A stretch of DNA of 64,000 nucleotides from Candidatus Cloacimonadales bacterium (lineage in GTDB: Bacteria; Cloacimonadota; Cloacimonadia; Cloacimonadales; JAIOQZ01): NCBI GenBank assembly GCA_963662655.2, contig CAXXTU010000002.1:320001-384000 (forward strand), read 5' to 3'. The notes below the pieces were generated by a model. That model was not told the DNA's origin. It did not search any database and saw only the letters and a program-made list of their open reading frames with translations. Within the stretch, counting starts at the first letter, position 1. Each line of letters opens with the position of its first letter. Positions 1 to 64,000 of this stretch are shown here, one piece after another. Position numbers and translations under genes: made by a program.

Positions 1-8
1 CGATAATT

Positions 9-980
9 TTATCTGTAATCAATAAAAACGATCATTTCGGTTGAGGGAGAGTAGAAAGGAAGATCGCCTTCGGCAAGGTTTCTTATATTCTCGCCGTCGA
101 TATCAATCAAGCGGATATTTCCGGTATCTGCGAAAACAATGTGAGTTCCGTCGGGTGAGAGAGAAGGAAATTCTCCGTAACAGATGTCTTCGACTTCCTC
201 TGAGGCGAGGTTCATCTTCATGATGCGCCCATTGCTGCTGAAAATCATTGATACCCCGTCGGGAGTATACAGCGGCGGTCTCAAGGAGTAGAAGTAACTG
301 ATTTGCGTCCACTCGGAACCGTCGAGCTTGATTTTATACATTCCAGGATAAGCTCCCAGCAACGTATAATATATCCACTCGCCGTCCGGAGAAAAGACCG
401 GATACAGGTACTTGTCGCCAATGCCGTTACTCAGGAGATTGAACGCAGAATCCGTTTGCCGATCGTAAACGCGCAGGAAGTGCGTCGAATCCGAGTTAAC
501 AGCGCTATATACGATCTTTTCGTTGTTTGGCGAACAAGAAGAGTAGTACTGCTCGTCGTTATCGATTTGATCACTGATCAGTTCCGTGAAGCTTAGAGCC
601 TGGAGATCGATAGTATAGATTCTCCTGTCCACATTGCTTGTAACAAGAAGCTTGTCCTCACCTGGAATACGGGTAGGCTGCTGGGTGAATAGTTCGCCTT
701 CCGCAATTTCACCGAGCTCATCTCCCTCCGGGGATACGATCAGGCAGGTGTCGTCGCCGGTATACTGGATGAATATTCGCTCTCCCGTTTCATTGAAAAG
801 CGCAAACGTCATTTTAAGAAAGCCGCCATACCATTTGATCTGAGTCTTGTTTGTGCCATCCGCATTGATCACGTACGCGTAATCCTTGTGCGTGATATTG
901 TTATCATTGAAGTGGTCGCAACCGCTTATCAAAAAGATAGCGAGCATTAACAGCGTGAGATGAATGAAAATCTTCTTCAT
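9..980 (-). CDS. TolB-like beta-propeller lipoprotein
   Basis: Lipobox LISGC after a hydrophobic N-terminus; repeated P-x-F/L-S-P-D-G (PD40-like) motifs. Confidence 0.75.
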   Translation of the reverse strand: MKKIFIHLTLLMLAIFLISGCDHFNDNNITHKDYAYVINADGTNKTQIKWYGGFLKMTFALFNETGERIFIQYTGDDTCLIVSPEGDELGEIAEGELFTQQPTRIPGEDKLLVTSNVDRRIYTIDLQALSFTELISDQIDNDEQYYSSCSPNNEKIVYSAVNSDSTHFLRVYDRQTDSAFNLLSNGIGDKYLYPVFSPDGEWIYYTLLGAYPGMYKIKLDGSEWTQISYFYSLRPPLYTPDGVSMIFSSNGRIMKMNLASEEVEDICYGEFPSLSPDGTHIVFADTGNIRLIDIDGENIRNLAEGDLPFYSPSTEMIVFIDYR

Positions 981-996
981 TTATCCTTCCGTATGC

Positions 997-1914
997 CTAG
1001 TCTTCTTCAGGATAGAAGCCTGCTGCGACGAGGAGCGTATCGCCTTCCACGATCGTTTTTCGCAGGAAGGTGATTTTCTTTACCGATACGTCCGACCCCG
1101 GTTTGGGCCAGAGGTATTCCTTCCACATCTCGTCTTGCGTCTTCATCGCTTCGATCTCGGCCTTCACGTGCTTCTGTCCGTCGGCATCCGTCAGATCGAA
1201 GATGTTCTTGCCTTCGTACTGTGGGAAGATAGGGTTCAGGAGTTCGAGGCCCTGCATGTTTTTGATGAAGATGTAGCTGTCCATGAATATGAATTTGCTA
1301 CTTTCCGTGCGCATCATGTCCATGGCTTTGAGTCCGTCTCTCTGGAGCAGCGTTACAGCATCATTCACTGCTTTATAAACGAAAGCCTTCTCAGGCTTCG
1401 GATCGTAGATTCCGCTTCCGGCAAGGACTTTTTCACCATTAGGCAGGGTAGCGCTTACGATGTAGGTTGCTTTCCAGACCGGATCCGTCTGTTCGGGGCG
1501 TGGCCACTGGTAAAACACCCAGCCCGAACCTTTATCTGCTTCAGCGATGATCATCTTGCCAATCGGCTTCCCATTCACGTCCTGGAGGTCCAGCATGCTC
1601 TTGCCTTCTCCCGATACGTCCGGTGGATACACATAGCGCATTCCGTCCATTCCCCACACAAAGATGTATTCGTCGCCGGTAAACCACTCGGAGCCTTCCT
1701 GGCGGAAAAACGGGTAGGCTTCCTCTCCTTTTTCCTCGATCAGTTTGGCCGCTTTGTCGACGAAATCGACCAGTTTCCGGGTTTGGGGATGCTGGTAGGT
1801 TATCTCTTCAGATTTCTGTGTTGCCGGTTCTGTATTTTCAGCCTTCTTGGCCGGTGTGCAGAACGTCAATAAGAGTACTGCGATTACACAAAATATTGTA
1901 AGAAAATAGCGCAT
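997..1914 (-). CDS. Stand-alone double Cache-domain exported protein
   Basis: Two Cache-like repeats (YIFVW...DLQDVNGK...GWVFYQWPRP; YIFIK...DLTDADG...EYLWPKPG); signal peptide from ATG 1914 preceded by GAAGGAGG. Confidence 0.75.
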   Translation of the reverse strand: MRYFLTIFCVIAVLLLTFCTPAKKAENTEPATQKSEEITYQHPQTRKLVDFVDKAAKLIEEKGEEAYPFFRQEGSEWFTGDEYIFVWGMDGMRYVYPPDVSGEGKSMLDLQDVNGKPIGKMIIAEADKGSGWVFYQWPRPEQTDPVWKATYIVSATLPNGEKVLAGSGIYDPKPEKAFVYKAVNDAVTLLQRDGLKAMDMMRTESSKFIFMDSYIFIKNMQGLELLNPIFPQYEGKNIFDLTDADGQKHVKAEIEAMKTQDEMWKEYLWPKPGSDVSVKKITFLRKTIVEGDTLLVAAGFYPEED

Positions 1915-2057
1915 AGATCCTCCTTCGTATCTTGATTTCATTTTAATGAACTGCGAGTATCCAGTCAAGAAAGCTCTTGCAGTTTACCGTAGATTTATGG
2001 AATGCTCACGAAATCATCAGAAAATGGAAGGAGTATGATTCTCAGAGTTATGCGTTA

Positions 2058-2996
2058 TCAGGAGTTCTTGATCTTGATTTTGTCCTTGGGACGATTGAGG
2101 TATTTCACCGGATTCAAAGCTTTTCCGTAATAGACGATCTCGTAGTGAAGATGTGGCCCGGTCGAGCGCCCTGTATTGCCCATCAGCCCGATAATCTGAC
2201 CTTTGGTCACTTTGTCCCCGACTTTCACAAGGTACTCGTCGAGATGCCCATAGACAGTCTTGTAGCCGTATGCGTGTTCGATTTCGATCATCTTGCCGAT
2301 GAGTTTTTTACGGACAACTTTTTTCACGGTTCCATCTGCGGTCGCATAGATCGGCGTACCGGTATCGTTGGCGATATCCAGTCCCTTGTGGTAATCCCGT
2401 CTCTTCGTGATCGGATGCGTGCGGTAGCCAAAACGTGTGGTTATTCGTCCGAACGTTGGGTATATGGTCGGTGTATGGCGGAAGATATCATCGCGCAGGC
2501 GAATATTGTCGGCCGCTTTCTGGTGTGTCTCGCGGTTATAAGCCGAGATTCGCCGTAGTTGCTGGATGTCTTTCTGGACTTCGTTGAAGTACGCGTTCTT
2601 CTGCAAATCGTTGGTATAGACATCCCTGGTCACGATAGGCATACCACCGGTACCGACCTTGCGGATATCTGCATCGATCGCGCTGAGATTGTTCTGCTGG
2701 CGAATACCGTCTTCCCATGCCATCATGATATCGAGTTTGTGACGTGCGTCGCCAGCTTGCTGCGAAAGTTCGTCTAATTGAGCTGAGTACGCTGTGTATT
2801 CGGCGTTGAGTTTCTTGTACAAACCGAGTTGGTTGAGGTTGTGGATATGGAAACCGAGACCAGCCAACATGGCGATGATGATGAACAGACCTGTATACAT
2901 AGCGACATTGAGAAATCCGGCCGGAAGGCTGAAATTATGCACTGTATCAGAATCGGTACGCTCTATATGAACGTGCAACTTTCTTTTTATAAGCAT
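2058..2996 (-). CDS. M23 family metallopeptidase
   Basis: HKGLD and STGPHLHYE motifs, N-terminal TM and coiled coil; likely start ATG 2996 (MLIKRK). Confidence 0.85.
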   Translation of the reverse strand: MLIKRKLHVHIERTDSDTVHNFSLPAGFLNVAMYTGLFIIIAMLAGLGFHIHNLNQLGLYKKLNAEYTAYSAQLDELSQQAGDARHKLDIMMAWEDGIRQQNNLSAIDADIRKVGTGGMPIVTRDVYTNDLQKNAYFNEVQKDIQQLRRISAYNRETHQKAADNIRLRDDIFRHTPTIYPTFGRITTRFGYRTHPITKRRDYHKGLDIANDTGTPIYATADGTVKKVVRKKLIGKMIEIEHAYGYKTVYGHLDEYLVKVGDKVTKGQIIGLMGNTGRSTGPHLHYEIVYYGKALNPVKYLNRPKDKIKIKNS

Positions 2997-3141
2997 ATCT
3001 ATCCTTTTAGAAACAAAAAAAATATAATAAATCGCGACAATAATCCGTAATCGGGCTTTTCGTGTCAAGGTATTTCTTATCAAGCAGTTGTGCGTTTTGG
3101 GACGGAAAACAGGACGTGGATTCCCGATCGTGCAACGTGCA

Positions 3142-3258
3142 GCGCGCGGCGGCGGCGTGTGCGCTGCGCGCACTAACATGATGTAAAAAGCTTTCTTCAA
3201 GAAAGCTTTTTTACATCATGCCGAAAGCCCGAATGGGCTTTACGCCGCCCCCGCGCGC
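3142..3258. repeat. Cloverleaf palindromic intergenic element, copy 1
   Basis: 17-bp GC outer stem (1 mismatch) enclosing three hairpins; same architecture as 49483-49591. Confidence 0.75.
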
Positions 3259-3341
3259 GGTTGGTGCTTACCCGGAGTTAGCTGTGCGATTTCCTTTGAC
3301 AAAATAGAAGTATCTGGACGATGTTTATCTGCGAGGAAACT

Positions 3342-4430
3342 ATGAAGAACATGTGCTTTGTCTTAGCTCTGATTATCGTAAGCGTCGTATCCAGCTGGGC
3401 GCAGCCTGTATCTGCCGCCGATTCAACCGATGTGGTCGCCGTTGATAGCCTGGAAACCGACGTTGTTAAAACAGTCAAAATCGTTGGGGTTGGCGACGTG
3501 ATGCCCGGTAGCGATTTCCCCGACAGAAAGAAGTTCCCTGCCAACGGTGGCAAGAACCTTATTCAGCCGGAGCTGGAAGAGATAATCCGCAACGCCGACG
3601 TTGCCTTCTGCAATCTTGAAGGCTCCGTTGCCGACGGCTTGCCCACGAAAGAGGGCAAGAAGTACGCCTTCAGAATCCCCTCGTCGCTGGCGGCAAACCT
3701 CGCAACCTGGGGTTTCGATCTTGTTTCCATGGCGAACAACCACGCCGGAGACTGCGAGGAAGAAGGCCGACAGAGCACCATAAAAGCGCTGGATGAGCTC
3801 GGACTCACGTATTCAGGCTCTAAGCTCACGCCAGCAGGCGTGACGCTCGAACGCGATGGGATCGAATACGGCTTTATTGCGGTAGCGCCCAACAAGGGTT
3901 GTCACAACTTCCATAACACCGACTTGATCAATCGGGAAATTCGGAGCCTCGACGAGAAATGCGATATTGTCATCGTTTCCATTCACGGAGGCGCGGAGGG
4001 TAAAGGCGCGGAGCACCTTACCAGGGAAGTAGAGACCTACATGGGTGAAAATCGCGGCAATATCTACGAATTGGCGCATGGCTTCATCGACAGCGGAGCG
4101 GATATCGTCTTCGGGCATGGACCGCACGTTACGCGCGCCATCGAATGCTATCAAGGACGATTGATCGCGTATAGCCTGGGCAACTTCTGCACGCACGGGG
4201 GCTTCAATCTCGAGGGCGTGAACGGAATCGCGCCACTGCTCATCGTGGAAGTGGATCGCGCAGGGAAGCTTGTTTCGGGCGAGATCGTTTCGATCAGGCA
4301 AAACTGGCCGGGCGGTCCGGTTCTCGATGGGAACGTGCGCGTGCTTCATCGCATAATGGAATTGACTGAGCAAGACCTCGATGGGGGGGGATTGGAGTTC
4401 AGAGGGAAATTCTTCTTCCCCGCCGAATAA
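3342..4430 (+). CDS. CapA (PGA_cap) family metallophosphoesterase-like protein
   Basis: VGDVM, NLEG, ANNH, HGG, GHGPH, YSLGNF motifs; signal peptide; GAGG before ATG 3342. Confidence 0.85.
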   Translation: MKNMCFVLALIIVSVVSSWAQPVSAADSTDVVAVDSLETDVVKTVKIVGVGDVMPGSDFPDRKKFPANGGKNLIQPELEEIIRNADVAFCNLEGSVADGLPTKEGKKYAFRIPSSLAANLATWGFDLVSMANNHAGDCEEEGRQSTIKALDELGLTYSGSKLTPAGVTLERDGIEYGFIAVAPNKGCHNFHNTDLINREIRSLDEKCDIVIVSIHGGAEGKGAEHLTREVETYMGENRGNIYELAHGFIDSGADIVFGHGPHVTRAIECYQGRLIAYSLGNFCTHGGFNLEGVNGIAPLLIVEVDRAGKLVSGEIVSIRQNWPGGPVLDGNVRVLHRIMELTEQDLDGGGLEFRGKFFFPAE

Positions 4431-4436
4431 TCGATT

Positions 4437-6065
4437 CTAAGACTTTTCTGGAAGATAGAAGGAAAACGTACTGCCTTTCCCAACCTCGCTTTCAACCCAG
4501 ATTTCACCGCCGTGCTTCTGGATGATCTGCCGTGTCATGGCCAGCCCGATCCCAATACCACCCGTCTTGCGTTCGTTGATTGACCCGAGCTGCTGGAATT
4601 GCTGGAAGAGATTGCTGATCTCACTCTCGGGAATGCCGCTTCCGGTGTCCTCAACCGAAACCTTCATTCCGGCACCGTCGCATTCCGTGATGATACGAAT
4701 GTACCCCGACTGCGTGAAGGTCGCCGCGTTCTCGTACAAGTTCATGAATCCCTTGGCGATCCAGTCCGCGTTCAGGTTGACCGGTATGGCGTCCGAACAG
4801 AGATCCATGTACAGGGTGATCTCTTTTCCTTTGATCAACTGCTCCATGTCCGGCCTCAGGTTCTTGATGATCTGATTGATGCTGTAACGCTGCATCTCCA
4901 GCTTGCCGGAGATCAGGTCCAAGCTGCGGAAATCCAGAATGCGAGTAACAATCGCATTGAGGCGTTTCGCATTGTCTCTAATGTGTACGCCGATCTCAAT
5001 CTGCTCTTCGTTCATCTCGCCCAAATCCTGATCGATCAATAGCGATATCCCGTCACTGATGACCGTAAGCGGAGTGCGGAGCTCGTGACTGATAGCCGCG
5101 ATGAAGAACTCTTTCATGTCGAGGAGTTCTTTCACGTGGATATCGGATTTGATGCTTTCCGATAGGTTGAGATACAGCTCGCCAATGAGCCTGAGGAGTG
5201 AGAAGTTGTTCTGCCAGTTCCGCTTGATCGGATCCTTGAATAGAATGGCAATGTATCCTTGCAGCTCGTTCTTGAGAAACATGGGAATTGCGATAAAGCC
5301 TTTAATTTTCCATGATTGCATCAGCACCAGGATTTCTGGTCGCTGGATTATCTCGATGTTCGGATAGAATATTACCGGATTAAGCGAAAACTCCGACTGT
5401 AGCCAGCTATGGAACTCGATCCGGCGATCGTTTGGAATACGCTTCTCAAAGGATTCGATCTGGAGCAGATGCATGAGATCTGCGTTGTGGAACTCCAGAT
5501 GGAGTTCGTCGGCTCCGATCTTCTCGGTGATCTGCTTGAACGAGCTATTGACGTCCGGCATCAGGTCTTGAACATCGATGCGGAGCGATTGGGTCGATAT
5601 AGTAGTAAGGAGCTGTCCAAACTCCTGCAAGTAGACGATTTCCGCGGTTCGCTCCTGAACGGCGGTCTCGAGCAAGTTGGTGTAATCCTTCAAGCGAAGA
5701 GAATTCTCGACAGCCATCTTGAGCTCGTAAATTCCGAACGGCTTATGGAGAAAGTGTGCCACGCCGCGCTTGTAACATATTTCCAGCGTCTGATTATCGC
5801 CGGCTTGCGTCATGACGATAACGGCCCATGGATCCTTGTTGGAGAGGTCGATTGCTTCCAGGAATTCCAGTCCGCCCATCCGGGGCATGTTCATATCGAG
5901 GATGATTATATCGGGTTTCTGTTTGTTGAATTCTACCAGGCCTTCTTCACCGTTCGCTGCGAACGCAAAGGTGTACTCGGGTGAATCGAGTACTTCGTAG
6001 ATGATCTCGCGAATCGAATCATCGTCTTCAACAATCAATATTTGCTTGGTATCAGCCTCGTTCAT
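4437..6065 (-). CDS. REC-GAF-like histidine kinase
   Basis: N-terminal receiver (ILIVEDD...ILDMNMP), H-box SHELRTPL, G-boxes DTGSGI and GGIGIGL. Confidence 0.85.
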   Translation of the reverse strand: MNEADTKQILIVEDDDSIREIIYEVLDSPEYTFAFAANGEEGLVEFNKQKPDIIILDMNMPRMGGLEFLEAIDLSNKDPWAVIVMTQAGDNQTLEICYKRGVAHFLHKPFGIYELKMAVENSLRLKDYTNLLETAVQERTAEIVYLQEFGQLLTTISTQSLRIDVQDLMPDVNSSFKQITEKIGADELHLEFHNADLMHLLQIESFEKRIPNDRRIEFHSWLQSEFSLNPVIFYPNIEIIQRPEILVLMQSWKIKGFIAIPMFLKNELQGYIAILFKDPIKRNWQNNFSLLRLIGELYLNLSESIKSDIHVKELLDMKEFFIAAISHELRTPLTVISDGISLLIDQDLGEMNEEQIEIGVHIRDNAKRLNAIVTRILDFRSLDLISGKLEMQRYSINQIIKNLRPDMEQLIKGKEITLYMDLCSDAIPVNLNADWIAKGFMNLYENAATFTQSGYIRIITECDGAGMKVSVEDTGSGIPESEISNLFQQFQQLGSINERKTGGIGIGLAMTRQIIQKHGGEIWVESEVGKGSTFSFYLPEKS

Positions 6066-6089
6066 ATCGCACCACCGCTTCGCTAGCGC

Positions 6090-8036
6090 TTACGATTTGC
6101 CTTTCAGGTTTGAAAGCAGCTCGTTAACGGTATTCATTTTCTCGTAATTCGATTGTTTGGAAAGCGTCTCCAGTTCTTCGATAGCCTGCTTCTTTCGATC
6201 GAGCTTGATATAAGTCATCGCGAGCCGCAGGCGGGCGTCGGACACCTTGTGCGAATCAGGATATTTTGCAATAACGTTGCTGAAGAACTCCGCACTCTGC
6301 GCAAAGTCCTCCCGCGTGAATTTAATCTCTCCCAGCCAGTAATTGACATTGGGCGCGAGATAGTGCTTGGGGTCCATGGTCAGAAGTTCCTGGAACAACC
6401 TCTCTGCCTTCAGCGGATCCCCCGTCCAGAGCTGGTTCAATGCGTCGTCGTATATTTGCTTGTATGTTCGGGTCGTTTCAGCATTGTTTTTCTTCTCTTC
6501 TTCTTTCTTTGGTGGTTGAGCAGGTTTGTCTGTGCTTTTTTCCTCAACCTTTTTATCAGCAGGCGCTTGCTTTGGCTTTTCCTTTACCGTGGGTTGCTTT
6601 GGTTCAGGCTTCTTCGGCTCAGGCTGCTTTGTCTCTTTCGCTGGCTCGGGCTTAACCTTGGTAATGGGTTTCTCAGCAGCTTTTTGAGGCGCAGGCGGAA
6701 CCGGCTTGATTTCCTTGCCCTGATACGGTTTCAGATTCTCCATGAGAACTGTTTCCAGGTGCAGGCTGTATCCTTCTCGGTCAGCAGCCATGAGTTTGGC
6801 GTAATTAATACTGACACTACAGCCGAGGATGTGCTTGTCCAGCTCGCGAAGCAGATTCAGGAACGTTCCGCGAATCTGGTTCACGTAGGGACGGTTGGCA
6901 GCGTTGAGCAGCACGAGGTTTTCGTCCGGCGGTGCGATCAGTTCACCCTTCTTGTTGATGTAGCCGGTTTGTACCAGCTCATTGAACACGACTGAGACGG
7001 TAACTTTTCGCTGCTGTGCGACAGAATTGAAATCTTCCGGTTTAAGCTTGGTTTTGGGTATGATGAATACCTTCGCTACGATGAATTTCTCGCGCAGGCT
7101 GAATTCTTTACGGAACTCTTCCAGCAGGTAATCGCTTTCACGGAAAATTTGTCTGATGATACCACGATAGGAATATCCATCGTTGAACATGACCTTCACG
7201 TATGTTCCTGGGCGTACATATCGACGGTAGCGGAAGGCGAAGTAGGTTACGACGAAGCGGTCGTTCGTGTTGGCGAGTGTCAGGATCGTTTCGGTTTCAT
7301 TCACCGTCTCGTATTGCGTCTTTTTCACCGTTGAAACGATGCCGTCGTGGTTCGCGATGAGATAGCGATCTCCGTGTGATCCGCCGCCACCGGTGTGCTG
7401 TACCACGGTCTTTTCGCTTCCTGTGGTTTGCAGGTTTTTAATCAGTAGGCGCTCGTACTGGATGCTCTTGTTGATTTTCTGAAGTTTGAATTGCGCTTCC
7501 TCCACCTTCTCCTTGTACTTCTTCAATTCGGAAGTGGTCAGGAGTTCCTTACGATAGAGCTCGCGAGCTTTATCGAGCTCTTTCTGCACATTCAGAAGCT
7601 CTTCGTCGTACCGGTTCTTCTCCAGCCGAAGAAGCTGCAAGTCTTTCTGGGCATCGAGTATCTTGCTTTCATCGCGTTGGGAAGCGCTGGGCGTTCGCTG
7701 CACCGTGGTGTAGCCTCCACCATACGCGGCGTCTTCGTAGTCGACCACCACGAGCGTGTCGCCCCGCTGGATTTCCTGGTTTCGTACCACGTTAATCTGC
7801 TCGATGCGAGCCGGTTCCACGGTGGCGATATTCGTTTCATGCGCCGTGAAAACGCCCATTCCCTTGACGAAGAAAATCCGGTTGATCAGGTAATACAGTG
7901 CGAAAAGCACAAGCGCGATGATGATCGCGAAATAGATCAACTTGCCCAGGGTGATTTTGCGTCTTCTAGGTGGCTCCAGCTTCGATAACGCTTCCGAGTG
8001 ATCGACTAAATCATTGCCGCTTTTTCTCAAATTCAT
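6090..8036 (-). CDS. HlyD-like membrane fusion protein with C-terminal CpoB/YbgF-like TPR domain
   Basis: TM anchor, lipoyl-like halves flanking a coiled coil, Pro/Lys/Glu linker, TPR (NVNYWLGE...KYPDSHKVSDARLRLA). Confidence 0.7.
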   Translation of the reverse strand: MNLRKSGNDLVDHSEALSKLEPPRRRKITLGKLIYFAIIIALVLFALYYLINRIFFVKGMGVFTAHETNIATVEPARIEQINVVRNQEIQRGDTLVVVDYEDAAYGGGYTTVQRTPSASQRDESKILDAQKDLQLLRLEKNRYDEELLNVQKELDKARELYRKELLTTSELKKYKEKVEEAQFKLQKINKSIQYERLLIKNLQTTGSEKTVVQHTGGGGSHGDRYLIANHDGIVSTVKKTQYETVNETETILTLANTNDRFVVTYFAFRYRRYVRPGTYVKVMFNDGYSYRGIIRQIFRESDYLLEEFRKEFSLREKFIVAKVFIIPKTKLKPEDFNSVAQQRKVTVSVVFNELVQTGYINKKGELIAPPDENLVLLNAANRPYVNQIRGTFLNLLRELDKHILGCSVSINYAKLMAADREGYSLHLETVLMENLKPYQGKEIKPVPPAPQKAAEKPITKVKPEPAKETKQPEPKKPEPKQPTVKEKPKQAPADKKVEEKSTDKPAQPPKKEEEKKNNAETTRTYKQIYDDALNQLWTGDPLKAERLFQELLTMDPKHYLAPNVNYWLGEIKFTREDFAQSAEFFSNVIAKYPDSHKVSDARLRLAMTYIKLDRKKQAIEELETLSKQSNYEKMNTVNELLSNLKGKS

Positions 8037-10083
8037 CGTTTCGTACCCTTATATGAATTAGGTTGTTATAGTCATGGAACGCCATTCCGCGGAAGCTACT
8101 GAAAATCGAGAGTTTGTTACGCAACATTTCAGCGCTTTCCTGCATCTGGTCTTTATCATCAAACTTGTTAACATCGATACCGACGATGATGGGCAGTCCC
8201 AGCTCCTCGGAATCGCTCATCTCGTCGTACACTTTAATCAGAATATCTTCCAGTGATTGCTGGTACGCCATGAGAGTGACCTCATCGACATACGGCGCGA
8301 TATTTTTTAAAAACACATGATCGACTTCATCGATGTAGGGGGCAAGGTCGAGCTCGATGCGGGTTTGTCCGCCGATCATGCGTTTGACGTATTGCATGGT
8401 GTCAAACAGCATTCTGATGGCCGTAATTTTATCCGTGTCCCACACTTCGAGGCCCTGCGGCTCGATGTCGAAATGGATACCGTCGATCTTCTCGTCGTCT
8501 TTTGCTACCGCGTTGTATTTGATAATCTTATCGATACGCTGGCCCATCGACTGGCGTTTGCTTGGCATGAGCCAGGTGTTTTCCGAGAGGAGCGCGCTGA
8601 TCTGGATTTTATTACGGTGCAATTCTCTGATCAGATTCAGCAGGTCGCCGGAGTTACTATCGAGACGCGACATAACGGTAATCGAGAATGAGAAGAACAC
8701 GCGATTGATTTTGTTGCGGATGCAGGACTGGACGAAATCCCGTGTCTTGCCGGCAGAGAGGATTTCTTCCGAATTCCATACCCAAACCGCGTTGGTGAGA
8801 TTTTCATCGAAGCTCGCCTGCCTTTTCTCGAAGATGGAGAGCGGCAGGAATGTGGCGTATGCAAGCGACATGATCGATCGCTCCAGTTGCATACGACCAA
8901 TCTCGTATTCGATCTTTGCCTGCTGGAAATCGAGCTGGGCCTTGTGCTCGTCCCAAGATTTCCAATCTTCTGTTCGGATGGAGGCGATCTTCAGTCGTTC
9001 GAGGGCGATATCCATCTCGATGCGAAGGTAGTCGATGTCCTTGCTCTTCGATTCACAATCGCCGTACATGCTGATCAGATCGTCGATGTTTTCTTCCAAG
9101 CGCTCATGGTTGTCGATTTCGGTGAACCGCAGAGAGGTTTGACGCAAGCGTCTGTTGTGATCTGGGAAGGTGAGAAGCGAGAGCGGGAAATTGATTCGCA
9201 CGCCTGCTTCGAGGTTGTCGCGGGTGTCCCCCGCCCCGTACTCGTACCAATTGTAGCCCCCGTAGACGGTCAGGCTGATGTCCCGCAGGGAGTTGTAGCG
9301 ATACTTGTCGATCGCTTCGGCGTACTTGAGCTGCCGTTCGCCACGGGTGTTGTAGTAGCTGTAGAGGCTGTCGAGCAATGCTTCGAACGGTGGGAGCGTA
9401 TGGTAGGTCGCGTACGGCTCGAAGGGAATGTCGTTCGAGATGAGTCCGTACTTCGCCGCGAACAGGTCGAGCGTCGTTTCGAACTGGCTCGAGTAGTCGT
9501 TCTTGCGCGAGTTGATCTTCTCGATGTCCCGGCTCGATTTCACGAAATCATCTCGCCGGACTTCTCCGAAGTAGTAGCGACGCTTGATCTTGTCGAATTT
9601 TTTTGATGAAATCGAATCGAGCAGCGAATAGGCCTCCGCCTGCTGCTTGAGGATGAGAAGCTTCAGGTATTCGTCCATGACCCCGGCTTCGCGACGGCGC
9701 ACGAGTTCTTCGATGCGATCCGCGAGCCTGGCTTTTTCGTTTTTCTTCTTATCGACCTCGGCAGGTGTTGTGACGAAGGTTGTCGTCAGGTCCTGCTGGA
9801 GCGTAAGCGATGAACGGGAACGGGTTCTCTCGTCTCCGATCTCGTCTTCCATGTATTCGAGGAAGTTCCGTTTGTAGTTGAAATTCAGCTCGGGACTGTA
9901 CTGGTGGCGGGTCGCGTCGATCTCGTAGTCGATCCGCTCCATCTCCGCCTGCAAGCGTTGAATCTGGAGATCGTTCTCCACGACCTTCTTCTTCAGCTCC
10001 TGCAGGAATGTCGATTGCCCGAACAGGCATGTCGCTGTTAGAATAACAATTATCGAAAACACAATGTGTTTCTTGATTACCAT
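8011..10083 (-). CDS. TolC-like outer membrane protein fused to putative glycoside-hydrolase-like TIM barrel
   Basis: Signal peptide from ATG 10083 (MVIKKH); OEP-like pattern (PELNFNY...AGVRINFPL); C-terminal AVWVW...IDGIHFDIEP...VTLMAY...GMAFHDY. Confidence 0.6.
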   Translation of the reverse strand: MVIKKHIVFSIIVILTATCLFGQSTFLQELKKKVVENDLQIQRLQAEMERIDYEIDATRHQYSPELNFNYKRNFLEYMEDEIGDERTRSRSSLTLQQDLTTTFVTTPAEVDKKKNEKARLADRIEELVRRREAGVMDEYLKLLILKQQAEAYSLLDSISSKKFDKIKRRYYFGEVRRDDFVKSSRDIEKINSRKNDYSSQFETTLDLFAAKYGLISNDIPFEPYATYHTLPPFEALLDSLYSYYNTRGERQLKYAEAIDKYRYNSLRDISLTVYGGYNWYEYGAGDTRDNLEAGVRINFPLSLLTFPDHNRRLRQTSLRFTEIDNHERLEENIDDLISMYGDCESKSKDIDYLRIEMDIALERLKIASIRTEDWKSWDEHKAQLDFQQAKIEYEIGRMQLERSIMSLAYATFLPLSIFEKRQASFDENLTNAVWVWNSEEILSAGKTRDFVQSCIRNKINRVFFSFSITVMSRLDSNSGDLLNLIRELHRNKIQISALLSENTWLMPSKRQSMGQRIDKIIKYNAVAKDDEKIDGIHFDIEPQGLEVWDTDKITAIRMLFDTMQYVKRMIGGQTRIELDLAPYIDEVDHVFLKNIAPYVDEVTLMAYQQSLEDILIKVYDEMSDSEELGLPIIVGIDVNKFDDKDQMQESAEMLRNKLSIFSSFRGMAFHDYNNLIHIRVRNDEFEKKRQ

Positions 10084-11396
10084 CTCTCCGCCTTGTTTCT
10101 CACACGTTCGGGAACGAATGGAAGTTTGTATGATACTCTGAACAATAGTTCGCTCAGGTAGGCCGATGCGCGGATCAGCCGGATGAAGTAGCCTTTGTAG
10201 AAGCTGAAAAGCAGGATGTACAGGAACAGATGAATGTCCTGATTTCGCTTGCCGTTCAGCGACCACGCGATGAGCATTTCCAGGAACACGACCGCGCTGG
10301 ATACCACATGGAAAATGATCATGATCGTGAGGAATGTATAAAACTTGAAGCTCAGGAAGAGCACCAGGAAGACCACAAAAGTCATGGTGAGTACGAGCTG
10401 GAAGAAAACGATGTCCATCCAGCCGATGAGGTTGTTGATAGAGAAGTTGCTCCACTCCAGGTTCAGGAGGTTGCGGTGCTTTCTCAGCTTGACCTTGATC
10501 ATACTGGTGTTCCAGCGGAATCGCTGCTTGATGAGCGCGTAAATCGTTTCCGGGACTTTCGTATAGCAGATGGCATCGTGAGCGAAATGCACGCGCCACT
10601 TCTTCTTTCTGACCTTTGTGGTGATGTCCGAGTCCTCGCCCGGTCCCACCGAGTAGCCGTGAACCGATTTGAGGATTGATCTCCGAAACGCGCCGAAAGC
10701 GCCGGACACGATGTAGAGGATGTTCACGCGGCTTCGGAAACGTCGCCCGGTGGCGATGCTCAGGAGGTATTCCATCGCCTGTAGGGCGGTCACGACGTTC
10801 GCGTTGGAATTGAGAACGCGCAGGTTGCCGCCAACCGCTCCCACCTCGGGATCATAGAAGTGGTAGAGGATGTTCTCGAACGCTCTGCGATGGAACAGGG
10901 TGTCTGAATCGATACCGATGATGTAGTCGCCCCGCGCATACTGGAGCGCGTGGTTCAGGGCGCTGGACTTCCCGCCTCTGACGCTGCTGCGTATCAGGGT
11001 GATTTCACCTCTGCGAGCCAGCGGTAAGGCCGTCTCGTAGGTTCCGTCGGTGGAGCAGTCGTCCGAAATGATGATTTGCAGGTTGTTATAGGTCTGTTCC
11101 TGCAAGGATCGAATCGTTTTGAGGATCGTGTCCTTTTCGTTCATCGATGGAACGATGACCGAAACCAACGGTCTTTCGCGGAAGAGACGCTCCTTCGCCC
11201 GGGCGCGGAAGAGATTGTCTTCCGCTGTTCTGCGCCTCGGATGCAAAAGGAATGTAAGGACGCGGGTAAAGAGATACCGCGGGAGGTCGAAAAGCAGGAA
11301 GAACGGCATGAAAATGAAGACGGTTTGCAAGCGCCAGTGCTGGCGCGCAAAGTCCTCCAGAAAGAAATATGCCGAGAATAAATCCTGCTCAAACAT
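10077..11396 (-). CDS. Processive GT2 glycosyltransferase (PgaC/IcaA/BgsA-like synthase)
   Basis: DDCSTD, IDSD, GED and QRFRW motifs; flanking TM helices. Confidence 0.85.
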   Translation of the reverse strand: MFEQDLFSAYFFLEDFARQHWRLQTVFIFMPFFLLFDLPRYLFTRVLTFLLHPRRRTAEDNLFRARAKERLFRERPLVSVIVPSMNEKDTILKTIRSLQEQTYNNLQIIISDDCSTDGTYETALPLARRGEITLIRSSVRGGKSSALNHALQYARGDYIIGIDSDTLFHRRAFENILYHFYDPEVGAVGGNLRVLNSNANVVTALQAMEYLLSIATGRRFRSRVNILYIVSGAFGAFRRSILKSVHGYSVGPGEDSDITTKVRKKKWRVHFAHDAICYTKVPETIYALIKQRFRWNTSMIKVKLRKHRNLLNLEWSNFSINNLIGWMDIVFFQLVLTMTFVVFLVLFLSFKFYTFLTIMIIFHVVSSAVVFLEMLIAWSLNGKRNQDIHLFLYILLFSFYKGYFIRLIRASAYLSELLFRVSYKLPFVPERVRNKAERW

Positions 11397-11414
11397 TTAC
11401 GGTTCCGTATCCCC

Positions 11415-12965
11415 TTAAAATTCTATGACATCGGTCTGTTTTACGAGTCTCTCCAGAAGCAGGTCTTCCGTTGTCCCGTCTTCCGGATATGTAACAAATT
11501 TAATGTCGAGTGTAAGCGCGGCTTTGATGCGCGATTGCGCCTTCTTCATGATGCCGTCGACGACACTCTTGGCACGCTTGCTGTCCGCTTCGGGAAGAAT
11601 GCTGACGAAGGAGTTCTTGTCGTACCGCGCCGGAATATCCACCTTCCAGAGGCTCTCTTTCAGGATCGCTGTAAGGTCGCGCAGGATATCGTGTGCCATC
11701 TCTTCGCCGCCCTGCTCGATGAAATCGTCCAGCCCGACAACCTCGAGCAGCACGAGTGAAAGCGGGCGCTCGAACTGTTCCGCTCGGCGAAGCTCCTCGC
11801 GGAACTTGGTGCGGAAATAGTTCAGGTTGTAGAGGTTGATGTCCTGATCCATCAATTCCTGCTCGAAATTGACTGCGAAGAACCGGCCCTGCTGAACCGC
11901 TTCGCTGGCCTTGTCGGTGATGACGAAGCTGTAGATATTGGAACGCAGCGCATCCCCCGCGTAAAACTCGTTCTTACAGTTGCGGCACTGGCAAAGCACG
12001 TCCGGTTCGGTGAACTTGTGCTGGTTCTTGTTGCAGACGAACATTTTTCCGGGCTTGTCGTAGTCTACGCCGATGGCTTCGAGTTCGTCCATGCACTTCG
12101 GGCAAACCAGCGAGAGACCGTGCATGAATTCACGCTCCGTTCCGATGTAACCGCATTTGTAGTGGTGAATGGTCGGCATGAGCGCGATATCCGGGCTTCG
12201 GTCGGTCGGGCAGACTTCCCTAAGGCTGATGTTGTGGTGCGTGCAGTTGGGGCATATCAGGATTTTATCGAAGAAATTGCGCTTTAGCGTCCCCTTTTCC
12301 TCGAGGTAATAAAGCTCCTGAAGCTCCATGCCGGGCTGAATATCGAAAAACTCGGTAACCTGGCGGTACTCATAGCCCGATTTGACCAGCATGTTGTAGG
12401 TGGGCTGTATTTCGACCACGTCCTCATCGATCATCTTCTTCAGGAAATCGAGGCGCTTCTTGTCCCGACTATCGATTGCAAGCGCTTTTCCCTCTCCGCC
12501 TCCGGACTCGGATGTCGTTACGATCTGAGCGCGCCGGAGCACACTCTGGATTCTTGCGGCGAGCTCTTCGGCGTCGTAGGGTTTGGTCATGTAATCGTCG
12601 ATACCGAGCTTGAGTGCTTTGATCTTGGTCTCCTGGGACACCTTGGCGGTCAGCATGATGATCGGGATATGGCTGATCTTTGAGTTGCCGCGGATCGCCT
12701 GGGCGACCTCGTAGCCATCCATCCCGGGCATGAGAAGGTCAAGAATGATTAGGTCCGGTGGATCGTTATCGATGAACTCCAGGGCTTTTTCACCGGAATT
12801 CACGGAAAAACTGTTGTAACCAAGCTTTCTGAGACGCGTGGTGATGATCTTGTTGAGAACAATTTCATCATCGACGACAAGAATCTTTTTCTTCCCGTCA
12901 TTTTCCTCAGTCGGATCGTTCTGCATATCCAACTGTTCGCTATCCATCTCTTTTTTTTCTTCCAT
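11415..12965 (-). CDS. Response regulator: REC + Cys-rich TackOD1-like domain + degenerate GGDEF
   Basis: Receiver (ILVVDD...LDLLMP); multiple CxxC (CPNC, CPKC, CRNC); GGDEF-like tail with ARYDKNSF. Confidence 0.7.
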   Translation of the reverse strand: MEEKKEMDSEQLDMQNDPTEENDGKKKILVVDDEIVLNKIITTRLRKLGYNSFSVNSGEKALEFIDNDPPDLIILDLLMPGMDGYEVAQAIRGNSKISHIPIIMLTAKVSQETKIKALKLGIDDYMTKPYDAEELAARIQSVLRRAQIVTTSESGGGEGKALAIDSRDKKRLDFLKKMIDEDVVEIQPTYNMLVKSGYEYRQVTEFFDIQPGMELQELYYLEEKGTLKRNFFDKILICPNCTHHNISLREVCPTDRSPDIALMPTIHHYKCGYIGTEREFMHGLSLVCPKCMDELEAIGVDYDKPGKMFVCNKNQHKFTEPDVLCQCRNCKNEFYAGDALRSNIYSFVITDKASEAVQQGRFFAVNFEQELMDQDINLYNLNYFRTKFREELRRAEQFERPLSLVLLEVVGLDDFIEQGGEEMAHDILRDLTAILKESLWKVDIPARYDKNSFVSILPEADSKRAKSVVDGIMKKAQSRIKAALTLDIKFVTYPEDGTTEDLLLERLVKQTDVIEF

Positions 12966-12973
12966 TACTCACT

Positions 12974-15676
12974 CTACCTAAGGTATTTATTCGTTAACAT
13001 TTCGCGGATCAGGCTGAAGCGTTCTTCAATAATCTCGATCCATCCGGGTATTTCCGGGTCGAAATCCGTTTCGCTGCTATGCTCAATCCGCTCACTGATG
13101 CTACCAACTCCAATGATCCCTAAGGAAAGACTATTCGATTTCAGTGAATGGGCAAATCGATTCAGGTCGGCAAGATTCCTCTCTTCGTATGCATTTCTCA
13201 TGCCACCGATGAGTATCTCCACCTGATCGATGTATGTGCCGATAACATCCACCATCTCTTCTTCGAGGGGCATCAATTCTTTTTCAAGACGTTCAAAATC
13301 AATAAGTTTTTCATCGTCGTTTTTAAAAATTTGTTTGTTTGTTTCCGGTTCGAAACTCTGTTGCTTGAGCATTGAAAGTAAATCCTCTACATTGAACGGT
13401 TTCCCGAGATATCCATCCACTCCGGCAGAATCGAGCTTGCTCTTGATGTCCTGATAGTCGTATGAGGTTGACACGATGATCCGCGGTTGGTGTTCCACCG
13501 GGAGGGTCGTTTTGATTTCCTCCGCTACTTCGATTCCGCTGCGTCCCGGCAGGTTGACATCGATAATCAGCAGGTTGTATTTGTGGCGACGCAAAATCTG
13601 AATCGCTTCATCTCCGGTTGAGGCGATATCGGCGTGATACCCGAATTTACTCAGGTAATTTCCGATGATCTTCTGCTCGAAAATGTTATCGTCGCAAACG
13701 AGAATTTTGGCAGGGAAAGCTTCCGATAACTGTGCGTTCAGCTCAGGCAGGATTCTATTATGTTTTGACTTGTTGATGTCCAAATGGAGTGCGCTCGCGA
13801 ATCCCAGATAAAGGTTCCTTTCTTTCAACGGTTTTTCCAGGGTGTATGCCTTCTTCGACAGCAAATCGTCCCTGATGGTATGTATCTGGTTTCGGCTTCC
13901 CAATACCAGAACCGGCAGCTTCTCCTCGCTGTATTCGAGGCGTAAACGATTCAGAAGCCCGAGATTCCGATTACCGTACAAGGGCACAGACATGATTACC
14001 GCGTCGGCCTGATCGAGCGCGTTTTTTATCTCGCTGATGTTCAGGGTGTAATCGACTCGCTCGAATCGGACGCTCCAGCTTTCCGCGTAGAGGGGAATAA
14101 TTTTCCTGAGTGTGATGTCGGAGCCGATTCCCAGGATGCGCTTGTTCTTCAATGTTTGCTTTACTTCGTCGACGATAGCGGGAGCTACATTTTCGCCGGC
14201 TTCGGTCTGTACGGTGAAATGGAAGGTGGAGCCGTGGCCAACTTTGGACTCCGCCCATATCTTGCCTCCAAGCAGTTCTGAAAGCTGCCTGCAAATCGTG
14301 AGGCCAAGCCCCGTACCGCCGTGTCTTTTAAATATGCTTGAATCGGCCTGATTGAACGCCATGAATACCTTTTCGATCTGGTCTTCGCTGATTCCCGATC
14401 CGGTATCCTGCACCTGGAAGTGAACTTCGACCTGATTATTGGGCATTATCTTGGAGTCCACGTATATAGATATATTTCCGATCGTCGTGAACTTGATGGC
14501 GTTACTGAGGAGATTCAGCAGTATCTGGCGAATTCGATCCATGTCGCTCACAATTTCCCGCGGTGTGTCCGGGTGAATGTAGTACGCGAGCTCCAGCCGC
14601 TTCTCGTCGGCGGTTTGAGATACGACCTTCAGCGCTTCTTCAACGCAATCGTGCAGGCGGAATGGCCGATTGATAATTTGCAGCCTCCCCGCTTCGATCT
14701 TCGAGAAGTCCATCAGGTCGTTGATGATTGTAAGCAGGGCGTTGCCGCTGATCTGCAAGATGTTCAAATAATCTTCCTGAACCGGATTGAGCTTCGTGTC
14801 GTTCATGAGTGTGAGAATGCCCAGCATGGAGCTTATGGGCGTCCGTATCTCATGCGTGATGTGCGAGAGGAAAAGCGTTCGGCTCTCGTTGGCTCGCTTG
14901 GCGCTCTCGATTGCCTTCCGGAGCTTTGCTTCCGTTTCCTTCAGGTGAGCCATATTGAGCATAACGCCCAGGAAGCCTTTCGTGTTCATGTATTCGAACT
15001 TCGATTCGCATAAGTGGATGTCCCAATCGATGCGGTTGCGGTTCAGTAGATGAATATCGTGATGATTTTGGGAGCTGTCCCTGGCCAGAATCTCTTCAAT
15101 GCTGTCGAGCAACCGGGCGGAAGGGGGTGGGAATACATCGTGATTGGTGAAGCCGATGATTCGCTCGACCGGTATGCCGCAAAGCTCTATGAATTCGCGA
15201 TTGCATCCACGATATATCAAATCTGCATCCTTGAAAAACACCGGATTGGGGATGTCGTCGATCAACGTTTGGATGAATCGAGCTTTGTCGGAGTGCGTCT
15301 CGTGCGGCCCATACAAAGTTGGATGGCTCGGTGAAGAGTTCTTTTTCACGATGTTCGAAATAAAAACAGACAAAACTTCATCCGGCCATTCCTGGCTTAG
15401 AAGCGTCAGGCTCGGGATCATCGCAACGTGCTTCAGATACAGGCCGGCATCGAACGTCATGCCCCAAACAGCCGCAGATGAATTTTGGCTCAAGATATCC
15501 AGTAATTGGCTTACCGGCGTACTCGAATCCAACAGGAACAGGATATGGTCATTCTGCGAAATGGTGATATCACGAAATGAATTCCAGTCGAAACAACGTA
15601 CTTCTATTTCCGGATTGCCCGACCGGATTAACTGGCAGAGGTTATCCGGAATATCTATCAAAAATATACTGTCCAC
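12974..15676 (-). CDS. Hybrid histidine kinase PAS-HK-(pseudo)REC-REC-Hpt
   Basis: THEIRTP H-box, NLLSNAIKFT, GGTGLGL, receiver, Hpt AHSLKSNS. Confidence 0.85.
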   Translation of the reverse strand: MDSIFLIDIPDNLCQLIRSGNPEIEVRCFDWNSFRDITISQNDHILFLLDSSTPVSQLLDILSQNSSAAVWGMTFDAGLYLKHVAMIPSLTLLSQEWPDEVLSVFISNIVKKNSSPSHPTLYGPHETHSDKARFIQTLIDDIPNPVFFKDADLIYRGCNREFIELCGIPVERIIGFTNHDVFPPPSARLLDSIEEILARDSSQNHHDIHLLNRNRIDWDIHLCESKFEYMNTKGFLGVMLNMAHLKETEAKLRKAIESAKRANESRTLFLSHITHEIRTPISSMLGILTLMNDTKLNPVQEDYLNILQISGNALLTIINDLMDFSKIEAGRLQIINRPFRLHDCVEEALKVVSQTADEKRLELAYYIHPDTPREIVSDMDRIRQILLNLLSNAIKFTTIGNISIYVDSKIMPNNQVEVHFQVQDTGSGISEDQIEKVFMAFNQADSSIFKRHGGTGLGLTICRQLSELLGGKIWAESKVGHGSTFHFTVQTEAGENVAPAIVDEVKQTLKNKRILGIGSDITLRKIIPLYAESWSVRFERVDYTLNISEIKNALDQADAVIMSVPLYGNRNLGLLNRLRLEYSEEKLPVLVLGSRNQIHTIRDDLLSKKAYTLEKPLKERNLYLGFASALHLDINKSKHNRILPELNAQLSEAFPAKILVCDDNIFEQKIIGNYLSKFGYHADIASTGDEAIQILRRHKYNLLIIDVNLPGRSGIEVAEEIKTTLPVEHQPRIIVSTSYDYQDIKSKLDSAGVDGYLGKPFNVEDLLSMLKQQSFEPETNKQIFKNDDEKLIDFERLEKELMPLEEEMVDVIGTYIDQVEILIGGMRNAYEERNLADLNRFAHSLKSNSLSLGIIGVGSISERIEHSSETDFDPEIPGWIEIIEERFSLIREMLTNKYLR

Positions 15677-16062
15677 GTTACAATTATGCCTTTCCCTTGT
15701 GTTTATTTCTGTTCGTTTTCCCGGCGAAATCTGCGTGGACGATTCTCTGGATCGACGTTAAGCTTCCAAACATTTTGTCCCATCCACAAACTACGAAACA
15801 GCCATTTAATGTCAACATGAAAATCATATCTAAAAACCTGTTGTAAAGGATTTCACGAGCGCTTAACAGTCCGAATGTAAAACGGAGCAGCCTTCAAAAA
15901 CGTAGAACTACTTATGCCCCAATAAATTTCATTCCATGAAACGCTTTTTTAATTGACATTTCATATATCCATAAATATCGTGAAAACACGAAATTAATGC
16001 GATGGGAAATCGAACTCACTTGAAGTCTTCCATCGTAAAGCCAAATTATACTGGAGTGGTAC

Positions 16063-17496
16063 ATGACGTTCTCATCCGGGTTTCTGAAAAGATTTGAGGA
16101 ATTCATTGTTGAAAAGAAGCTGGTGCAAAAAAAGGAGCATATTCTTGTCGGCGTTTCGGGTGGGCCGGATTCCACGGCGTTATTGCAAGCGCTCTATTAT
16201 CTCCGTCCCAAGTACCGTTTGCACCTTTTAGCCGCCCACGTCAATTACAGTACCCGCGGCGAAGAATCCGACGCCGATGAAGCCTTTATCAAGAAACTTT
16301 GCTTCGAACGAAACATCGGTATTGTGGCTCGCCATGTGAAGATGACGCCCGAAACATCCAATTTCGAGAACGAAGCCCGAGAAATCAGGATGACGTACTT
16401 CGAGAAGCTGAAAACCCAGTATAAAATCCAGAAAATCGCGCTTGGGCACAACAAGGAAGACCAGGCGGAGACGGTTCTCTTCAGGATGTTCCGCGGCGCG
16501 GCCGTTTCGGGCTTGAAGGGGATTCTCCCCGCGAGCGGTGAGATCATTCACCCGCTTCTTCCTTTTTCCCGGGAGGAGATCGAGCAATTCCTCCGCGAGC
16601 AGGGCATCGAGTGGCGGGTCGATTCGAGCAACCTCGAGAACCACTACACGAGGAACCGGATCCGCAACGAGCTTTTCCCCTGGATCGAGAAGAACATCAA
16701 CCCGCAGATCGTGGACAAGCTCTACGACTCCGCCTGCATTTTCGGCGAGACGGAGGAGATTCTGCGGGATATCGTTCTGCGGAGATTGAACAAGCACAAC
16801 ATCAGCAAGATGGAAAATTCTCTGAAGATACCCATCTCTTTACTTGTTAAGCAGAAGCCTGTGCTTAGATTCTATATGTACCGTGAAATCTATAATTATC
16901 TCAAGGGAGACGAGAAGGACTTCTATACCGTTCATTTCGAGCGGATCGAACGTATCTTCGATTCACGCGGCAGCAAGAAGATCGATCTCCCATGCGATAT
17001 CGTGCTGATCAAGGAATACGATCACCTCATTTTCTGCAGGAAAGACGCGATCGAAAACCCCGATCAGGAAGCGGAACGAGAGCTTCCGACAATTCGCAAC
17101 CAGTTCACGTTCGGGAATCATCGATTTTACATGAAAAAGGTGAAACAACTACCGCAGAAGAAGCGTTCTGCCTTCGAGAGAAATATATGCTATCTCGATC
17201 TGGACAAAATCGAATTTCCTCTCCTGCTTCGTTATCGAAAACCCGGAGATCGTTTTTATCCTTTTGGTATGGAGCATTCCAAGAAGCTGAAGGATTTTTT
17301 CATTGACGAAAAGGTCTCGCGCTTCGAGAGAGATAACATTGTATTGCTGACAGACCAGAGCAAGATATTGTGGGTTTGCGGATATCGGGTGGATCAAAAA
17401 GCCTCGGTAACCGATGAGACAAAAAACATTCTGATGGTTCGCGAGGAGCGTTTCCAATCATCGCGTCCCCGCTCGGCCAGCAGAAAAAAGAAATAA
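16063..17496 (+). CDS. tilS: tRNA(Ile)-lysidine synthetase
   Basis: SGGPDS PP-loop, HNKEDQAET, RNRIR, TilS C-terminal KKLKDFFID. Confidence 0.95.
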   Translation: MTFSSGFLKRFEEFIVEKKLVQKKEHILVGVSGGPDSTALLQALYYLRPKYRLHLLAAHVNYSTRGEESDADEAFIKKLCFERNIGIVARHVKMTPETSNFENEAREIRMTYFEKLKTQYKIQKIALGHNKEDQAETVLFRMFRGAAVSGLKGILPASGEIIHPLLPFSREEIEQFLREQGIEWRVDSSNLENHYTRNRIRNELFPWIEKNINPQIVDKLYDSACIFGETEEILRDIVLRRLNKHNISKMENSLKIPISLLVKQKPVLRFYMYREIYNYLKGDEKDFYTVHFERIERIFDSRGSKKIDLPCDIVLIKEYDHLIFCRKDAIENPDQEAERELPTIRNQFTFGNHRFYMKKVKQLPQKKRSAFERNICYLDLDKIEFPLLLRYRKPGDRFYPFGMEHSKKLKDFFIDEKVSRFERDNIVLLTDQSKILWVCGYRVDQKASVTDETKNILMVREERFQSSRPRSASRKKK

Positions 17497-17506
17497 AGGA
17501 TATACC

Positions 17507-18043
17507 ATGAACACAGATATATCGACAATTCTTTTCGATGAAGGAATGATTCAGAAGCGCGTCCGCGAGCTGGGCTCCATCCTTTCCAAAAGGTACGAGA
17601 ACAACAACCCCGTGTTTATCTGCATACTTCGCGGCGGCGTGTTCTTTCTGACGGATTTGCTCCGCAGCATTACGATTCCGCTCGAGGTGGATTTCCTTTC
17701 CATCTCCAGCTACGGCAACAGCACGCAGTCGTCGGGTATCGTGAAAATCCGCAAGGACATCGATACCGATATCAATGGACGCGATGTGGTGATCGTCGAG
17801 GACATCGTGGATAGCGGGCTCTCCCTGCAGTATATCATCGAGTACCTGAAGAAGCACAATCCCGCTTCCGTTTGCACGTGCGTCCTTCTCGACAAGCCCC
17901 AGGCGCACAAGATTGACGTGGAAATCGATTACACTGGATTTGAAATTGGCAACGACTTTGTGGTCGGTTATGGGCTCGACTTTGCCGAGAGATATCGTAA
18001 CCTGCCATACATCGGCATTCTGAAAGAGGAAGTATATCAATGA
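17507..18043 (+). CDS. hpt: Hypoxanthine phosphoribosyltransferase
   Basis: VEDIVDSG PRPP motif, FVVGYGLD, YRNLP; tilS-hpt-ftsH synteny. Confidence 0.95.
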   Translation: MNTDISTILFDEGMIQKRVRELGSILSKRYENNNPVFICILRGGVFFLTDLLRSITIPLEVDFLSISSYGNSTQSSGIVKIRKDIDTDINGRDVVIVEDIVDSGLSLQYIIEYLKKHNPASVCTCVLLDKPQAHKIDVEIDYTGFEIGNDFVVGYGLDFAERYRNLPYIGILKEEVYQ

Positions 18044-20067
18044 ACAATGACCCGAAAGATCCGCGGGATCCCGGCAACCAGCCGAAAAAGGGATTCCCGA
18101 AATTCAAACGTACACAATCGATAACTCTTTGGATCGTTATTTTGCTGTTCCTGATCATCGCGTACAATATGTACATGCGTCAGGATGACATAAAAACAGT
18201 CACCTACTCCGAATTCATCGCCATGGCGGAACAGGGTTCCATCGTTCGCGCTGTGTTCAACGACCGCGATGTGCAGTTCTGGAACCTGAGTAACCAGAAG
18301 TTCCAGACACACATGCCTTACGACGATCCTACGCTGATCCGCGACCTGGCGAAGAAAGTGAACATCTCTTCGCAGAAACCGTCGAAGTTCCTTGCGATCC
18401 TTGTCGGATGGCTGCCGTTCCTGGTATTCATCGGATTCTGGATATTCATGATGCGATCCATGCAGGGCGGAGGAAACAAGGCGTTCAGCTTCGGCAAGAG
18501 TCGGGCGCGGCTCTTTGTCGGCGGAAAAACGAACAAGACATTCAAGGATGTCGCGGGTGTCGACGAGGCGAAGGAAGAGCTCGAAGAGATCGTAGAATAT
18601 TTGAAAGCCCCCGCGAAGTTCCAGCGCCTCGGCGGCAGAATTCCTCGCGGCGTTCTATTGCTCGGACGTCCGGGAACGGGCAAGACCCTCCTGGCGAAAG
18701 CCGTTGCCGGCGAAGCGGGTGTCCCGTTCTTCAGCATCAGCGGTTCCGACTTCGTAGAAATGTTTGTCGGCGTGGGCGCGTCCCGCGTCCGAGACCTCTT
18801 TGAGCAGGCGAAGCGCAACGCCCCGTGTATCGCGTTCATCGACGAGATCGACGCAGTTGGGCGCCATCGCGGAACCGGCCTCGGAGGAGGCCACGACGAA
18901 CGAGAGCAGACGTTGAACCAACTCCTGGTGGAAATGGATGGCTTTGAGGCGAACGATTCGGTGATCATCATCGCCGCGACAAACCGCGCCGACGTCCTCG
19001 ATCCGGCGCTTCTGCGTCCGGGACGATTCGATCGTCAGGTTATCGTGGATCTGCCGGACATCCTGGGTCGCGAAGAGATTCTCAAGGTGCACGTTCGCAA
19101 GCTTCCCATTTCCGATAACGTGAATCTCAAGATTATCGCCCGGGCGACTCCGGGCTTCAGCGGCGCCGATCTGGCGAATCTGGTCAACGAGGCCGCCTTG
19201 ATGGCTGCACGGCGCAACCGCAAGAAAATCGAGATGGATGATTTCGAAGAAGCGCGCGACAAGGAGACATTGGGCAAGGAGCGCAAGAGCAAGGTCATCT
19301 CCGAAGAAGAGAAGAAAATCACCGCCTACCACGAGGTGGGTCACGTGCTTTGCTCCATTTTCCAGGAAAAAACGGATACCCTGCACAAGGTAACCATCAT
19401 CCCGCGCGGGCTCGCCGGCGGTGTGACCCAGTACCTGGGCAAGGATCGCATGTACTACACCAAGGGATTCCTCGAGCAGCGTATCGTGATGTCTCTGGGC
19501 GGACGCGCAGCGGAAGAGCTCAAGTTTGGTGAAATCACCACGGGCGCTTCCAGCGATATCGAATACGCCACCTACCTTGCTCGCAAGATGGTCACCAAAT
19601 GGGGGATGAGCGACAACATCGGCCCCATGGCGATCGGTAAGGAAGATTCGCAGGTGTTTCTGGGCAAGGAACTCACGCAACGCGAATCGGTGAGCGAACA
19701 CACGGCAACGTCTGTCGACGCGGAGATTCGCGGGTTGATCATGAATGCCTACGAAACCGCTCGCAAGATTCTGGAAGAGCACATGGACGTCCTTGAGAAG
19801 ATGTCGGAAGCGCTCCTCGATAAAGAGACCCTCAATCTGGAAGAAATCTTCGAGATCATTCTGGAGACCGTCGAGGGCGAAGAGAAAGAGAGCATCAAGA
19901 AGAAATTCGAATCGTCCATGGAAATGCGCATGAGCGACGAGCGTACAGACGATAAAGAGCACGTGGAAGATGACGTTGAGTCGAAGTTCGAATCGACGGA
20001 AGAGCAATCTGACGGAGATGCGTCTTCAGAGACACCGGGAGGAAATGATGATGAATCCCGAGATTAG
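18040..20067 (+). CDS. ftsH: ATP-dependent zinc metalloprotease FtsH
   Basis: 2 TM helices, Walker [17 protein letters not shown]. Confidence 0.97.
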
Positions 20068-20587
20068 AGGAACGACGATCATCGGTATCCTCCGCGATGG
20101 CAAGCTGGCCATCGGAGGCGACGGCCAGGTGACCTTCGGACACACGGTTCTTAAGGCGAACGCCCTGAAAATCAGGCGGCTGTACCACGACAAGGTTATC
20201 GCTGGATTTGCTGGAGCGACGGCCGACGCCTTCACGCTTTTCGAGAAATTCGAGTCCAAGCTGCAAGAATACAAGGGAAACCTGAAGCGCGCAGCGGTCG
20301 AGCTCGCGAAGGACTGGCGGAGCGATAAAATTCTCCGCAGGCTGGAAGCGATGATCATCGTTGGCGATAAGGACAACCTCCTGCTGCTCTCCGGCACGGG
20401 CGATGTGGTGGAACCGGAAGACGGGATCGCCGCGATCGGCTCCGGCGGATCCTACGCACTCGCAGCAGCCCGGGCCCTGACAGAGAACACCGATATTCAG
20501 CCCAGCGAAATCGTGCGGAAATCGCTCGACATCGCGGCGGAGATATGCATCTACACCAACCACAATATCGTGGTTGACGAACTTTGA
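20051..20587 (+). CDS. hslV: ATP-dependent protease subunit HslV
   Basis: GTTI catalytic Thr, GDGQVT, AIGSGG; GGAGG upstream of tandem ATGs at 20045-20051. Confidence 0.95.
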
Positions 20588-20597
20588 GAGCTGCACT

Positions 20598-21941
20598 ATG
20601 AAAATACTTACTCCGAAAAACATCGTCAAAGAACTGGATAAATATATCATCGGGCAAACGGACGCTAAACGCGCGACAGCCATTGCGCTTCGAAATCGCT
20701 GGAGACGCCAGCGCGTTAGCGGTGAACTGCAGGAAGAGATCATCCCCAACAACATCATCATGATCGGACCCACCGGCGTTGGGAAGACCGAGATCGCTCG
20801 CAGGCTTTCACGGCTTGCAAACGCGCCTTTCATCAAGGTAGAGGCGTCCAAGTTTACCGAAGTCGGCTACGTTGGCCGCGACGTCGAATCGATGGTTCGC
20901 GAGCTGATGGATATCGCGGTAAACGACGTCCGCGTGGAGATGTCGAACAAAGTTTACCGCAAGGCGCAGGACAACGCGCGGGAGAAGGTTCTGGATCACC
21001 TCCTGCCACCGCCCAAGCCATCCGAAGACGATCAAGATGCCAAAGATCGCTACCACCGCTCCCGCATGAAAATGGCCAACATGCTCGACGACGGCAAGCT
21101 CGACGACCACGAGATCGAGATTACGCAGGAGAACAGCAACAACCCTCATATCGAGATATTCTCCAACATCGGGCTCGAATCGTTCGACCTGAATTTCAGC
21201 GAGATGCTCTCCAATATAATGCCGTTCCAGAAGAACGACTCCAAGCGCAGGAAGCTCAAGGTTCCCCAGGCTCTGGAGATGCTTACGCAGCAGGAGGCCG
21301 GGCGCCTGGTCAACAAGGACAAGGTAATCGAGGTTGCTCGTGAACGCGTGGAGGATCACGGAATCATTTTCATCGACGAGATCGACAAGATCGCCTCTCG
21401 CGAGCAGGAAGGGCGCGCCGACGTCTCACGCTCCGGCGTACAGCGCGATTTGCTTCCTATCGTGGAAGGCTCGAATGTCCCCACCAAGTACGGTATGATA
21501 AACACCCGTCACATCCTGTTCATCGCTGCCGGTGCTTTCCACAGTGCGAAGCCCTCGGACTTGATCCCCGAGCTTCAGGGACGTTTCCCCATCCGCGTAG
21601 AACTGGACAGCCTCTCGGTGGACGACTTCGAGAAAATACTCCAGTTCCCGAAGAACGCACTGCTCAAGCAGTATGTCGCCATGTTCAAGACGGAGAAGGT
21701 CGCCCTTGAATTCACCGATAAAGCCGTCCGTGAGATCGCTCGCTACGCTGCCGAAGCGAACCAGAAGATGGAGGACATCGGCGCGCGCAGGCTTCACACC
21801 ATCTTGAACGCGCTGCTGGACGATTACCTCTTCGCCATGCCGGACAGCGGATTGAAGAAGGTGAAGATCACCGAGAAAGAGGTCGATGAAAAGCTGGAGA
21901 AGATCATCCAGAACGAAGATTTATCGCGATACATATTATAG
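20598..21941 (+). CDS. hslU: ATP-dependent protease ATPase subunit HslU
   Basis: GPTGVGKTE, GYVGRD, GVQRDLLP, IGARRL, DLSRYIL. Confidence 0.97.
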   Translation: MKILTPKNIVKELDKYIIGQTDAKRATAIALRNRWRRQRVSGELQEEIIPNNIIMIGPTGVGKTEIARRLSRLANAPFIKVEASKFTEVGYVGRDVESMVRELMDIAVNDVRVEMSNKVYRKAQDNAREKVLDHLLPPPKPSEDDQDAKDRYHRSRMKMANMLDDGKLDDHEIEITQENSNNPHIEIFSNIGLESFDLNFSEMLSNIMPFQKNDSKRRKLKVPQALEMLTQQEAGRLVNKDKVIEVARERVEDHGIIFIDEIDKIASREQEGRADVSRSGVQRDLLPIVEGSNVPTKYGMINTRHILFIAAGAFHSAKPSDLIPELQGRFPIRVELDSLSVDDFEKILQFPKNALLKQYVAMFKTEKVALEFTDKAVREIARYAAEANQKMEDIGARRLHTILNALLDDYLFAMPDSGLKKVKITEKEVDEKLEKIIQNEDLSRYIL

Positions 21942-22100
21942 AATATTCACGGGCGGAAATGTGCTTGCGTTTTCGCCCGGCCATACCGAAAACACTCAGA
22001 CCTTTCACATTTCTTTTGACAGTCAAAGATCATTAGACAAAAAATACGCTTAAGCGATCTTCAACGGGGGATCGTTGAATCGAGAAACAGGAGATACTAC

Positions 22101-22817
22101 ATGAAAAAGGCCTTATTGATTGCTACATTAATCATTACTTGTTTTATCCTTTTAGCTCAGGATACGCCCGATGTTTTTCAGGAATATCAGAAGAATCCGA
22201 ACACCGATACGTTCGATAAAGCCCTTGCGCAGTACCGCCAGCAATTGGAAGCGGAACCGGAGAATTTCCAGCCCCGCTTGATGCTTTCCTGGCTGCTCAT
22301 CATGGAGATGGAGCGTAATAACGAGTACTTTGCCACCAACCTCGATTCTCTTCCCATGCCTGCGAAATTCCAGTACGCGAATATGCTTCTGGAGCTGGGC
22401 CAAAACGAAGAGGCCATCGACATATACACGGTTCTCAACGAAGCTGCCCCGAAGTGGAGCTGCCCGTGGCGTCACCGCGGTGAGGCCTACATGAACATGA
22501 GGGAATACGCGCAGGCGGAAGAAGCGCTTCTTATGGCGATCGAGACCCGTAAAGAGCACTACGACGCCTACATCTGGCTCGCGAATGCGCAAAAAGAGCT
22601 CGGCAAGATGAAAGAGGCGCTGGCAACGCTCGAAACCGGCCTGACATACAAGGGAAAGGACATCGAAGACCCTGAGGAAGAACTGGATTCCCTCGATGTT
22701 TATTTCCTTCACCTCGAGCTTCTCAAAGCGAATGACAGGAAAGACGAATTCAGCAAACTGGCTGAGAAAGTTCGCGAGCTTGCCCCGGAAGATGCAAGGT
22801 GGGAAGCTTTACAGTAG
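22101..22817 (+). CDS. Exported TPR protein
   Basis: Signal peptide, TPR-like helical repeats, AGGAG RBS. Confidence 0.7.
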   Translation: MKKALLIATLIITCFILLAQDTPDVFQEYQKNPNTDTFDKALAQYRQQLEAEPENFQPRLMLSWLLIMEMERNNEYFATNLDSLPMPAKFQYANMLLELGQNEEAIDIYTVLNEAAPKWSCPWRHRGEAYMNMREYAQAEEALLMAIETRKEHYDAYIWLANAQKELGKMKEALATLETGLTYKGKDIEDPEEELDSLDVYFLHLELLKANDRKDEFSKLAEKVRELAPEDARWEALQ

Positions 22818-23851
22818 ATTTTCGGCGGTTTATAACCGTAATTGCATACATATTGCTGGTTCTTCCTGCGTCGTTGACGGCGCAGGAACGACCGGCGGAC
22901 ATGCTCAAATCGGTCGATGTCAAGATCGGATCGTTTTTCGGGACCAAGTACAATCGGGACTACTCCGAGGATAAGAAGTCGCAGTTTTTCTCCAAGCACC
23001 TATTCAGGCTCGGCGCAACCGTATCTCCTGCCAAAGACATAGAGATAACCACCTCCGCTTCACTCCACGACAACGTTTTTGGGACGAGCGTCTCCTTTCA
23101 CGAGTTCACAGTGATGTACCGCAAAGAGCTATGGCAGATCGGCTACCGCTACTTCATGCTGGGTTTCGGCGAGGGATCGAGAATATTCGATACGAACGTG
23201 CTGGATACTTATTACGACGAGCCGGTTTTAGAGCAGTACGACTTCTATGGCGTCGATGGCATGTACAGGATAGGAGACGCTTACCTGGGGGCTCGAGTTG
23301 GCGGAAACGAGTACAACACGTCGATTCTCGAACTGACCTCCGGCTATGAGCATCGCTACGGCAACTTCGGCGTTTGGCTTCTGCACGTGGAGCGCGATAA
23401 CCTCTACAATTCCAGGATGAGCTCCGTCGGCGGTGATTTCACGGCGGACATCGAGCAGCTTCACCTATACGGAGCGATCATGTACCGGCATTACCCCAAG
23501 ATGGACAAGGTTGACGATACAAGCGTCACCAGCTGGATCGCGGAAGCTGGGTACACGTTCGACCATGATTTGAGCATCGCGGCAAACTACGTCGCGAAAC
23601 AGGTCAATCAGGATGAACCGACCTGGCAGTTCAACGTTCGCTCTGCGTGGCGTATGGGGATTTTCGAGCCGGCATTCTTGTGGAAATATTACAAGCGCAT
23701 GGATTACACAGAGAAGGAGTACCGCGGCACAGCGATGTTCGAATTGACGCCTGGCTGGAAGATGGGCTTCAACGCCGCCGCGATTGATCCTTCGATCGGC
23801 TCGATGATTTACCAGATAGGCGTAGAGACCCTGGTGGACATGGCTTTATGA
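22799..23851 (+). CDS. Putative outer membrane beta-barrel protein
   Basis: Signal-like N-terminus, alternating aromatic/hydrophobic beta strands; start uncertain. Confidence 0.5.
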   Translation: MGSFTVDFRRFITVIAYILLVLPASLTAQERPADMLKSVDVKIGSFFGTKYNRDYSEDKKSQFFSKHLFRLGATVSPAKDIEITTSASLHDNVFGTSVSFHEFTVMYRKELWQIGYRYFMLGFGEGSRIFDTNVLDTYYDEPVLEQYDFYGVDGMYRIGDAYLGARVGGNEYNTSILELTSGYEHRYGNFGVWLLHVERDNLYNSRMSSVGGDFTADIEQLHLYGAIMYRHYPKMDKVDDTSVTSWIAEAGYTFDHDLSIAANYVAKQVNQDEPTWQFNVRSAWRMGIFEPAFLWKYYKRMDYTEKEYRGTAMFELTPGWKMGFNAAAIDPSIGSMIYQIGVETLVDMAL

Positions 23852-24588
23852 GATGGTGTTTAAGGCTCTTCTGGCTGCCGGTTGCGCTGCTTGCGATTCT
23901 TTCGTGCGACAACAATTCAGGGCGTTTCGCTGATCGCACCATCGTCTGCTTCTGCTTCGACGACGAACATGAATCCGCTTACACCGTCGCGTTTCCCGTC
24001 ATGCAGGAGTATGGATTCACGGGAACGATGGTGGTCAACAGCGGTTGGCTGGGCAATACCGGGCGGATGACGTGGAACCAGCTCGACGAGATGGTTCTGG
24101 AGAATGGATGGGAGCTAGCCGGCCACACGAGGCACCACGTTAATCTCGCGACTTGCTCCTACGAAGAAGCATGGGACGAGGTTGTGGGCGAGTTTGAGCT
24201 CTATACGGATATGGGGTATGAAGTCACGATGTTCGCCCTGCCGGCGGGGGAGGCGTCAACGCGGGATTTCGAGATTATCAGCGAGTGCTACGAGACGATC
24301 CGCACCAGCCGGGATATCACCATGAAAGCGCCGGTCAATCCGCACTATCTGGGGTATTTCTCCTACTGGACCGAGTACGAGCCGGAGCAGGTCTATCAGC
24401 GTATACAGATGGGCATGAAAGATCAGGAGGATTTGATTATCCTCGGATTTCACAGCCTCAAGGATCCTGACGAAGGCGCGCTGACTAATTGCAGTCCCGA
24501 CGATTTCAGGGCGATTGTGGAATACATCTCGAAGCTCGATGTCGAAGTGATGACGATCCGCGAGGCTGTGAGGCTTCTGAAGAAATAG
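23848..24588 (+). CDS. Polysaccharide deacetylase family lipoprotein
   Basis: Lipobox ILSC, FCFDD, GWELAGHTRHH. Confidence 0.75.
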   Translation: MRWCLRLFWLPVALLAILSCDNNSGRFADRTIVCFCFDDEHESAYTVAFPVMQEYGFTGTMVVNSGWLGNTGRMTWNQLDEMVLENGWELAGHTRHHVNLATCSYEEAWDEVVGEFELYTDMGYEVTMFALPAGEASTRDFEIISECYETIRTSRDITMKAPVNPHYLGYFSYWTEYEPEQVYQRIQMGMKDQEDLIILGFHSLKDPDEGALTNCSPDDFRAIVEYISKLDVEVMTIREAVRLLKK

Positions 24589-24640
24589 ATCGAACGAATT
24601 TATTGACAGGTTTGCCTGCGGTATAAACTGCGACTCACGC

Positions 24641-24717
24641 GTCCCCGTAGCTCAGCTGGATAGAGCGCTTGCCTCCGGAGCAAGAGGCCGTGCGTTCGAA
24701 TCGCGCCGGGGACGCCA
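24641..24717 (+). tRNA. tRNA-Arg (CCG)
   Basis: GTCCCCG/CGGGGAC acceptor stem, CTTGC-CTCCGGA-GCAAG anticodon arm, TTCGAAT T-loop, encoded CCA; TTGACA upstream at 24603. Confidence 0.97.
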
Positions 24718-24724
24718 TTATAAA

Positions 24725-25090
24725 TATAAAGTGTCAGGCAAATTTCTAAAAAGTTGCAAGTAGTTTTTATTATAAAGTGTCAGGCAAATTTCTAAAAAGT
24801 TGCAAGTAGTTTTCTAAATCACCCCCGCTCACCCAAGCCGTTTCCATCCATCTAGCACAGTAAACGCAGTAATAGCATAAGTTTAGTTCTGAGTTGCAAG
24901 CAGTTTTCTAAATAATTGGAAAGGCAGCCGATCAAAGCAGCTGCCTCAAACTTATATCTTGTTGTTAAATGGTTAGTTAGTACTGTGTTGCAAGTGGTTT
25001 TCTAAATTCTCAATCTGAAAACCCGATTCGAACACCGTAAAACACTAAAATCTAATCAATTAGAACCCAGTTGCAAGTAGTTTTCTAAAT
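24725..25090 (+). repeat. Element-end repeat array: 43-bp tandem duplication plus 21-bp GTTGCAAGYRGTTTTCTAAAT repeats
   Basis: 43-mer at 24725 and 24771; 21-mers at 24799, 24893, 24987, 25070; partial copy at 24753; degenerate copies at 24731 and 24777. Confidence 0.9.
24920..24946 (-). terminator. Putative terminator of phage late operon
   Basis: AGGCAGC/GCTGCCT stem followed by a short U run on the minus strand. Confidence 0.45.
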
Positions 25091-25250
25091 CGTAGGCAAT
25101 CCCGTGTTGATCCAGGTACTCAATCGCCTGCTCCCGGGTGTCGAACTCGAAGCACGTATAGTCTGTGATCGTGCTTTCGGAGTCGGTCAAACATATCAGG
25201 CAATTGTTATGGATCACAATTCGCCAGGCTTTTGCGTTGTATACAGCCAT
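25056..25250 (-). CDS. Small phage hypothetical protein
   Basis: Last ORF of the operon with G-rich RBS; its 3' end contains the 21-bp repeat at 25070. Confidence 0.6.
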   Translation of the reverse strand: MAVYNAKAWRIVIHNNCLICLTDSESTITDYTCFEFDTREQAIEYLDQHGIAYDLENYLQLGSN

Positions 25251-25258
25251 ACCCCCAC

Positions 25259-26104
25259 CTAATTCGTGTTCACGACGATTCCTGAGCCATCGAGGTATTC
25301 AACGATCGAGGCTTCAGGAACGCCCTTGATTATCGCCAAGGCTACATCAAGGTTTGCTATCGTGCATGAGCCCTTATTACAGCCCGTGACGGTAACGGTG
25401 GCCGACCAGCCTGACGATCGAGCCGTTTTCATGTCGATCAACATGCGGACAATCGACAAAGCGGTAAGTCCGTCGTTGCCGGAGAAATTTCCGACAAACC
25501 CGGCATTCCAGCAGCATACGCCCGGCGTGTATGCCGATAATCCTGCGTTGTTTGCGAAGATGCTACCAAGTGGAAGCCCGAGCAATACACCGACATCACC
25601 TTCCACCTCGGCAGCTTCCCGGATATCGATGTAGCCGAGATTTTCGCACAGCGCAAGAAAAACTACGTCTCCGAAGCAGCGGTCACGGGCCACAAAAAAC
25701 TGCAGCTCCGGAAGCCAGGCCATTCTAGGCGATAACTCCATGCTCGTGGCAGATCCGAAGAAGCTAAGATACAGGCAGCGTTCAAGCCCGAAGAGGCTGT
25801 TAGGAAGCAGTTTCACCAGGCCTTGGCTCGCTATCTCGACGCGCATTATATACCCGATATCGCCAAGAATCACAATGTGAAAGACGCCGTTATTCGCATA
25901 TTGATGCGGACGATCAGAAGCGCTTCCCGTGCCTGCAATCGGAGTAATATTGCCGTCGCCCCAATGAATGGCCGCAGCATGACCATACTGGCATCCGGTA
26001 TTGATCACGATCGTCTGACTCGCATAATCCGTAATCGTCGCGACGAATTGCACACCCTGAGCAAGCTGCTGATGCGACTCCAGAGAATTCATTACTGTCA
26101 GCAT
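25259..26104 (-). CDS. Phage tail-region protein with PKD-like and LRR-like segments
   Basis: IHWGDG...HQY motif then L-x-x-L-x-Y-L repeats; distal tail position. Confidence 0.5.
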   Translation of the reverse strand: MLTVMNSLESHQQLAQGVQFVATITDYASQTIVINTGCQYGHAAAIHWGDGNITPIAGTGSASDRPHQYANNGVFHIVILGDIGYIMRVEIASQGLVKLLPNSLFGLERCLYLSFFGSATSMELSPRMAWLPELQFFVARDRCFGDVVFLALCENLGYIDIREAAEVEGDVGVLLGLPLGSIFANNAGLSAYTPGVCCWNAGFVGNFSGNDGLTALSIVRMLIDMKTARSSGWSATVTVTGCNKGSCTIANLDVALAIIKGVPEASIVEYLDGSGIVVNTN

Positions 26105-26106
26105 GA

Positions 26107-26391
26107 TTACCCTTTGTAGGCGATGATCTTGCCGCCTGTGAGCGTGATCTTCGAGAACAGCCCGTAGACGATCCCACCGGCGGGTATTTCGGTATTCAAA
26201 GCGCTCAAATTCTTGCCGTTGCTATTGATCTCCATGCTCGTTTCATCGTCGGGGAACGTAGCGCCCAACAGCTGAATTGCATACCAGGCGCCCGTGTGCT
26301 CGCTGGTGTCCGAAATGATGTCGAAATCCTTGGGAATAGCCCAGGTTTGACGGGCTTCCCGTGGTGCGTTTTGACTGCGTGGATCTGGCAT
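26107..26391 (-). CDS. Phage hypothetical protein
   Basis: AGGAGG RBS; C-terminal GGIVYGLFSKITLTGGKIIAY. Confidence 0.6.
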   Translation of the reverse strand: MPDPRSQNAPREARQTWAIPKDFDIISDTSEHTGAWYAIQLLGATFPDDETSMEINSNGKNLSALNTEIPAGGIVYGLFSKITLTGGKIIAYKG

Positions 26392-26403
26392 TTTGTCCTC
26401 CTT

Positions 26404-27294
26404 TTAGGTGCCTGAACCTTGATAGTTTTGTACGTCTTCAAAGTAATCGTACCAGATGAAGACGGATACACGACCGCCGTTTGCGATGGTGCCAGCCCCG
26501 GAGACGGCGATTTTGAAAGCACTGCCGACACCGCTCAGGATGCCGGAGTCCGAGCTGTAGTCGAACATCGTCGAAATCTTCGTGTTTGCGGTTCCGGATT
26601 CACCGGTTTCACATATTTTCTGGTTCCCGGCCCCGCCTGCATAGCTCGCTCCCCAGGTCGTCCCCAGGGCAACGTCAATTCGAATCTGACAGCCAATGAG
26701 TCGAGAGCCTTCCGGCAAAGCGCTCAGCGCAATATCGAGCTGCGAGGTCGTGCCATCCGCTACTGCATAAGTCGTGTAAATTTTGGTGTGAAGCTTGCCG
26801 GTTTCAAGGGATCCGCAAACTTGCCAGTCGGTCGTGACTTTTGGGGAAAGCACCGATGTGCTGGCCTCGAGCGTAGTGAATTCGCCGGTGTTTGGCGTGG
26901 CCGCGCCGATCGAGCAATTATTGATCGTTCCGCCCATCAAGTCTTTATCGAGAACGATTTGCGTGCCGGAGACGGTGACTAGTTCTGCCGTCAGACCGTC
27001 GAGAAGGGCCAGCTCAGTAGTCGTAATTTCGCCCGACTCGAGTTCGCCGGTGCTGTTGACGATCGCCACCCGGTTCGTAGGCGTAAAGCCACGCTGAGCG
27101 TACGCTCGTAGCTCTGACGCGAGGATCGCCTTCGAAACGCCTTCCGACACGTCCGCGATGTAAAAACGGTCAGACGAGCCCAGACTGAGCGAGCCGAGTA
27201 AGTCCATTTCGGACAGCTTCTTGTTCGCGCCCATCAGCAGGATCGCCAGCACCGCCATTACGGTGATGATGATCATTGATTTGTGTTTCTTCAT
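26404..27294 (-). CDS. Putative tail fibre/structural protein with signal-like N-terminus
   Basis: Gly/Thr/Ser-rich, GGTINNCSIGAATP motif; AAGGAG RBS. Confidence 0.5.
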   Translation of the reverse strand: MKKHKSMIIITVMAVLAILLMGANKKLSEMDLLGSLSLGSSDRFYIADVSEGVSKAILASELRAYAQRGFTPTNRVAIVNSTGELESGEITTTELALLDGLTAELVTVSGTQIVLDKDLMGGTINNCSIGAATPNTGEFTTLEASTSVLSPKVTTDWQVCGSLETGKLHTKIYTTYAVADGTTSQLDIALSALPEGSRLIGCQIRIDVALGTTWGASYAGGAGNQKICETGESGTANTKISTMFDYSSDSGILSGVGSAFKIAVSGAGTIANGGRVSVFIWYDYFEDVQNYQGSGT

Positions 27295-27303
27295 AATATC
27301 TCC

Positions 27304-27801
27304 TTATTGCTCCTCGAGGAGGATTTTATCGTTGCTTTCTTCGAGCTCAAACAGGCCGTCGCCTTCCTCGAGTTCGATGCCGGAAAGGTATTCGTCAGGC
27401 AGGCTCGGGAGCTCGTCGTAGAGGGCTGTAAATGACAGCTTGATCTCCTGCCTGAACTCGCGAGCTTCATCGCTGGCCGGTGGAAGTTTATCGATGGCCA
27501 CGGGAAAGTGCCTGGTTGAGTTGTCGTAGTCATATATGATGAAAAGCGCGTCGCCTTCATCGGTATTGAGGAAGTCGCGCAGGGCGTTCGATTCGGCTGG
27601 CCAGAGGATGGCCACGCAGTCGATATCGTCTTCGTGGTACCGGCCTCGACGCAGGACGATCGTCGGATCGAAGGCGTTTTGTTTTTCGACTCTCCAACGT
27701 TCTTTCGGCTTCCATTCGACCCGGGCGCGAGGTACATCGAGCGTGACGACGCCCGAGCCAGTATCTTTCACCAGGCGGAATCCGTCGAATCCAAGCATCA
27801 T
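27304..27801 (-). CDS. Phage tail-region hypothetical protein
   Basis: ATGA overlap with upstream gene; acidic C-terminus. Confidence 0.6.
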   Translation of the reverse strand: MMLGFDGFRLVKDTGSGVVTLDVPRARVEWKPKERWRVEKQNAFDPTIVLRRGRYHEDDIDCVAILWPAESNALRDFLNTDEGDALFIIYDYDNSTRHFPVAIDKLPPASDEAREFRQEIKLSFTALYDELPSLPDEYLSGIELEEGDGLFELEESNDKILLEEQ

Positions 27802-29537
27802 AGCGCCCACCCGACGATTCTGTACTCGTCATTCTCACGGTCAGGCAGCACCTCGGTCACGCCGTACACCTGGCCGTTGATCTGCACCTTCGAAAACAGC
27901 TCGATCGGGCCGTTTTTCGTCATGTCGTCGATCGAAATACTGTACGTCCATTGATTGGAAAGCAGGTCGCTGTAATGCTGCTGGAGCACCTCACCGAGGA
28001 CGGTAGTGTCGCCCATGAGAACCTTGAGAAGGGTGAAGTCGATGCTGTCCGGCTTGACTCGCTTCTTGGTCATTTTGACGATATCCCTTGTGCTGATCAC
28101 GCGCGGATCGCCGGAGAAGGAGCTCTTGTTCGCCAGGGTGAGCGTGCCGTTCACATCGATGATGGTGGCGTTGTACATGAGCAGCATCGCTTTCAAAACA
28201 CCCATCATTTCGGTTTCAGCGATATCGTTATCGCCCATCTTCAAGACCATCCGCTCGGGGAGTACGTTGCCAGTGTATTTCGATGTCATGATTCCTGTCG
28301 CAGGAGAAGTACCGTAAGTATTTGTTCCATCGATATATTCATCTTCGAGAGAGTGCAGATCGTTCGGGCTGATCAGATAGCCCTTGAAGAATTGGTAGAA
28401 TTCCATTATCGGATCGTTAAGCTCTGCTACATCTTCGAGCCAGTCCGTTTCTTCATTGTACTCGTATTTGACCGGACAAATCTTGTTATAATAATGATAT
28501 ACATAGCCCTTGTAAAATCCTTTGTAATGCGTTTCACCGGTCGTATGATTCTCGCGACGCATCGTTTTCATAAAGCCAAACACAAATGTCGGGAATGTTG
28601 CCCGATAGCCTCTTGTCGGGCTGCTCCAACTACGATAATGGCCAATCACGACATTCTCTATCGAGGATCCGAGAAACGACACCCGCATGTATGAGGCGTT
28701 CGGCGGCGTTATGATCGCCTCGATGTTCGAGACCGGGTATTCAGGAGAATCGGTAATAATGAATTCGTAATCGCCGTCGTAAAACGCGACACGCCTTATA
28801 TGAGTATTCGAAACATAAATCTGATTAGGGATAACGCTTATAAAATCAGATGTAGCGTAATCACCATCAAGAACCAACTCTCCCGTCGTGGTTGAGACAA
28901 TATAATTGTCCACCGCAGTCCATAAATTGTAAAGCTGCTCATTAAACCAGTCATATTCGAAATACGACGTGTCATCCGGTAGAGGCGCGAAATCATTGTA
29001 ATCGATGGTTACGAGCGGGTAGTTCGACACCTCGATCGAAGGTATTACGAGATTGTTCTGGAAAGGCAGATCAATGTCAATCTTGATCATGATTTGCTGT
29101 GCGAAATAGCTCAACACGAAATCGGGTGACCAGGGTGTTGCCCAATAATAGCGTAGAACCAAATCCTCGAAGACCTTGAGCAAGCGCAGACGGTCGTACA
29201 GCGTCACCTCAAAAACCTCGCTGCTGTAGTCGTAGCTCACGACCGACGTGTCGATTACGCCCCAGTAGATCAGTGTGTTGCCGTCGAAAACCTTGGCCTC
29301 GAAGTGGCTGATCCCGCGATCGTGCTCATAGGAGTCCGAAAGAAGATGCTCATCGATCCAGGAATCAAGAAAGACCTGGAACTTGAGCCGGACGGGCTCG
29401 TGCGCGAAATATCCGGAACCGGCGATCTTCTTGGCAGAGCCCTGGAACTTGTGGAAATCCCGCTGAAACAGCTGGTGAACCACGTTTCCGTAGGTTGGCG
29501 AGGAGGTTCGTCCGTCTATAATATCGATCCGGATCAC
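27798..29537 (-). CDS. Phage tail tip/hub-like protein
   Basis: Immediately follows and overlaps the tape measure gene. Confidence 0.55.
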   Translation of the reverse strand: MIRIDIIDGRTSSPTYGNVVHQLFQRDFHKFQGSAKKIAGSGYFAHEPVRLKFQVFLDSWIDEHLLSDSYEHDRGISHFEAKVFDGNTLIYWGVIDTSVVSYDYSSEVFEVTLYDRLRLLKVFEDLVLRYYWATPWSPDFVLSYFAQQIMIKIDIDLPFQNNLVIPSIEVSNYPLVTIDYNDFAPLPDDTSYFEYDWFNEQLYNLWTAVDNYIVSTTTGELVLDGDYATSDFISVIPNQIYVSNTHIRRVAFYDGDYEFIITDSPEYPVSNIEAIITPPNASYMRVSFLGSSIENVVIGHYRSWSSPTRGYRATFPTFVFGFMKTMRRENHTTGETHYKGFYKGYVYHYYNKICPVKYEYNEETDWLEDVAELNDPIMEFYQFFKGYLISPNDLHSLEDEYIDGTNTYGTSPATGIMTSKYTGNVLPERMVLKMGDNDIAETEMMGVLKAMLLMYNATIIDVNGTLTLANKSSFSGDPRVISTRDIVKMTKKRVKPDSIDFTLLKVLMGDTTVLGEVLQQHYSDLLSNQWTYSISIDDMTKNGPIELFSKVQINGQVYGVTEVLPDRENDEYRIVGWAL

Positions 29538-32500
29538 AGATTGCTCCTCTGGCGATCGCCTTCTTCGGCGTACTCACTCACCTTCACAGGATCGCTTGTA
29601 AACGGGTCGAACTGAACAACGGTTGTCGAGCGAGATGTCCGAACCGCCTCGGTCAGTACCGCTATATCGGCGCGCATTGCGCGATACTCGTCGATGAGCA
29701 TACCAACAGCCAGCCCACCCGAGACAAGCCCACCATCGGCGAATCTGCCGCCCACGGTGGCAGGCACGGGGATCGAAGGAAACATCATGTTGCCGATCAC
29801 GGCTTTGACGGCACCCAATGGTGCATTGTTCACAAAATCGAAGAACCTTCGACCGAGTGCGGCCACCCGGCTCTTCCGGGTCACATGCTCACCGCCTTCG
29901 ACCTCGATCAGTTCGCCACCAAGCGCGTGGGAACGGCCCTTTACGAAGCCGCCAAGCGCGAATTTCTGTTTCTCGATCTGCGCGACATTTGCAAGCCCTG
30001 CCGCCGTTGCTGCAGCTGCCGCGATCGCACCGAGAATCGGGCCGAAATACGGAATGCCTGCCATCGATTTATAAGCGGCTGTAGCCGACGAATAGGTGTC
30101 GACCATCGCCTGCGCCATGGCCATAGCCTTCCACACCGCAAAGCCCTTTTTGCCGAATGCCTTGGCCGCCTTGGCAATGTCCCCGAGTGCTTTCGAAGAT
30201 CCCTGAACCGCGCGCTTGTTGTAGTTGTCCCGGATACGCTGTTTCGCAGCTTCTTTCTGCTCCTCGATCTGCTGTTCGGATATCCCGGCAGCCAGAAGCT
30301 TTGCTTTGCGATCTTCGTAAAATCGATCGACGGCATTCAGTTGAGCGTCGTAGGTGTTGCCTGCAAGCTCGAGCGTACGCTGTTCAAAGTCGTAGCGAGC
30401 TTCTTCCAGTTCTTCATCGTGCTCTTGCTTGAGAGCTTCCTGGTCTGCATCGTACTTTGCGTTGATTTGATCGAGCAATGCCTTTTCAGCCTTGAGCTCT
30501 CGAGCTTTGGCCAGGGCCGCTTCACGGGCGATCTTTATCTCTTTTTGCTTGCGCTCGTACTCATCTTCGATGAGCGCAAGCCCGAACGCCTGACGCATTT
30601 CTCTGAGCTCCATCAATCGCTGAAGCTCTTCTTCCGATTTCGATGAAGACGAGCCGGAACCGCCGCCAGTAGGCGTTACTGACGTGTCTGCTGCTGCTCC
30701 GGATTCTGCTGTCGATCCTCTCGCTGCATCGATCGCGGCCTTGGCAGCTTCCTTGGCAGCATTCCAGGTCTCTGCCGCTTTTGATCCCAGTCCATTGAAT
30801 TGATTGTACGCATCGCTGAAGTTGTTCTTGATGCTCGATGTGGCGTCCTTGAATCCATCGACGAAGCCTGTCTTGATGCGATCGAGCGCGCCCTTGTAGT
30901 TGCCTGAAACAATGTCCTCGAGGATAGCCCCGACGTTGCTGAAAACCTGTTTGACCACCTCATACATCGTGTACCAGGGAGCCGTTAGGGTCTTGAGCAT
31001 ACCCTTTCCGAAATCGAAGAGGAACAGCCCGAACGACTTGATGTAGTCCCATATAATTTGGATCGATGCAGTGGCATAGAGCTTGACCGCAGCCCAGGCA
31101 TTACTCCACCCGCCCAGTCGATTGACGACGACCAGAAGGGCCGCGCCGACAGCTACGATGATCGTGACGATCGTACCGATGGGATTGGACAGGATCGCTA
31201 CTTTCAGCGCGTTCCAGCTGAGTGTGTGCAAGGTCTGAATAATCGTGAACGCCTTGATGGCTGCTGCAGTGATCACAGACCATTTCTGATATAGGATGGT
31301 TGCGGCTGTGGCAGTTCCGATTACGGTTGCCAGCGCAAGCAGGATGTCCTTGTTTTTATCAACGAACTCGAAGAAGTTTGTTATTCCATCCAGAGCGGTT
31401 CCGACCGCAGGTGCAAGACGATCGACCAGTCCGACGACAATTTTATTGAAGGTGGCGACAAGGCGATCGGCCTGGAATCCAATTTTATCAATCCCTGTCT
31501 GCTCGTCGAATGCCTTCTGAGACGTTACCGCTTCATTGTACATGAAGGCGAGGTCTTCCGCCGCGACTTTCGCCTTATCTCCCGTGAGAGTCACAGTAAA
31601 AGCGTACGCTTCCTGGCTGCCGAGAAGTTCCTGGAGCTTCGTCGCCGATCCACCAGCCATTTCACGAACACGAGAAAGACCTTCCTGGAATGTCATCGAT
31701 GCTGTCCATCCATCGCCCAGCACCTTATTGAGCGCGAGAATCGTTCCGCGCATATAGCGTGTAGCGGTTGACGTCTCGTTACCGGCCTTTGTAAAGGTGG
31801 CCAGAGCCCCCATCACTTCCTCGATGGGGATGTTTGCGGAGGCTGCTGTTGATGCGACTTGACCTAAATTGTTTGCCAGGTCGGAGAAGTCTGTTTTTGC
31901 GCGTTCGACACCCCTGAAAGCAACGTTAAACACTCGCTCGGTTTCCTTGGATGACAAGTTCCAAGCGTTGAGGGCGTTTGTTCCGAAATTAATCGACTCT
32001 GTCAGTGTTGCAGATCCGCCACGGGCCGAGATAGCTGCCTGATTGAAAAATTCAAGTTCAGCACGTCCAGCCGACACAGCATCGTAGTAACCCTTCGTTA
32101 GATCAGTCAGGCTCTTGATACCCTTTTCTTTACCAATCTGCAGAAGCCAGGAAGAAACCTGTCGGAGCTCTTCTTTCGTCATACGCAGCATCGTGTTCGT
32201 GTTGGTCATGCCCGATTGAAAATCGGTGAAGATGCTGATCGGCCTTTCAAGAACCCGGTACATGTCCATCGCGGCCTGACGCGCACCCCGATAGGCGTTG
32301 CCGAGATCGGAGAGCGTACCGAGCATGCCTTTATTCGCTTTCTGACCTTTCTTTCCGGTCTTTTCGGTCTCGTCGCCGAGGTCTTTGACGCTCTTCTGCG
32401 TATCCTTGGCTGCATCATCAACGTCCTCGAGATCGCTCTGAACCTGATCAAAGACATGCTCCAGCGCCGACAGGTCAGGCTTGGCCATCAGACCTTTCGC

Positions 32501-32611
32501 AATCGCATGGAACTGGCGAGAGAACTCTTGACCAATGGTAAGAGCCCCCGCGAGCCCGTCCTTGAAAGGCTTCAGGTCGATATTGATGGGAACGTTGATG
32601 TTAGTCGGCAT
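29534..32611 (-). CDS. Tail tape measure protein (TP901-like)
   Basis: 1025 aa, Ala-rich; FQSGMTNTNTM...LGQVASTAA core, hydrophobic repeats, coiled coil. Confidence 0.92.
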   Translation of the reverse strand: MPTNINVPINIDLKPFKDGLAGALTIGQEFSRQFHAIAKGLMAKPDLSALEHVFDQVQSDLEDVDDAAKDTQKSVKDLGDETEKTGKKGQKANKGMLGTLSDLGNAYRGARQAAMDMYRVLERPISIFTDFQSGMTNTNTMLRMTKEELRQVSSWLLQIGKEKGIKSLTDLTKGYYDAVSAGRAELEFFNQAAISARGGSATLTESINFGTNALNAWNLSSKETERVFNVAFRGVERAKTDFSDLANNLGQVASTAASANIPIEEVMGALATFTKAGNETSTATRYMRGTILALNKVLGDGWTASMTFQEGLSRVREMAGGSATKLQELLGSQEAYAFTVTLTGDKAKVAAEDLAFMYNEAVTSQKAFDEQTGIDKIGFQADRLVATFNKIVVGLVDRLAPAVGTALDGITNFFEFVDKNKDILLALATVIGTATAATILYQKWSVITAAAIKAFTIIQTLHTLSWNALKVAILSNPIGTIVTIIVAVGAALLVVVNRLGGWSNAWAAVKLYATASIQIIWDYIKSFGLFLFDFGKGMLKTLTAPWYTMYEVVKQVFSNVGAILEDIVSGNYKGALDRIKTGFVDGFKDATSSIKNNFSDAYNQFNGLGSKAAETWNAAKEAAKAAIDAARGSTAESGAAADTSVTPTGGGSGSSSSKSEEELQRLMELREMRQAFGLALIEDEYERKQKEIKIAREAALAKARELKAEKALLDQINAKYDADQEALKQEHDEELEEARYDFEQRTLELAGNTYDAQLNAVDRFYEDRKAKLLAAGISEQQIEEQKEAAKQRIRDNYNKRAVQGSSKALGDIAKAAKAFGKKGFAVWKAMAMAQAMVDTYSSATAAYKSMAGIPYFGPILGAIAAAAATAAGLANVAQIEKQKFALGGFVKGRSHALGGELIEVEGGEHVTRKSRVAALGRRFFDFVNNAPLGAVKAVIGNMMFPSIPVPATVGGRFADGGLVSGGLAVGMLIDEYRAMRADIAVLTEAVRTSRSTTVVQFDPFTSDPVKVSEYAEEGDRQRSNL

Positions 32612-32710
32612 TCTCGCGATAACCCTCTATCATGATGCAGTAGCGCAGATAGCACTCTGCGAAGGTGAATTTGTTGAAATCATCATGGGTCAGACCGGCG
32701 GTTCTCAAGC

Positions 32711-33064
32711 TCATTTCGAGCCGTTCGAACTGGTGCTCTGTGGATCCCCCAGCTTGGATTCGAAATTGGCGAGCAAGGGTTTGAACTTCTGCCAGCTGGT
32801 GATGATATTGGTAAAAAAATCACCGAGCACCTCAAAGCTCTGATCCAGACCGGCTTGCTCGATCGGTACACCCAGCAGGATTTCGATGATTTCAACGTCC
32901 GCTCTCGAATCGTAAACCAGTTCGATGAGCCCGAGTATCCCGAGCCCTGCAAAATCTTCGACATCATCCATGTTTTTGAGTTTCGATAAGGTCTCTTTCA
33001 GCTTTTCGTTCTTCAGGAAAACGCCGAATACACGGCGAAAGGTGTCGTATGTGAGTTGTTTCAT
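32711..33064 (-). CDS. Tail assembly chaperone G (with -1 frameshift GT form to 32601)
   Basis: Directly upstream of tape measure; T-TTT-TTT slippery heptamer at 32813-32819. Confidence 0.75.
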   Translation of the reverse strand: MKQLTYDTFRRVFGVFLKNEKLKETLSKLKNMDDVEDFAGLGILGLIELVYDSRADVEIIEILLGVPIEQAGLDQSFEVLGDFFTNIITSWQKFKPLLANFESKLGDPQSTSSNGSK

Positions 33065-33450
33065 TGTTTCTCCTTGTAAAGCCAGCTGACTTGCGGTTTT
33101 GAATTATCGATATCCACATGGATGAAGTTCTTGCCGATGCCGATGCGACGAAATCCCGCCATGACGACACCGACCAACACCTTCAGGCGAGTGGTTGAAT
33201 CAGGTGTGTAAATGTCAGCGGCCACGCCTTTGAGGTGTGGTGAGTTTGTTGCAGGCTTGCATGTCGAGACAGCGGCATTGTGTTTCTCACAGCGGCTTGC
33301 AGACGTGATTCGATAAGCGCATCCGGAGATTCCACGTGCCGTGTCGAGCATCCGGACAAGCTCGGGATGTGGGTTGCTGTGGCCGCATCCGCACTGACAG
33401 GCGAATTCACTTGGCTTGAAGTGCGTTATGTTCTTCCAGTTCAGTGACAT
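33061..33450 (-). CDS. Peptidase M15A family endolysin
   Basis: HFKPSEFACQCGCG, ITSASRC, SPHLKGVAAD, FIHVD. Confidence 0.9.
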   Translation of the reverse strand: MSLNWKNITHFKPSEFACQCGCGHSNPHPELVRMLDTARGISGCAYRITSASRCEKHNAAVSTCKPATNSPHLKGVAADIYTPDSTTRLKVLVGVVMAGFRRIGIGKNFIHVDIDNSKPQVSWLYKEKQ

Positions 33451-33509
33451 CGTTCCCCCTATGAAGGTTGGTCGCCCAGTTGCCTAGGCGACCCATCGTT
33501 ATTCGTTGA

Positions 33510-33686
33510 TTATGCGCTAATTACGCCAGCATTGATGAAGAGCTGGCGGATAAATTCGATGACTTTGTCATCGACTTTGTTTTCCGTTTTCTCGACCTGT
33601 TCTTCCAGGAGTTCGAGAACGGCATCGACTGCCATCTCCAACGGAAGTAATCTCCAGGCTGCTTTCAGTATGTTTTTCCAATTCAT
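33510..33686 (-). CDS. Small 58-aa phage protein (not in ORF track)
   Basis: MNWKNILKAAWRLLPLEMAVDAVLELLEEQVEKTENKVDDKVIEFIRQLFINAGVISA; GGAG RBS. Confidence 0.6.
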   Translation of the reverse strand: MNWKNILKAAWRLLPLEMAVDAVLELLEEQVEKTENKVDDKVIEFIRQLFINAGVISA

Positions 33687-33951
33687 GTGATACTCCTTGG
33701 GGTGATTGGGATGTTTGCATTTGTGGAATGAAAAAGAACACCTTCACGGCCATCGTGATGAGCAATATGAAAACGGCCCAACTCAGACGAAGGGTCATCG
33801 TCTGGCGATCCTCTACGCGCGAAAGGCGTGTCGTGATCGCATTCTTGCTGCTGCCGTTTCCGAAGAGCTCTTTATGGCAGGCGTTCACCTTGTTTTCGAT
33901 GTCTTGATGCGCTGTGCAGTCTTTACAGCCCATGATTCTTCCTTTAGGCAT
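33568..33951 (-). CDS. Membrane protein, holin candidate
   Basis: LFGNG...RLSRVE then one TM helix; lysis-module position. Confidence 0.45.
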   Translation of the reverse strand: MPKGRIMGCKDCTAHQDIENKVNACHKELFGNGSSKNAITTRLSRVEDRQTMTLRLSWAVFILLITMAVKVFFFIPQMQTSQSPQGVSHELEKHTESSLEITSVGDGSRCRSRTPGRTGRENGKQSR

Positions 33952-34720
33952 TTGCTATCAGCAGTTCCGTTTTGCGTTTCAGTTGTCCGGATAGTGAGTA
34001 GGTGGTTTCGAGTTCTTCGATGTTGTAATCCTTGTACATTTCACGAATAGCCGGGTGATCGTTGTACGACAGCAGCCACTTGCCTTTGATCGTCTTCAGC
34101 TGCTCGCATAGTTCGTCATGAGCAGTGAAAGACTCGATTCCGTCCCTTTCATACAGGCTTTCCAGCTCGTAATACGGTGGATCGAGATAGAAGAAAGTGC
34201 CGGGCTTGTCGTAGTGTCTGATCAGCTGCTTGAAGTCCTGATTCTCGATGATCACATTGCGCAGTCTGTCCGTTGCCTTCAAGACTTTCTCGGTGTCACG
34301 AAGCGGAAGCATGCTCGTATGCCCACGTACCGCGAATGTGTTTCCCAACGATCCGAACGAGCAGGCAACCTTGTAGTAGAATTGCACTGCCCGTTCAAGA
34401 TCGGTGGTTGGCTGAGACCGGAGGAACTCGTGAAACAGCTCTCGTGATGCTATCAGTCGTTTGAGCTCTGCCGTGAACGCCTGCGGGTGTCGCTGGATGT
34501 AGCGCCAGAAATTGACCAGGTCACCGTTGAGATCGTTGTATATCTCGCGGTATTTCTGGCGAGAGTCGAGTCTCCAGTCCTTGGGATCGTCGCTCTTGCC
34601 AAAGAGAACCCAGCCAGCCCCACCGAACACCTCGCAATAGGTGTCGTGTCGTGGCATTCGCTCAATAATGGATTTACGAAGAAGTCTTTTGCCACCGACC
34701 CATGCAATAATCGAGTTCAT
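33944..34720 (-). CDS. DNA adenine methyltransferase (D12 class)
   Basis: WVGGK, EVFGGAG, YNDLN, YLDPPY; likely start ATG 34720. Confidence 0.9.
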   Translation of the reverse strand: MNSIIAWVGGKRLLRKSIIERMPRHDTYCEVFGGAGWVLFGKSDDPKDWRLDSRQKYREIYNDLNGDLVNFWRYIQRHPQAFTAELKRLIASRELFHEFLRSQPTTDLERAVQFYYKVACSFGSLGNTFAVRGHTSMLPLRDTEKVLKATDRLRNVIIENQDFKQLIRHYDKPGTFFYLDPPYYELESLYERDGIESFTAHDELCEQLKTIKGKWLLSYNDHPAIREMYKDYNIEELETTYSLSGQLKRKTELLIANA

Positions 34721-34935
34721 AGTGTGGGAGTCCTTAATAGATTGGTCGGTAGGAATGGGTGTAGAATCTATGAAGGGTGCCACGTTCTCCGCCAAGAACA
34801 CCAATAGCAGTGTCACGACCACGAGGGTCGTAAAACGTGACACCCAATGTGTCAGATTTGATGCGCTATTGATTTGCGTTCTTGGCGGGAACTCGGTTAA
34901 AATTTTCATATTGATAATTTCCTGTCAAGCCCTGA

Positions 34936-35478
34936 TTAAGCAGCGTCAGGGATGTCTTTCATTGGGATGACGGTGTTTTTCGTTGTTCCGCTGAATTCGC
35001 TCGATAGAACCATCGTCCACAAGCCGAATGCCTCAGTAGACCAGGCGACCGACCAGGTCATTCCGTTCAGGATAAGCGCCTGGCTCTTGTCTTCGTTAAC
35101 GCATACAAGGGTGAGGATGGTTCCATTCTCACTGACGCTCTCGAGGAATTCCTTCTTTTCCTGACTGATTCCGTTGATCGTGATATCGGCAGTCGTGGTA
35201 CGTTTGGTCTCGAATTTGTGGTGCAGCGTTTTGGCTGTTTCGGTCTTGGAATCGAGCTTGACCGGCTTCTCAGCGAGCAGACCGAGCTTCTCGAAGCTGG
35301 CCGTCAACTCAGTGGCTAAGACGGTCTTATCAGCGAACTTGGTTTCGATATCTGCGGACGTATAGCTGCCTGCTCCGATGTGACATTCTTCGAGCTTGAG
35401 AACAGCTATCTGCTTGCTCAGATCGCCCAAGTCCCCGGAGGTCATTCCGTCAGGAAGCGTTGGTTTTGTTACTGCCAT
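34936..35478 (-). CDS. Putative major tail tube protein
   Basis: 180 aa, strong GGAGG RBS, follows capsid gene; function inferred from position and size. Confidence 0.5.
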   Translation of the reverse strand: MAVTKPTLPDGMTSGDLGDLSKQIAVLKLEECHIGAGSYTSADIETKFADKTVLATELTASFEKLGLLAEKPVKLDSKTETAKTLHHKFETKRTTTADITINGISQEKKEFLESVSENGTILTLVCVNEDKSQALILNGMTWSVAWSTEAFGLWTMVLSSEFSGTTKNTVIPMKDIPDAA

Positions 35479-35489
35479 TTGTTACCTCC

Positions 35490-37241
35490 CTACTCTTCCG
35501 GCTCTGGCTCGACGAGATGGAACACCAGCGCGAAGCCGTTGACGTACGTGATTCCTGCGCGCAGGCGCAGATAGAAGTGCCATTTCCAGTCAGAGCCGTG
35601 ATGCTCCTTCTTCAGTTCTACATCGGTCCGAACGCCGAGTATGATGAACTTGGCCAGACCTGCGACGATATAGTTATCCGGCAAAAGTCGCTCTTTGACC
35701 GGGATACCACCGTAGGACAACTTGCCTCCTTCCATGAGGAGTTTGTCGCCGAGTTGTGTCGGACGGGCCGCAATCTCAGCGGCGATCCGGATGTGATCCT
35801 TATGGCTTACATAGATGACGAATCCTTCTTTTTCCTCAAGCATGTCGTCACTGAATGTAAGCAGAACCTGTTCGAAGCGCTTTGACCATGTGTCATAGGT
35901 TGTTGGATTGACGTCCGTGATTGCCGAAGCGTCGGAAGCCTGTACGATGACACCATCAAGAGCCGCAAGCGCTGGAGTCGCAGAATCGCGATCACCCTTA
36001 AACAGAAGCTTGCGCAGTGCCTTCTCGGCCTTCCCGGCGATGACCTTCTCGACGTATGCTCCGAAAGCTTCCTCGCCGTACTTGTCTTTGTAGAACTCGA
36101 CCGTTTCCTTGCTGAGCGTGATCTCAGCCGTGAGGATACCGGTAGGACAGGAAATGTCACCTGTCGAGATTGCCTGTGCGGTTGGTGAGCCATCGAGCGA
36201 GTTGGTGAATACGAGGTCATCGATGAGACCGGCATCGATCTTTTCATCTTTCTGCAGCAGTGTTACTGTAATGTCCGAAAGAGTATCGCTGGGATTGGAT
36301 GCGATCACTTCGTCAATGAAAAGACCTGCCATATTTTCAGTCAGGATGTTCATTGGCTGACCGGAATCGACATTGGCGATACTCTTATAGAGCTCGCGCT
36401 TTTCGGCCTTGATGACGATTTCGATACCCTTGATTTTCACGGTTCTGTCGGCCACTGTTCCCCCGGGCTCGCCATGAAGTGATTTCGATATTGCTTTGCT
36501 CACCTTGTCTCCCATGTTTTCAACTGCGGCGCCAAGGCGGTTGATAGCATCATCTAGCTTGGCATCCGATTGCGATCCTTCTGCTTCGGCGATTTGCTTC
36601 TCGATCTCACTGATCGCCGCATCGAACTCGTCGCCTTTCGCCTTGTCCTTGAATCCCTTGAGCATGTCCTTGAGGCTATCGACCTTGTGGGCGAGTTTCG
36701 CGAGTTCTGGGCTGGAACTGTTTTCGTCATCTACGTGCCCGTAGATCGATACACCGTTGAATTGTTTCTTCTTCACCTTCTGCCAGTATGGTGAAGCGAG
36801 ATTGTCGAACTTGATTGTTTGAACCCATGAGCCGATCTTTGTGTCGGGGTAGTGCTCATCATCCTTGGCCTTGAGAATGGAATTCTCCGCCACATAGCAG
36901 TCATCAATGGGTTTGAAATTGTGGTTGATGTCGTTCTTTCCGACCATGCCCTTCCGGGAAAAGTGGTCACATGCTTTTTGAATTTCTTCTTTGGTACAGG
37001 TGTCGCCTTGGGCGTCAACCGTATCCGGCTCCATCACGGTCACATAGAGCCTGCCTTGGTCGTCTGATTTGAACTTGGCCGTACTGCGAACATAAGCGTG
37101 CTGCTTGCCATTTTGTGATTTGGCGATAGCGCCCTTCTGATTGGCAGGCATCACCTCATCGAACAGCAGCGACACAAGGTCAACATCCACATTGCTCATC
37201 TGTCCCTTCATGACAGTTCTTCGTTTGCGGAATAGATTCAT
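35490..37241 (-). CDS. XkdF-like prohead protease-scaffold-major capsid fusion
   Basis: EPDTVDAQGD...INH...GSWV...NGVSIYG protease region, coiled-coil linker, capsid-like C-terminal half. Confidence 0.7.
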   Translation of the reverse strand: MNLFRKRRTVMKGQMSNVDVDLVSLLFDEVMPANQKGAIAKSQNGKQHAYVRSTAKFKSDDQGRLYVTVMEPDTVDAQGDTCTKEEIQKACDHFSRKGMVGKNDINHNFKPIDDCYVAENSILKAKDDEHYPDTKIGSWVQTIKFDNLASPYWQKVKKKQFNGVSIYGHVDDENSSSPELAKLAHKVDSLKDMLKGFKDKAKGDEFDAAISEIEKQIAEAEGSQSDAKLDDAINRLGAAVENMGDKVSKAISKSLHGEPGGTVADRTVKIKGIEIVIKAEKRELYKSIANVDSGQPMNILTENMAGLFIDEVIASNPSDTLSDITVTLLQKDEKIDAGLIDDLVFTNSLDGSPTAQAISTGDISCPTGILTAEITLSKETVEFYKDKYGEEAFGAYVEKVIAGKAEKALRKLLFKGDRDSATPALAALDGVIVQASDASAITDVNPTTYDTWSKRFEQVLLTFSDDMLEEKEGFVIYVSHKDHIRIAAEIAARPTQLGDKLLMEGGKLSYGGIPVKERLLPDNYIVAGLAKFIILGVRTDVELKKEHHGSDWKWHFYLRLRAGITYVNGFALVFHLVEPEPEE

Positions 37242-37250
37242 ACTGCCTCC

Positions 37251-38438
37251 TTATTTATTCCGATTTGTTTGAAATAGCTTTTCGTCTTCGCTCATGAATG
37301 CGTCTGTCAGCACACCGAAATCGATATCGCTTGTCTGGAGCCCCCAGGTGAATTCTCGATTGAACTCTTTCACAAGGGCGGTTGCGATCCGGTTCTGTAG
37401 CGGTTTCACGACGAATTTATAGAACATGATCATATCTGAATTGTTGTCGCCTCCGAGCTGGCCTGATACGAGCTGAGACACAAGCCTGGCGGGGACACGG
37501 TGGTATGCGAAAATCCCTTCACGCAAATCCTTCTTCAGCTTGATGAAGCTTCCGTCCTTGTCTTGCTGGCGGAGCGGCTCGAGGCGGATGTGGACATTTT
37601 CTTTCTCAACTTCGAGCAAGATGCTTGCGTGTGATTTCTTGTTGCCGGTTGCCTCTTTCATGGCGTTCTCGATCGCTGCAAATGCGTCCTGCTCGACGAC
37701 GTTTCCCTCGTCGTCCACGATCGTGTTATCACGCAATGAACCGCCTTCGATGATGATGAAATAGTCGATCAGGAGCCCGTTCTTGAAGTTGTTGTAATCA
37801 AACGTCTTGATCTCGCCCAGAATCTCTGCGTTGATCGCGATCGGGATACTTGAGAGCCCCCAGCCATTCGAGTTGTGAACCGGCCTCTTGATGTGGATGA
37901 CATCTTTGTTATCGAATAGCGTGCGCTTGTTGTTGCGGTGCTGAATGTAGTCCGGCTTGAAGAATCCGTGGTCGTCGTACTTCTCCACGAGAATCACTTC
38001 AGGCGGGAGAATGCGCTCGATGCCAACCCACTCGCCTTTTACGTTTCGCATCTTGAGCAGAAAGGCATTTCCACAAGCAGCATGGTATTTGACGGCCTCG
38101 CTGAGCATAGAATTGAGGCTTTCATTCCCTGGGAACTCGGCTGAAGCGATCCACTTCTTGAGATTGGCGTTCGTGGTTTCGACCTGCATGATTGCAGAGT
38201 CCTTGAGCGCTTCACAGCATCCGAAATGGTATTCGTCGATATCGAGTAGTTTTAGGAGCTTGGACATCGAATAGGGTGCATGAACTAGCTTGGCCTTCTC
38301 ATCAGCCTTGGAAATCGTTTTTGATCCAATCCAGGCCATCTTGCTGAGGTCAATCGTATCAGCCACATAATGCTCTTCTACCAGCTCGCGAGCAGAGGAA
38401 ATACCAACAATGTTAGAGCCAATTTTCCGCACGATCAT
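37251..38438 (-). CDS. Phage portal protein (PBSX-like)
   Basis: CGNAFL, VIHIK...WGLS, D-x-S-F-I-K-L-K, IFAYHRVP, VKPLQ. Confidence 0.85.
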   Translation of the reverse strand: MIVRKIGSNIVGISSARELVEEHYVADTIDLSKMAWIGSKTISKADEKAKLVHAPYSMSKLLKLLDIDEYHFGCCEALKDSAIMQVETTNANLKKWIASAEFPGNESLNSMLSEAVKYHAACGNAFLLKMRNVKGEWVGIERILPPEVILVEKYDDHGFFKPDYIQHRNNKRTLFDNKDVIHIKRPVHNSNGWGLSSIPIAINAEILGEIKTFDYNNFKNGLLIDYFIIIEGGSLRDNTIVDDEGNVVEQDAFAAIENAMKEATGNKKSHASILLEVEKENVHIRLEPLRQQDKDGSFIKLKKDLREGIFAYHRVPARLVSQLVSGQLGGDNNSDMIMFYKFVVKPLQNRIATALVKEFNREFTWGLQTSDIDFGVLTDAFMSEDEKLFQTNRNK

Positions 38439-38818
38439 ATCACGTACTCCAGGTTGAGTTTGGCGACTCTGACACGTCTCGAATCGGCAGTGGCATCGCA
38501 GTACTCACATCCAACAATGTCCCGATCAATAGCCTTGATTAGATTCGTACGGAAGGTCTCTTTCATGGTCATGATTGCGATATCCGGATCTTCGACACCG
38601 TCGATTTTAATGAGCAGATAGATCGCAATCTGGAGCTTCAAACTGTTATACGTTCGCAGTGAAGGGTTGACACCTTCATCGCCTTCGAGAATTACCATTG
38701 CTGCAGGGAAATCGAAAGGAACTTTGTCCTTGCGGAAATAGACTCGCGCTTCAGGAATCTCGACCTTGGCCAGAATTGCCACAATTTGGTTGCGGAGCTC
38801 AGTGTACTGCGCGGTCAT
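38435..38818 (-). CDS. Putative tail terminator/completion protein
   Basis: Size, position and RVY...FPAAMV pattern. Confidence 0.45.
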   Translation of the reverse strand: MTAQYTELRNQIVAILAKVEIPEARVYFRKDKVPFDFPAAMVILEGDEGVNPSLRTYNSLKLQIAIYLLIKIDGVEDPDIAIMTMKETFRTNLIKAIDRDIVGCEYCDATADSRRVRVAKLNLEYVI

Positions 38819-39297
38819 AGTACAACCTCAATGCTGTCGAGCTGATCGAATATCCATTCCTTTTCGTTCTCGATGACTTCAGCGAAAACGTTTCGTTCCT
38901 CGATGCCTCGCGCTTTTATCTTGAACTGGATGATTCGGGCCATTTCATCAATCGTGAGTTCTTTTTTGGTTTTCTTATCCACCCAATCCAGCTTCTTACG
39001 CTCAACCCATGCCTTGAGCGGCTCGAGCGGTGTCCAGGACGGAACCTTTCCACCGAGAACAAAAGGCTCGTGCGCGACATTGGAACCGACAGCCAGCCCG
39101 ATCGAATTACCCTTGCGAGTTACCCGGTACTCAACCCCACGATAGAAGTCACCCTTATCGTATGGCCCATCGTCGAGAATCTTCTTCTTGGCTTTGGCCA
39201 CGATCACGTTGCCGATCATGTGCGCTCGCTCTGTCATGGCAGCATAGATGGCGCGATAGATTTCCTTCATGGTGTTATTCATCGTCGTCATCTCCAC
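38815..39297 (-). CDS. Putative neck/tail-completion protein (HK97 gp10-like)
   Basis: VGSNVAHEPFV...PLKAWVERK...IKARGI. Confidence 0.6.
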   Translation of the reverse strand: MEMTTMNNTMKEIYRAIYAAMTERAHMIGNVIVAKAKKKILDDGPYDKGDFYRGVEYRVTRKGNSIGLAVGSNVAHEPFVLGGKVPSWTPLEPLKAWVERKKLDWVDKKTKKELTIDEMARIIQFKIKARGIEERNVFAEVIENEKEWIFDQLDSIEVVL

Positions 39298-39757
39298 TGA
39301 TCACGCTGGCCCGGGTGCCACGAATGGATTGAGAGCCGGTCAGAAGTTCGCGATAACGGTTCTTGCCGGTGAGATTGAAGTAATCGATGATTTGTGTGAG
39401 AGCTCGGAGTTCGAGAGACTTCTTGAACGAAGCGATATCTTTGACCGTGAGTAGCTCTGCTGCCTGGTCGTCGATGCCTGTTGACTTGATGATGCCCGTG
39501 CCGATCGTCTTGATGTTGATGAATTCAAGGACGGATTCGAAGAGGATAAACGAGTATGCGTAGCGAAATGCGGAAGCAAGAGCGGAACCCGGAGTCTCAC
39601 TTGTCGCTTCATCGTAATGCGTTTTTTCAACATGATTACGAAGATACGATATTGCAGCTGCAGAGTGAGCGCTGAGCGTGCTTTCAATATTGCCGTCGAT
39701 GGGCAAATTTACAATTGTTCTTACATCTGCTGCACTGACCGGAATCGCTGCTGCCAT
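39275..39757 (-). CDS. Putative head-tail connector
   Basis: GAGG RBS; VSAADVR N-terminus; first gene of the structural block. Confidence 0.45.
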   Translation of the reverse strand: MAAAIPVSAADVRTIVNLPIDGNIESTLSAHSAAAISYLRNHVEKTHYDEATSETPGSALASAFRYAYSFILFESVLEFINIKTIGTGIIKSTGIDDQAAELLTVKDIASFKKSLELRALTQIIDYFNLTGKNRYRELLTGSQSIRGTRASVISGDDDDE

Positions 39758-39921
39758 TTGGCTACCTCACATCGTTTAATGATGCGAGTTTGCAGCAGCA
39801 TTAGAGGGGTGTCAAAAACGCATGGGTACATTTGACACAGTATTTTAAGGGAGTGATATTTTTTTCACATACGGTAATTACGAGAAATGATAATAGAATA
39901 GGCAATCACTGAGAAATTCAG

Positions 39922-41661
39922 TTACTCAGAGATTTTGAAGTCCTTCTTTACTCCTAAAAGTTTTCCTTCATCAGTTTCGTCAGTTAGTTCCAGAACAGTG
40001 TTATTGTGTATTATCTTGGCAGTTTTGTCCTTTCCAAGAACTGATTCTACCTCGGCTATTTGGTTTTGGTTTAAAGTAGCGATATACTGATGATCCGAAC
40101 CATGAAATGTTTCAAAAGCAATCTCGAACATATCCGCTTTCTGCCTTTCGTCAACACCATCAAAAATTCGATTATCATGAAAGATGAAGTCAATCTCATG
40201 ATTCTCTCCTTTAAATAATAGTGTTGTATCATAGCAAAATATCTTCACATTATTAATTCCATCTGATCCGTCAGACTCAATTTTTGCGTCTATTCGGAAT
40301 TGTAATTGATTATCACCTTCTAAGACATTAATGGTTAATCCTGCAGTACTAGACGGGTAAAATCTTTTCGCCAGGCTCCTGAAGTATTTTGACTTCAAGC
40401 TGAAGTTTTTCTCATTCTCAATTAAATACTCTCTAGCTTGTTGAACCCCTTCAATAAGTTCTTGATCAAATACTGATTTCTTCTTGTCGTATGAATTCAA
40501 TAGTTCTCTATATTGCAGAAGCTTTTCTCTCTCAATCTCAAGTTCTGAGCATCTGTCCTTGATGTTCATTAGAACATCCAAGGCTTGATGAACATTCAAA
40601 TACTGCAGGATTCCATCAAGTTCATTTTTCAATGCCTTGTACTTCTGCTTTTCTTCACTTAGATTGGTTATGTGATCCTTCTTCTGTGATTGAAGCCTAC
40701 TCTTCCGATTTTTCAGAAGAGTACTCATGAATTTGTCAACCTCACTCAATGAAGTTCTTAATGCATCAGGAAAATACACCTGCGTTTCATTGTATATTCT
40801 TTCCATTTCTCGTGCATCAAGATCCGCAGGTTTTTGTATGCTCTTCTCGATATTGGCAATTTTTCTTTTTAGGATTTCAATATCATTTTTCTTGGCTGAA
40901 AGCCTCTCAACAAGATTGTTTTCCTTATCTTTCATATTATCATAGTCATCTGCAACCTTCAAGTTATGAATATCATGCCTTAGCTTCTCAATTTCCTCTT
41001 CAAGTTCATCTATCTTGATGTCCATATTCTTGCCGCCACCAAAAAAGCCTTGCAATAATGGATCTTTCTCAATGTTTCTCTTGAGCTTTTTTACATCTTT
41101 AAGGTCATTGATCAGTTTTAATCTAGAAGCATATAATATAGGGTCAATACCTAAAAGAAAGCCATTATAGAGTCCTGTTTGGTAAATGGATTTTGCTTTG
41201 CTTGGGGCATCAAATGAAGTATACGCTGCTCTATTATAGCGAATGAAGAAGGGCAACAGGGCACGAAAAGACAAGTATCCAATCTTCTTGGGTATATCAA
41301 AAGCCAAAGTTTCTATTTTCGTTGTAAAATCGGAGATGCTCATTGTTTTACCGTTTAAAATGATATTGCCTGGATCGGAATTAGATCTTCTGGATATATA
41401 GTGCTTATCATTGACATTAAACTCTAAAATGAAATCCCAATCGGGTAATACGTCTATGAACTGTTTGTAGGGTGTCGTACTTGCACCAAGACAATAATGT
41501 ATAAGATAGACGATTAATGATTTTCCGATACCATTATAGGTTCTGTCTCGATCTTTGCTATCAGGATTCACTTTTTGCCCGACGATAAAAGTTAAACCGC
41601 TTGGATTGAATTTCACCTCGTTAAAGCTTTTTTTGTTTGATGATAGCTTCAGTAGTTTCAT
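39922..41661 (-). CDS. SMC-like ABC ATPase (DUF2326; Lamassu LmuB/ABC-3C type)
   Basis: Walker A NGIGKS, long coiled coil, signature SDG...IFCYD, Walker B FIFHD. Confidence 0.85.
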   Translation of the reverse strand: MKLLKLSSNKKSFNEVKFNPSGLTFIVGQKVNPDSKDRDRTYNGIGKSLIVYLIHYCLGASTTPYKQFIDVLPDWDFILEFNVNDKHYISRRSNSDPGNIILNGKTMSISDFTTKIETLAFDIPKKIGYLSFRALLPFFIRYNRAAYTSFDAPSKAKSIYQTGLYNGFLLGIDPILYASRLKLINDLKDVKKLKRNIEKDPLLQGFFGGGKNMDIKIDELEEEIEKLRHDIHNLKVADDYDNMKDKENNLVERLSAKKNDIEILKRKIANIEKSIQKPADLDAREMERIYNETQVYFPDALRTSLSEVDKFMSTLLKNRKSRLQSQKKDHITNLSEEKQKYKALKNELDGILQYLNVHQALDVLMNIKDRCSELEIEREKLLQYRELLNSYDKKKSVFDQELIEGVQQAREYLIENEKNFSLKSKYFRSLAKRFYPSSTAGLTINVLEGDNQLQFRIDAKIESDGSDGINNVKIFCYDTTLLFKGENHEIDFIFHDNRIFDGVDERQKADMFEIAFETFHGSDHQYIATLNQNQIAEVESVLGKDKTAKIIHNNTVLELTDETDEGKLLGVKKDFKISE

Positions 41662-41897
41662 TTTTTCTCCAGAATGCCTTCAGTCTCTATTATTACTCCG
41701 AGTGAATACAAGAAAGACAATGCAAGGAGCATGTAATCAAAGGTATGTATATGAGTTCCTTTGTTTCTTCGACAATATTTCTGATAAGCAATCCATAATG
41801 AATCCAAAGACATTGGCTTCTTTAATAGTGATAGTATGATAGCTCCAAAGCCAAGTAAAGATTCCGATCTTGAGATATGCTTAGCCGGGACTAACAT
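41658..41897 (-). CDS. ABC-three-component middle component (LmuC-like)
   Basis: 79 aa, P-x-KHI...SLLGFGA...LALSFLYSLG, coupled between effector and ATPase. Confidence 0.75.
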   Translation of the reverse strand: MLVPAKHISRSESLLGFGAIILSLLKKPMSLDSLWIAYQKYCRRNKGTHIHTFDYMLLALSFLYSLGVIIETEGILEKK

Positions 41898-42801
41898 GTT
41901 GGCTCCTCGAAGACATCACAGGTCTCGAAGTACTTCGCAAGTATGACAATAACATGTGCTACGTAGTTCTTGTCATTTTTGGGGGCAACAGAATAAACTA
42001 GTGCCCAAAACAAATCACGACCAGAATACTCGTCGCATAACTGACGGTACTTCTTCTGAACTTCATCTCTTAATTTCGTAGAATTGAATTCGGCTAGATT
42101 TCTGAGATAGTAATCAAGCTGACTAACGTATAAAAAACTGCTTTCAAGTAGCGTTTCTGCATCACTACCAGCCAATCCATTGAATAACATCTTTTCTTCC
42201 CACGGAGGTACCGTTAACCTTTCATCTCCTGTGGGTTTTGGTGGCTGTTCACTGAGGTATTTGATAACTTCTGAAATAATGGAGTATTCCAATCTTGTCA
42301 TATCATTGAAATTTGGATAAGAAACAATTGAGTAAATTTGATCCTCTGTAAGATGATCAAAGAGGATATTTTCTAAATCTTTTGCTTGTATAACACTGGC
42401 GTCTCTTAGATTGTTATCAGTCCTAATTCCTTCAATACACCTGTAAATATCTGGGTGAACACCTTTGTACTTATCATTCACAACGAAGTGGTATTCGTTT
42501 ATATCACCGATATCTTCTCGGTTTTTTTTAAGCCCAGAGAAATCCTCTCTTGCTTTTTTCGCTGCTTCATAATACTTCGTTTCTAACTCTTCTGGGGCAT
42601 ATACTTGATAGAAGATTCCTTTTGAGCGGATGTATCCATCATTCTTTCTGTCTCCAATATTACCCCAAGGTTTGATTGAAACAAAATCTTGTTCGAAGTA
42701 ATACATGATTTTCTCGAACAAATCTTGGAATTTTTTCCATCTGCTTCGTGTATCAGCAAATGGAATAATTTCCTTGCAAAACCACTCTCGACTGCATTCA
42801 T
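41891..42801 (-). CDS. ABC-3C/Lamassu effector (PD-(D/E)XK-like nuclease + CTD), apparently frameshifted near the 5' end
   Basis: FQDLF...GDRKNDG...YQVYAPE; C-terminal YFETCDVFE; ATG 42801 with AGGA RBS lies in another frame, joined at A6 tract 42731-42736. Confidence 0.7.
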
Positions 42802-42901
42802 TTCGTAATCCTTCAAACATCCAACAATTTATTCTCCCTTTATGTTCTTCAATAGGCTCTGTCAAGTTTTTTGCCAGCAATTTTCTTCCGAAACAGATCT
42901 A

Positions 42902-43771
42902 TCAATCAATCACCGTCTCCGTCCTGCACTTCCAGTGAAACGGCGGAAAGGGCGTATGCGCTCCGGAGACTCCGATGGGTTCGTCCTTCTCATTCCTGAT
43001 GATCTGGGAGTCCTTGACCCAGGGAGCCAGGGCTTTCAACTGCTCCCTGGCTGATTCGATATTGTCCAGGTCGATCGCCATCATTTGGTTACGTACCTGA
43101 ATGGCATCGGCGAGCGGGTAACGCTTGTTCTGAGAGATAAGGGCGTAGCATATCTCGGACGTTCGATCGTCCATCGGGTTGATCAGCCTGTAATGAGTCG
43201 CCCCAGCCTGCTGATACCCCTCCAGACGCCCGAATTCACGCACACGTAGCGCTGTGTGTTCTGCAAGCCCCTGCCAGTAGTATGCCGATTGTTTGCCCAG
43301 GTCTTGAAACTCGATTTTGAGCCGGTCTGCAAGCATCTCTTGCGTATATCCTCTTCTCATTGCATCGGTCAAAGCATCGGTGAACTTACCCGAAATATCA
43401 GCGTTGAAATGCTCTCCCACCCAGAAGACGCTCTGCTCGGTGAACGTGTTGACCAGTCCTTGCTGCTCCAGCCCGTAGATACCGATAGAGATACCCGAAC
43501 CGACCTGCTTCTTGACGTCCTTCAAACCGAACTCGAACGATTTCTGGATGAAGGTCTTCGTGTCCTTGTTAACCTCAGCAGCAAAGTCCTGGCCAAGGTT
43601 CGAATTGATGATCTCGATGACCTTGTTGATGGTCTTCTCGTTCATCCGATCACCCTGGGGAATGTCCGCCAGAGCCTGTATCGAGAACCTGGCAGCCTCT
43701 TTGATTTCCTTCTTCCAGGCGTTATTGAGCACCTTGTAGTACTCGTACATCAACGTGTCGAATCGGTTCAT
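42902..43771 (-). CDS. Phage head morphogenesis protein (Mu gpF/SPP1 gp7-like)
   Basis: DDRTSEIC and PPFHWKCRT motifs. Confidence 0.88.
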   Translation of the reverse strand: MNRFDTLMYEYYKVLNNAWKKEIKEAARFSIQALADIPQGDRMNEKTINKVIEIINSNLGQDFAAEVNKDTKTFIQKSFEFGLKDVKKQVGSGISIGIYGLEQQGLVNTFTEQSVFWVGEHFNADISGKFTDALTDAMRRGYTQEMLADRLKIEFQDLGKQSAYYWQGLAEHTALRVREFGRLEGYQQAGATHYRLINPMDDRTSEICYALISQNKRYPLADAIQVRNQMMAIDLDNIESAREQLKALAPWVKDSQIIRNEKDEPIGVSGAHTPFPPFHWKCRTETVID

Positions 43772-43832
43772 CTTGTGTCCTTTGTCACTTCATTCCATTG
43801 CCCTCCCGCGGGAGGGCTCAGGGATGAGGTGG

Positions 43833-44429
43833 TCAGGCTTTGCTGAAATTGAGATTGATGAGCCGCCAGGGATCATCCAGGCTGTCACGTTCGTACACGT
43901 TGACGTATGTCCTGGTCGAGCTTATCCGAAGGGCTTCGTCAATCAGCTCCATTGCTTCTTTCCACAATGGATTCTTGTGGCTGTACTTCTTCAGCGACAG
44001 AAGCTTGGTCTTGGGTATCGATGATTTCCCCGAGCCGAAGATATCGCTGATGAGCTCTTTCAGAAGCGGATCGGAATCTTTTGTCAGCGTACCGATGAAA
44101 TCCTCGAGCTTCTGCTTTGCGAGCTGGATCTCCGGATCAAACGTGACCATGTCGCGGTTGCGGATCTCCACCTTCTTCAGTTCGTCAAAACTGATCAGCT
44201 CTTTGTTGCCCTTCCATGTCTCATCATACTGCTCTGCGAGCTTGTCCAGGTAGCCGCCCACATCGTTTGTGATGCGTTGCTTGTCCTGCTTGATTCTCTC
44301 ATTGAGTCGATGTGCGCGATCAATGGATCGCTGCACGATGTTGTTGCGCTTTACAAGTTCAGGATCAAGAATGCTCACTGGATATTCTCGTCCTTTGGCA
44401 TCGGTAAGCACTTTGACTGTCTTTGCCAT
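43833..44429 (-). CDS. DUF3164 family protein
   Basis: DAKGR-x-x-P, KGN-x-x-L-x-SFD, FD-x-x-IQLAK, WKEAM-x-x-I, INLNF pattern. Confidence 0.75.
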   Translation of the reverse strand: MAKTVKVLTDAKGREYPVSILDPELVKRNNIVQRSIDRAHRLNERIKQDKQRITNDVGGYLDKLAEQYDETWKGNKELISFDELKKVEIRNRDMVTFDPEIQLAKQKLEDFIGTLTKDSDPLLKELISDIFGSGKSSIPKTKLLSLKKYSHKNPLWKEAMELIDEALRISSTRTYVNVYERDSLDDPWRLINLNFSKA

Positions 44430-44459
44430 TCGTAGCTCCTTTATCGTATTTGATTGTGG

Positions 44460-45543
44460 TCAATATCTCAGTGTCCGGACACGAAATCGATTTCTGCCGA
44501 TGTCGTATTCGTTGAATCGTTCCAAGCAGCCAGCTACAGCGTCACAGCCGTCGATGTAGCCCTGGGGATAGGTGAGGAACTGGCTGATCAGTTTGGGGGT
44601 GTCCTGCCCGTCAGGGAAAAGCAGTTTGCCGCTCTCGATAATGGTATCGAGACGCTCGATCCGCTTGTTCTTGTTCTCTTTGTTGTTGATTCTGCGGAAG
44701 TGGTGCGAGATGGGCGTCAGACCGGTATCATGAGCCCAGCGATCGAAGTCTGCCAGGATGCGATCCTGACCGAAAACGGTCTCGATCGAGGGCCTGAATA
44801 TCGCTCCGAACTGTTTGCTACGATGCAGGAATGTCTCGTAAAGGTACTGGAAGTAGCTCGAGCTCTTCGTTTGCCGAACCCATACGTCGATGATATAGAA
44901 GTGATTGCCGTCCCATCCTGCTGTTATCACAGCCTTGTACGCGCCTTTCTCGCCCCAGGCTGGATCCGAGTACAGCCACACCTGCGTGAAGGGATCGTTG
45001 TCGTTCGAGTGCTTCTTGAACCACTCATGCTTGAAAATGTTGCCCTCGATGACGGGCTTGCCCAGCATCTCACGCTGATAGCCAACGTTGCCCAACTTTT
45101 TCCGAAGTGCTGGCAGGCTTGCGGTGGGATACTGCTCTTCCCACACTGAATTCCCATTCTCATCTTCAACCGGGTACCGGAGAAGAATCCCTGACTCCGC
45201 TTCAATGTGTTTCACGTCGCCCGGATCAAACCCTTGGTGATCCTCTTTGATCTCATCGATCAGCTTGTCCTGGTACTGACAGATCGCATAGTTCGGATGT
45301 ACCAGGTTACCCAGCCAGATGATTCGTCCACCGCCCTGGGGATTCAAGGAGCCACCAATCTCCTGAATGATCTTGTCCATCTTACGATGACCGATTGATT
45401 GATTGCCTTGATTCTTGTCCTGGTCGATGTCATCACAGACCACAAGCCCAGGTCGCAAAGCCGTTCTGGGATTCACGGTACCGCGAATTGACTGGAGAAC
45501 AGACCTTGCCCGGATCCGGGTCTTGTTCCGGAGAAAGAAGTTC
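44460..45543 (-). pseudogene. Terminase large subunit, 5'-truncated by ISL3
   Basis: RPGLVVCDDID, YQREM, SDPA, K-x-x-RI, DGCDA motifs; first 18 codons of the listed ORF come from the IS end. Confidence 0.85.
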
Positions 45544-46890
45544 GGCACTGTTGCAAACTTAGTGGGTAAGTCGGAAAAAAGATAGAGAGGAATCACCCGA
45601 TCTCGTACAATCTCCTAATCACCACAACAAGGAGATAGAGATGAATGATCCTCTCAGAAAACAAGTCTGTAAAACGTTGTTGGCTTTGCAAGGTTATTCT
45701 GCCGACCAGATAATCGAAGGTACGTATCAAACTTATCCATGCATTGAAGTCCATGTTCGAAAGGAAGATGAGCCACGTTGTCCTACATGCGGTATTGTGG
45801 GAACAGTTTATGATCATCGAGTCCGCAAAATTCTTCATGCATCCATATCCTGTCGTCCCGTAGTACTTGTGCTGACGCTTCGCCGGATCAACTGCGCTCA
45901 GTGTGGAGTGAAAACTGAACAACAGGATATTGCCGAGGGTCTCAATCGACACTCTAAAGACTTCGGCAATAAGGTTCTCCAGTTCACGCTTCGTTCAGAC
46001 AATGCTTCTGTAGCACGGATATTCGGTGTGGATCGGAGTACGATTTATCGAATCGACAAAATTGAGTTATCCAAGTTGGAAAAGGGTTATAGAGGACGAG
46101 TTCCGAATGTCGATCAGATTGCAATTGACGAGATTGGTTATAAGCGAAGGCATAAGTATGCAACGGTTATCACAAACCATGAGGACGGGCGTGTGATCGA
46201 CCTGACAATGGGCAAATCGAAAGAAAGTGCGAAGGAGTTGTTTCGAAAATACGAACGACGACTCCGCTGGATTGATACCGTAACAATGGATTTCAGTGGT
46301 TCATATATCGGCGCTGTTTCCGAGTGTTGGAGTGCCGATATGATCGTATTTGATCGTTTCCATTTCAGCCGCCTGGTCAACAGAAAAGTGGAAGAAGTAC
46401 GACGAGAACTTCAGAGAGATTTTGAATCTGACAAGTTGCGTCAGAGCAAGAAACACGACCGGTGGTTGGTTTTGACCAGAAAACACAATCACAAAGAAAA
46501 CCATCAAGCCCGACTCAAGAAACTGGAGACGCTAAATCATCCCCTTTACGAAGCCTATTTGCTCAAAGAAGATTTACTATCGATTTTCGAAGACGATATT
46601 ACGCAAGAAGAAGCGAAGCCGATGATTGAAGAGTGGTGCAGAGTTATTCAGAAAACCGTCTTCGAGCCACTGAAGGCACTTGCAAGAACGATTATGAAGA
46701 GATTGCATATTGTGTTGAACTGGTTCAAGCATAGAATCACGAATGCCAAGGCAGAAGCGGTTAACAACGTCATTCGAACCATTATAAAGAGAGCGTATGG
46801 ATACAAGGACTTCTCATACTTCAGATTGAAGGTTCTGCAATGTTGCGGATATCTGAATACCCATTCACCCACTTAATATGCAACAGTGCC
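45544..46890 (+). mobile_element. ISL3 family insertion sequence (1347 bp)
   Basis: 24-bp terminal inverted repeats GGCACTGTTGCA... (21/24 match) at 45544-45567 and 46867-46890; no target duplication. Confidence 0.92.
45641..46876 (+). CDS. ISL3 family transposase
   Basis: Zn finger CPTCG...CAQCG, HTH, IAIDE, TMD, DRFH, TNAKAEAVN...AYGY. Confidence 0.93.
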   Translation: MNDPLRKQVCKTLLALQGYSADQIIEGTYQTYPCIEVHVRKEDEPRCPTCGIVGTVYDHRVRKILHASISCRPVVLVLTLRRINCAQCGVKTEQQDIAEGLNRHSKDFGNKVLQFTLRSDNASVARIFGVDRSTIYRIDKIELSKLEKGYRGRVPNVDQIAIDEIGYKRRHKYATVITNHEDGRVIDLTMGKSKESAKELFRKYERRLRWIDTVTMDFSGSYIGAVSECWSADMIVFDRFHFSRLVNRKVEEVRRELQRDFESDKLRQSKKHDRWLVLTRKHNHKENHQARLKKLETLNHPLYEAYLLKEDLLSIFEDDITQEEAKPMIEEWCRVIQKTVFEPLKALARTIMKRLHIVLNWFKHRITNAKAEAVNNVIRTIIKRAYGYKDFSYFRLKVLQCCGYLNTHSPT

Positions 46891-47487
46891 TAATATAATA
46901 CCTGTGAACCCACCTACATTCGTACAGCCATTGACTTCGCCACTGAAATGACAACTATCTACCATTGTATACATGCTCATGAGTCCAACCAATCCACCAA
47001 CATTATTTTCCCCAGTAACACTGCCTGTAACTTTACAATGTGTAATCTCTGTTACCCAACACATGCCAGCCAGGCCGCCTGATTTGTTGTTCCCCATAAT
47101 TTCTACATTCAATAATTTCACAAAAGATATTTCAGCCCTCTCTGTCTTTGCGAACAATCCAGTATTGACTGAAGTATTTCTTCGGATGCAAATATCCTCA
47201 ATTGAGTGATTCTGACCGTTGTAGATTCCTTTGAATTCTCCATCCGTTCCGATAGGAAGAAAGCCTTCTCCTCCGTTCCAGTTCTCGGTATCGGAGGCGT
47301 CGATGTCGGCGGTTTGAATGAAATGGCTCTCCCATGACTCGGGCGTAGTGCTCAACCAGAGGAGGTTGTCGAGGGTTGCGATCTGGTAGGGAGAATTCTC
47401 CGTTCCGGAACCTTCCGGCTGAACGCCGTCGGCGAATGCAATCGATGTGCTGAGTAGAAGCATGCAAAATACAATCAGAGTACGCAT
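46891..47487 (-). pseudogene. GLUG-repeat secreted protein, 3'-truncated by ISL3
   Basis: Signal peptide, GSGT-x-x-SPYQI, VGGLVG repeats; terminal GTVAY-stop is read from the IS inverted repeat. Confidence 0.8.
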
Positions 47488-47639
47488 ATATCCTCCCATT
47501 TGAAGCACAAATGTTTAACAATGCAAAAAATGTTCCTATAATAAGTCAAAAATGGTTGGCCATTAGGTAAACAATTTCCGTTGCTTGATACAGAAAAAGC
47601 CCCGCGGAACGCAGGGCTAACAAGATTCAATAGGATTAC

Positions 47640-49338
47640 TTATTTCTTCAAGCCAAACGGCCAGGCCATAAGTCCGCCTTCGAGGACGCGGACGTTCGTG
47701 TAGCCCAGTCCACGAAGAATGCAGGAGGCTTCATAGCCACGCAGTGATATCTTGCACCACGTGATGATGGGGGCGTCTTTATCCTGCGGAAGTTTATCCG
47801 TCATCTGGCGGAGTTTTCCGAGCGGGATGAGCGTTTCCCCTGCATCCAGGCGCATCTGCTCGTATTCGTCCGGACCACGGACATCGAGCAGGAACGGTTT
47901 TTCTTCGTCATTTTCGATGATCGCTTTGAGTTCCATGGAGCTGATTCCGTCCATGCGTTTGAGGAGCTTGTTCTCTAGAACGTGAACCGCCGTGATGAAT
48001 CCATCCAGTGCCTGAGAGAAAGGCGGGGCGTAGGGGAGATCGAGGTTCACGAGCTGATGGACGTGCATGCAGTTGTGCAATGCCATTGCGCCGATTGCGA
48101 GGCGTTTGGAGACGTCACCGGGGCCTGCGGCTTGCATACCGAGGAGCTTACCCGTGGATTTATCGGCCACCAGCTTGATGATGAGGAGCTTACCACCCAT
48201 GAAGCCGGGTTTGTCCGGCGCTGCGTGTATGGCTGTCATGATATTGCTGTAGCCTTCGGCGCGTGCGCGTGACTCGGAGAGTCCGACGCTGCCGACGGTG
48301 TAATCGAAAACCTTGCAGATACCGGTCATGATCGCGCCCGGGTATTCCGTGCGGTTGCCAAGAACCATGTTCTGGGCGGCAACGCGACCCTGGAGGTTGG
48401 CGGCGTCGCCCATGGGCCAGTGGATTTTATTGAACGTTACCAGGTCGGTGATTTCAACGCAATCGCCTGCCGCGAAGATATCGTGATTGCTGGTCTGCAT
48501 GAAGTTGTTCACGCAGATCGCGCCTTTGACGCCGAGCTTCAGGTTGGCAGTCTTTGCCAGCTCGTTGTTCGGCTTTACGCCGATCGATACGACGACGAAA
48601 TCGGCTTCGAGCGCTTCACCGTTATCGAGTTTCACACCGCTGACTTTGCCTTCGCCGAGGAATTCGGTGGCTGCAACGCCGGTGATGACCCGCGCACCCT
48701 TTTGGTGGAGGTGATTTTGCACGATGAGCGCCATTTCTGGATCGAGGAATGGCAGGATGTAGGGAAGCTTCTCGACAACAGTTACCTTGATTCCCGCAAG
48801 CGCGAACGCTTCCGCGGTCTCGATGCCGATCAGTCCACCGCCGATGATAACGGCCTTCTTGATCGAATTGCTCTTCACCTTTTCCTTGATGAAAAGGGCG
48901 TTGTTGATATCGTGAAGGGTCGTGACGTTCTCCAGATCGATACCCTTGATGGGCGGTTTGATCGGAGATGCGCCCACGGCGAGCATGAGCTTGTCATAAG
49001 GCAAATCTTCCGTTTTTACCGTCTGCCAGCGAACGTACCGTCACCTGCTTCTTTTCGGGATCGAATCATGATTGCCTCGGTGTTCGTTCTCGCGATTACC
49101 TTCTTGGCGTTCTTGAAAAAATGATTCGTCGCGGGGAGCTCCAGTCGGAGTGCAGACGAGTTTCTCCTTTTCGTCGAACATCCCACCGATGAAATAGGGA
49201 TATCCGCATGAAGCCATCGACATATATGACCCTTTCTGAATAAGGGTGATCTCTGCGCCTTTCGTCCAAGCGACGAATCTTCGCTGCGGTTTTGGGGCCT
49301 GCAGCCGCTCCGCCGATAATCAGATACCGTGTTGCCAT
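47640..49338 (-). CDS. CoA-disulfide reductase/NADH oxidase with C-terminal rhodanese; 5' part frameshifted
   Basis: IIGGAAAG, SCGYPY, GGGLIG, AAGD, YAPPFS, rhodanese CKISLRG; four +1 bases in short runs between 49010 and 49265. Confidence 0.85.
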
Positions 49339-49482
49339 ATTTCCTCCTTTATGAACCATCGTGCAAAACGGACCAATTTCTGTCAAGCATGCGCATTCCC
49401 CTCTTTAGCCGTCAAATGATTCGTGCGTTATTAAAGAAAATAAGGTTTTCCGTGCGTGACATAGAGTTTTCTGCCCGATCCA

Positions 49483-49591
49483 GCGCGGGGCGGCGGGTGT
49501 GCTGCGCACACGGTTCGTTCACTTGATAACATGCCCGAGTTATCAAGTGAACGAACCAGGGAAGCCGGAGGCTTCCGCCGCCGCCCCGCGC
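49483..49591. repeat. Cloverleaf palindromic intergenic element, copy 2
   Basis: 14-bp perfect outer stem plus three perfect hairpins. Confidence 0.75.
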
Positions 49592-49633
49592 GGGAGCAAG
49601 TCACATTTAACGTCGGTTACCGGGGCCCGGGGT

Positions 49634-49667
49634 AAAAAAAAGCTCTGGATGGCTTATCCAGAGCTTT
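49634..49667 (-). terminator. Rho-independent terminator of ABC permease
   Basis: AGCTCTGGAT/ATCCAGAGCT stem with a U run on the minus strand. Confidence 0.75.
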
Positions 49668-49684
49668 AAAGAGGCACGTGTATT

Positions 49685-52033
49685 CTATTCGTACATCAGG
49701 GTTTTTGACGGATTCATCCGTGCGACCATGATCGATTGATACGCCACGGTGCTGAGGGCGATCAGGATCGACATGAGGCTTGCGAGGATGAAAATCCATA
49801 CGCTGATATCCGTATGGAAGGCGTAGTTCATGAGCCACTTTCGCATGGCGAGCCATGCAAGCGGAATGGCAATCACATTGCCGATGACGACCCAGCGAAT
49901 GAAGTCGAGTCCCAGGAGCACGATGACGTTTCCAATCGAAGCCCCAAGCGTCTTGCGAATGCCAATTTCCTTTGTCCTTTGCATGGTCATGAACGATGCA
50001 AGTCCGAAAAGACCCATGCACGAAATGACCACTGCAAGAATCGTGAAGGTAAGGAACAGCCATCCGATATTGATCGTCTGCCTGAAGTAGTAATTCAAGT
50101 GCTCGTCAAAATACATCATCTCGAACGGGTAATCGGGACTGATCTCGTTCCAGTGCTTCTCGATGCGTTCGATCGCATCTCCCTGGTCACCGGGACCAAG
50201 CCGAACAAAGAGCTTATTGAATGTTGTCGGATATCGCCAGAAGAGAGCCGGCTCGATCTCGTTGCCAAAACCGTGGAAGATGAAGTCTTCGCATACTCCG
50301 ACAACAGGCCCCTTCATGCCCCATAAAGTGATCTGCTGTCCGATGGGATTCTCGTACGGCATCAGCTTCGCCATGCTTTCATTGATAACGAAGTGAGCGT
50401 CTTCCACACCTTTTTCAAAAGGAATCTCCTCGCCCAACACCAATTTTATCCCAAACGTCTTGAAGTAATCGTAATCCGGGAACGCGGTATTGATCAAAAA
50501 CGTCTCATCGGGGGATTTACCCTCCCAATCGACACTGCTCGTGGATGATCCGATATTGGAAGGCGTTTCGCTTCCGCTCGATACTGCTACAACTCCTGGA
50601 TCGTCCTTGAGCTTGTCTCGCATGAGTTCCACAAGCTCTACCTTTCCGCGTGGAAGCTCAACGATGATTACGTTCTCCTTATCGTACCCCAGGTCCTTAT
50701 TCTGTAAATAGCGAGATTGATTGTAGATAACAAGCGTGGATATGATCAGTCCGATGGACAGGGCAAACTGGAGGACAACCAGCAGTTTGCGCAGGAATGA
50801 CTTGCTGGATCCGATGCGCGCCCCCTTGAGCGTTACCACGGGCCTGTACGAAGACAACGCGATCGCCGGATACAGGCCTGCAATGCCCCCGATGATAACG
50901 ATAAATCCGATTACAGCAGGGAAGAAGAGCGGATTCGAGAAGGGATTCTGCATCGAGAAACCGGAGCGCTGATTAAAGAAGAAGATAAGCATCGAAGTCA
51001 TCGCCAAGGCGAAGACCAGAGCGATGAGGACGGTTAGATACGATTCCACGTAAAATTGGGCGACTAGCTGTGCTTTTCGGGCCCCAGCCACTTTGCGCAG
51101 GCCTACCTCGCGTGCCCTGAGCGCAGATCTGGCCGTCGAAATGTTCATGAAGTTGATGCATGCAATGAGGATAATGAAGATCGCGATCACACCGAAAATA
51201 CGGATATATTGCATCTTCAGTTCGCTGCCATCCAGATTGTAAAGGGTCATGTCCCGCAGCGATTGCAGATGAAGCGTTACGACCGATCCCTCGTTGTTCT
51301 GTTTGACAACATCTCCGATGGCTTTCGAAACGTTCTCGGGGGATGCTCCGGGCTTGAGCAAGGCGTAAGTTCTGAAGCTGTTGTAAGCCCAATCTTCGAC
51401 CATTGCATTGGAAAAGTTTGTTACATCTGAAAAGGGGAAAATGAAGTCCACGTCGTACATCGCATCGTCAGGCTGCTCCGCAAACACTCCCGCGACCTGT
51501 GCCTCGTAATCCTTATTCACTTTAAATACCTTGTTCAGAGGATTCTCGTCACCGAAATACTTCCTGGCTGCCTTCTCCGAAATGACAACCGTGTTGGGCG
51601 CGGTCAGCGCTTGGACCTTCTGGCCTTGGATGAAGTTGAAGCTGAATATGTCGAAAAAAGTCGGCTGGGCGCAAATGATGTTGTTTTCCATGAAAACGAG
51701 ATCGTTATACTGCACGGGATATTTCTGCCATACATTGGAAAGTACCGCTGCTTTCTCGATATCGGGATTGATCTCTTGCAGTTTGCTCGCGAGAGGTCCG
51801 GGAGTCGCTGTGGTGTAGAATGTGTCGCGACCGTTGTAAGCTTGAGCTTCATATACCATGTAGATGCGGGAATAATTCTCGTTGAACGCGTCATGGTTCA
51901 ATGTCTGCCAGATCCATGATCCGATAATGATCGATATTGCAAGACCGAAAGACAATCCTAAAATATTGATCGCGGTGTAGAACTTGTACCGGAACAGATT
52001 GCGGACTGCGATCTTCAGGTAGTTTATAAACAT
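49685..52033 (-). CDS. MacB/FtsX-type ABC transporter permease
   Basis: NYLKIAVRNL, REVGLRKV, RTKEIGIRKTLGA, ARMNP. Confidence 0.9.
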   Translation of the reverse strand: MFINYLKIAVRNLFRYKFYTAINILGLSFGLAISIIIGSWIWQTLNHDAFNENYSRIYMVYEAQAYNGRDTFYTTATPGPLASKLQEINPDIEKAAVLSNVWQKYPVQYNDLVFMENNIICAQPTFFDIFSFNFIQGQKVQALTAPNTVVISEKAARKYFGDENPLNKVFKVNKDYEAQVAGVFAEQPDDAMYDVDFIFPFSDVTNFSNAMVEDWAYNSFRTYALLKPGASPENVSKAIGDVVKQNNEGSVVTLHLQSLRDMTLYNLDGSELKMQYIRIFGVIAIFIILIACINFMNISTARSALRAREVGLRKVAGARKAQLVAQFYVESYLTVLIALVFALAMTSMLIFFFNQRSGFSMQNPFSNPLFFPAVIGFIVIIGGIAGLYPAIALSSYRPVVTLKGARIGSSKSFLRKLLVVLQFALSIGLIISTLVIYNQSRYLQNKDLGYDKENVIIVELPRGKVELVELMRDKLKDDPGVVAVSSGSETPSNIGSSTSSVDWEGKSPDETFLINTAFPDYDYFKTFGIKLVLGEEIPFEKGVEDAHFVINESMAKLMPYENPIGQQITLWGMKGPVVGVCEDFIFHGFGNEIEPALFWRYPTTFNKLFVRLGPGDQGDAIERIEKHWNEISPDYPFEMMYFDEHLNYYFRQTINIGWLFLTFTILAVVISCMGLFGLASFMTMQRTKEIGIRKTLGASIGNVIVLLGLDFIRWVVIGNVIAIPLAWLAMRKWLMNYAFHTDISVWIFILASLMSILIALSTVAYQSIMVARMNPSKTLMYE

Positions 52034-52372
52034 AGCTACTGCCTTCTGTTTTTACCAAATTGATTCTGCGTTTCTCATTTTGTAAAGGAATATTTAAAGA
52101 GAACGGGTTGTAATCATACAATTCATCACGAGCATGAATTTTTTCCTATGCAATTAGCATCCGGCGTTTCATTATTGCCGGTAAATAGTACTCGCGGTGT
52201 GAACCGATAATACTTGCTTGATCTCAGTCGGTAAGGTATAATATAGTATATGCCTTACGGGCGAGGTGTGATTTCAATCCGTAGTTATCCGAAATGAATC
52301 AGTTGATGATGGTCACGCGAACGCTTGCATCGGAATGTTAAGCAAGTCCTTACGGAAACAAAGGGGGAGCCG

Positions 52373-53533
52373 ATGACAGACTTGTTGCAATTGAGAAAAT
52401 TCGTTGCACCCGAGATCATTTTTGGTGCGGGAGCCAGGAGACTTACCAGTCGTTACGCTCAACTGCTCAGCGCCTCGAAAGTGTTTGTCGTTACCGATAA
52501 AGGTGTGATGGATGCCGGTTGGGTGGACGAAATCCTGAGAGATTTCGAGAAAGACAACATCGATTATGAAATATTCTCCAACGTTTCGCCCAATCCTCGC
52601 GCAAAACAAGTTCTGGAAGGCGCAGCAGCTCTCGAAAAAGCCAGGTGCAACCTGATCGTTGCCATCGGTGGGGGAAGCCCCATGGACTGTGCCAAGGGGA
52701 TCGGCATCGTCTATTCGCATGGAAAGGATATCATCGATTTCGAAGGCGTTGACAAAATCAGAAAGCCGATTCCCCCTCTGATTTTCGTTCCCACGACAGC
52801 CGGTACTTCATCCGATGTTTCTCAGTTCACAATCATCAATCGCGAGGATGAGCAGCGGAAGATAGCGATCGTGAGCAAAGCGCTTGTGCCTGATGTTGCG
52901 CTGATCGATCCGGAAACGACAACGACCATGAATAACTATCTGACGGCCTGTACGGGTGTCGATGCGCTGGTCCACGCGATCGAGGCGTATGTATCGGTAG
53001 GTTGTGGGCCATTGACGGATAGCGACGCGCTGGAGGCGATCAAGCTGATCTGGAGACACCTGCCGGAGCTTCTCCACAACCCCGATAACGTGTTCCTGCG
53101 AGAGAAGGTTATGCTTGCAAGCATGAAAGCTGGGCTGGCGTTTTCGAATGCGGGACTGGGCGCAGTTCATGCGCTGGCGCATAGCCTGGGCGGTTTTCTC
53201 GACTTGCCCCACGGCGAGTGCAACGCGATGCTGCTGGACCATGTCGTTGATTTCAACTACATGCAGCGCCAGGTTCGTTACAGGAAGATAGCGAAAATGA
53301 TGGACATAGAAATAAATGATATGGACAGTCAGGAGATTCGGAAAAACCTGCTCTCGAGAATCAGATGGCTGAGGAAGGATGTCGGGATAACGGAAACCTT
53401 GGGATCGCGCGGAGTGAAGAAAGAGGACATACATGTGCTCTCGGAAAAGGCAGCGAAAGACCCCTGTATGCTGACGAATCCTCGCAAGGCAACTCTGAGC
53501 GAAATCGAATCGATATATAACGAAGCATATTAA
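52373..53533 (+). CDS. Iron-containing alcohol dehydrogenase-like protein (ErcA-like)
   Basis: LRKFVAPEIIFG, GGGSPMD, PTTAGT, DALVH, HALAH, HG. Confidence 0.85.
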   Translation: MTDLLQLRKFVAPEIIFGAGARRLTSRYAQLLSASKVFVVTDKGVMDAGWVDEILRDFEKDNIDYEIFSNVSPNPRAKQVLEGAAALEKARCNLIVAIGGGSPMDCAKGIGIVYSHGKDIIDFEGVDKIRKPIPPLIFVPTTAGTSSDVSQFTIINREDEQRKIAIVSKALVPDVALIDPETTTTMNNYLTACTGVDALVHAIEAYVSVGCGPLTDSDALEAIKLIWRHLPELLHNPDNVFLREKVMLASMKAGLAFSNAGLGAVHALAHSLGGFLDLPHGECNAMLLDHVVDFNYMQRQVRYRKIAKMMDIEINDMDSQEIRKNLLSRIRWLRKDVGITETLGSRGVKKEDIHVLSEKAAKDPCMLTNPRKATLSEIESIYNEAY

Positions 53534-53553
53534 TGGTTTGATATGAGGTATCA

Positions 53554-56500
53554 ATGAGCAAACGCCAACATGACGATGATATGAAAACGGAAGAAAGAGA
53601 ACAGACGCAGAAACTGGAAGGATTACTTGGCCTCGGGCAATTCTCGGCGCACAAGAGCTATTATCCCGAACTTCAAAAGAAGATCGATGAGCTGGAGCGT
53701 GAGAAACACAAGTACAAACGGATTTTCACGGAAGCTCTCTATGGAATCTTCCAGACGGATCAAGACGGCAAGTTGATTATCGCCAATCCTGCTCTGGCAT
53801 TGATCTGCGGTTATGATTCACCCGAGGAGATGCTCGAAATGGGGGACATCTCAACGCAGTTATTCGTAGATGAGAAGGAAGCGCAGCGCTTCTTCAAGGA
53901 CGTGGCCGAAGAAGGTTCCCTTGAGTTATGGGAAACAGCGTTTCGCGATAAAAACGGTCGGGTTATCGACGTTTCGCTTAGCGCCTCCATCATTGATACG
54001 GGTGAGCAATCGGCAATTGAAGTGTTTGTTCAGGATATCTCCGAGAAGAAACAAGCCGAGAGAGAGCTTAGAAGAAGCGAAGAACGGCTTCGCACGACCC
54101 TTGATTCAATCGGGGACGCGGTTATCGCTACCGATACGGACGGACGTGTCATCCGAATGAATCCGGTTGCCGAGGAATTGACAGGCTGGCCGTTCACCGA
54201 AGCGAAGGGCCAGAGGCTCGAGGAAGTATTCAACATCGTCAATGCGAAAACCAGAGAATCTGTTGAAAACCCGGTCGTGCGGGTGATCCGTTCCGGCAGG
54301 ATCGTGGGGCTCGCCAATCATACGCTGCTGCTCTCAAGAGATGGAAGCGAGTATCAAATTGCGGATTCGGCTGCCCCGATACGAGATACGAACGGGGAAC
54401 TTCACGGTGTCGTGATGGTGTTCAGGGATGTTACCGAAGACTATCGACTGAGGGACCAGCTCGAGGCAAACGAGGCTTTTCTGAACGACGTGTTCAACAG
54501 CATTCAGGATGGTGTGAGCATTCTCGATAATGACATGAATATCATTCGGGTCAATAAAATGATGAACACCTGGTACAAAAAACATTTTCCTCTCGAAGGG
54601 AAGAAGTGCTACACGACCTATCACCACATCGACCAACCGTGTGAGGATTGCCCCTCGATTCGGTGCCGTGAGAGCGGGAAGACGGAAAGTAACGTTGTCC
54701 GGGGAATGCCGGGCTCAGAAATTGAATGGGTTGAGCTTTTCAGCTACCCGATAAAGGACAAGGAAACTGACCGGGTCGTTGGCGTCGTCGAGTTTGTACA
54801 CAATATAACAAATCAGAGACGGGCGGAAGATGAATTGAGCCGCATTTTCAAGATGTCTCTCGACATGATTTGCATCGCGGATCTGGACACGACGAATTTC
54901 CTGAAAATCAATCCGGCATTCACGAGAATTCTGGGCTACGATGAAAATGAATTGCTGAATCATCCATTTATCGAATTCATCCATCCAGACGATGTTCAAA
55001 CCACGCTGGAAACCATGGAGCAGAAGCTGAAATCAGGTGAGGATGTCGTCGATTTCAGTAACCGCTATCGCTGCAAGGACGGCTCTTATCGCATGCTTCG
55101 CTGGGTGTCTCACCCGGATATTGTTCGCGGGGTAATGTATGCCAGCGCCCACGATATAACCGATTTCATCGAGCGCCAGGAAGCAATCGAGAGGAGCGAA
55201 ACGAAGTTCAGAAGTATCATTGAATCCACGCCTTTGGGTATTCACCTGTTTTACCTCGACGACAAAGGGATTATCCGGTTCGAAGATTGCAATAGCGCAG
55301 CAAAGAAGATACTCGGTTTCGATCATGCCGACTTGATCGGGCTTCCTATCGATGAGGCTGTGCCGATGTTGAAGAAGAATCCTCTTATGGAGAAGTACTA
55401 TAGAACAATCACGGAAGGTGTTTCGATGGAATTCGAAAACGAGTTCATCGATTACAACCAGAAAAAACATATTTTCTCCGTCAACGCGTTCCAGACGGAA
55501 CCCTTGAAAATGGCCGTCGTTTTCCAGGATATCACGGAAAAGAAAAAAGCGGAGGCAGACCTCAGGGAAAGCGAAGATCGTTTCCGCTCGATCACCGAGC
55601 AAATAAGCGACATGATCTACCTAACAGATGAACGTGGAATCATCAAGTACGTGTCTCCCGCATCGGTGTTGATATTCAACATGGAGCCGGAAGAAATGAT
55701 CGGCCATCCGTTTACGGACTTCCTGGCTCCTGAATCGATTGAAGTAGCGGTGAGTTCGTTCAAGGAATCAATGTCCGGAGGAGTGTCTTCCGAAAATCTT
55801 GAATTGAACATGCGACGCAAGGGCGGAACCATTTTTCTCGGAGAACTGACTGGTAAGCTTTATCAGCATAGTGTTACGAAAGGTAATATCGGGGTAATCA
55901 GGGATATCAGCGATCGGAAAAAAGCGGAACAGAGCCTCCGGGAGAGTGAAGAGCTGTTCAGGACATTGTATAACAATTTACCGGGCGGAATGGTTCTCAT
56001 TGATGAAGATTACCGGATCGTGAACGTGAACAAGAGAACTTGTGAAATAACCGGTTATACAAGAGATGAGCTTGTCGGGCAGCTTTGCGATATCATTTGC
56101 CCCAAAGGCTCCATATCAAAGAAGTGCCCCATTTGGGAAGTCGGCCAGGAAGGCTTCGAGGGAATGGATACGTTCATCAAATGCAAGGATCAGACGTTCA
56201 ATCCGATACTTAAGAACGCCCGTAGAGTCATGGTGAACGGGAAAGAGCATATTCTGGAGGTATTCCAGGATATTCGCGAACAGAAGGAGATTGAGGGTGC
56301 GCTCCGCGAGAGCGAAACCCGCATGCGGAGTATCTTCAGGGCTGCTCCGGTGGGAATCGGAATCAGCTCCGAGAGAATTATTCAAACCGTGAACGATCGT
56401 TTTGAGGAAATAACCGGTTACACGAGGGCGGAGATTGTTGGGAAGAATACTCGGTTCCTGTATGCTTCGGAACATGACTACCGGAAGTCAAACGAAATGG

Positions 56501-58212
56501 GACAGGTTCTGATTCGGAGTGAAGGGATCGGAACCGTGGAAACCAGGTTCCTGCACAAGGATAACCGGATTATCGATGTATTGCTGGGCATTGCTCCGTT
56601 GAACCCGGAGAATCTATCGATGGGCGAAACGTTTACGATTCTCGATATCACCGACAGGAAAAAAGCTGAGGCGGAAATCCGGTTGCAAGCGCTCGTTCTC
56701 AGCCAGATCAGGGATTGTGTGACCGTAACGGACCTCACGGGGAAAATTACTTACGTGAACGAGGCGCAATCCAAAGAGATGGGGCGTCCCCGTGAAGACT
56801 TTATCGGCAGCTCTGTAAGGCAGTTCAGCGAGAACACGGAAAAGGGCATAAGCCAGGAAGAGATTATCAGCAAAACGCTGGAGGACGGAAACTGGGAAGG
56901 ACGGGTGTATAATTATAACTCCGATGGAAAAGAAGTGATCATGGATACAAGAACCCAGCTTGTGTACGACGAATCCGGCAAGAAGTTCGCGATGTGCGGT
57001 ATCGCAACGGATATTACGGAACGCCTGGAGCTGGAAAGAGAACGCGAGAAACTCCAGGAGCAATACTATCAGGCGATGAAACTGGAATCGATTGGTCGAC
57101 TTGCCGGTGGCGTTGCGCACGACTTGAACAACCTCCTGACTCCTGTGCTCGGGTACGGTGAATTGCTGATGCTGGAAGAGTTCCCGGATATTGAGACCCG
57201 CGAATCGGTTCGCCAGATCGTAAATGCTGCTACGCGAGCGAAGGATCTCGTTAGTCAGCTTCTTGCTTTCAGCCGGAAGCAAACATTGCGCTTCGAGCTT
57301 GTCGATGTGAACAGCCTCGTGAAGCGATTCGAGAAGCTATTGAGAATGACGATTCGCGAAGACATAAAGATGGATATCCAGCTGAGCGATCAAGCCTTGT
57401 TTGCGGAAGGGGATATCGGGCAACTGGAGCAGGTTGTCATGAACCTGGCGGTGAATGCGCAGGACGCGATGCCTCACGGTGGGCGCCTCAGTATTTCGAC
57501 GAGTCAGGTATCTCTGGAAGAACCGTATATTACGGCACATGAGCCGATTGACTCGGGGAAGTACATTGTGCTCTCAGTTTCCGATTCCGGGCATGGAATG
57601 GATAAGGAGACGCAGAAACAGATTTTCGAGCCGTTCTTCACGACGAAGAACAAGCACAAGGGAACCGGCCTTGGCCTCGCTACGGTGTATGGCATCGTGA
57701 AGCAGCACGAAGGCGGTATCATGGTGCGGAGCGAGATGGACAAAGGCACGACCTTCGAAGTTTACCTGCCTCTGGCAAGGGGATCGGTCGAAATATTGGA
57801 AGACGATTCTTCCCCGGCAAGTCATTCGTTTGGAGGAGCGGAGACCATTTTGCTCGTGGAAGACGACGAACAGGTGTTGAAGCTGGCGGAATCCATCCTG
57901 AAGCACCACGGTTACATCGTGATCAAGGCCTCGAATGGCGTAAAAGCGCTGGAGAAGCTCAGCATGATCGAGAACAAGATCGATTTGCTGGTGACCGATG
58001 TCGTTATGCCCGAGATGAACGGGAAACAGCTTTACGACGAAGTAATCGAAAGAATACCGGATATCAGGGTGCTGTTCATGTCCGGCTACACGGACGATGT
58101 GATTGCCACCAGGGGCATTCTGGATTCGGGGCTCCACTACATCCAGAAACCATTTACCGTACAGTCGCTCGCGGCACGGGTCCGCGAAGCTCTGGATGAG
58201 CATTCGGAATAG
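53554..58212 (+). CDS. Multi-PAS hybrid histidine kinase
   Basis: About 9 PAS/PAC repeats, AHDLNN H-box, GTGLGL, C-terminal receiver. Confidence 0.9.
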   Translation: MSKRQHDDDMKTEEREQTQKLEGLLGLGQFSAHKSYYPELQKKIDELEREKHKYKRIFTEALYGIFQTDQDGKLIIANPALALICGYDSPEEMLEMGDISTQLFVDEKEAQRFFKDVAEEGSLELWETAFRDKNGRVIDVSLSASIIDTGEQSAIEVFVQDISEKKQAERELRRSEERLRTTLDSIGDAVIATDTDGRVIRMNPVAEELTGWPFTEAKGQRLEEVFNIVNAKTRESVENPVVRVIRSGRIVGLANHTLLLSRDGSEYQIADSAAPIRDTNGELHGVVMVFRDVTEDYRLRDQLEANEAFLNDVFNSIQDGVSILDNDMNIIRVNKMMNTWYKKHFPLEGKKCYTTYHHIDQPCEDCPSIRCRESGKTESNVVRGMPGSEIEWVELFSYPIKDKETDRVVGVVEFVHNITNQRRAEDELSRIFKMSLDMICIADLDTTNFLKINPAFTRILGYDENELLNHPFIEFIHPDDVQTTLETMEQKLKSGEDVVDFSNRYRCKDGSYRMLRWVSHPDIVRGVMYASAHDITDFIERQEAIERSETKFRSIIESTPLGIHLFYLDDKGIIRFEDCNSAAKKILGFDHADLIGLPIDEAVPMLKKNPLMEKYYRTITEGVSMEFENEFIDYNQKKHIFSVNAFQTEPLKMAVVFQDITEKKKAEADLRESEDRFRSITEQISDMIYLTDERGIIKYVSPASVLIFNMEPEEMIGHPFTDFLAPESIEVAVSSFKESMSGGVSSENLELNMRRKGGTIFLGELTGKLYQHSVTKGNIGVIRDISDRKKAEQSLRESEELFRTLYNNLPGGMVLIDEDYRIVNVNKRTCEITGYTRDELVGQLCDIICPKGSISKKCPIWEVGQEGFEGMDTFIKCKDQTFNPILKNARRVMVNGKEHILEVFQDIREQKEIEGALRESETRMRSIFRAAPVGIGISSERIIQTVNDRFEEITGYTRAEIVGKNTRFLYASEHDYRKSNEMGQVLIRSEGIGTVETRFLHKDNRIIDVLLGIAPLNPENLSMGETFTILDITDRKKAEAEIRLQALVLSQIRDCVTVTDLTGKITYVNEAQSKEMGRPREDFIGSSVRQFSENTEKGISQEEIISKTLEDGNWEGRVYNYNSDGKEVIMDTRTQLVYDESGKKFAMCGIATDITERLELEREREKLQEQYYQAMKLESIGRLAGGVAHDLNNLLTPVLGYGELLMLEEFPDIETRESVRQIVNAATRAKDLVSQLLAFSRKQTLRFELVDVNSLVKRFEKLLRMTIREDIKMDIQLSDQALFAEGDIGQLEQVVMNLAVNAQDAMPHGGRLSISTSQVSLEEPYITAHEPIDSGKYIVLSVSDSGHGMDKETQKQIFEPFFTTKNKHKGTGLGLATVYGIVKQHEGGIMVRSEMDKGTTFEVYLPLARGSVEILEDDSSPASHSFGGAETILLVEDDEQVLKLAESILKHHGYIVIKASNGVKALEKLSMIENKIDLLVTDVVMPEMNGKQLYDEVIERIPDIRVLFMSGYTDDVIATRGILDSGLHYIQKPFTVQSLAARVREALDEHSE

Positions 58213-58289
58213 GAAATTTGTCAGGGATCGTTTTGCTCGGTTCTCCTCTGAAGATGCGGGTGAGTAGTTAGAAATTTCTCACGCGAACA

Positions 58290-58542
58290 TAATCGTTTGG
58301 TCCTTCGACTCAATGAGAGATACGTGTTTTCTTCGCAAAACACACAGCATCAGGGTGACAAACGATTATTACAAAGATAGTTATCACCTGTTTCCCTTCG
58401 GGTCCCTTCAGTTGTAGGTTTAAGAAACAAGGAACCTGGATTCCACACAGTGACACTAATGTTTTACAACCGTTTGGGATGATTTAAATTATCCTCCGTG
58501 TCACCCTGAGTTCCGCGAAGCGGTGCATCGAAGGATACACGG
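58290..58542. repeat. Inverted pair of REP-like hairpins
   Basis: TCCTTCGA...TCAGGGTGACA (58301-58360) and TGTCACCCTGA...TCGAAGGA (58499-58535). Confidence 0.5.
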
Positions 58543-58686
58543 TTGAAAACGACGCGGAATTATCATCTTCAGTAAATCGGACAAGCCAATTTACGGAAAG
58601 TTCATGTTGACAACCTTGCGCGCACCATTTGGATGATATCGATAATGATTATCAACAAGGATATTGAATAGATTTCAGGGGAATAA

Positions 58687-61644
58687 ATGATCGACAAGCA
58701 GCTTATCGAATTCTATACGCGTTTCAAATTCGGTGAAGACAACTTTCACAACCTCATGCATAAACGCATCCGCAGTGTCCTCCTCATTGCAAGCTATTAC
58801 GACGCCTATATCCTCGAACAGGACGGACGCTTGTCCGAGCAGATAGTGGGCGAATATCGTCAGCTCGATTTGAGCATGAGTCCGATGATAACCACCATGA
58901 TGCCGAGTGAAGATATCGACGCAGCGCTGGACGAGAACGAGTTCGACCTGGTGGTCATGATGATGAGACTGGATGCGAAAGAGGTCTTTAATATAGCCGG
59001 ACGCATCAAAGACCGGGATCCCGCATTACCGATCGTGCTTCTTCTCAACCGTGAGTCGTACAACATGGCGCTCTTCAGACGGTCGGACATCGGTCTCTTC
59101 CGGGATTTCTTCTTGTGGATGGGAGACGCTCGTCTCTTTGTCGCGATGATCAAGTCCATCGAGGACGAGAGGAATGCCGATTACGATACGGTGAACGGGA
59201 ATGTGCGGGTGATTTTGCTTGTCGAAAATTCCACCTACCAGTATTCCAATGTCCTCCCGAACCTATACGCCGAGATCATGACCCAGACGCAGCGATTGAT
59301 TCTTTACGAGAACAACGATGTGAACAAGCGGCTATTGATGCGTACGCGCCCTAAGGTCATTCTCGTCCACAATTACGACGATGCCATCGAGATGTACAAG
59401 AAGTACCGTGAATTCCTGCTGTGCGTGATGTCGAACGTCAACATGAAGCGCGGGGACAAGTTCGATCCCAAGGCTGGATTGCGTCTATTGCGCAGAATTC
59501 GTAGCGAGAACCCGAATCTGCCGTTGCTTCTGATGTCGGTCGACCGAGCCAATCTCAAGTACGCGGATCAATTGCACGCGGCGTTTCTGGATAAAAATTC
59601 GCAGCGTTTCAATATTAAGATGAGACGCTTTATTACTCATTTCCTGGGATTCGGGCCGTTCATGTTCAGGCTGGAGAACGGGCACGAAATCAGCCGGGCT
59701 TCGTCGCTGGAGGAGTTCGAAAACCAGCTTCGGACCATACCGAATGAATCGCTGTTGTTTCACTCGAGGCAGAATCACTTTTCCACGTGGCTTACTGCAC
59801 ACGGCTATTATCACGTGGCTCAGGAGATCCTTACAATCACTCCCGACGACTTCGGCAGCACGGACGAGCTTCGTTCTTATCTGGTCAATGTCTTCGACGA
59901 CATCCGCTTCAAGCGAAATCGCGGGAAGGTGATCAACTTCGACGTGGAAAGCCTCGATACCGGCGACCGGATCGTGTTGCTTTCGCAGGGGTCCCTGGGG
60001 GGAAAGGGGAGAGGTCTCGCCTTCTTGAACGCACTACTGACGACGTTGAATCTCGAAAAAGAGTATAACAAGGTCAGCATAACCATTCCCAAGACGGTTA
60101 TCGTTGGTACGGACGAGTTCGATCGGTTCGTTGAGGACAACGGCATCCACGAGACAGCCCTGAATGCGACAAGCGAGGACGTGGTGCGGATTTTCAAGAA
60201 TGGGAACCTGAGCCGGAAAATGATGGATCGCCTGGATCTGTTCCTCCGGAAAGCCGTTTATCCACTGGCGGTGCGCTCGTCCGGGCTTCTGGAAGATTCA
60301 CAGTCGCAGCCGTTTGCAGGTGTTTATGATACTTACATGCTTCCGAACAATGATCCCGATATCGGTGTTCGGTTGGAGCAATTGGCAAGCGCGATCAAGA
60401 TGGTTTATTCGTCGCCGTTCCGCAAGGATCAGCGGAACTATATCGAGAGCATCAATTACAAGCTTCAGGAAGAGAAGATGGCGGTGGTTATTCAAGAGGT
60501 CGCCGGCAAGGAGTATATCGAAGGAGTCCATTTCCCGCTGATATCGGGCGTTGCTCAATCGCATAATTTCTATCCGGTCTACACGGAGCCCGAAGACGGT
60601 GTCGCGCATATCGCTGTCGGGCTGGGAAGAATCGTGGTGGAAGGTGAGAAGACGTTCCAGTACTGCCCGGCTAAGCCAGGCATCGACGTGCTGAGAATCG
60701 AAGACATCGTCGAGAGCAGCCAGGATGAATTCTATGGGCTGGACCTTTCGCAGAAGGCATTCGACGTATGCCTGGGGGAGGATGCAACGCTTCGCCGGTT
60801 GACAATTTCCAGCAAGCTGAAGGAGAGCGTTTTTCTGCCGGTAACATCGGTGTACGATTACCAGCGCAAGCAATTCCTGGATGGTAAATACATTCAGGGA
60901 CCGCGTGTGATAACTTATCGTAATCCCATTCGATATGGGGATTTTCCGCTCTCGGGAATTATCAGCAGGATCCTTGATTTGGGAGAAGCAGCGCTAGGCG
61001 TACCGGTGGAGATCGAATTTGCCGTCGATTTACAGGGCCGGAGAGGGAAGCCGGTCTTCACGCTTCTGCAGATCCGACCGCTGTTCGTCCAGAAGGACGC
61101 GCTGGAGATCAATCTGGATCAACTGGATCGCGATCGGTTGATCGTGCTCTCCACGCAAGCGCTAGGCAACGGGAGTATCGAGGGAGTCCACGACATCGTT
61201 TACCTCGATGTGAACAAGTTCGATGTGACGCGCACTGTCGAGATGAAGGACGAGCTTGAAAAGATCAATCAACTGCTGAAGGAACAAGACCGCAACTATG
61301 TCCTGATCGGCCCAGGGCGCTGGGGATCGAGCGATCGATTTCTCGGGATCCCCATCAAATGGACGCATATCGACATGGCGAAGGTTATCATTGAAGCCGG
61401 GCTGCCGAATTTCCAGGTAGAGGCGTCGCAGGGGAGTCATTTCTTTCATAATCTTGTCGCGCTTAATATAGGCTATTTCAACGTCCCGTATCGTTCTGGA
61501 GAGAGTTTCATCGACTGGGAGAGGATTGGCCGGTGCGATGTGGAGCGGTCCTGGAATTATTTCAAGCTCATTCATAGAGAGAAGCCGTTCAGGGTCATGA
61601 TGGATGGCCGGAACCGCAGGGGAATCGTGAGTCTGGGAGAGTGA
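58687..61644 (+). CDS. Receiver-like domains fused to PEP/pyruvate-binding (PPDK_N) domain
   Basis: SLGGKGRGLAF, AVRSSGLLED, GPGRWGS, SQGSHFF. Confidence 0.85.
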   Translation: MIDKQLIEFYTRFKFGEDNFHNLMHKRIRSVLLIASYYDAYILEQDGRLSEQIVGEYRQLDLSMSPMITTMMPSEDIDAALDENEFDLVVMMMRLDAKEVFNIAGRIKDRDPALPIVLLLNRESYNMALFRRSDIGLFRDFFLWMGDARLFVAMIKSIEDERNADYDTVNGNVRVILLVENSTYQYSNVLPNLYAEIMTQTQRLILYENNDVNKRLLMRTRPKVILVHNYDDAIEMYKKYREFLLCVMSNVNMKRGDKFDPKAGLRLLRRIRSENPNLPLLLMSVDRANLKYADQLHAAFLDKNSQRFNIKMRRFITHFLGFGPFMFRLENGHEISRASSLEEFENQLRTIPNESLLFHSRQNHFSTWLTAHGYYHVAQEILTITPDDFGSTDELRSYLVNVFDDIRFKRNRGKVINFDVESLDTGDRIVLLSQGSLGGKGRGLAFLNALLTTLNLEKEYNKVSITIPKTVIVGTDEFDRFVEDNGIHETALNATSEDVVRIFKNGNLSRKMMDRLDLFLRKAVYPLAVRSSGLLEDSQSQPFAGVYDTYMLPNNDPDIGVRLEQLASAIKMVYSSPFRKDQRNYIESINYKLQEEKMAVVIQEVAGKEYIEGVHFPLISGVAQSHNFYPVYTEPEDGVAHIAVGLGRIVVEGEKTFQYCPAKPGIDVLRIEDIVESSQDEFYGLDLSQKAFDVCLGEDATLRRLTISSKLKESVFLPVTSVYDYQRKQFLDGKYIQGPRVITYRNPIRYGDFPLSGIISRILDLGEAALGVPVEIEFAVDLQGRRGKPVFTLLQIRPLFVQKDALEINLDQLDRDRLIVLSTQALGNGSIEGVHDIVYLDVNKFDVTRTVEMKDELEKINQLLKEQDRNYVLIGPGRWGSSDRFLGIPIKWTHIDMAKVIIEAGLPNFQVEASQGSHFFHNLVALNIGYFNVPYRSGESFIDWERIGRCDVERSWNYFKLIHREKPFRVMMDGRNRRGIVSLGE

Positions 61645-61971
61645 GCCTTGATGTTCGTTGCACCTTCGCCCAATCGCCCTCTCCGCCGTGGATATACCAC
61701 ATCCAGTTATCCACTCTCGTTGTTTCGCTTCGTGAAAGAGTTTCGTTCGAAGAAATCGTATTGACTATGCAAAGCCGAAAATTGGATGTGGAACACCACG
61801 TCTGCGAGGGCGATTGAACGAATCTGCTAACGAACTCGTTGTAAAGGGTGAGTACGTGTTTGCAGCAACGCGTTATTTAATTTCATGGCTTTTTTACAAA
61901 TGTATTGACAGGAAATACCCCTAACCAATTCCTTACCTTCAAGTTGTGAATTAAATAAAAACGGAGGAAAA

Positions 61972-62250
61972 ATGCCGAATCATAAGTCATGTGAAAAACG
62001 GTTGCGTCAGGACAAGATGCGTGGAGCCCGTAACCATTACGTAAAAAATACGATACGCACACTTTCGAAAAAGATGTTGAGCGACATCAGTGTCGAAGAG
62101 AAAAAAGAACTCATGCGGGATCTGTTTTCCCAGCTTGATAAAGCTGCGAAGAGAAATATCATTCACAAGCGCACCGCATCTCGCCGCAAGTCACGTCTTG
62201 CCAACTATTTCAAAAAAGTGATGGCTGAGCAAGAGCAGAAAGCCGAGTAG
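61972..62250 (+). CDS. rpsT: 30S ribosomal protein S20
   Basis: MPNHKSCEKR...LDKAA...IHK-x-x-ASRRKSRL; GGAGG RBS. Confidence 0.95.
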   Translation: MPNHKSCEKRLRQDKMRGARNHYVKNTIRTLSKKMLSDISVEEKKELMRDLFSQLDKAAKRNIIHKRTASRRKSRLANYFKKVMAEQEQKAE

Positions 62251-62289
62251 TATTTCGACGGAACTAATCATCGAGATGAGATCATATAC

Positions 62290-62316
62290 AGGCAGGCGTA
62301 ACAGCCTGCCTTTTTT
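62290..62316 (+). terminator. Rho-independent terminator after rpsT
   Basis: GGCAGGC/GCCTGCC stem plus T6. Confidence 0.85.
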
Positions 62317-62469
62317 CACACATGACCATTTCCGCTTTGAAGATTAATGAAACAGTGAGATAATGGATGCGGAACTGGTCTCAAGGAACGATTTCCCGAT
62401 CGGCCATTTTCATTTGGCGGTTCTTTAATCGGGACATCGAATAAATACGATTACAGGACGAAAAATAGA

Positions 62470-63408
62470 ATGCTTGGATTTATTAAATCATTGAAGAAGC
62501 GCCTTGCCAAAACGCAAAATCAATTCATCGGCAAGATCGCCGAGACCATACGCTTACGTGGAAAAGTAGACGAAGAGTTGATGGAGGATCTGGAAGAGGT
62601 TCTCATTCAGGCGGATGTGGGCGCCGACCTCAGCATGGACATCATCGATAAGCTCAGGGAGTACGTCAGGTTGCACAAGGAGAAGGATCCAGCGGAGGTC
62701 GAGAAAGCGTTGATCCGAATCATCAGCGAGATATTGATCGAAGAATACGCGGATGAAGACGTTGAGCACCCCATAGGCTCGACCAAGCCGTACGTGATTC
62801 TCTTCACCGGCGTGAACGGCGTGGGTAAAACGACGACAATCGGCAAGCTTTCGGCGCGGTATGTCCGGGAAGGCAAGAAAGTGTTGCTGGTAGCGGGGGA
62901 CACCTTCCGCGCGGCGGCGATCGAGCAATTGGGCATCTGGGCGGACCGAGCGAAGGCGGAGATCGTCCGGAGCGAGCAGGGAGCCGATCCGTCATCGATC
63001 GTGTACGACGGTTTGATGGCCGCGAAGACGCGCGGATTCGACGTCGTACTGATCGATACCGCAGGTCGCCAGCACACCAAGGTGAACCTGATGAGCGAGT
63101 TGGGTAAAATCGACCGCACGATCAAGAAGGTGATCCCTGACGCCCCGCATGAATCAATCCTGGTGGTGGACGCCACGACGGGTCAGAACGCGATCACCCA
63201 GGCGAGGATGTTCAACCAGGCTTCGAAGCTCTCCGGCCTTGCGCTAACCAAGCTGGACGGAACGGCGAAGGGCGGAATCATCCTTGGAATCAAGCACGAG
63301 CTGGATATCCCGGTGCGCTTCATCGGAGTTGGTGAGCAGATCGACGACCTGCGCGATTTCAACGCGGAGGAGTTCTCGCAAGCGCTTTTCGGTACGATTG
63401 AAGATTAA
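62470..63408 (+). CDS. ftsY: Signal recognition particle receptor FtsY
   Basis: GVNGVGKTTT, DTFRAAA, DTAGR, TKLDGTAKGG. Confidence 0.97.
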   Translation: MLGFIKSLKKRLAKTQNQFIGKIAETIRLRGKVDEELMEDLEEVLIQADVGADLSMDIIDKLREYVRLHKEKDPAEVEKALIRIISEILIEEYADEDVEHPIGSTKPYVILFTGVNGVGKTTTIGKLSARYVREGKKVLLVAGDTFRAAAIEQLGIWADRAKAEIVRSEQGADPSSIVYDGLMAAKTRGFDVVLIDTAGRQHTKVNLMSELGKIDRTIKKVIPDAPHESILVVDATTGQNAITQARMFNQASKLSGLALTKLDGTAKGGIILGIKHELDIPVRFIGVGEQIDDLRDFNAEEFSQALFGTIED

Positions 63409-63475
63409 GCTTTACAAAGACGACGAATAGCGTAAAATTCATCATACACTTTCAGTGGAATAACGAGCGAGGTGG

Positions 63476-64000
63476 ATGATGAAAAGGATGATCACGCTTT
63501 TAATGGCTCTTTATCTCGTAACGTTGTGCGGACAAAGCGACTACGAGAAATGGGCGCAGCAGCAGTCTCAGGAAATGCAGCGCTACATGAGCGAGCAGGA
63601 CGCTGCATTTACCGATTTCCTGGAAAAGGAATGGACGGCATTTCAGGCATCGACGGGCAAGAAGCGGTTCGAGCAGCCCAAGCCCGTAACGCCTCCTGAG
63701 GTCGAACCTGCGCCTGAACCGGATTTCCCGGATGAAATCGCTATCGACTCGATTCCACTCCCGCAGCCGGATAAAGAAATCAAACCTCTGATCGTCGCTC
63801 CGGTGCAGGATGCGTCGGGCAACGTCCGGATGCGTTCTTTCCTTGATCGGGAGGATGTTCCCGAGATCGAGGAACAGGCCGTGACCATCGATTTCTACGG
63901 CATCTCCACAGCGGTACGGATCGACAAGGACAAACTCGCCTCTGCTGTACATTCAGCCGGAAAGGATGCCATTGCAGGCTTCTGGAAGGATTCGGCCGCC
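63476..64000 (+). CDS. Exported hypothetical protein, runs off window end
   Basis: MMKRMITLLMALYLVTLCG signal peptide, GAGG RBS, frame open to the end. Confidence 0.65.
   Translation, partial: MMKRMITLLMALYLVTLCGQSDYEKWAQQQSQEMQRYMSEQDAAFTDFLEKEWTAFQASTGKKRFEQPKPVTPPEVEPAPEPDFPDEIAIDSIPLPQPDKEIKPLIVAPVQDASGNVRMRSFLDREDVPEIEEQAVTIDFYGISTAVRIDKDKLASAVHSAGKDAIAGFWKDSAA

Follow-up and report, generated by a model that had tools for sequence, protein, structure and literature searches.

Cloverleaf-folding palindromic repeats, very probably mobile, dispersed in a Candidatus Cloacimonadales genome

The window, the whole 64,000-nucleotide stretch of DNA that was analysed, contains two elements that share a four-way fold although their long arms have no usable sequence in common. 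This raises the question whether RNA or single-stranded DNA is the folded form under selection, and how the copies came to their sites. The first-pass annotation, made from the sequence alone, had offered an unrecognised ncRNA or a folded mobile or recombination substrate of REPIN or attC type. It proposed a genome-wide search, a covariation test, a comparison with Rfam, and a look for empty sites in relatives and for a linked HUH/Y1 transposase.

Sequence and coordinates of both copies (3142-3258 and 49483-49591) were verified. Folding of either strand gave an outer stem and three hairpins, with DNA energies by strand of -54.7/-57.8 kcal/mol for copy 1 and -56.5/-55.4 kcal/mol for copy 2. The DNA folds had z scores of -10.8 to -12.0, and none of 200 shuffles was as stable in any of the four. 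RNA parameters gave z scores of -10.9 and -11.8. The same fold is thus present twice, as first described, at z of about -11. A covariance model run across the window matched these two loci only. Copy 1 was spanned without differences by contigs from runs X1 and X2, which may be the source data.

Both copies are short-form elements, described here on the + strand. The outer stem of copy 1 (3142..3258) is a terminal inverted repeat with a 5' arm at 3142..3158 and a 3' arm at 3242..3258. Hairpin 1 (3159..3173) reads GTGCGC-TGC-GCGCAC, on the opposite strand a GC-GCA-GC DNA mini-hairpin. Hairpin 2 (3177..3220) is the variable long arm of 20 bp with one bulge, and hairpin 3 (3224..3241) is AAAGCCC-GAAT-GGGCTTT; in the long form of the family the latter is an imperfect arm of 70-110 nt. 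Copy 2 (49483..49591) has outer stem arms at 49483..49496 and 49578..49591, which pair with each other. Its hairpin 1 (49497..49511) is GTGTGC-TGC-GCACAC, hairpin 2 (49512..49557) has 19 perfect base pairs and an 8-nt loop, and hairpin 3 (49560..49576) is GGAAGCC-GGA-GGCTTCC. The long hairpins pair though their sequences are unrelated, and the changes in hairpins 1 and 3 are compensatory, both as first noted.

Copy 1 lies between divergent genes for an M23 peptidase (-) and a CapA/PGA_cap protein (+), outside the predicted -35 box of the M23 gene at 3068, the sole predicted promoter there. Copy 2 is flanked on one side by the predicted terminator of an ABC permease gene (49639-49667, - strand) and on the other by the start of a gene for a pyridine-nucleotide oxidoreductase (-). 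Promoter and terminator prediction found no promoter-like site feeding either copy. The word CCCGATC, reported before both copies, is at chance level and is no feature of the family: it stands 10 nt before the CA in copy 1 and directly before it in copy 2, and occurs 14 times in the window where 13.9 are expected. Copy 2 is preceded by a weakly conserved flank ending in CA (49464..49482, +; flank comparison), which is either part of the element or a target preference, the boundary not being fixed.

The genome-wide search found further copies. The source assembly (G000, 3.81 Mb, contigs C1 and C2) holds 78 copies by motif and structure searches, 76 of them complete, with a length of 105-210 nt. 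The list was built from 74 candidates by removal of one false match inside a gene (C2:3104116) and addition of five; a relaxed search of the assembly gave no more. Two 5'-only remnants (C2:1165391 and 3617725) have no partner end within 3 kb. Structural statistics rest on the 69 copies handled by the parser, 32 short (105-134 nt) and 37 long (146-203 nt), the latter with a longer third arm that pairs imperfectly. The median length of hairpin 2 is 19 bp (range 7-24); it is 97.2% Watson-Crick paired and is perfect in 45 of 69 copies. Its sequence is distinct in 67 of 69, with a mean pairwise identity of 0.28 over 1891 pairs. The suggestion of a real family with selection on structure is borne out by an arm of 28% identity that is nevertheless 97% paired. 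Across 76 complete copies, a fixed scaffold is separated from an arm with random-level identity.

The covariation test supported the family. The score was 0.714 versus 0.150 for shuffled and 0.07-0.11 for slid partners, in a model-fitted alignment of 37 rows (31 loci and six reverse-strand duplicates) whose fitting inflates the score. All 15 pairs of hairpin 2 showed two-sided change in this alignment; in a MAFFT alignment, two-sided change was already present in 16 of 28 pairs. One-sided changes were rare in the covariation alignment, as expected for DNA or for re-copying.

The copies are dispersed between genes. Overlap with called ORFs was absent in 74 of 78, the median spacing was 38 kb, arrays were not seen and all four gene orientations occurred. 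Convergent gaps held 24 copies, divergent gaps 20 and tandem gaps 34, against a background of 207, 298 and 871 among 1376 gaps, so that convergent gaps are over-represented. In tandem gaps, the top strand was sense in 21 cases and antisense in 13.

The ends are inverted repeats of 13-19 bp that differ between copies and match within a copy; the elements have no coding capacity. The CA and GG flanks noticed earlier are a genuine mark of polarity, but a partial one: among the 69 parsed copies, CAG stands on the hairpin 1 side in 37, on the hairpin 3 side in six, on both in one and on neither in 25. Relative to these polar ends, the interior was flipped in six of 44 polarised copies. On the bottom strand, the tetranucleotide after the outer stem was GTTG in 18, GTAG in eight, GTGG in six, GGCG in six and another in 31 of 69; on the top strand, GTGT (33) and GCGT (18) were frequent. 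The 5' flank was enriched in CCGAC, CGACT and CTCGA, and CCGA stood beside the 5' end in 32 of 68 copies (11.4 expected). A target duplication of 2-8 nt was found at no offset: the best of about 4500 offsets and lengths reached 6 of 68 versus 1.4 expected, the exact ends not being fixed and a sliding 2-nt duplication being possible. Neither a fixed-position U-tract nor a match to a dif-like motif was found in the copies.

Sister copies occupy unrelated sites and differ in two ways. C2:725709 and 1813673, of opposite end polarity, are separated by seven two-sided and two one-sided changes, and 2629188 and 2981210 by seven and six. Further pairs changed mostly on one side (two-sided versus one-sided 3 vs 13, 4 vs 10 and 0 vs 4), and the segmental duplicates 2159047/2239361 had none two-sided and two one-sided. 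Point changes may gather in place and then be symmetrised by arm re-copying or by movement of well-folded copies only.

The loop of hairpin 1 gives information on the folded form. In 78 copies, it is TNC in 57 (TTC 29, TCC 19, TGC 6, TAC 3) and GNA in five, the latter being flipped. Together these loops make up 62 of 78, compared with 49 of 309 background GC-NNN-GC hairpins. A TNC loop reads GC-GNA-GC on the other strand, the DNA mini-hairpin GCGNAGC. This motif is an extra-stable DNA mini-hairpin with melting temperatures in the order GAA, GGA, GCA, GTA, and the related RNA r(GCGAAAGC) falls far short of the DNA form in stability (PMC13037366). The loops rank in the same way in background hairpins (22, 13, 9 and 5), so the rank is no evidence and only the fixed first and third bases count. 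The loop bias suggests selection on folded single-stranded DNA.

The expansion is specific to one genome. The hairpin 1 pattern occurred in four of 232 genomes of the phylum, all of one genus, with 56 matches in G000 and one each in the congeners G001, G002 and G003. The G002 match was rejected as a congener copy or a horizontal transfer; its contig, G002:C10, is likely a mis-binned piece of G000. The true congener copies, one in G001 and one in G003, are both upstream of queD and have different arms; G000 and G002 have no copy there. Neither window site carries the element in any of the three congeners, which was the check on empty sites proposed at first. For copy 1, two anchors are about 71 nt apart in the congeners and 197 nt apart in G000, a difference of 126 nt; intergenic DNA is too diverged among the congeners for the junctions to be fixed. 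Since both sites are empty in three of three congeners, the element is very probably mobile DNA rather than a conserved ncRNA gene. In a collection of genome contigs, the long pattern had no match. The short pattern had 13: two in the genus, two in Polyangiales and nine without the full fold. No family member was among 28 metagenome and 12 viral-contig pattern matches. A description of the family was not found in the literature within reach, which excluded most subscription journals and bioRxiv supplements.

The 38-kb contig G002:C10 (L299, L300) bears on the completeness of the source assembly. It encodes the end of fliK, flgD-fliR, a kdsA-like gene, pyrE and a hisS-like gene, and carries one cloverleaf copy, 91% like G000 C1:115433, and two copies of a second repeat family, B. 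Its pyrE and fliM occur twice in G002 (85-87% identity) and are missing from G000. The end of G000:C2 falls within a tandem repeat of fliK, and the fliK end is where C10 begins; the G000 assembly also breaks at prophages. The runs that contain the window also contain the 16 kb of C10 that were compared, without differences and at similar depth. Joints at L299:9634-9717 were discarded; their sides are short and derive from other copies of the repeat. Because of the gene duplication in G002, the break in fliK and the identical sequence in the same runs, C10 is most likely the missing continuation of G000:C2, and G000 is incomplete.

The cloverleaf is very probably a mobile repeat, as the REPIN-like alternative of the first-pass annotation had it: 78 copies, empty orthologous sites and a lineage-specific expansion agree with it. 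Given mobility, folded single-stranded DNA is likely the selected form. How the repeat moves is less clear. The favoured reading, with about even prospects of being right, is a non-autonomous element whose folded single strand is moved by an HUH enzyme, now lost or encoded in an unassembled part of the genome. The strand would be excised and re-inserted by a Y1/RAYT-type enzyme supplied in trans. Recognition may involve the outer GC stem, hairpin 1 and the foot of hairpin 3, whereas hairpin 2 and the tip of hairpin 3 would need pairing alone, so that their letters could drift. The arms may remain complementary because only well-folded copies moved and arms were occasionally re-copied from their partners by template switching within the repeat; this would turn over the loops and the interior as well. 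Copy number, empty sites in three of three congeners, covariation and loop bias are consistent with this, as is the lack of at least a 38-kb piece from G000.

The search for the enzyme itself went against the HUH reading. The linked HUH/Y1 transposase that had been suggested was not found in assembled G000, which has a gap: the best E values were 0.38 for PF01797 and 0.28 for NF047646, and tblastn with 17 translated frames from congener and family Y1 loci reached 0.09. Searches of the assembled genome for IS110, IS91 Y2 and TnpB gave no match, an HUH-like regular expression over 2899 gene calls only two unrelated ones, and the ORF list of the 38-kb contig no RAYT. Neither an element-linked protein cluster nor a gene enclosed by a pair of cloverleaf ends was found in G000. 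The congeners, with 0-1 cloverleaf copies each, have 3-7 Y1 matches each, flanked by unrelated repeats; their Y1 proteins include an IS200-like type of 137 aa and RAYT-like ones of 190-275 aa. Several Y1 genes of G001-G003 are REP-flanked, none was detected in G000, and six congener REP motifs had no exact match there. The gene directly after xerD in G001 and G003 is an IS200-like Y1 gene that has repeats of its own; in G000 a cloverleaf copy occupies this site. The repeats are unrelated and the shared site was judged a coincidence. GIY-YIG candidates in G000 were rejected; they are a UvrC-size protein and a small, broken gene that has repeats of another kind. A small GIY-YIG gene in G003 (L252, L254) lies apparently inside a likely 23S rRNA gene, in two copies.

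Further points are difficult for an HUH enzyme. GTAG follows the outer stem in only eight of 69 copies, the mismatch polarity is mixed and several sister pairs are more one-sided than two-sided. The cloverleaf copies on C2 have no replication-strand bias (37 vs 38 of 75). Near-perfect stems are hard to reconcile with a long-lost enzyme. Overall, a Y1-type HUH enzyme as the mover has roughly even chances. The expansion is in the one genus member without a findable Y1 transposase, and if a closed genome confirms the absence, this would point to a mobiliser of a new kind. The data are assembled contigs, in which neither an excision product nor an exact insertion junction was seen.

The strand bias missing from the cloverleaf is present in family B. 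G000 has 118 loci of this family, 101 complete, mostly of about 125 nt and some of 150-230 nt (e.g., G000:C2:234911-235108, 277346-277468 and 780636-780755). They fold into a rod whose internal loops are fixed and whose stems vary but stay paired. Family B had no match in the window and none to an Rfam family. It occurs in four of 232 genomes of the phylum, in the genus only, with 53 exact pattern matches in G000 and 4-7 in the others. One strand is on the leading-strand sense in 87 of 114 copies (87 vs 27), and the bias is seen in convergent (36/50), divergent (10/10) and antisense tandem gaps (15/21). This is a mark of fork-linked single-strand mobility. Some copies of both families have short motifs in common. 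A tandem array of the apical module of family B, with a period of about 91, is located at G000:C2:606596-606900.

Among known systems, the cloverleaf works most like a REPIN. REPINs are described with inverted ends, a spacer whose length and pairing matter, frequent compensatory changes and a less stable alternative 'clover' fold (PMC3116915). Both are small, extragenic, lineage-specific and multi-copy (Bertels and Rainey 2011, PMC3116915; Quentin 2018, PMC6006769; Corneloup 2021, PMC8266576), with inverted ends around a spacer of variable sequence whose pairing is kept by compensatory change, and without target duplication. Several listed REPs also have TTC, TCC or TGC loops (PMC6006769, supplement 2), and abundant REPs often occur without their RAYT (PMC3686654). 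Differences lie in the ground state, a four-way junction with three inner hairpins rather than the one long hairpin described for REPINs, and in the lack of an invariant GTAG/GTGG foot (or CGTC), the ends varying between copies. Neither a cognate RAYT nor tandem BIME-like arrays were found for the cloverleaf. As its tetranucleotide foot is variable and no cognate RAYT was found, it is not filed as REP/REPIN and is best taken as a variant among non-autonomous palindromic repeats, very probably mobile. The family may be informative on the replication of REPIN-like repeats and on the way in which their arms stay paired.

Other likenesses are partial. TIR repeats/TIRtrons (Di Nocera 2013, PMC3733652) and class 2.6/3 repeats (PMC6006769) are non-GTAG inverted repeats tied to Y1. 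The CnGA foot of class 3 structures recalls the CCGA enriched in the cloverleaf 5' flank (PMC6006769), but the cloverleaf has no flanked transposase gene and no sequence match to the listed repeats. Closest in shape is bcr1 of the Bacillus cereus group, a dispersed, non-autonomous, cruciform-like repeat of about 155 bp with compensatory changes, non-conserved positions and an unclear mobiliser (PMC3184786). It differs by two inner stem-loops, 5-bp flanking direct repeats and transcription (PMC3184786), whereas the cloverleaf has three hairpins inside the outer stem, lacks direct repeats and includes an arm whose identity between copies is at random level. IS200/IS605 elements show an orientation bias towards the lagging-strand template; the cloverleaf has none, and G000 lacks TnpA (Y1) and TnpB.

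Movement without a dedicated transposase is an unlikely explanation, but not a negligible one. Host recombination or resolution enzymes would copy the folded strand by a rolling-hairpin-like hairpin transfer; the fold would mimic a Holliday junction or hairpin end, the arm would be rewritten from its partner, and loops or interior would be flipped. Parvovirus/AAV termini are branched DNA hairpins whose arms are complementary by re-copying and which occur in flip/flop orientation; they are the ends of a linear viral genome with its own HUH Rep. The analogy is one of mechanism only, the cloverleaf being an internal, dispersed bacterial repeat. The largest expansion is in the one genome without a Y1, IS91, IS110 or TnpB match, the interior (6/44) and the hairpin 1 loop (5/78) are flipped in some copies, both strands fold alike and a replichore bias is absent, all as such copying would have it. 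One cloverleaf copy follows xerD and one family B copy xerC (G000:C2:1848596 and 1153565). This adjacency was noticed post hoc, elements adjoin 385 of the 2899 called genes, and the congeners have the same Xer genes without the expansion. SbcD gave weak matches only, alike in five of five genomes, with G000 no different from the congeners. No such bacterial mechanism was found in the literature searched, and the G000 assembly is incomplete.

A broader version would define a class by shape only: four-way junctions with GCGNAGC caps and no known transposase, copied by hairpin transfer in unrelated phyla (Cloacimonadota, Myxococcota) by an undiscovered or host-borrowed enzyme that also expands the fork-oriented rod family. 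This is speculative and probably wrong. The Polyangiales genome G232 (L269-L283) has 14 copies of a nested palindromic element of about 330 nt with a similar cloverleaf core: hairpin 1 and the GGCG foot that follows CTCA are the same, the middle arm varies and the third hairpin has the form GC-NNN-GC. It scores 25-34 bits with the cloverleaf covariance model, is closed by much longer inverted repeats and is multi-copy in one of 151 Polyangiales genomes. The layout of these repeats, judged by eye, is like that around IS200-like Y1 genes, which speaks for the HUH reading, and the single Y1 gene of G232 is flanked by other, similarly built inverted repeats. The likeness to the Cloacimonadales cloverleaf may be due to homology or to convergence.

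A structured RNA is quite unlikely as the nature of the cloverleaf, whether as an ncRNA in many copies or as a retro-mobile element copied through RNA. Strong covariation would fit it. Top-strand mismatches are more often G-T than A-C (44 vs 22), the top strand gives the better RNA fold in 47 of 69 copies and is more often sense than antisense in tandem gaps (21 vs 13). The mismatch polarity is mixed: the long hairpin 3 favours the top strand (29 vs 8), while the outer stem (5 vs 13) and the hairpin 1 loop favour the bottom strand. Sites differ across species. Copy 1 lies between divergent genes and copy 2 past a predicted terminator, without a promoter-like site. The loops are the DNA GNA motif and not cUUCGg or GNRA tetraloops. 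The proposed comparison with Rfam found only tRNA in the window at E up to 1 and no match for the cloverleafs. The sole reverse transcriptase match in G000 is a broken DRT3b/DRT4-like gene (G000:C2:981049-982608), and G001 has none. The idea of an unrecognised, conserved ncRNA gene is not supported: its positions vary, the two strands fold alike and the loops suit DNA mini-hairpins. For ncRNA discovery this is a caution, as folded DNA, rather than an RNA gene, is the most likely source of the very strong covariation here.

Slightly less plausible still is a classical MITE. A DDE transposase would bind the terminal inverted repeats of 13-19 bp and move the element as double-stranded DNA, and template switching in place, not selection, would keep the inner hairpins perfect. 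The elements do have terminal inverted repeats, are non-coding and measure 105-210 nt, and resemble in this the bacterial MITEs NEMIS, RUP and ERIC, described as shorter than 400 bp with a stable fold (PMC3184786). G000 also holds about 13 ISL3 and eight IS3-type copies and Mu-like prophages. The target duplication expected of a MITE (2-8 nt) did not stand out at any offset, and no insertion sequence with matching ends was found; ISL3 and IS3-type elements were rejected as mobilisers, their ends being unlike those of the cloverleaf. Inverted repeats that vary between copies and match within them are unsuited to a protein that reads the duplex, and the fixed T and C of the hairpin 1 loop would be left unexplained.

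There is a slim chance that the repeat is a cis element which the host selects as a terminator, mRNA stabiliser or nucleoid-protein site and which gene conversion has spread. It would account for the excess in convergent gaps and for the one site that is filled in G001 and G003 with different arms. However, 20 of 78 copies lie between divergent genes, no fixed U-tract is present and sister species, which have the same genes, almost lack the family. An origin as dispersed, attC-like sites for the recombination of integron cassettes is very improbable, although folded DNA, a variable apical arm, GC-TNC-GC tips and AAGCC/GGCTT boxes resemble attC: no integron integrase reached the TIGR02249 cut-off in any of four genus genomes (best 69 bits, cut-off 265), a cassette layout is lacking, with all four orientations, a median spacing of 38 kb and no arrays, the fold is four-way and not one hairpin, and inspection against the attC consensus showed no core-site boxes at the ends.

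Other features of the window were noted. An ISL3 copy lies at 45544-46892; the about 13 copies in the genome are near-identical and inserted in A/T runs, and three elsewhere adjoin cloverleaf copies. The pyridine-nucleotide oxidoreductase/rhodanese gene at 47640-49345 is out of frame near its 5' end (pieces at 49016-49345), either as a pseudogene or by an assembly error. ABC-three-component-like genes (AAA_23/DUF2326, CTD10) at 39922-45596 adjoin phage remnants (SPP1 gp7-like, terminase-like).
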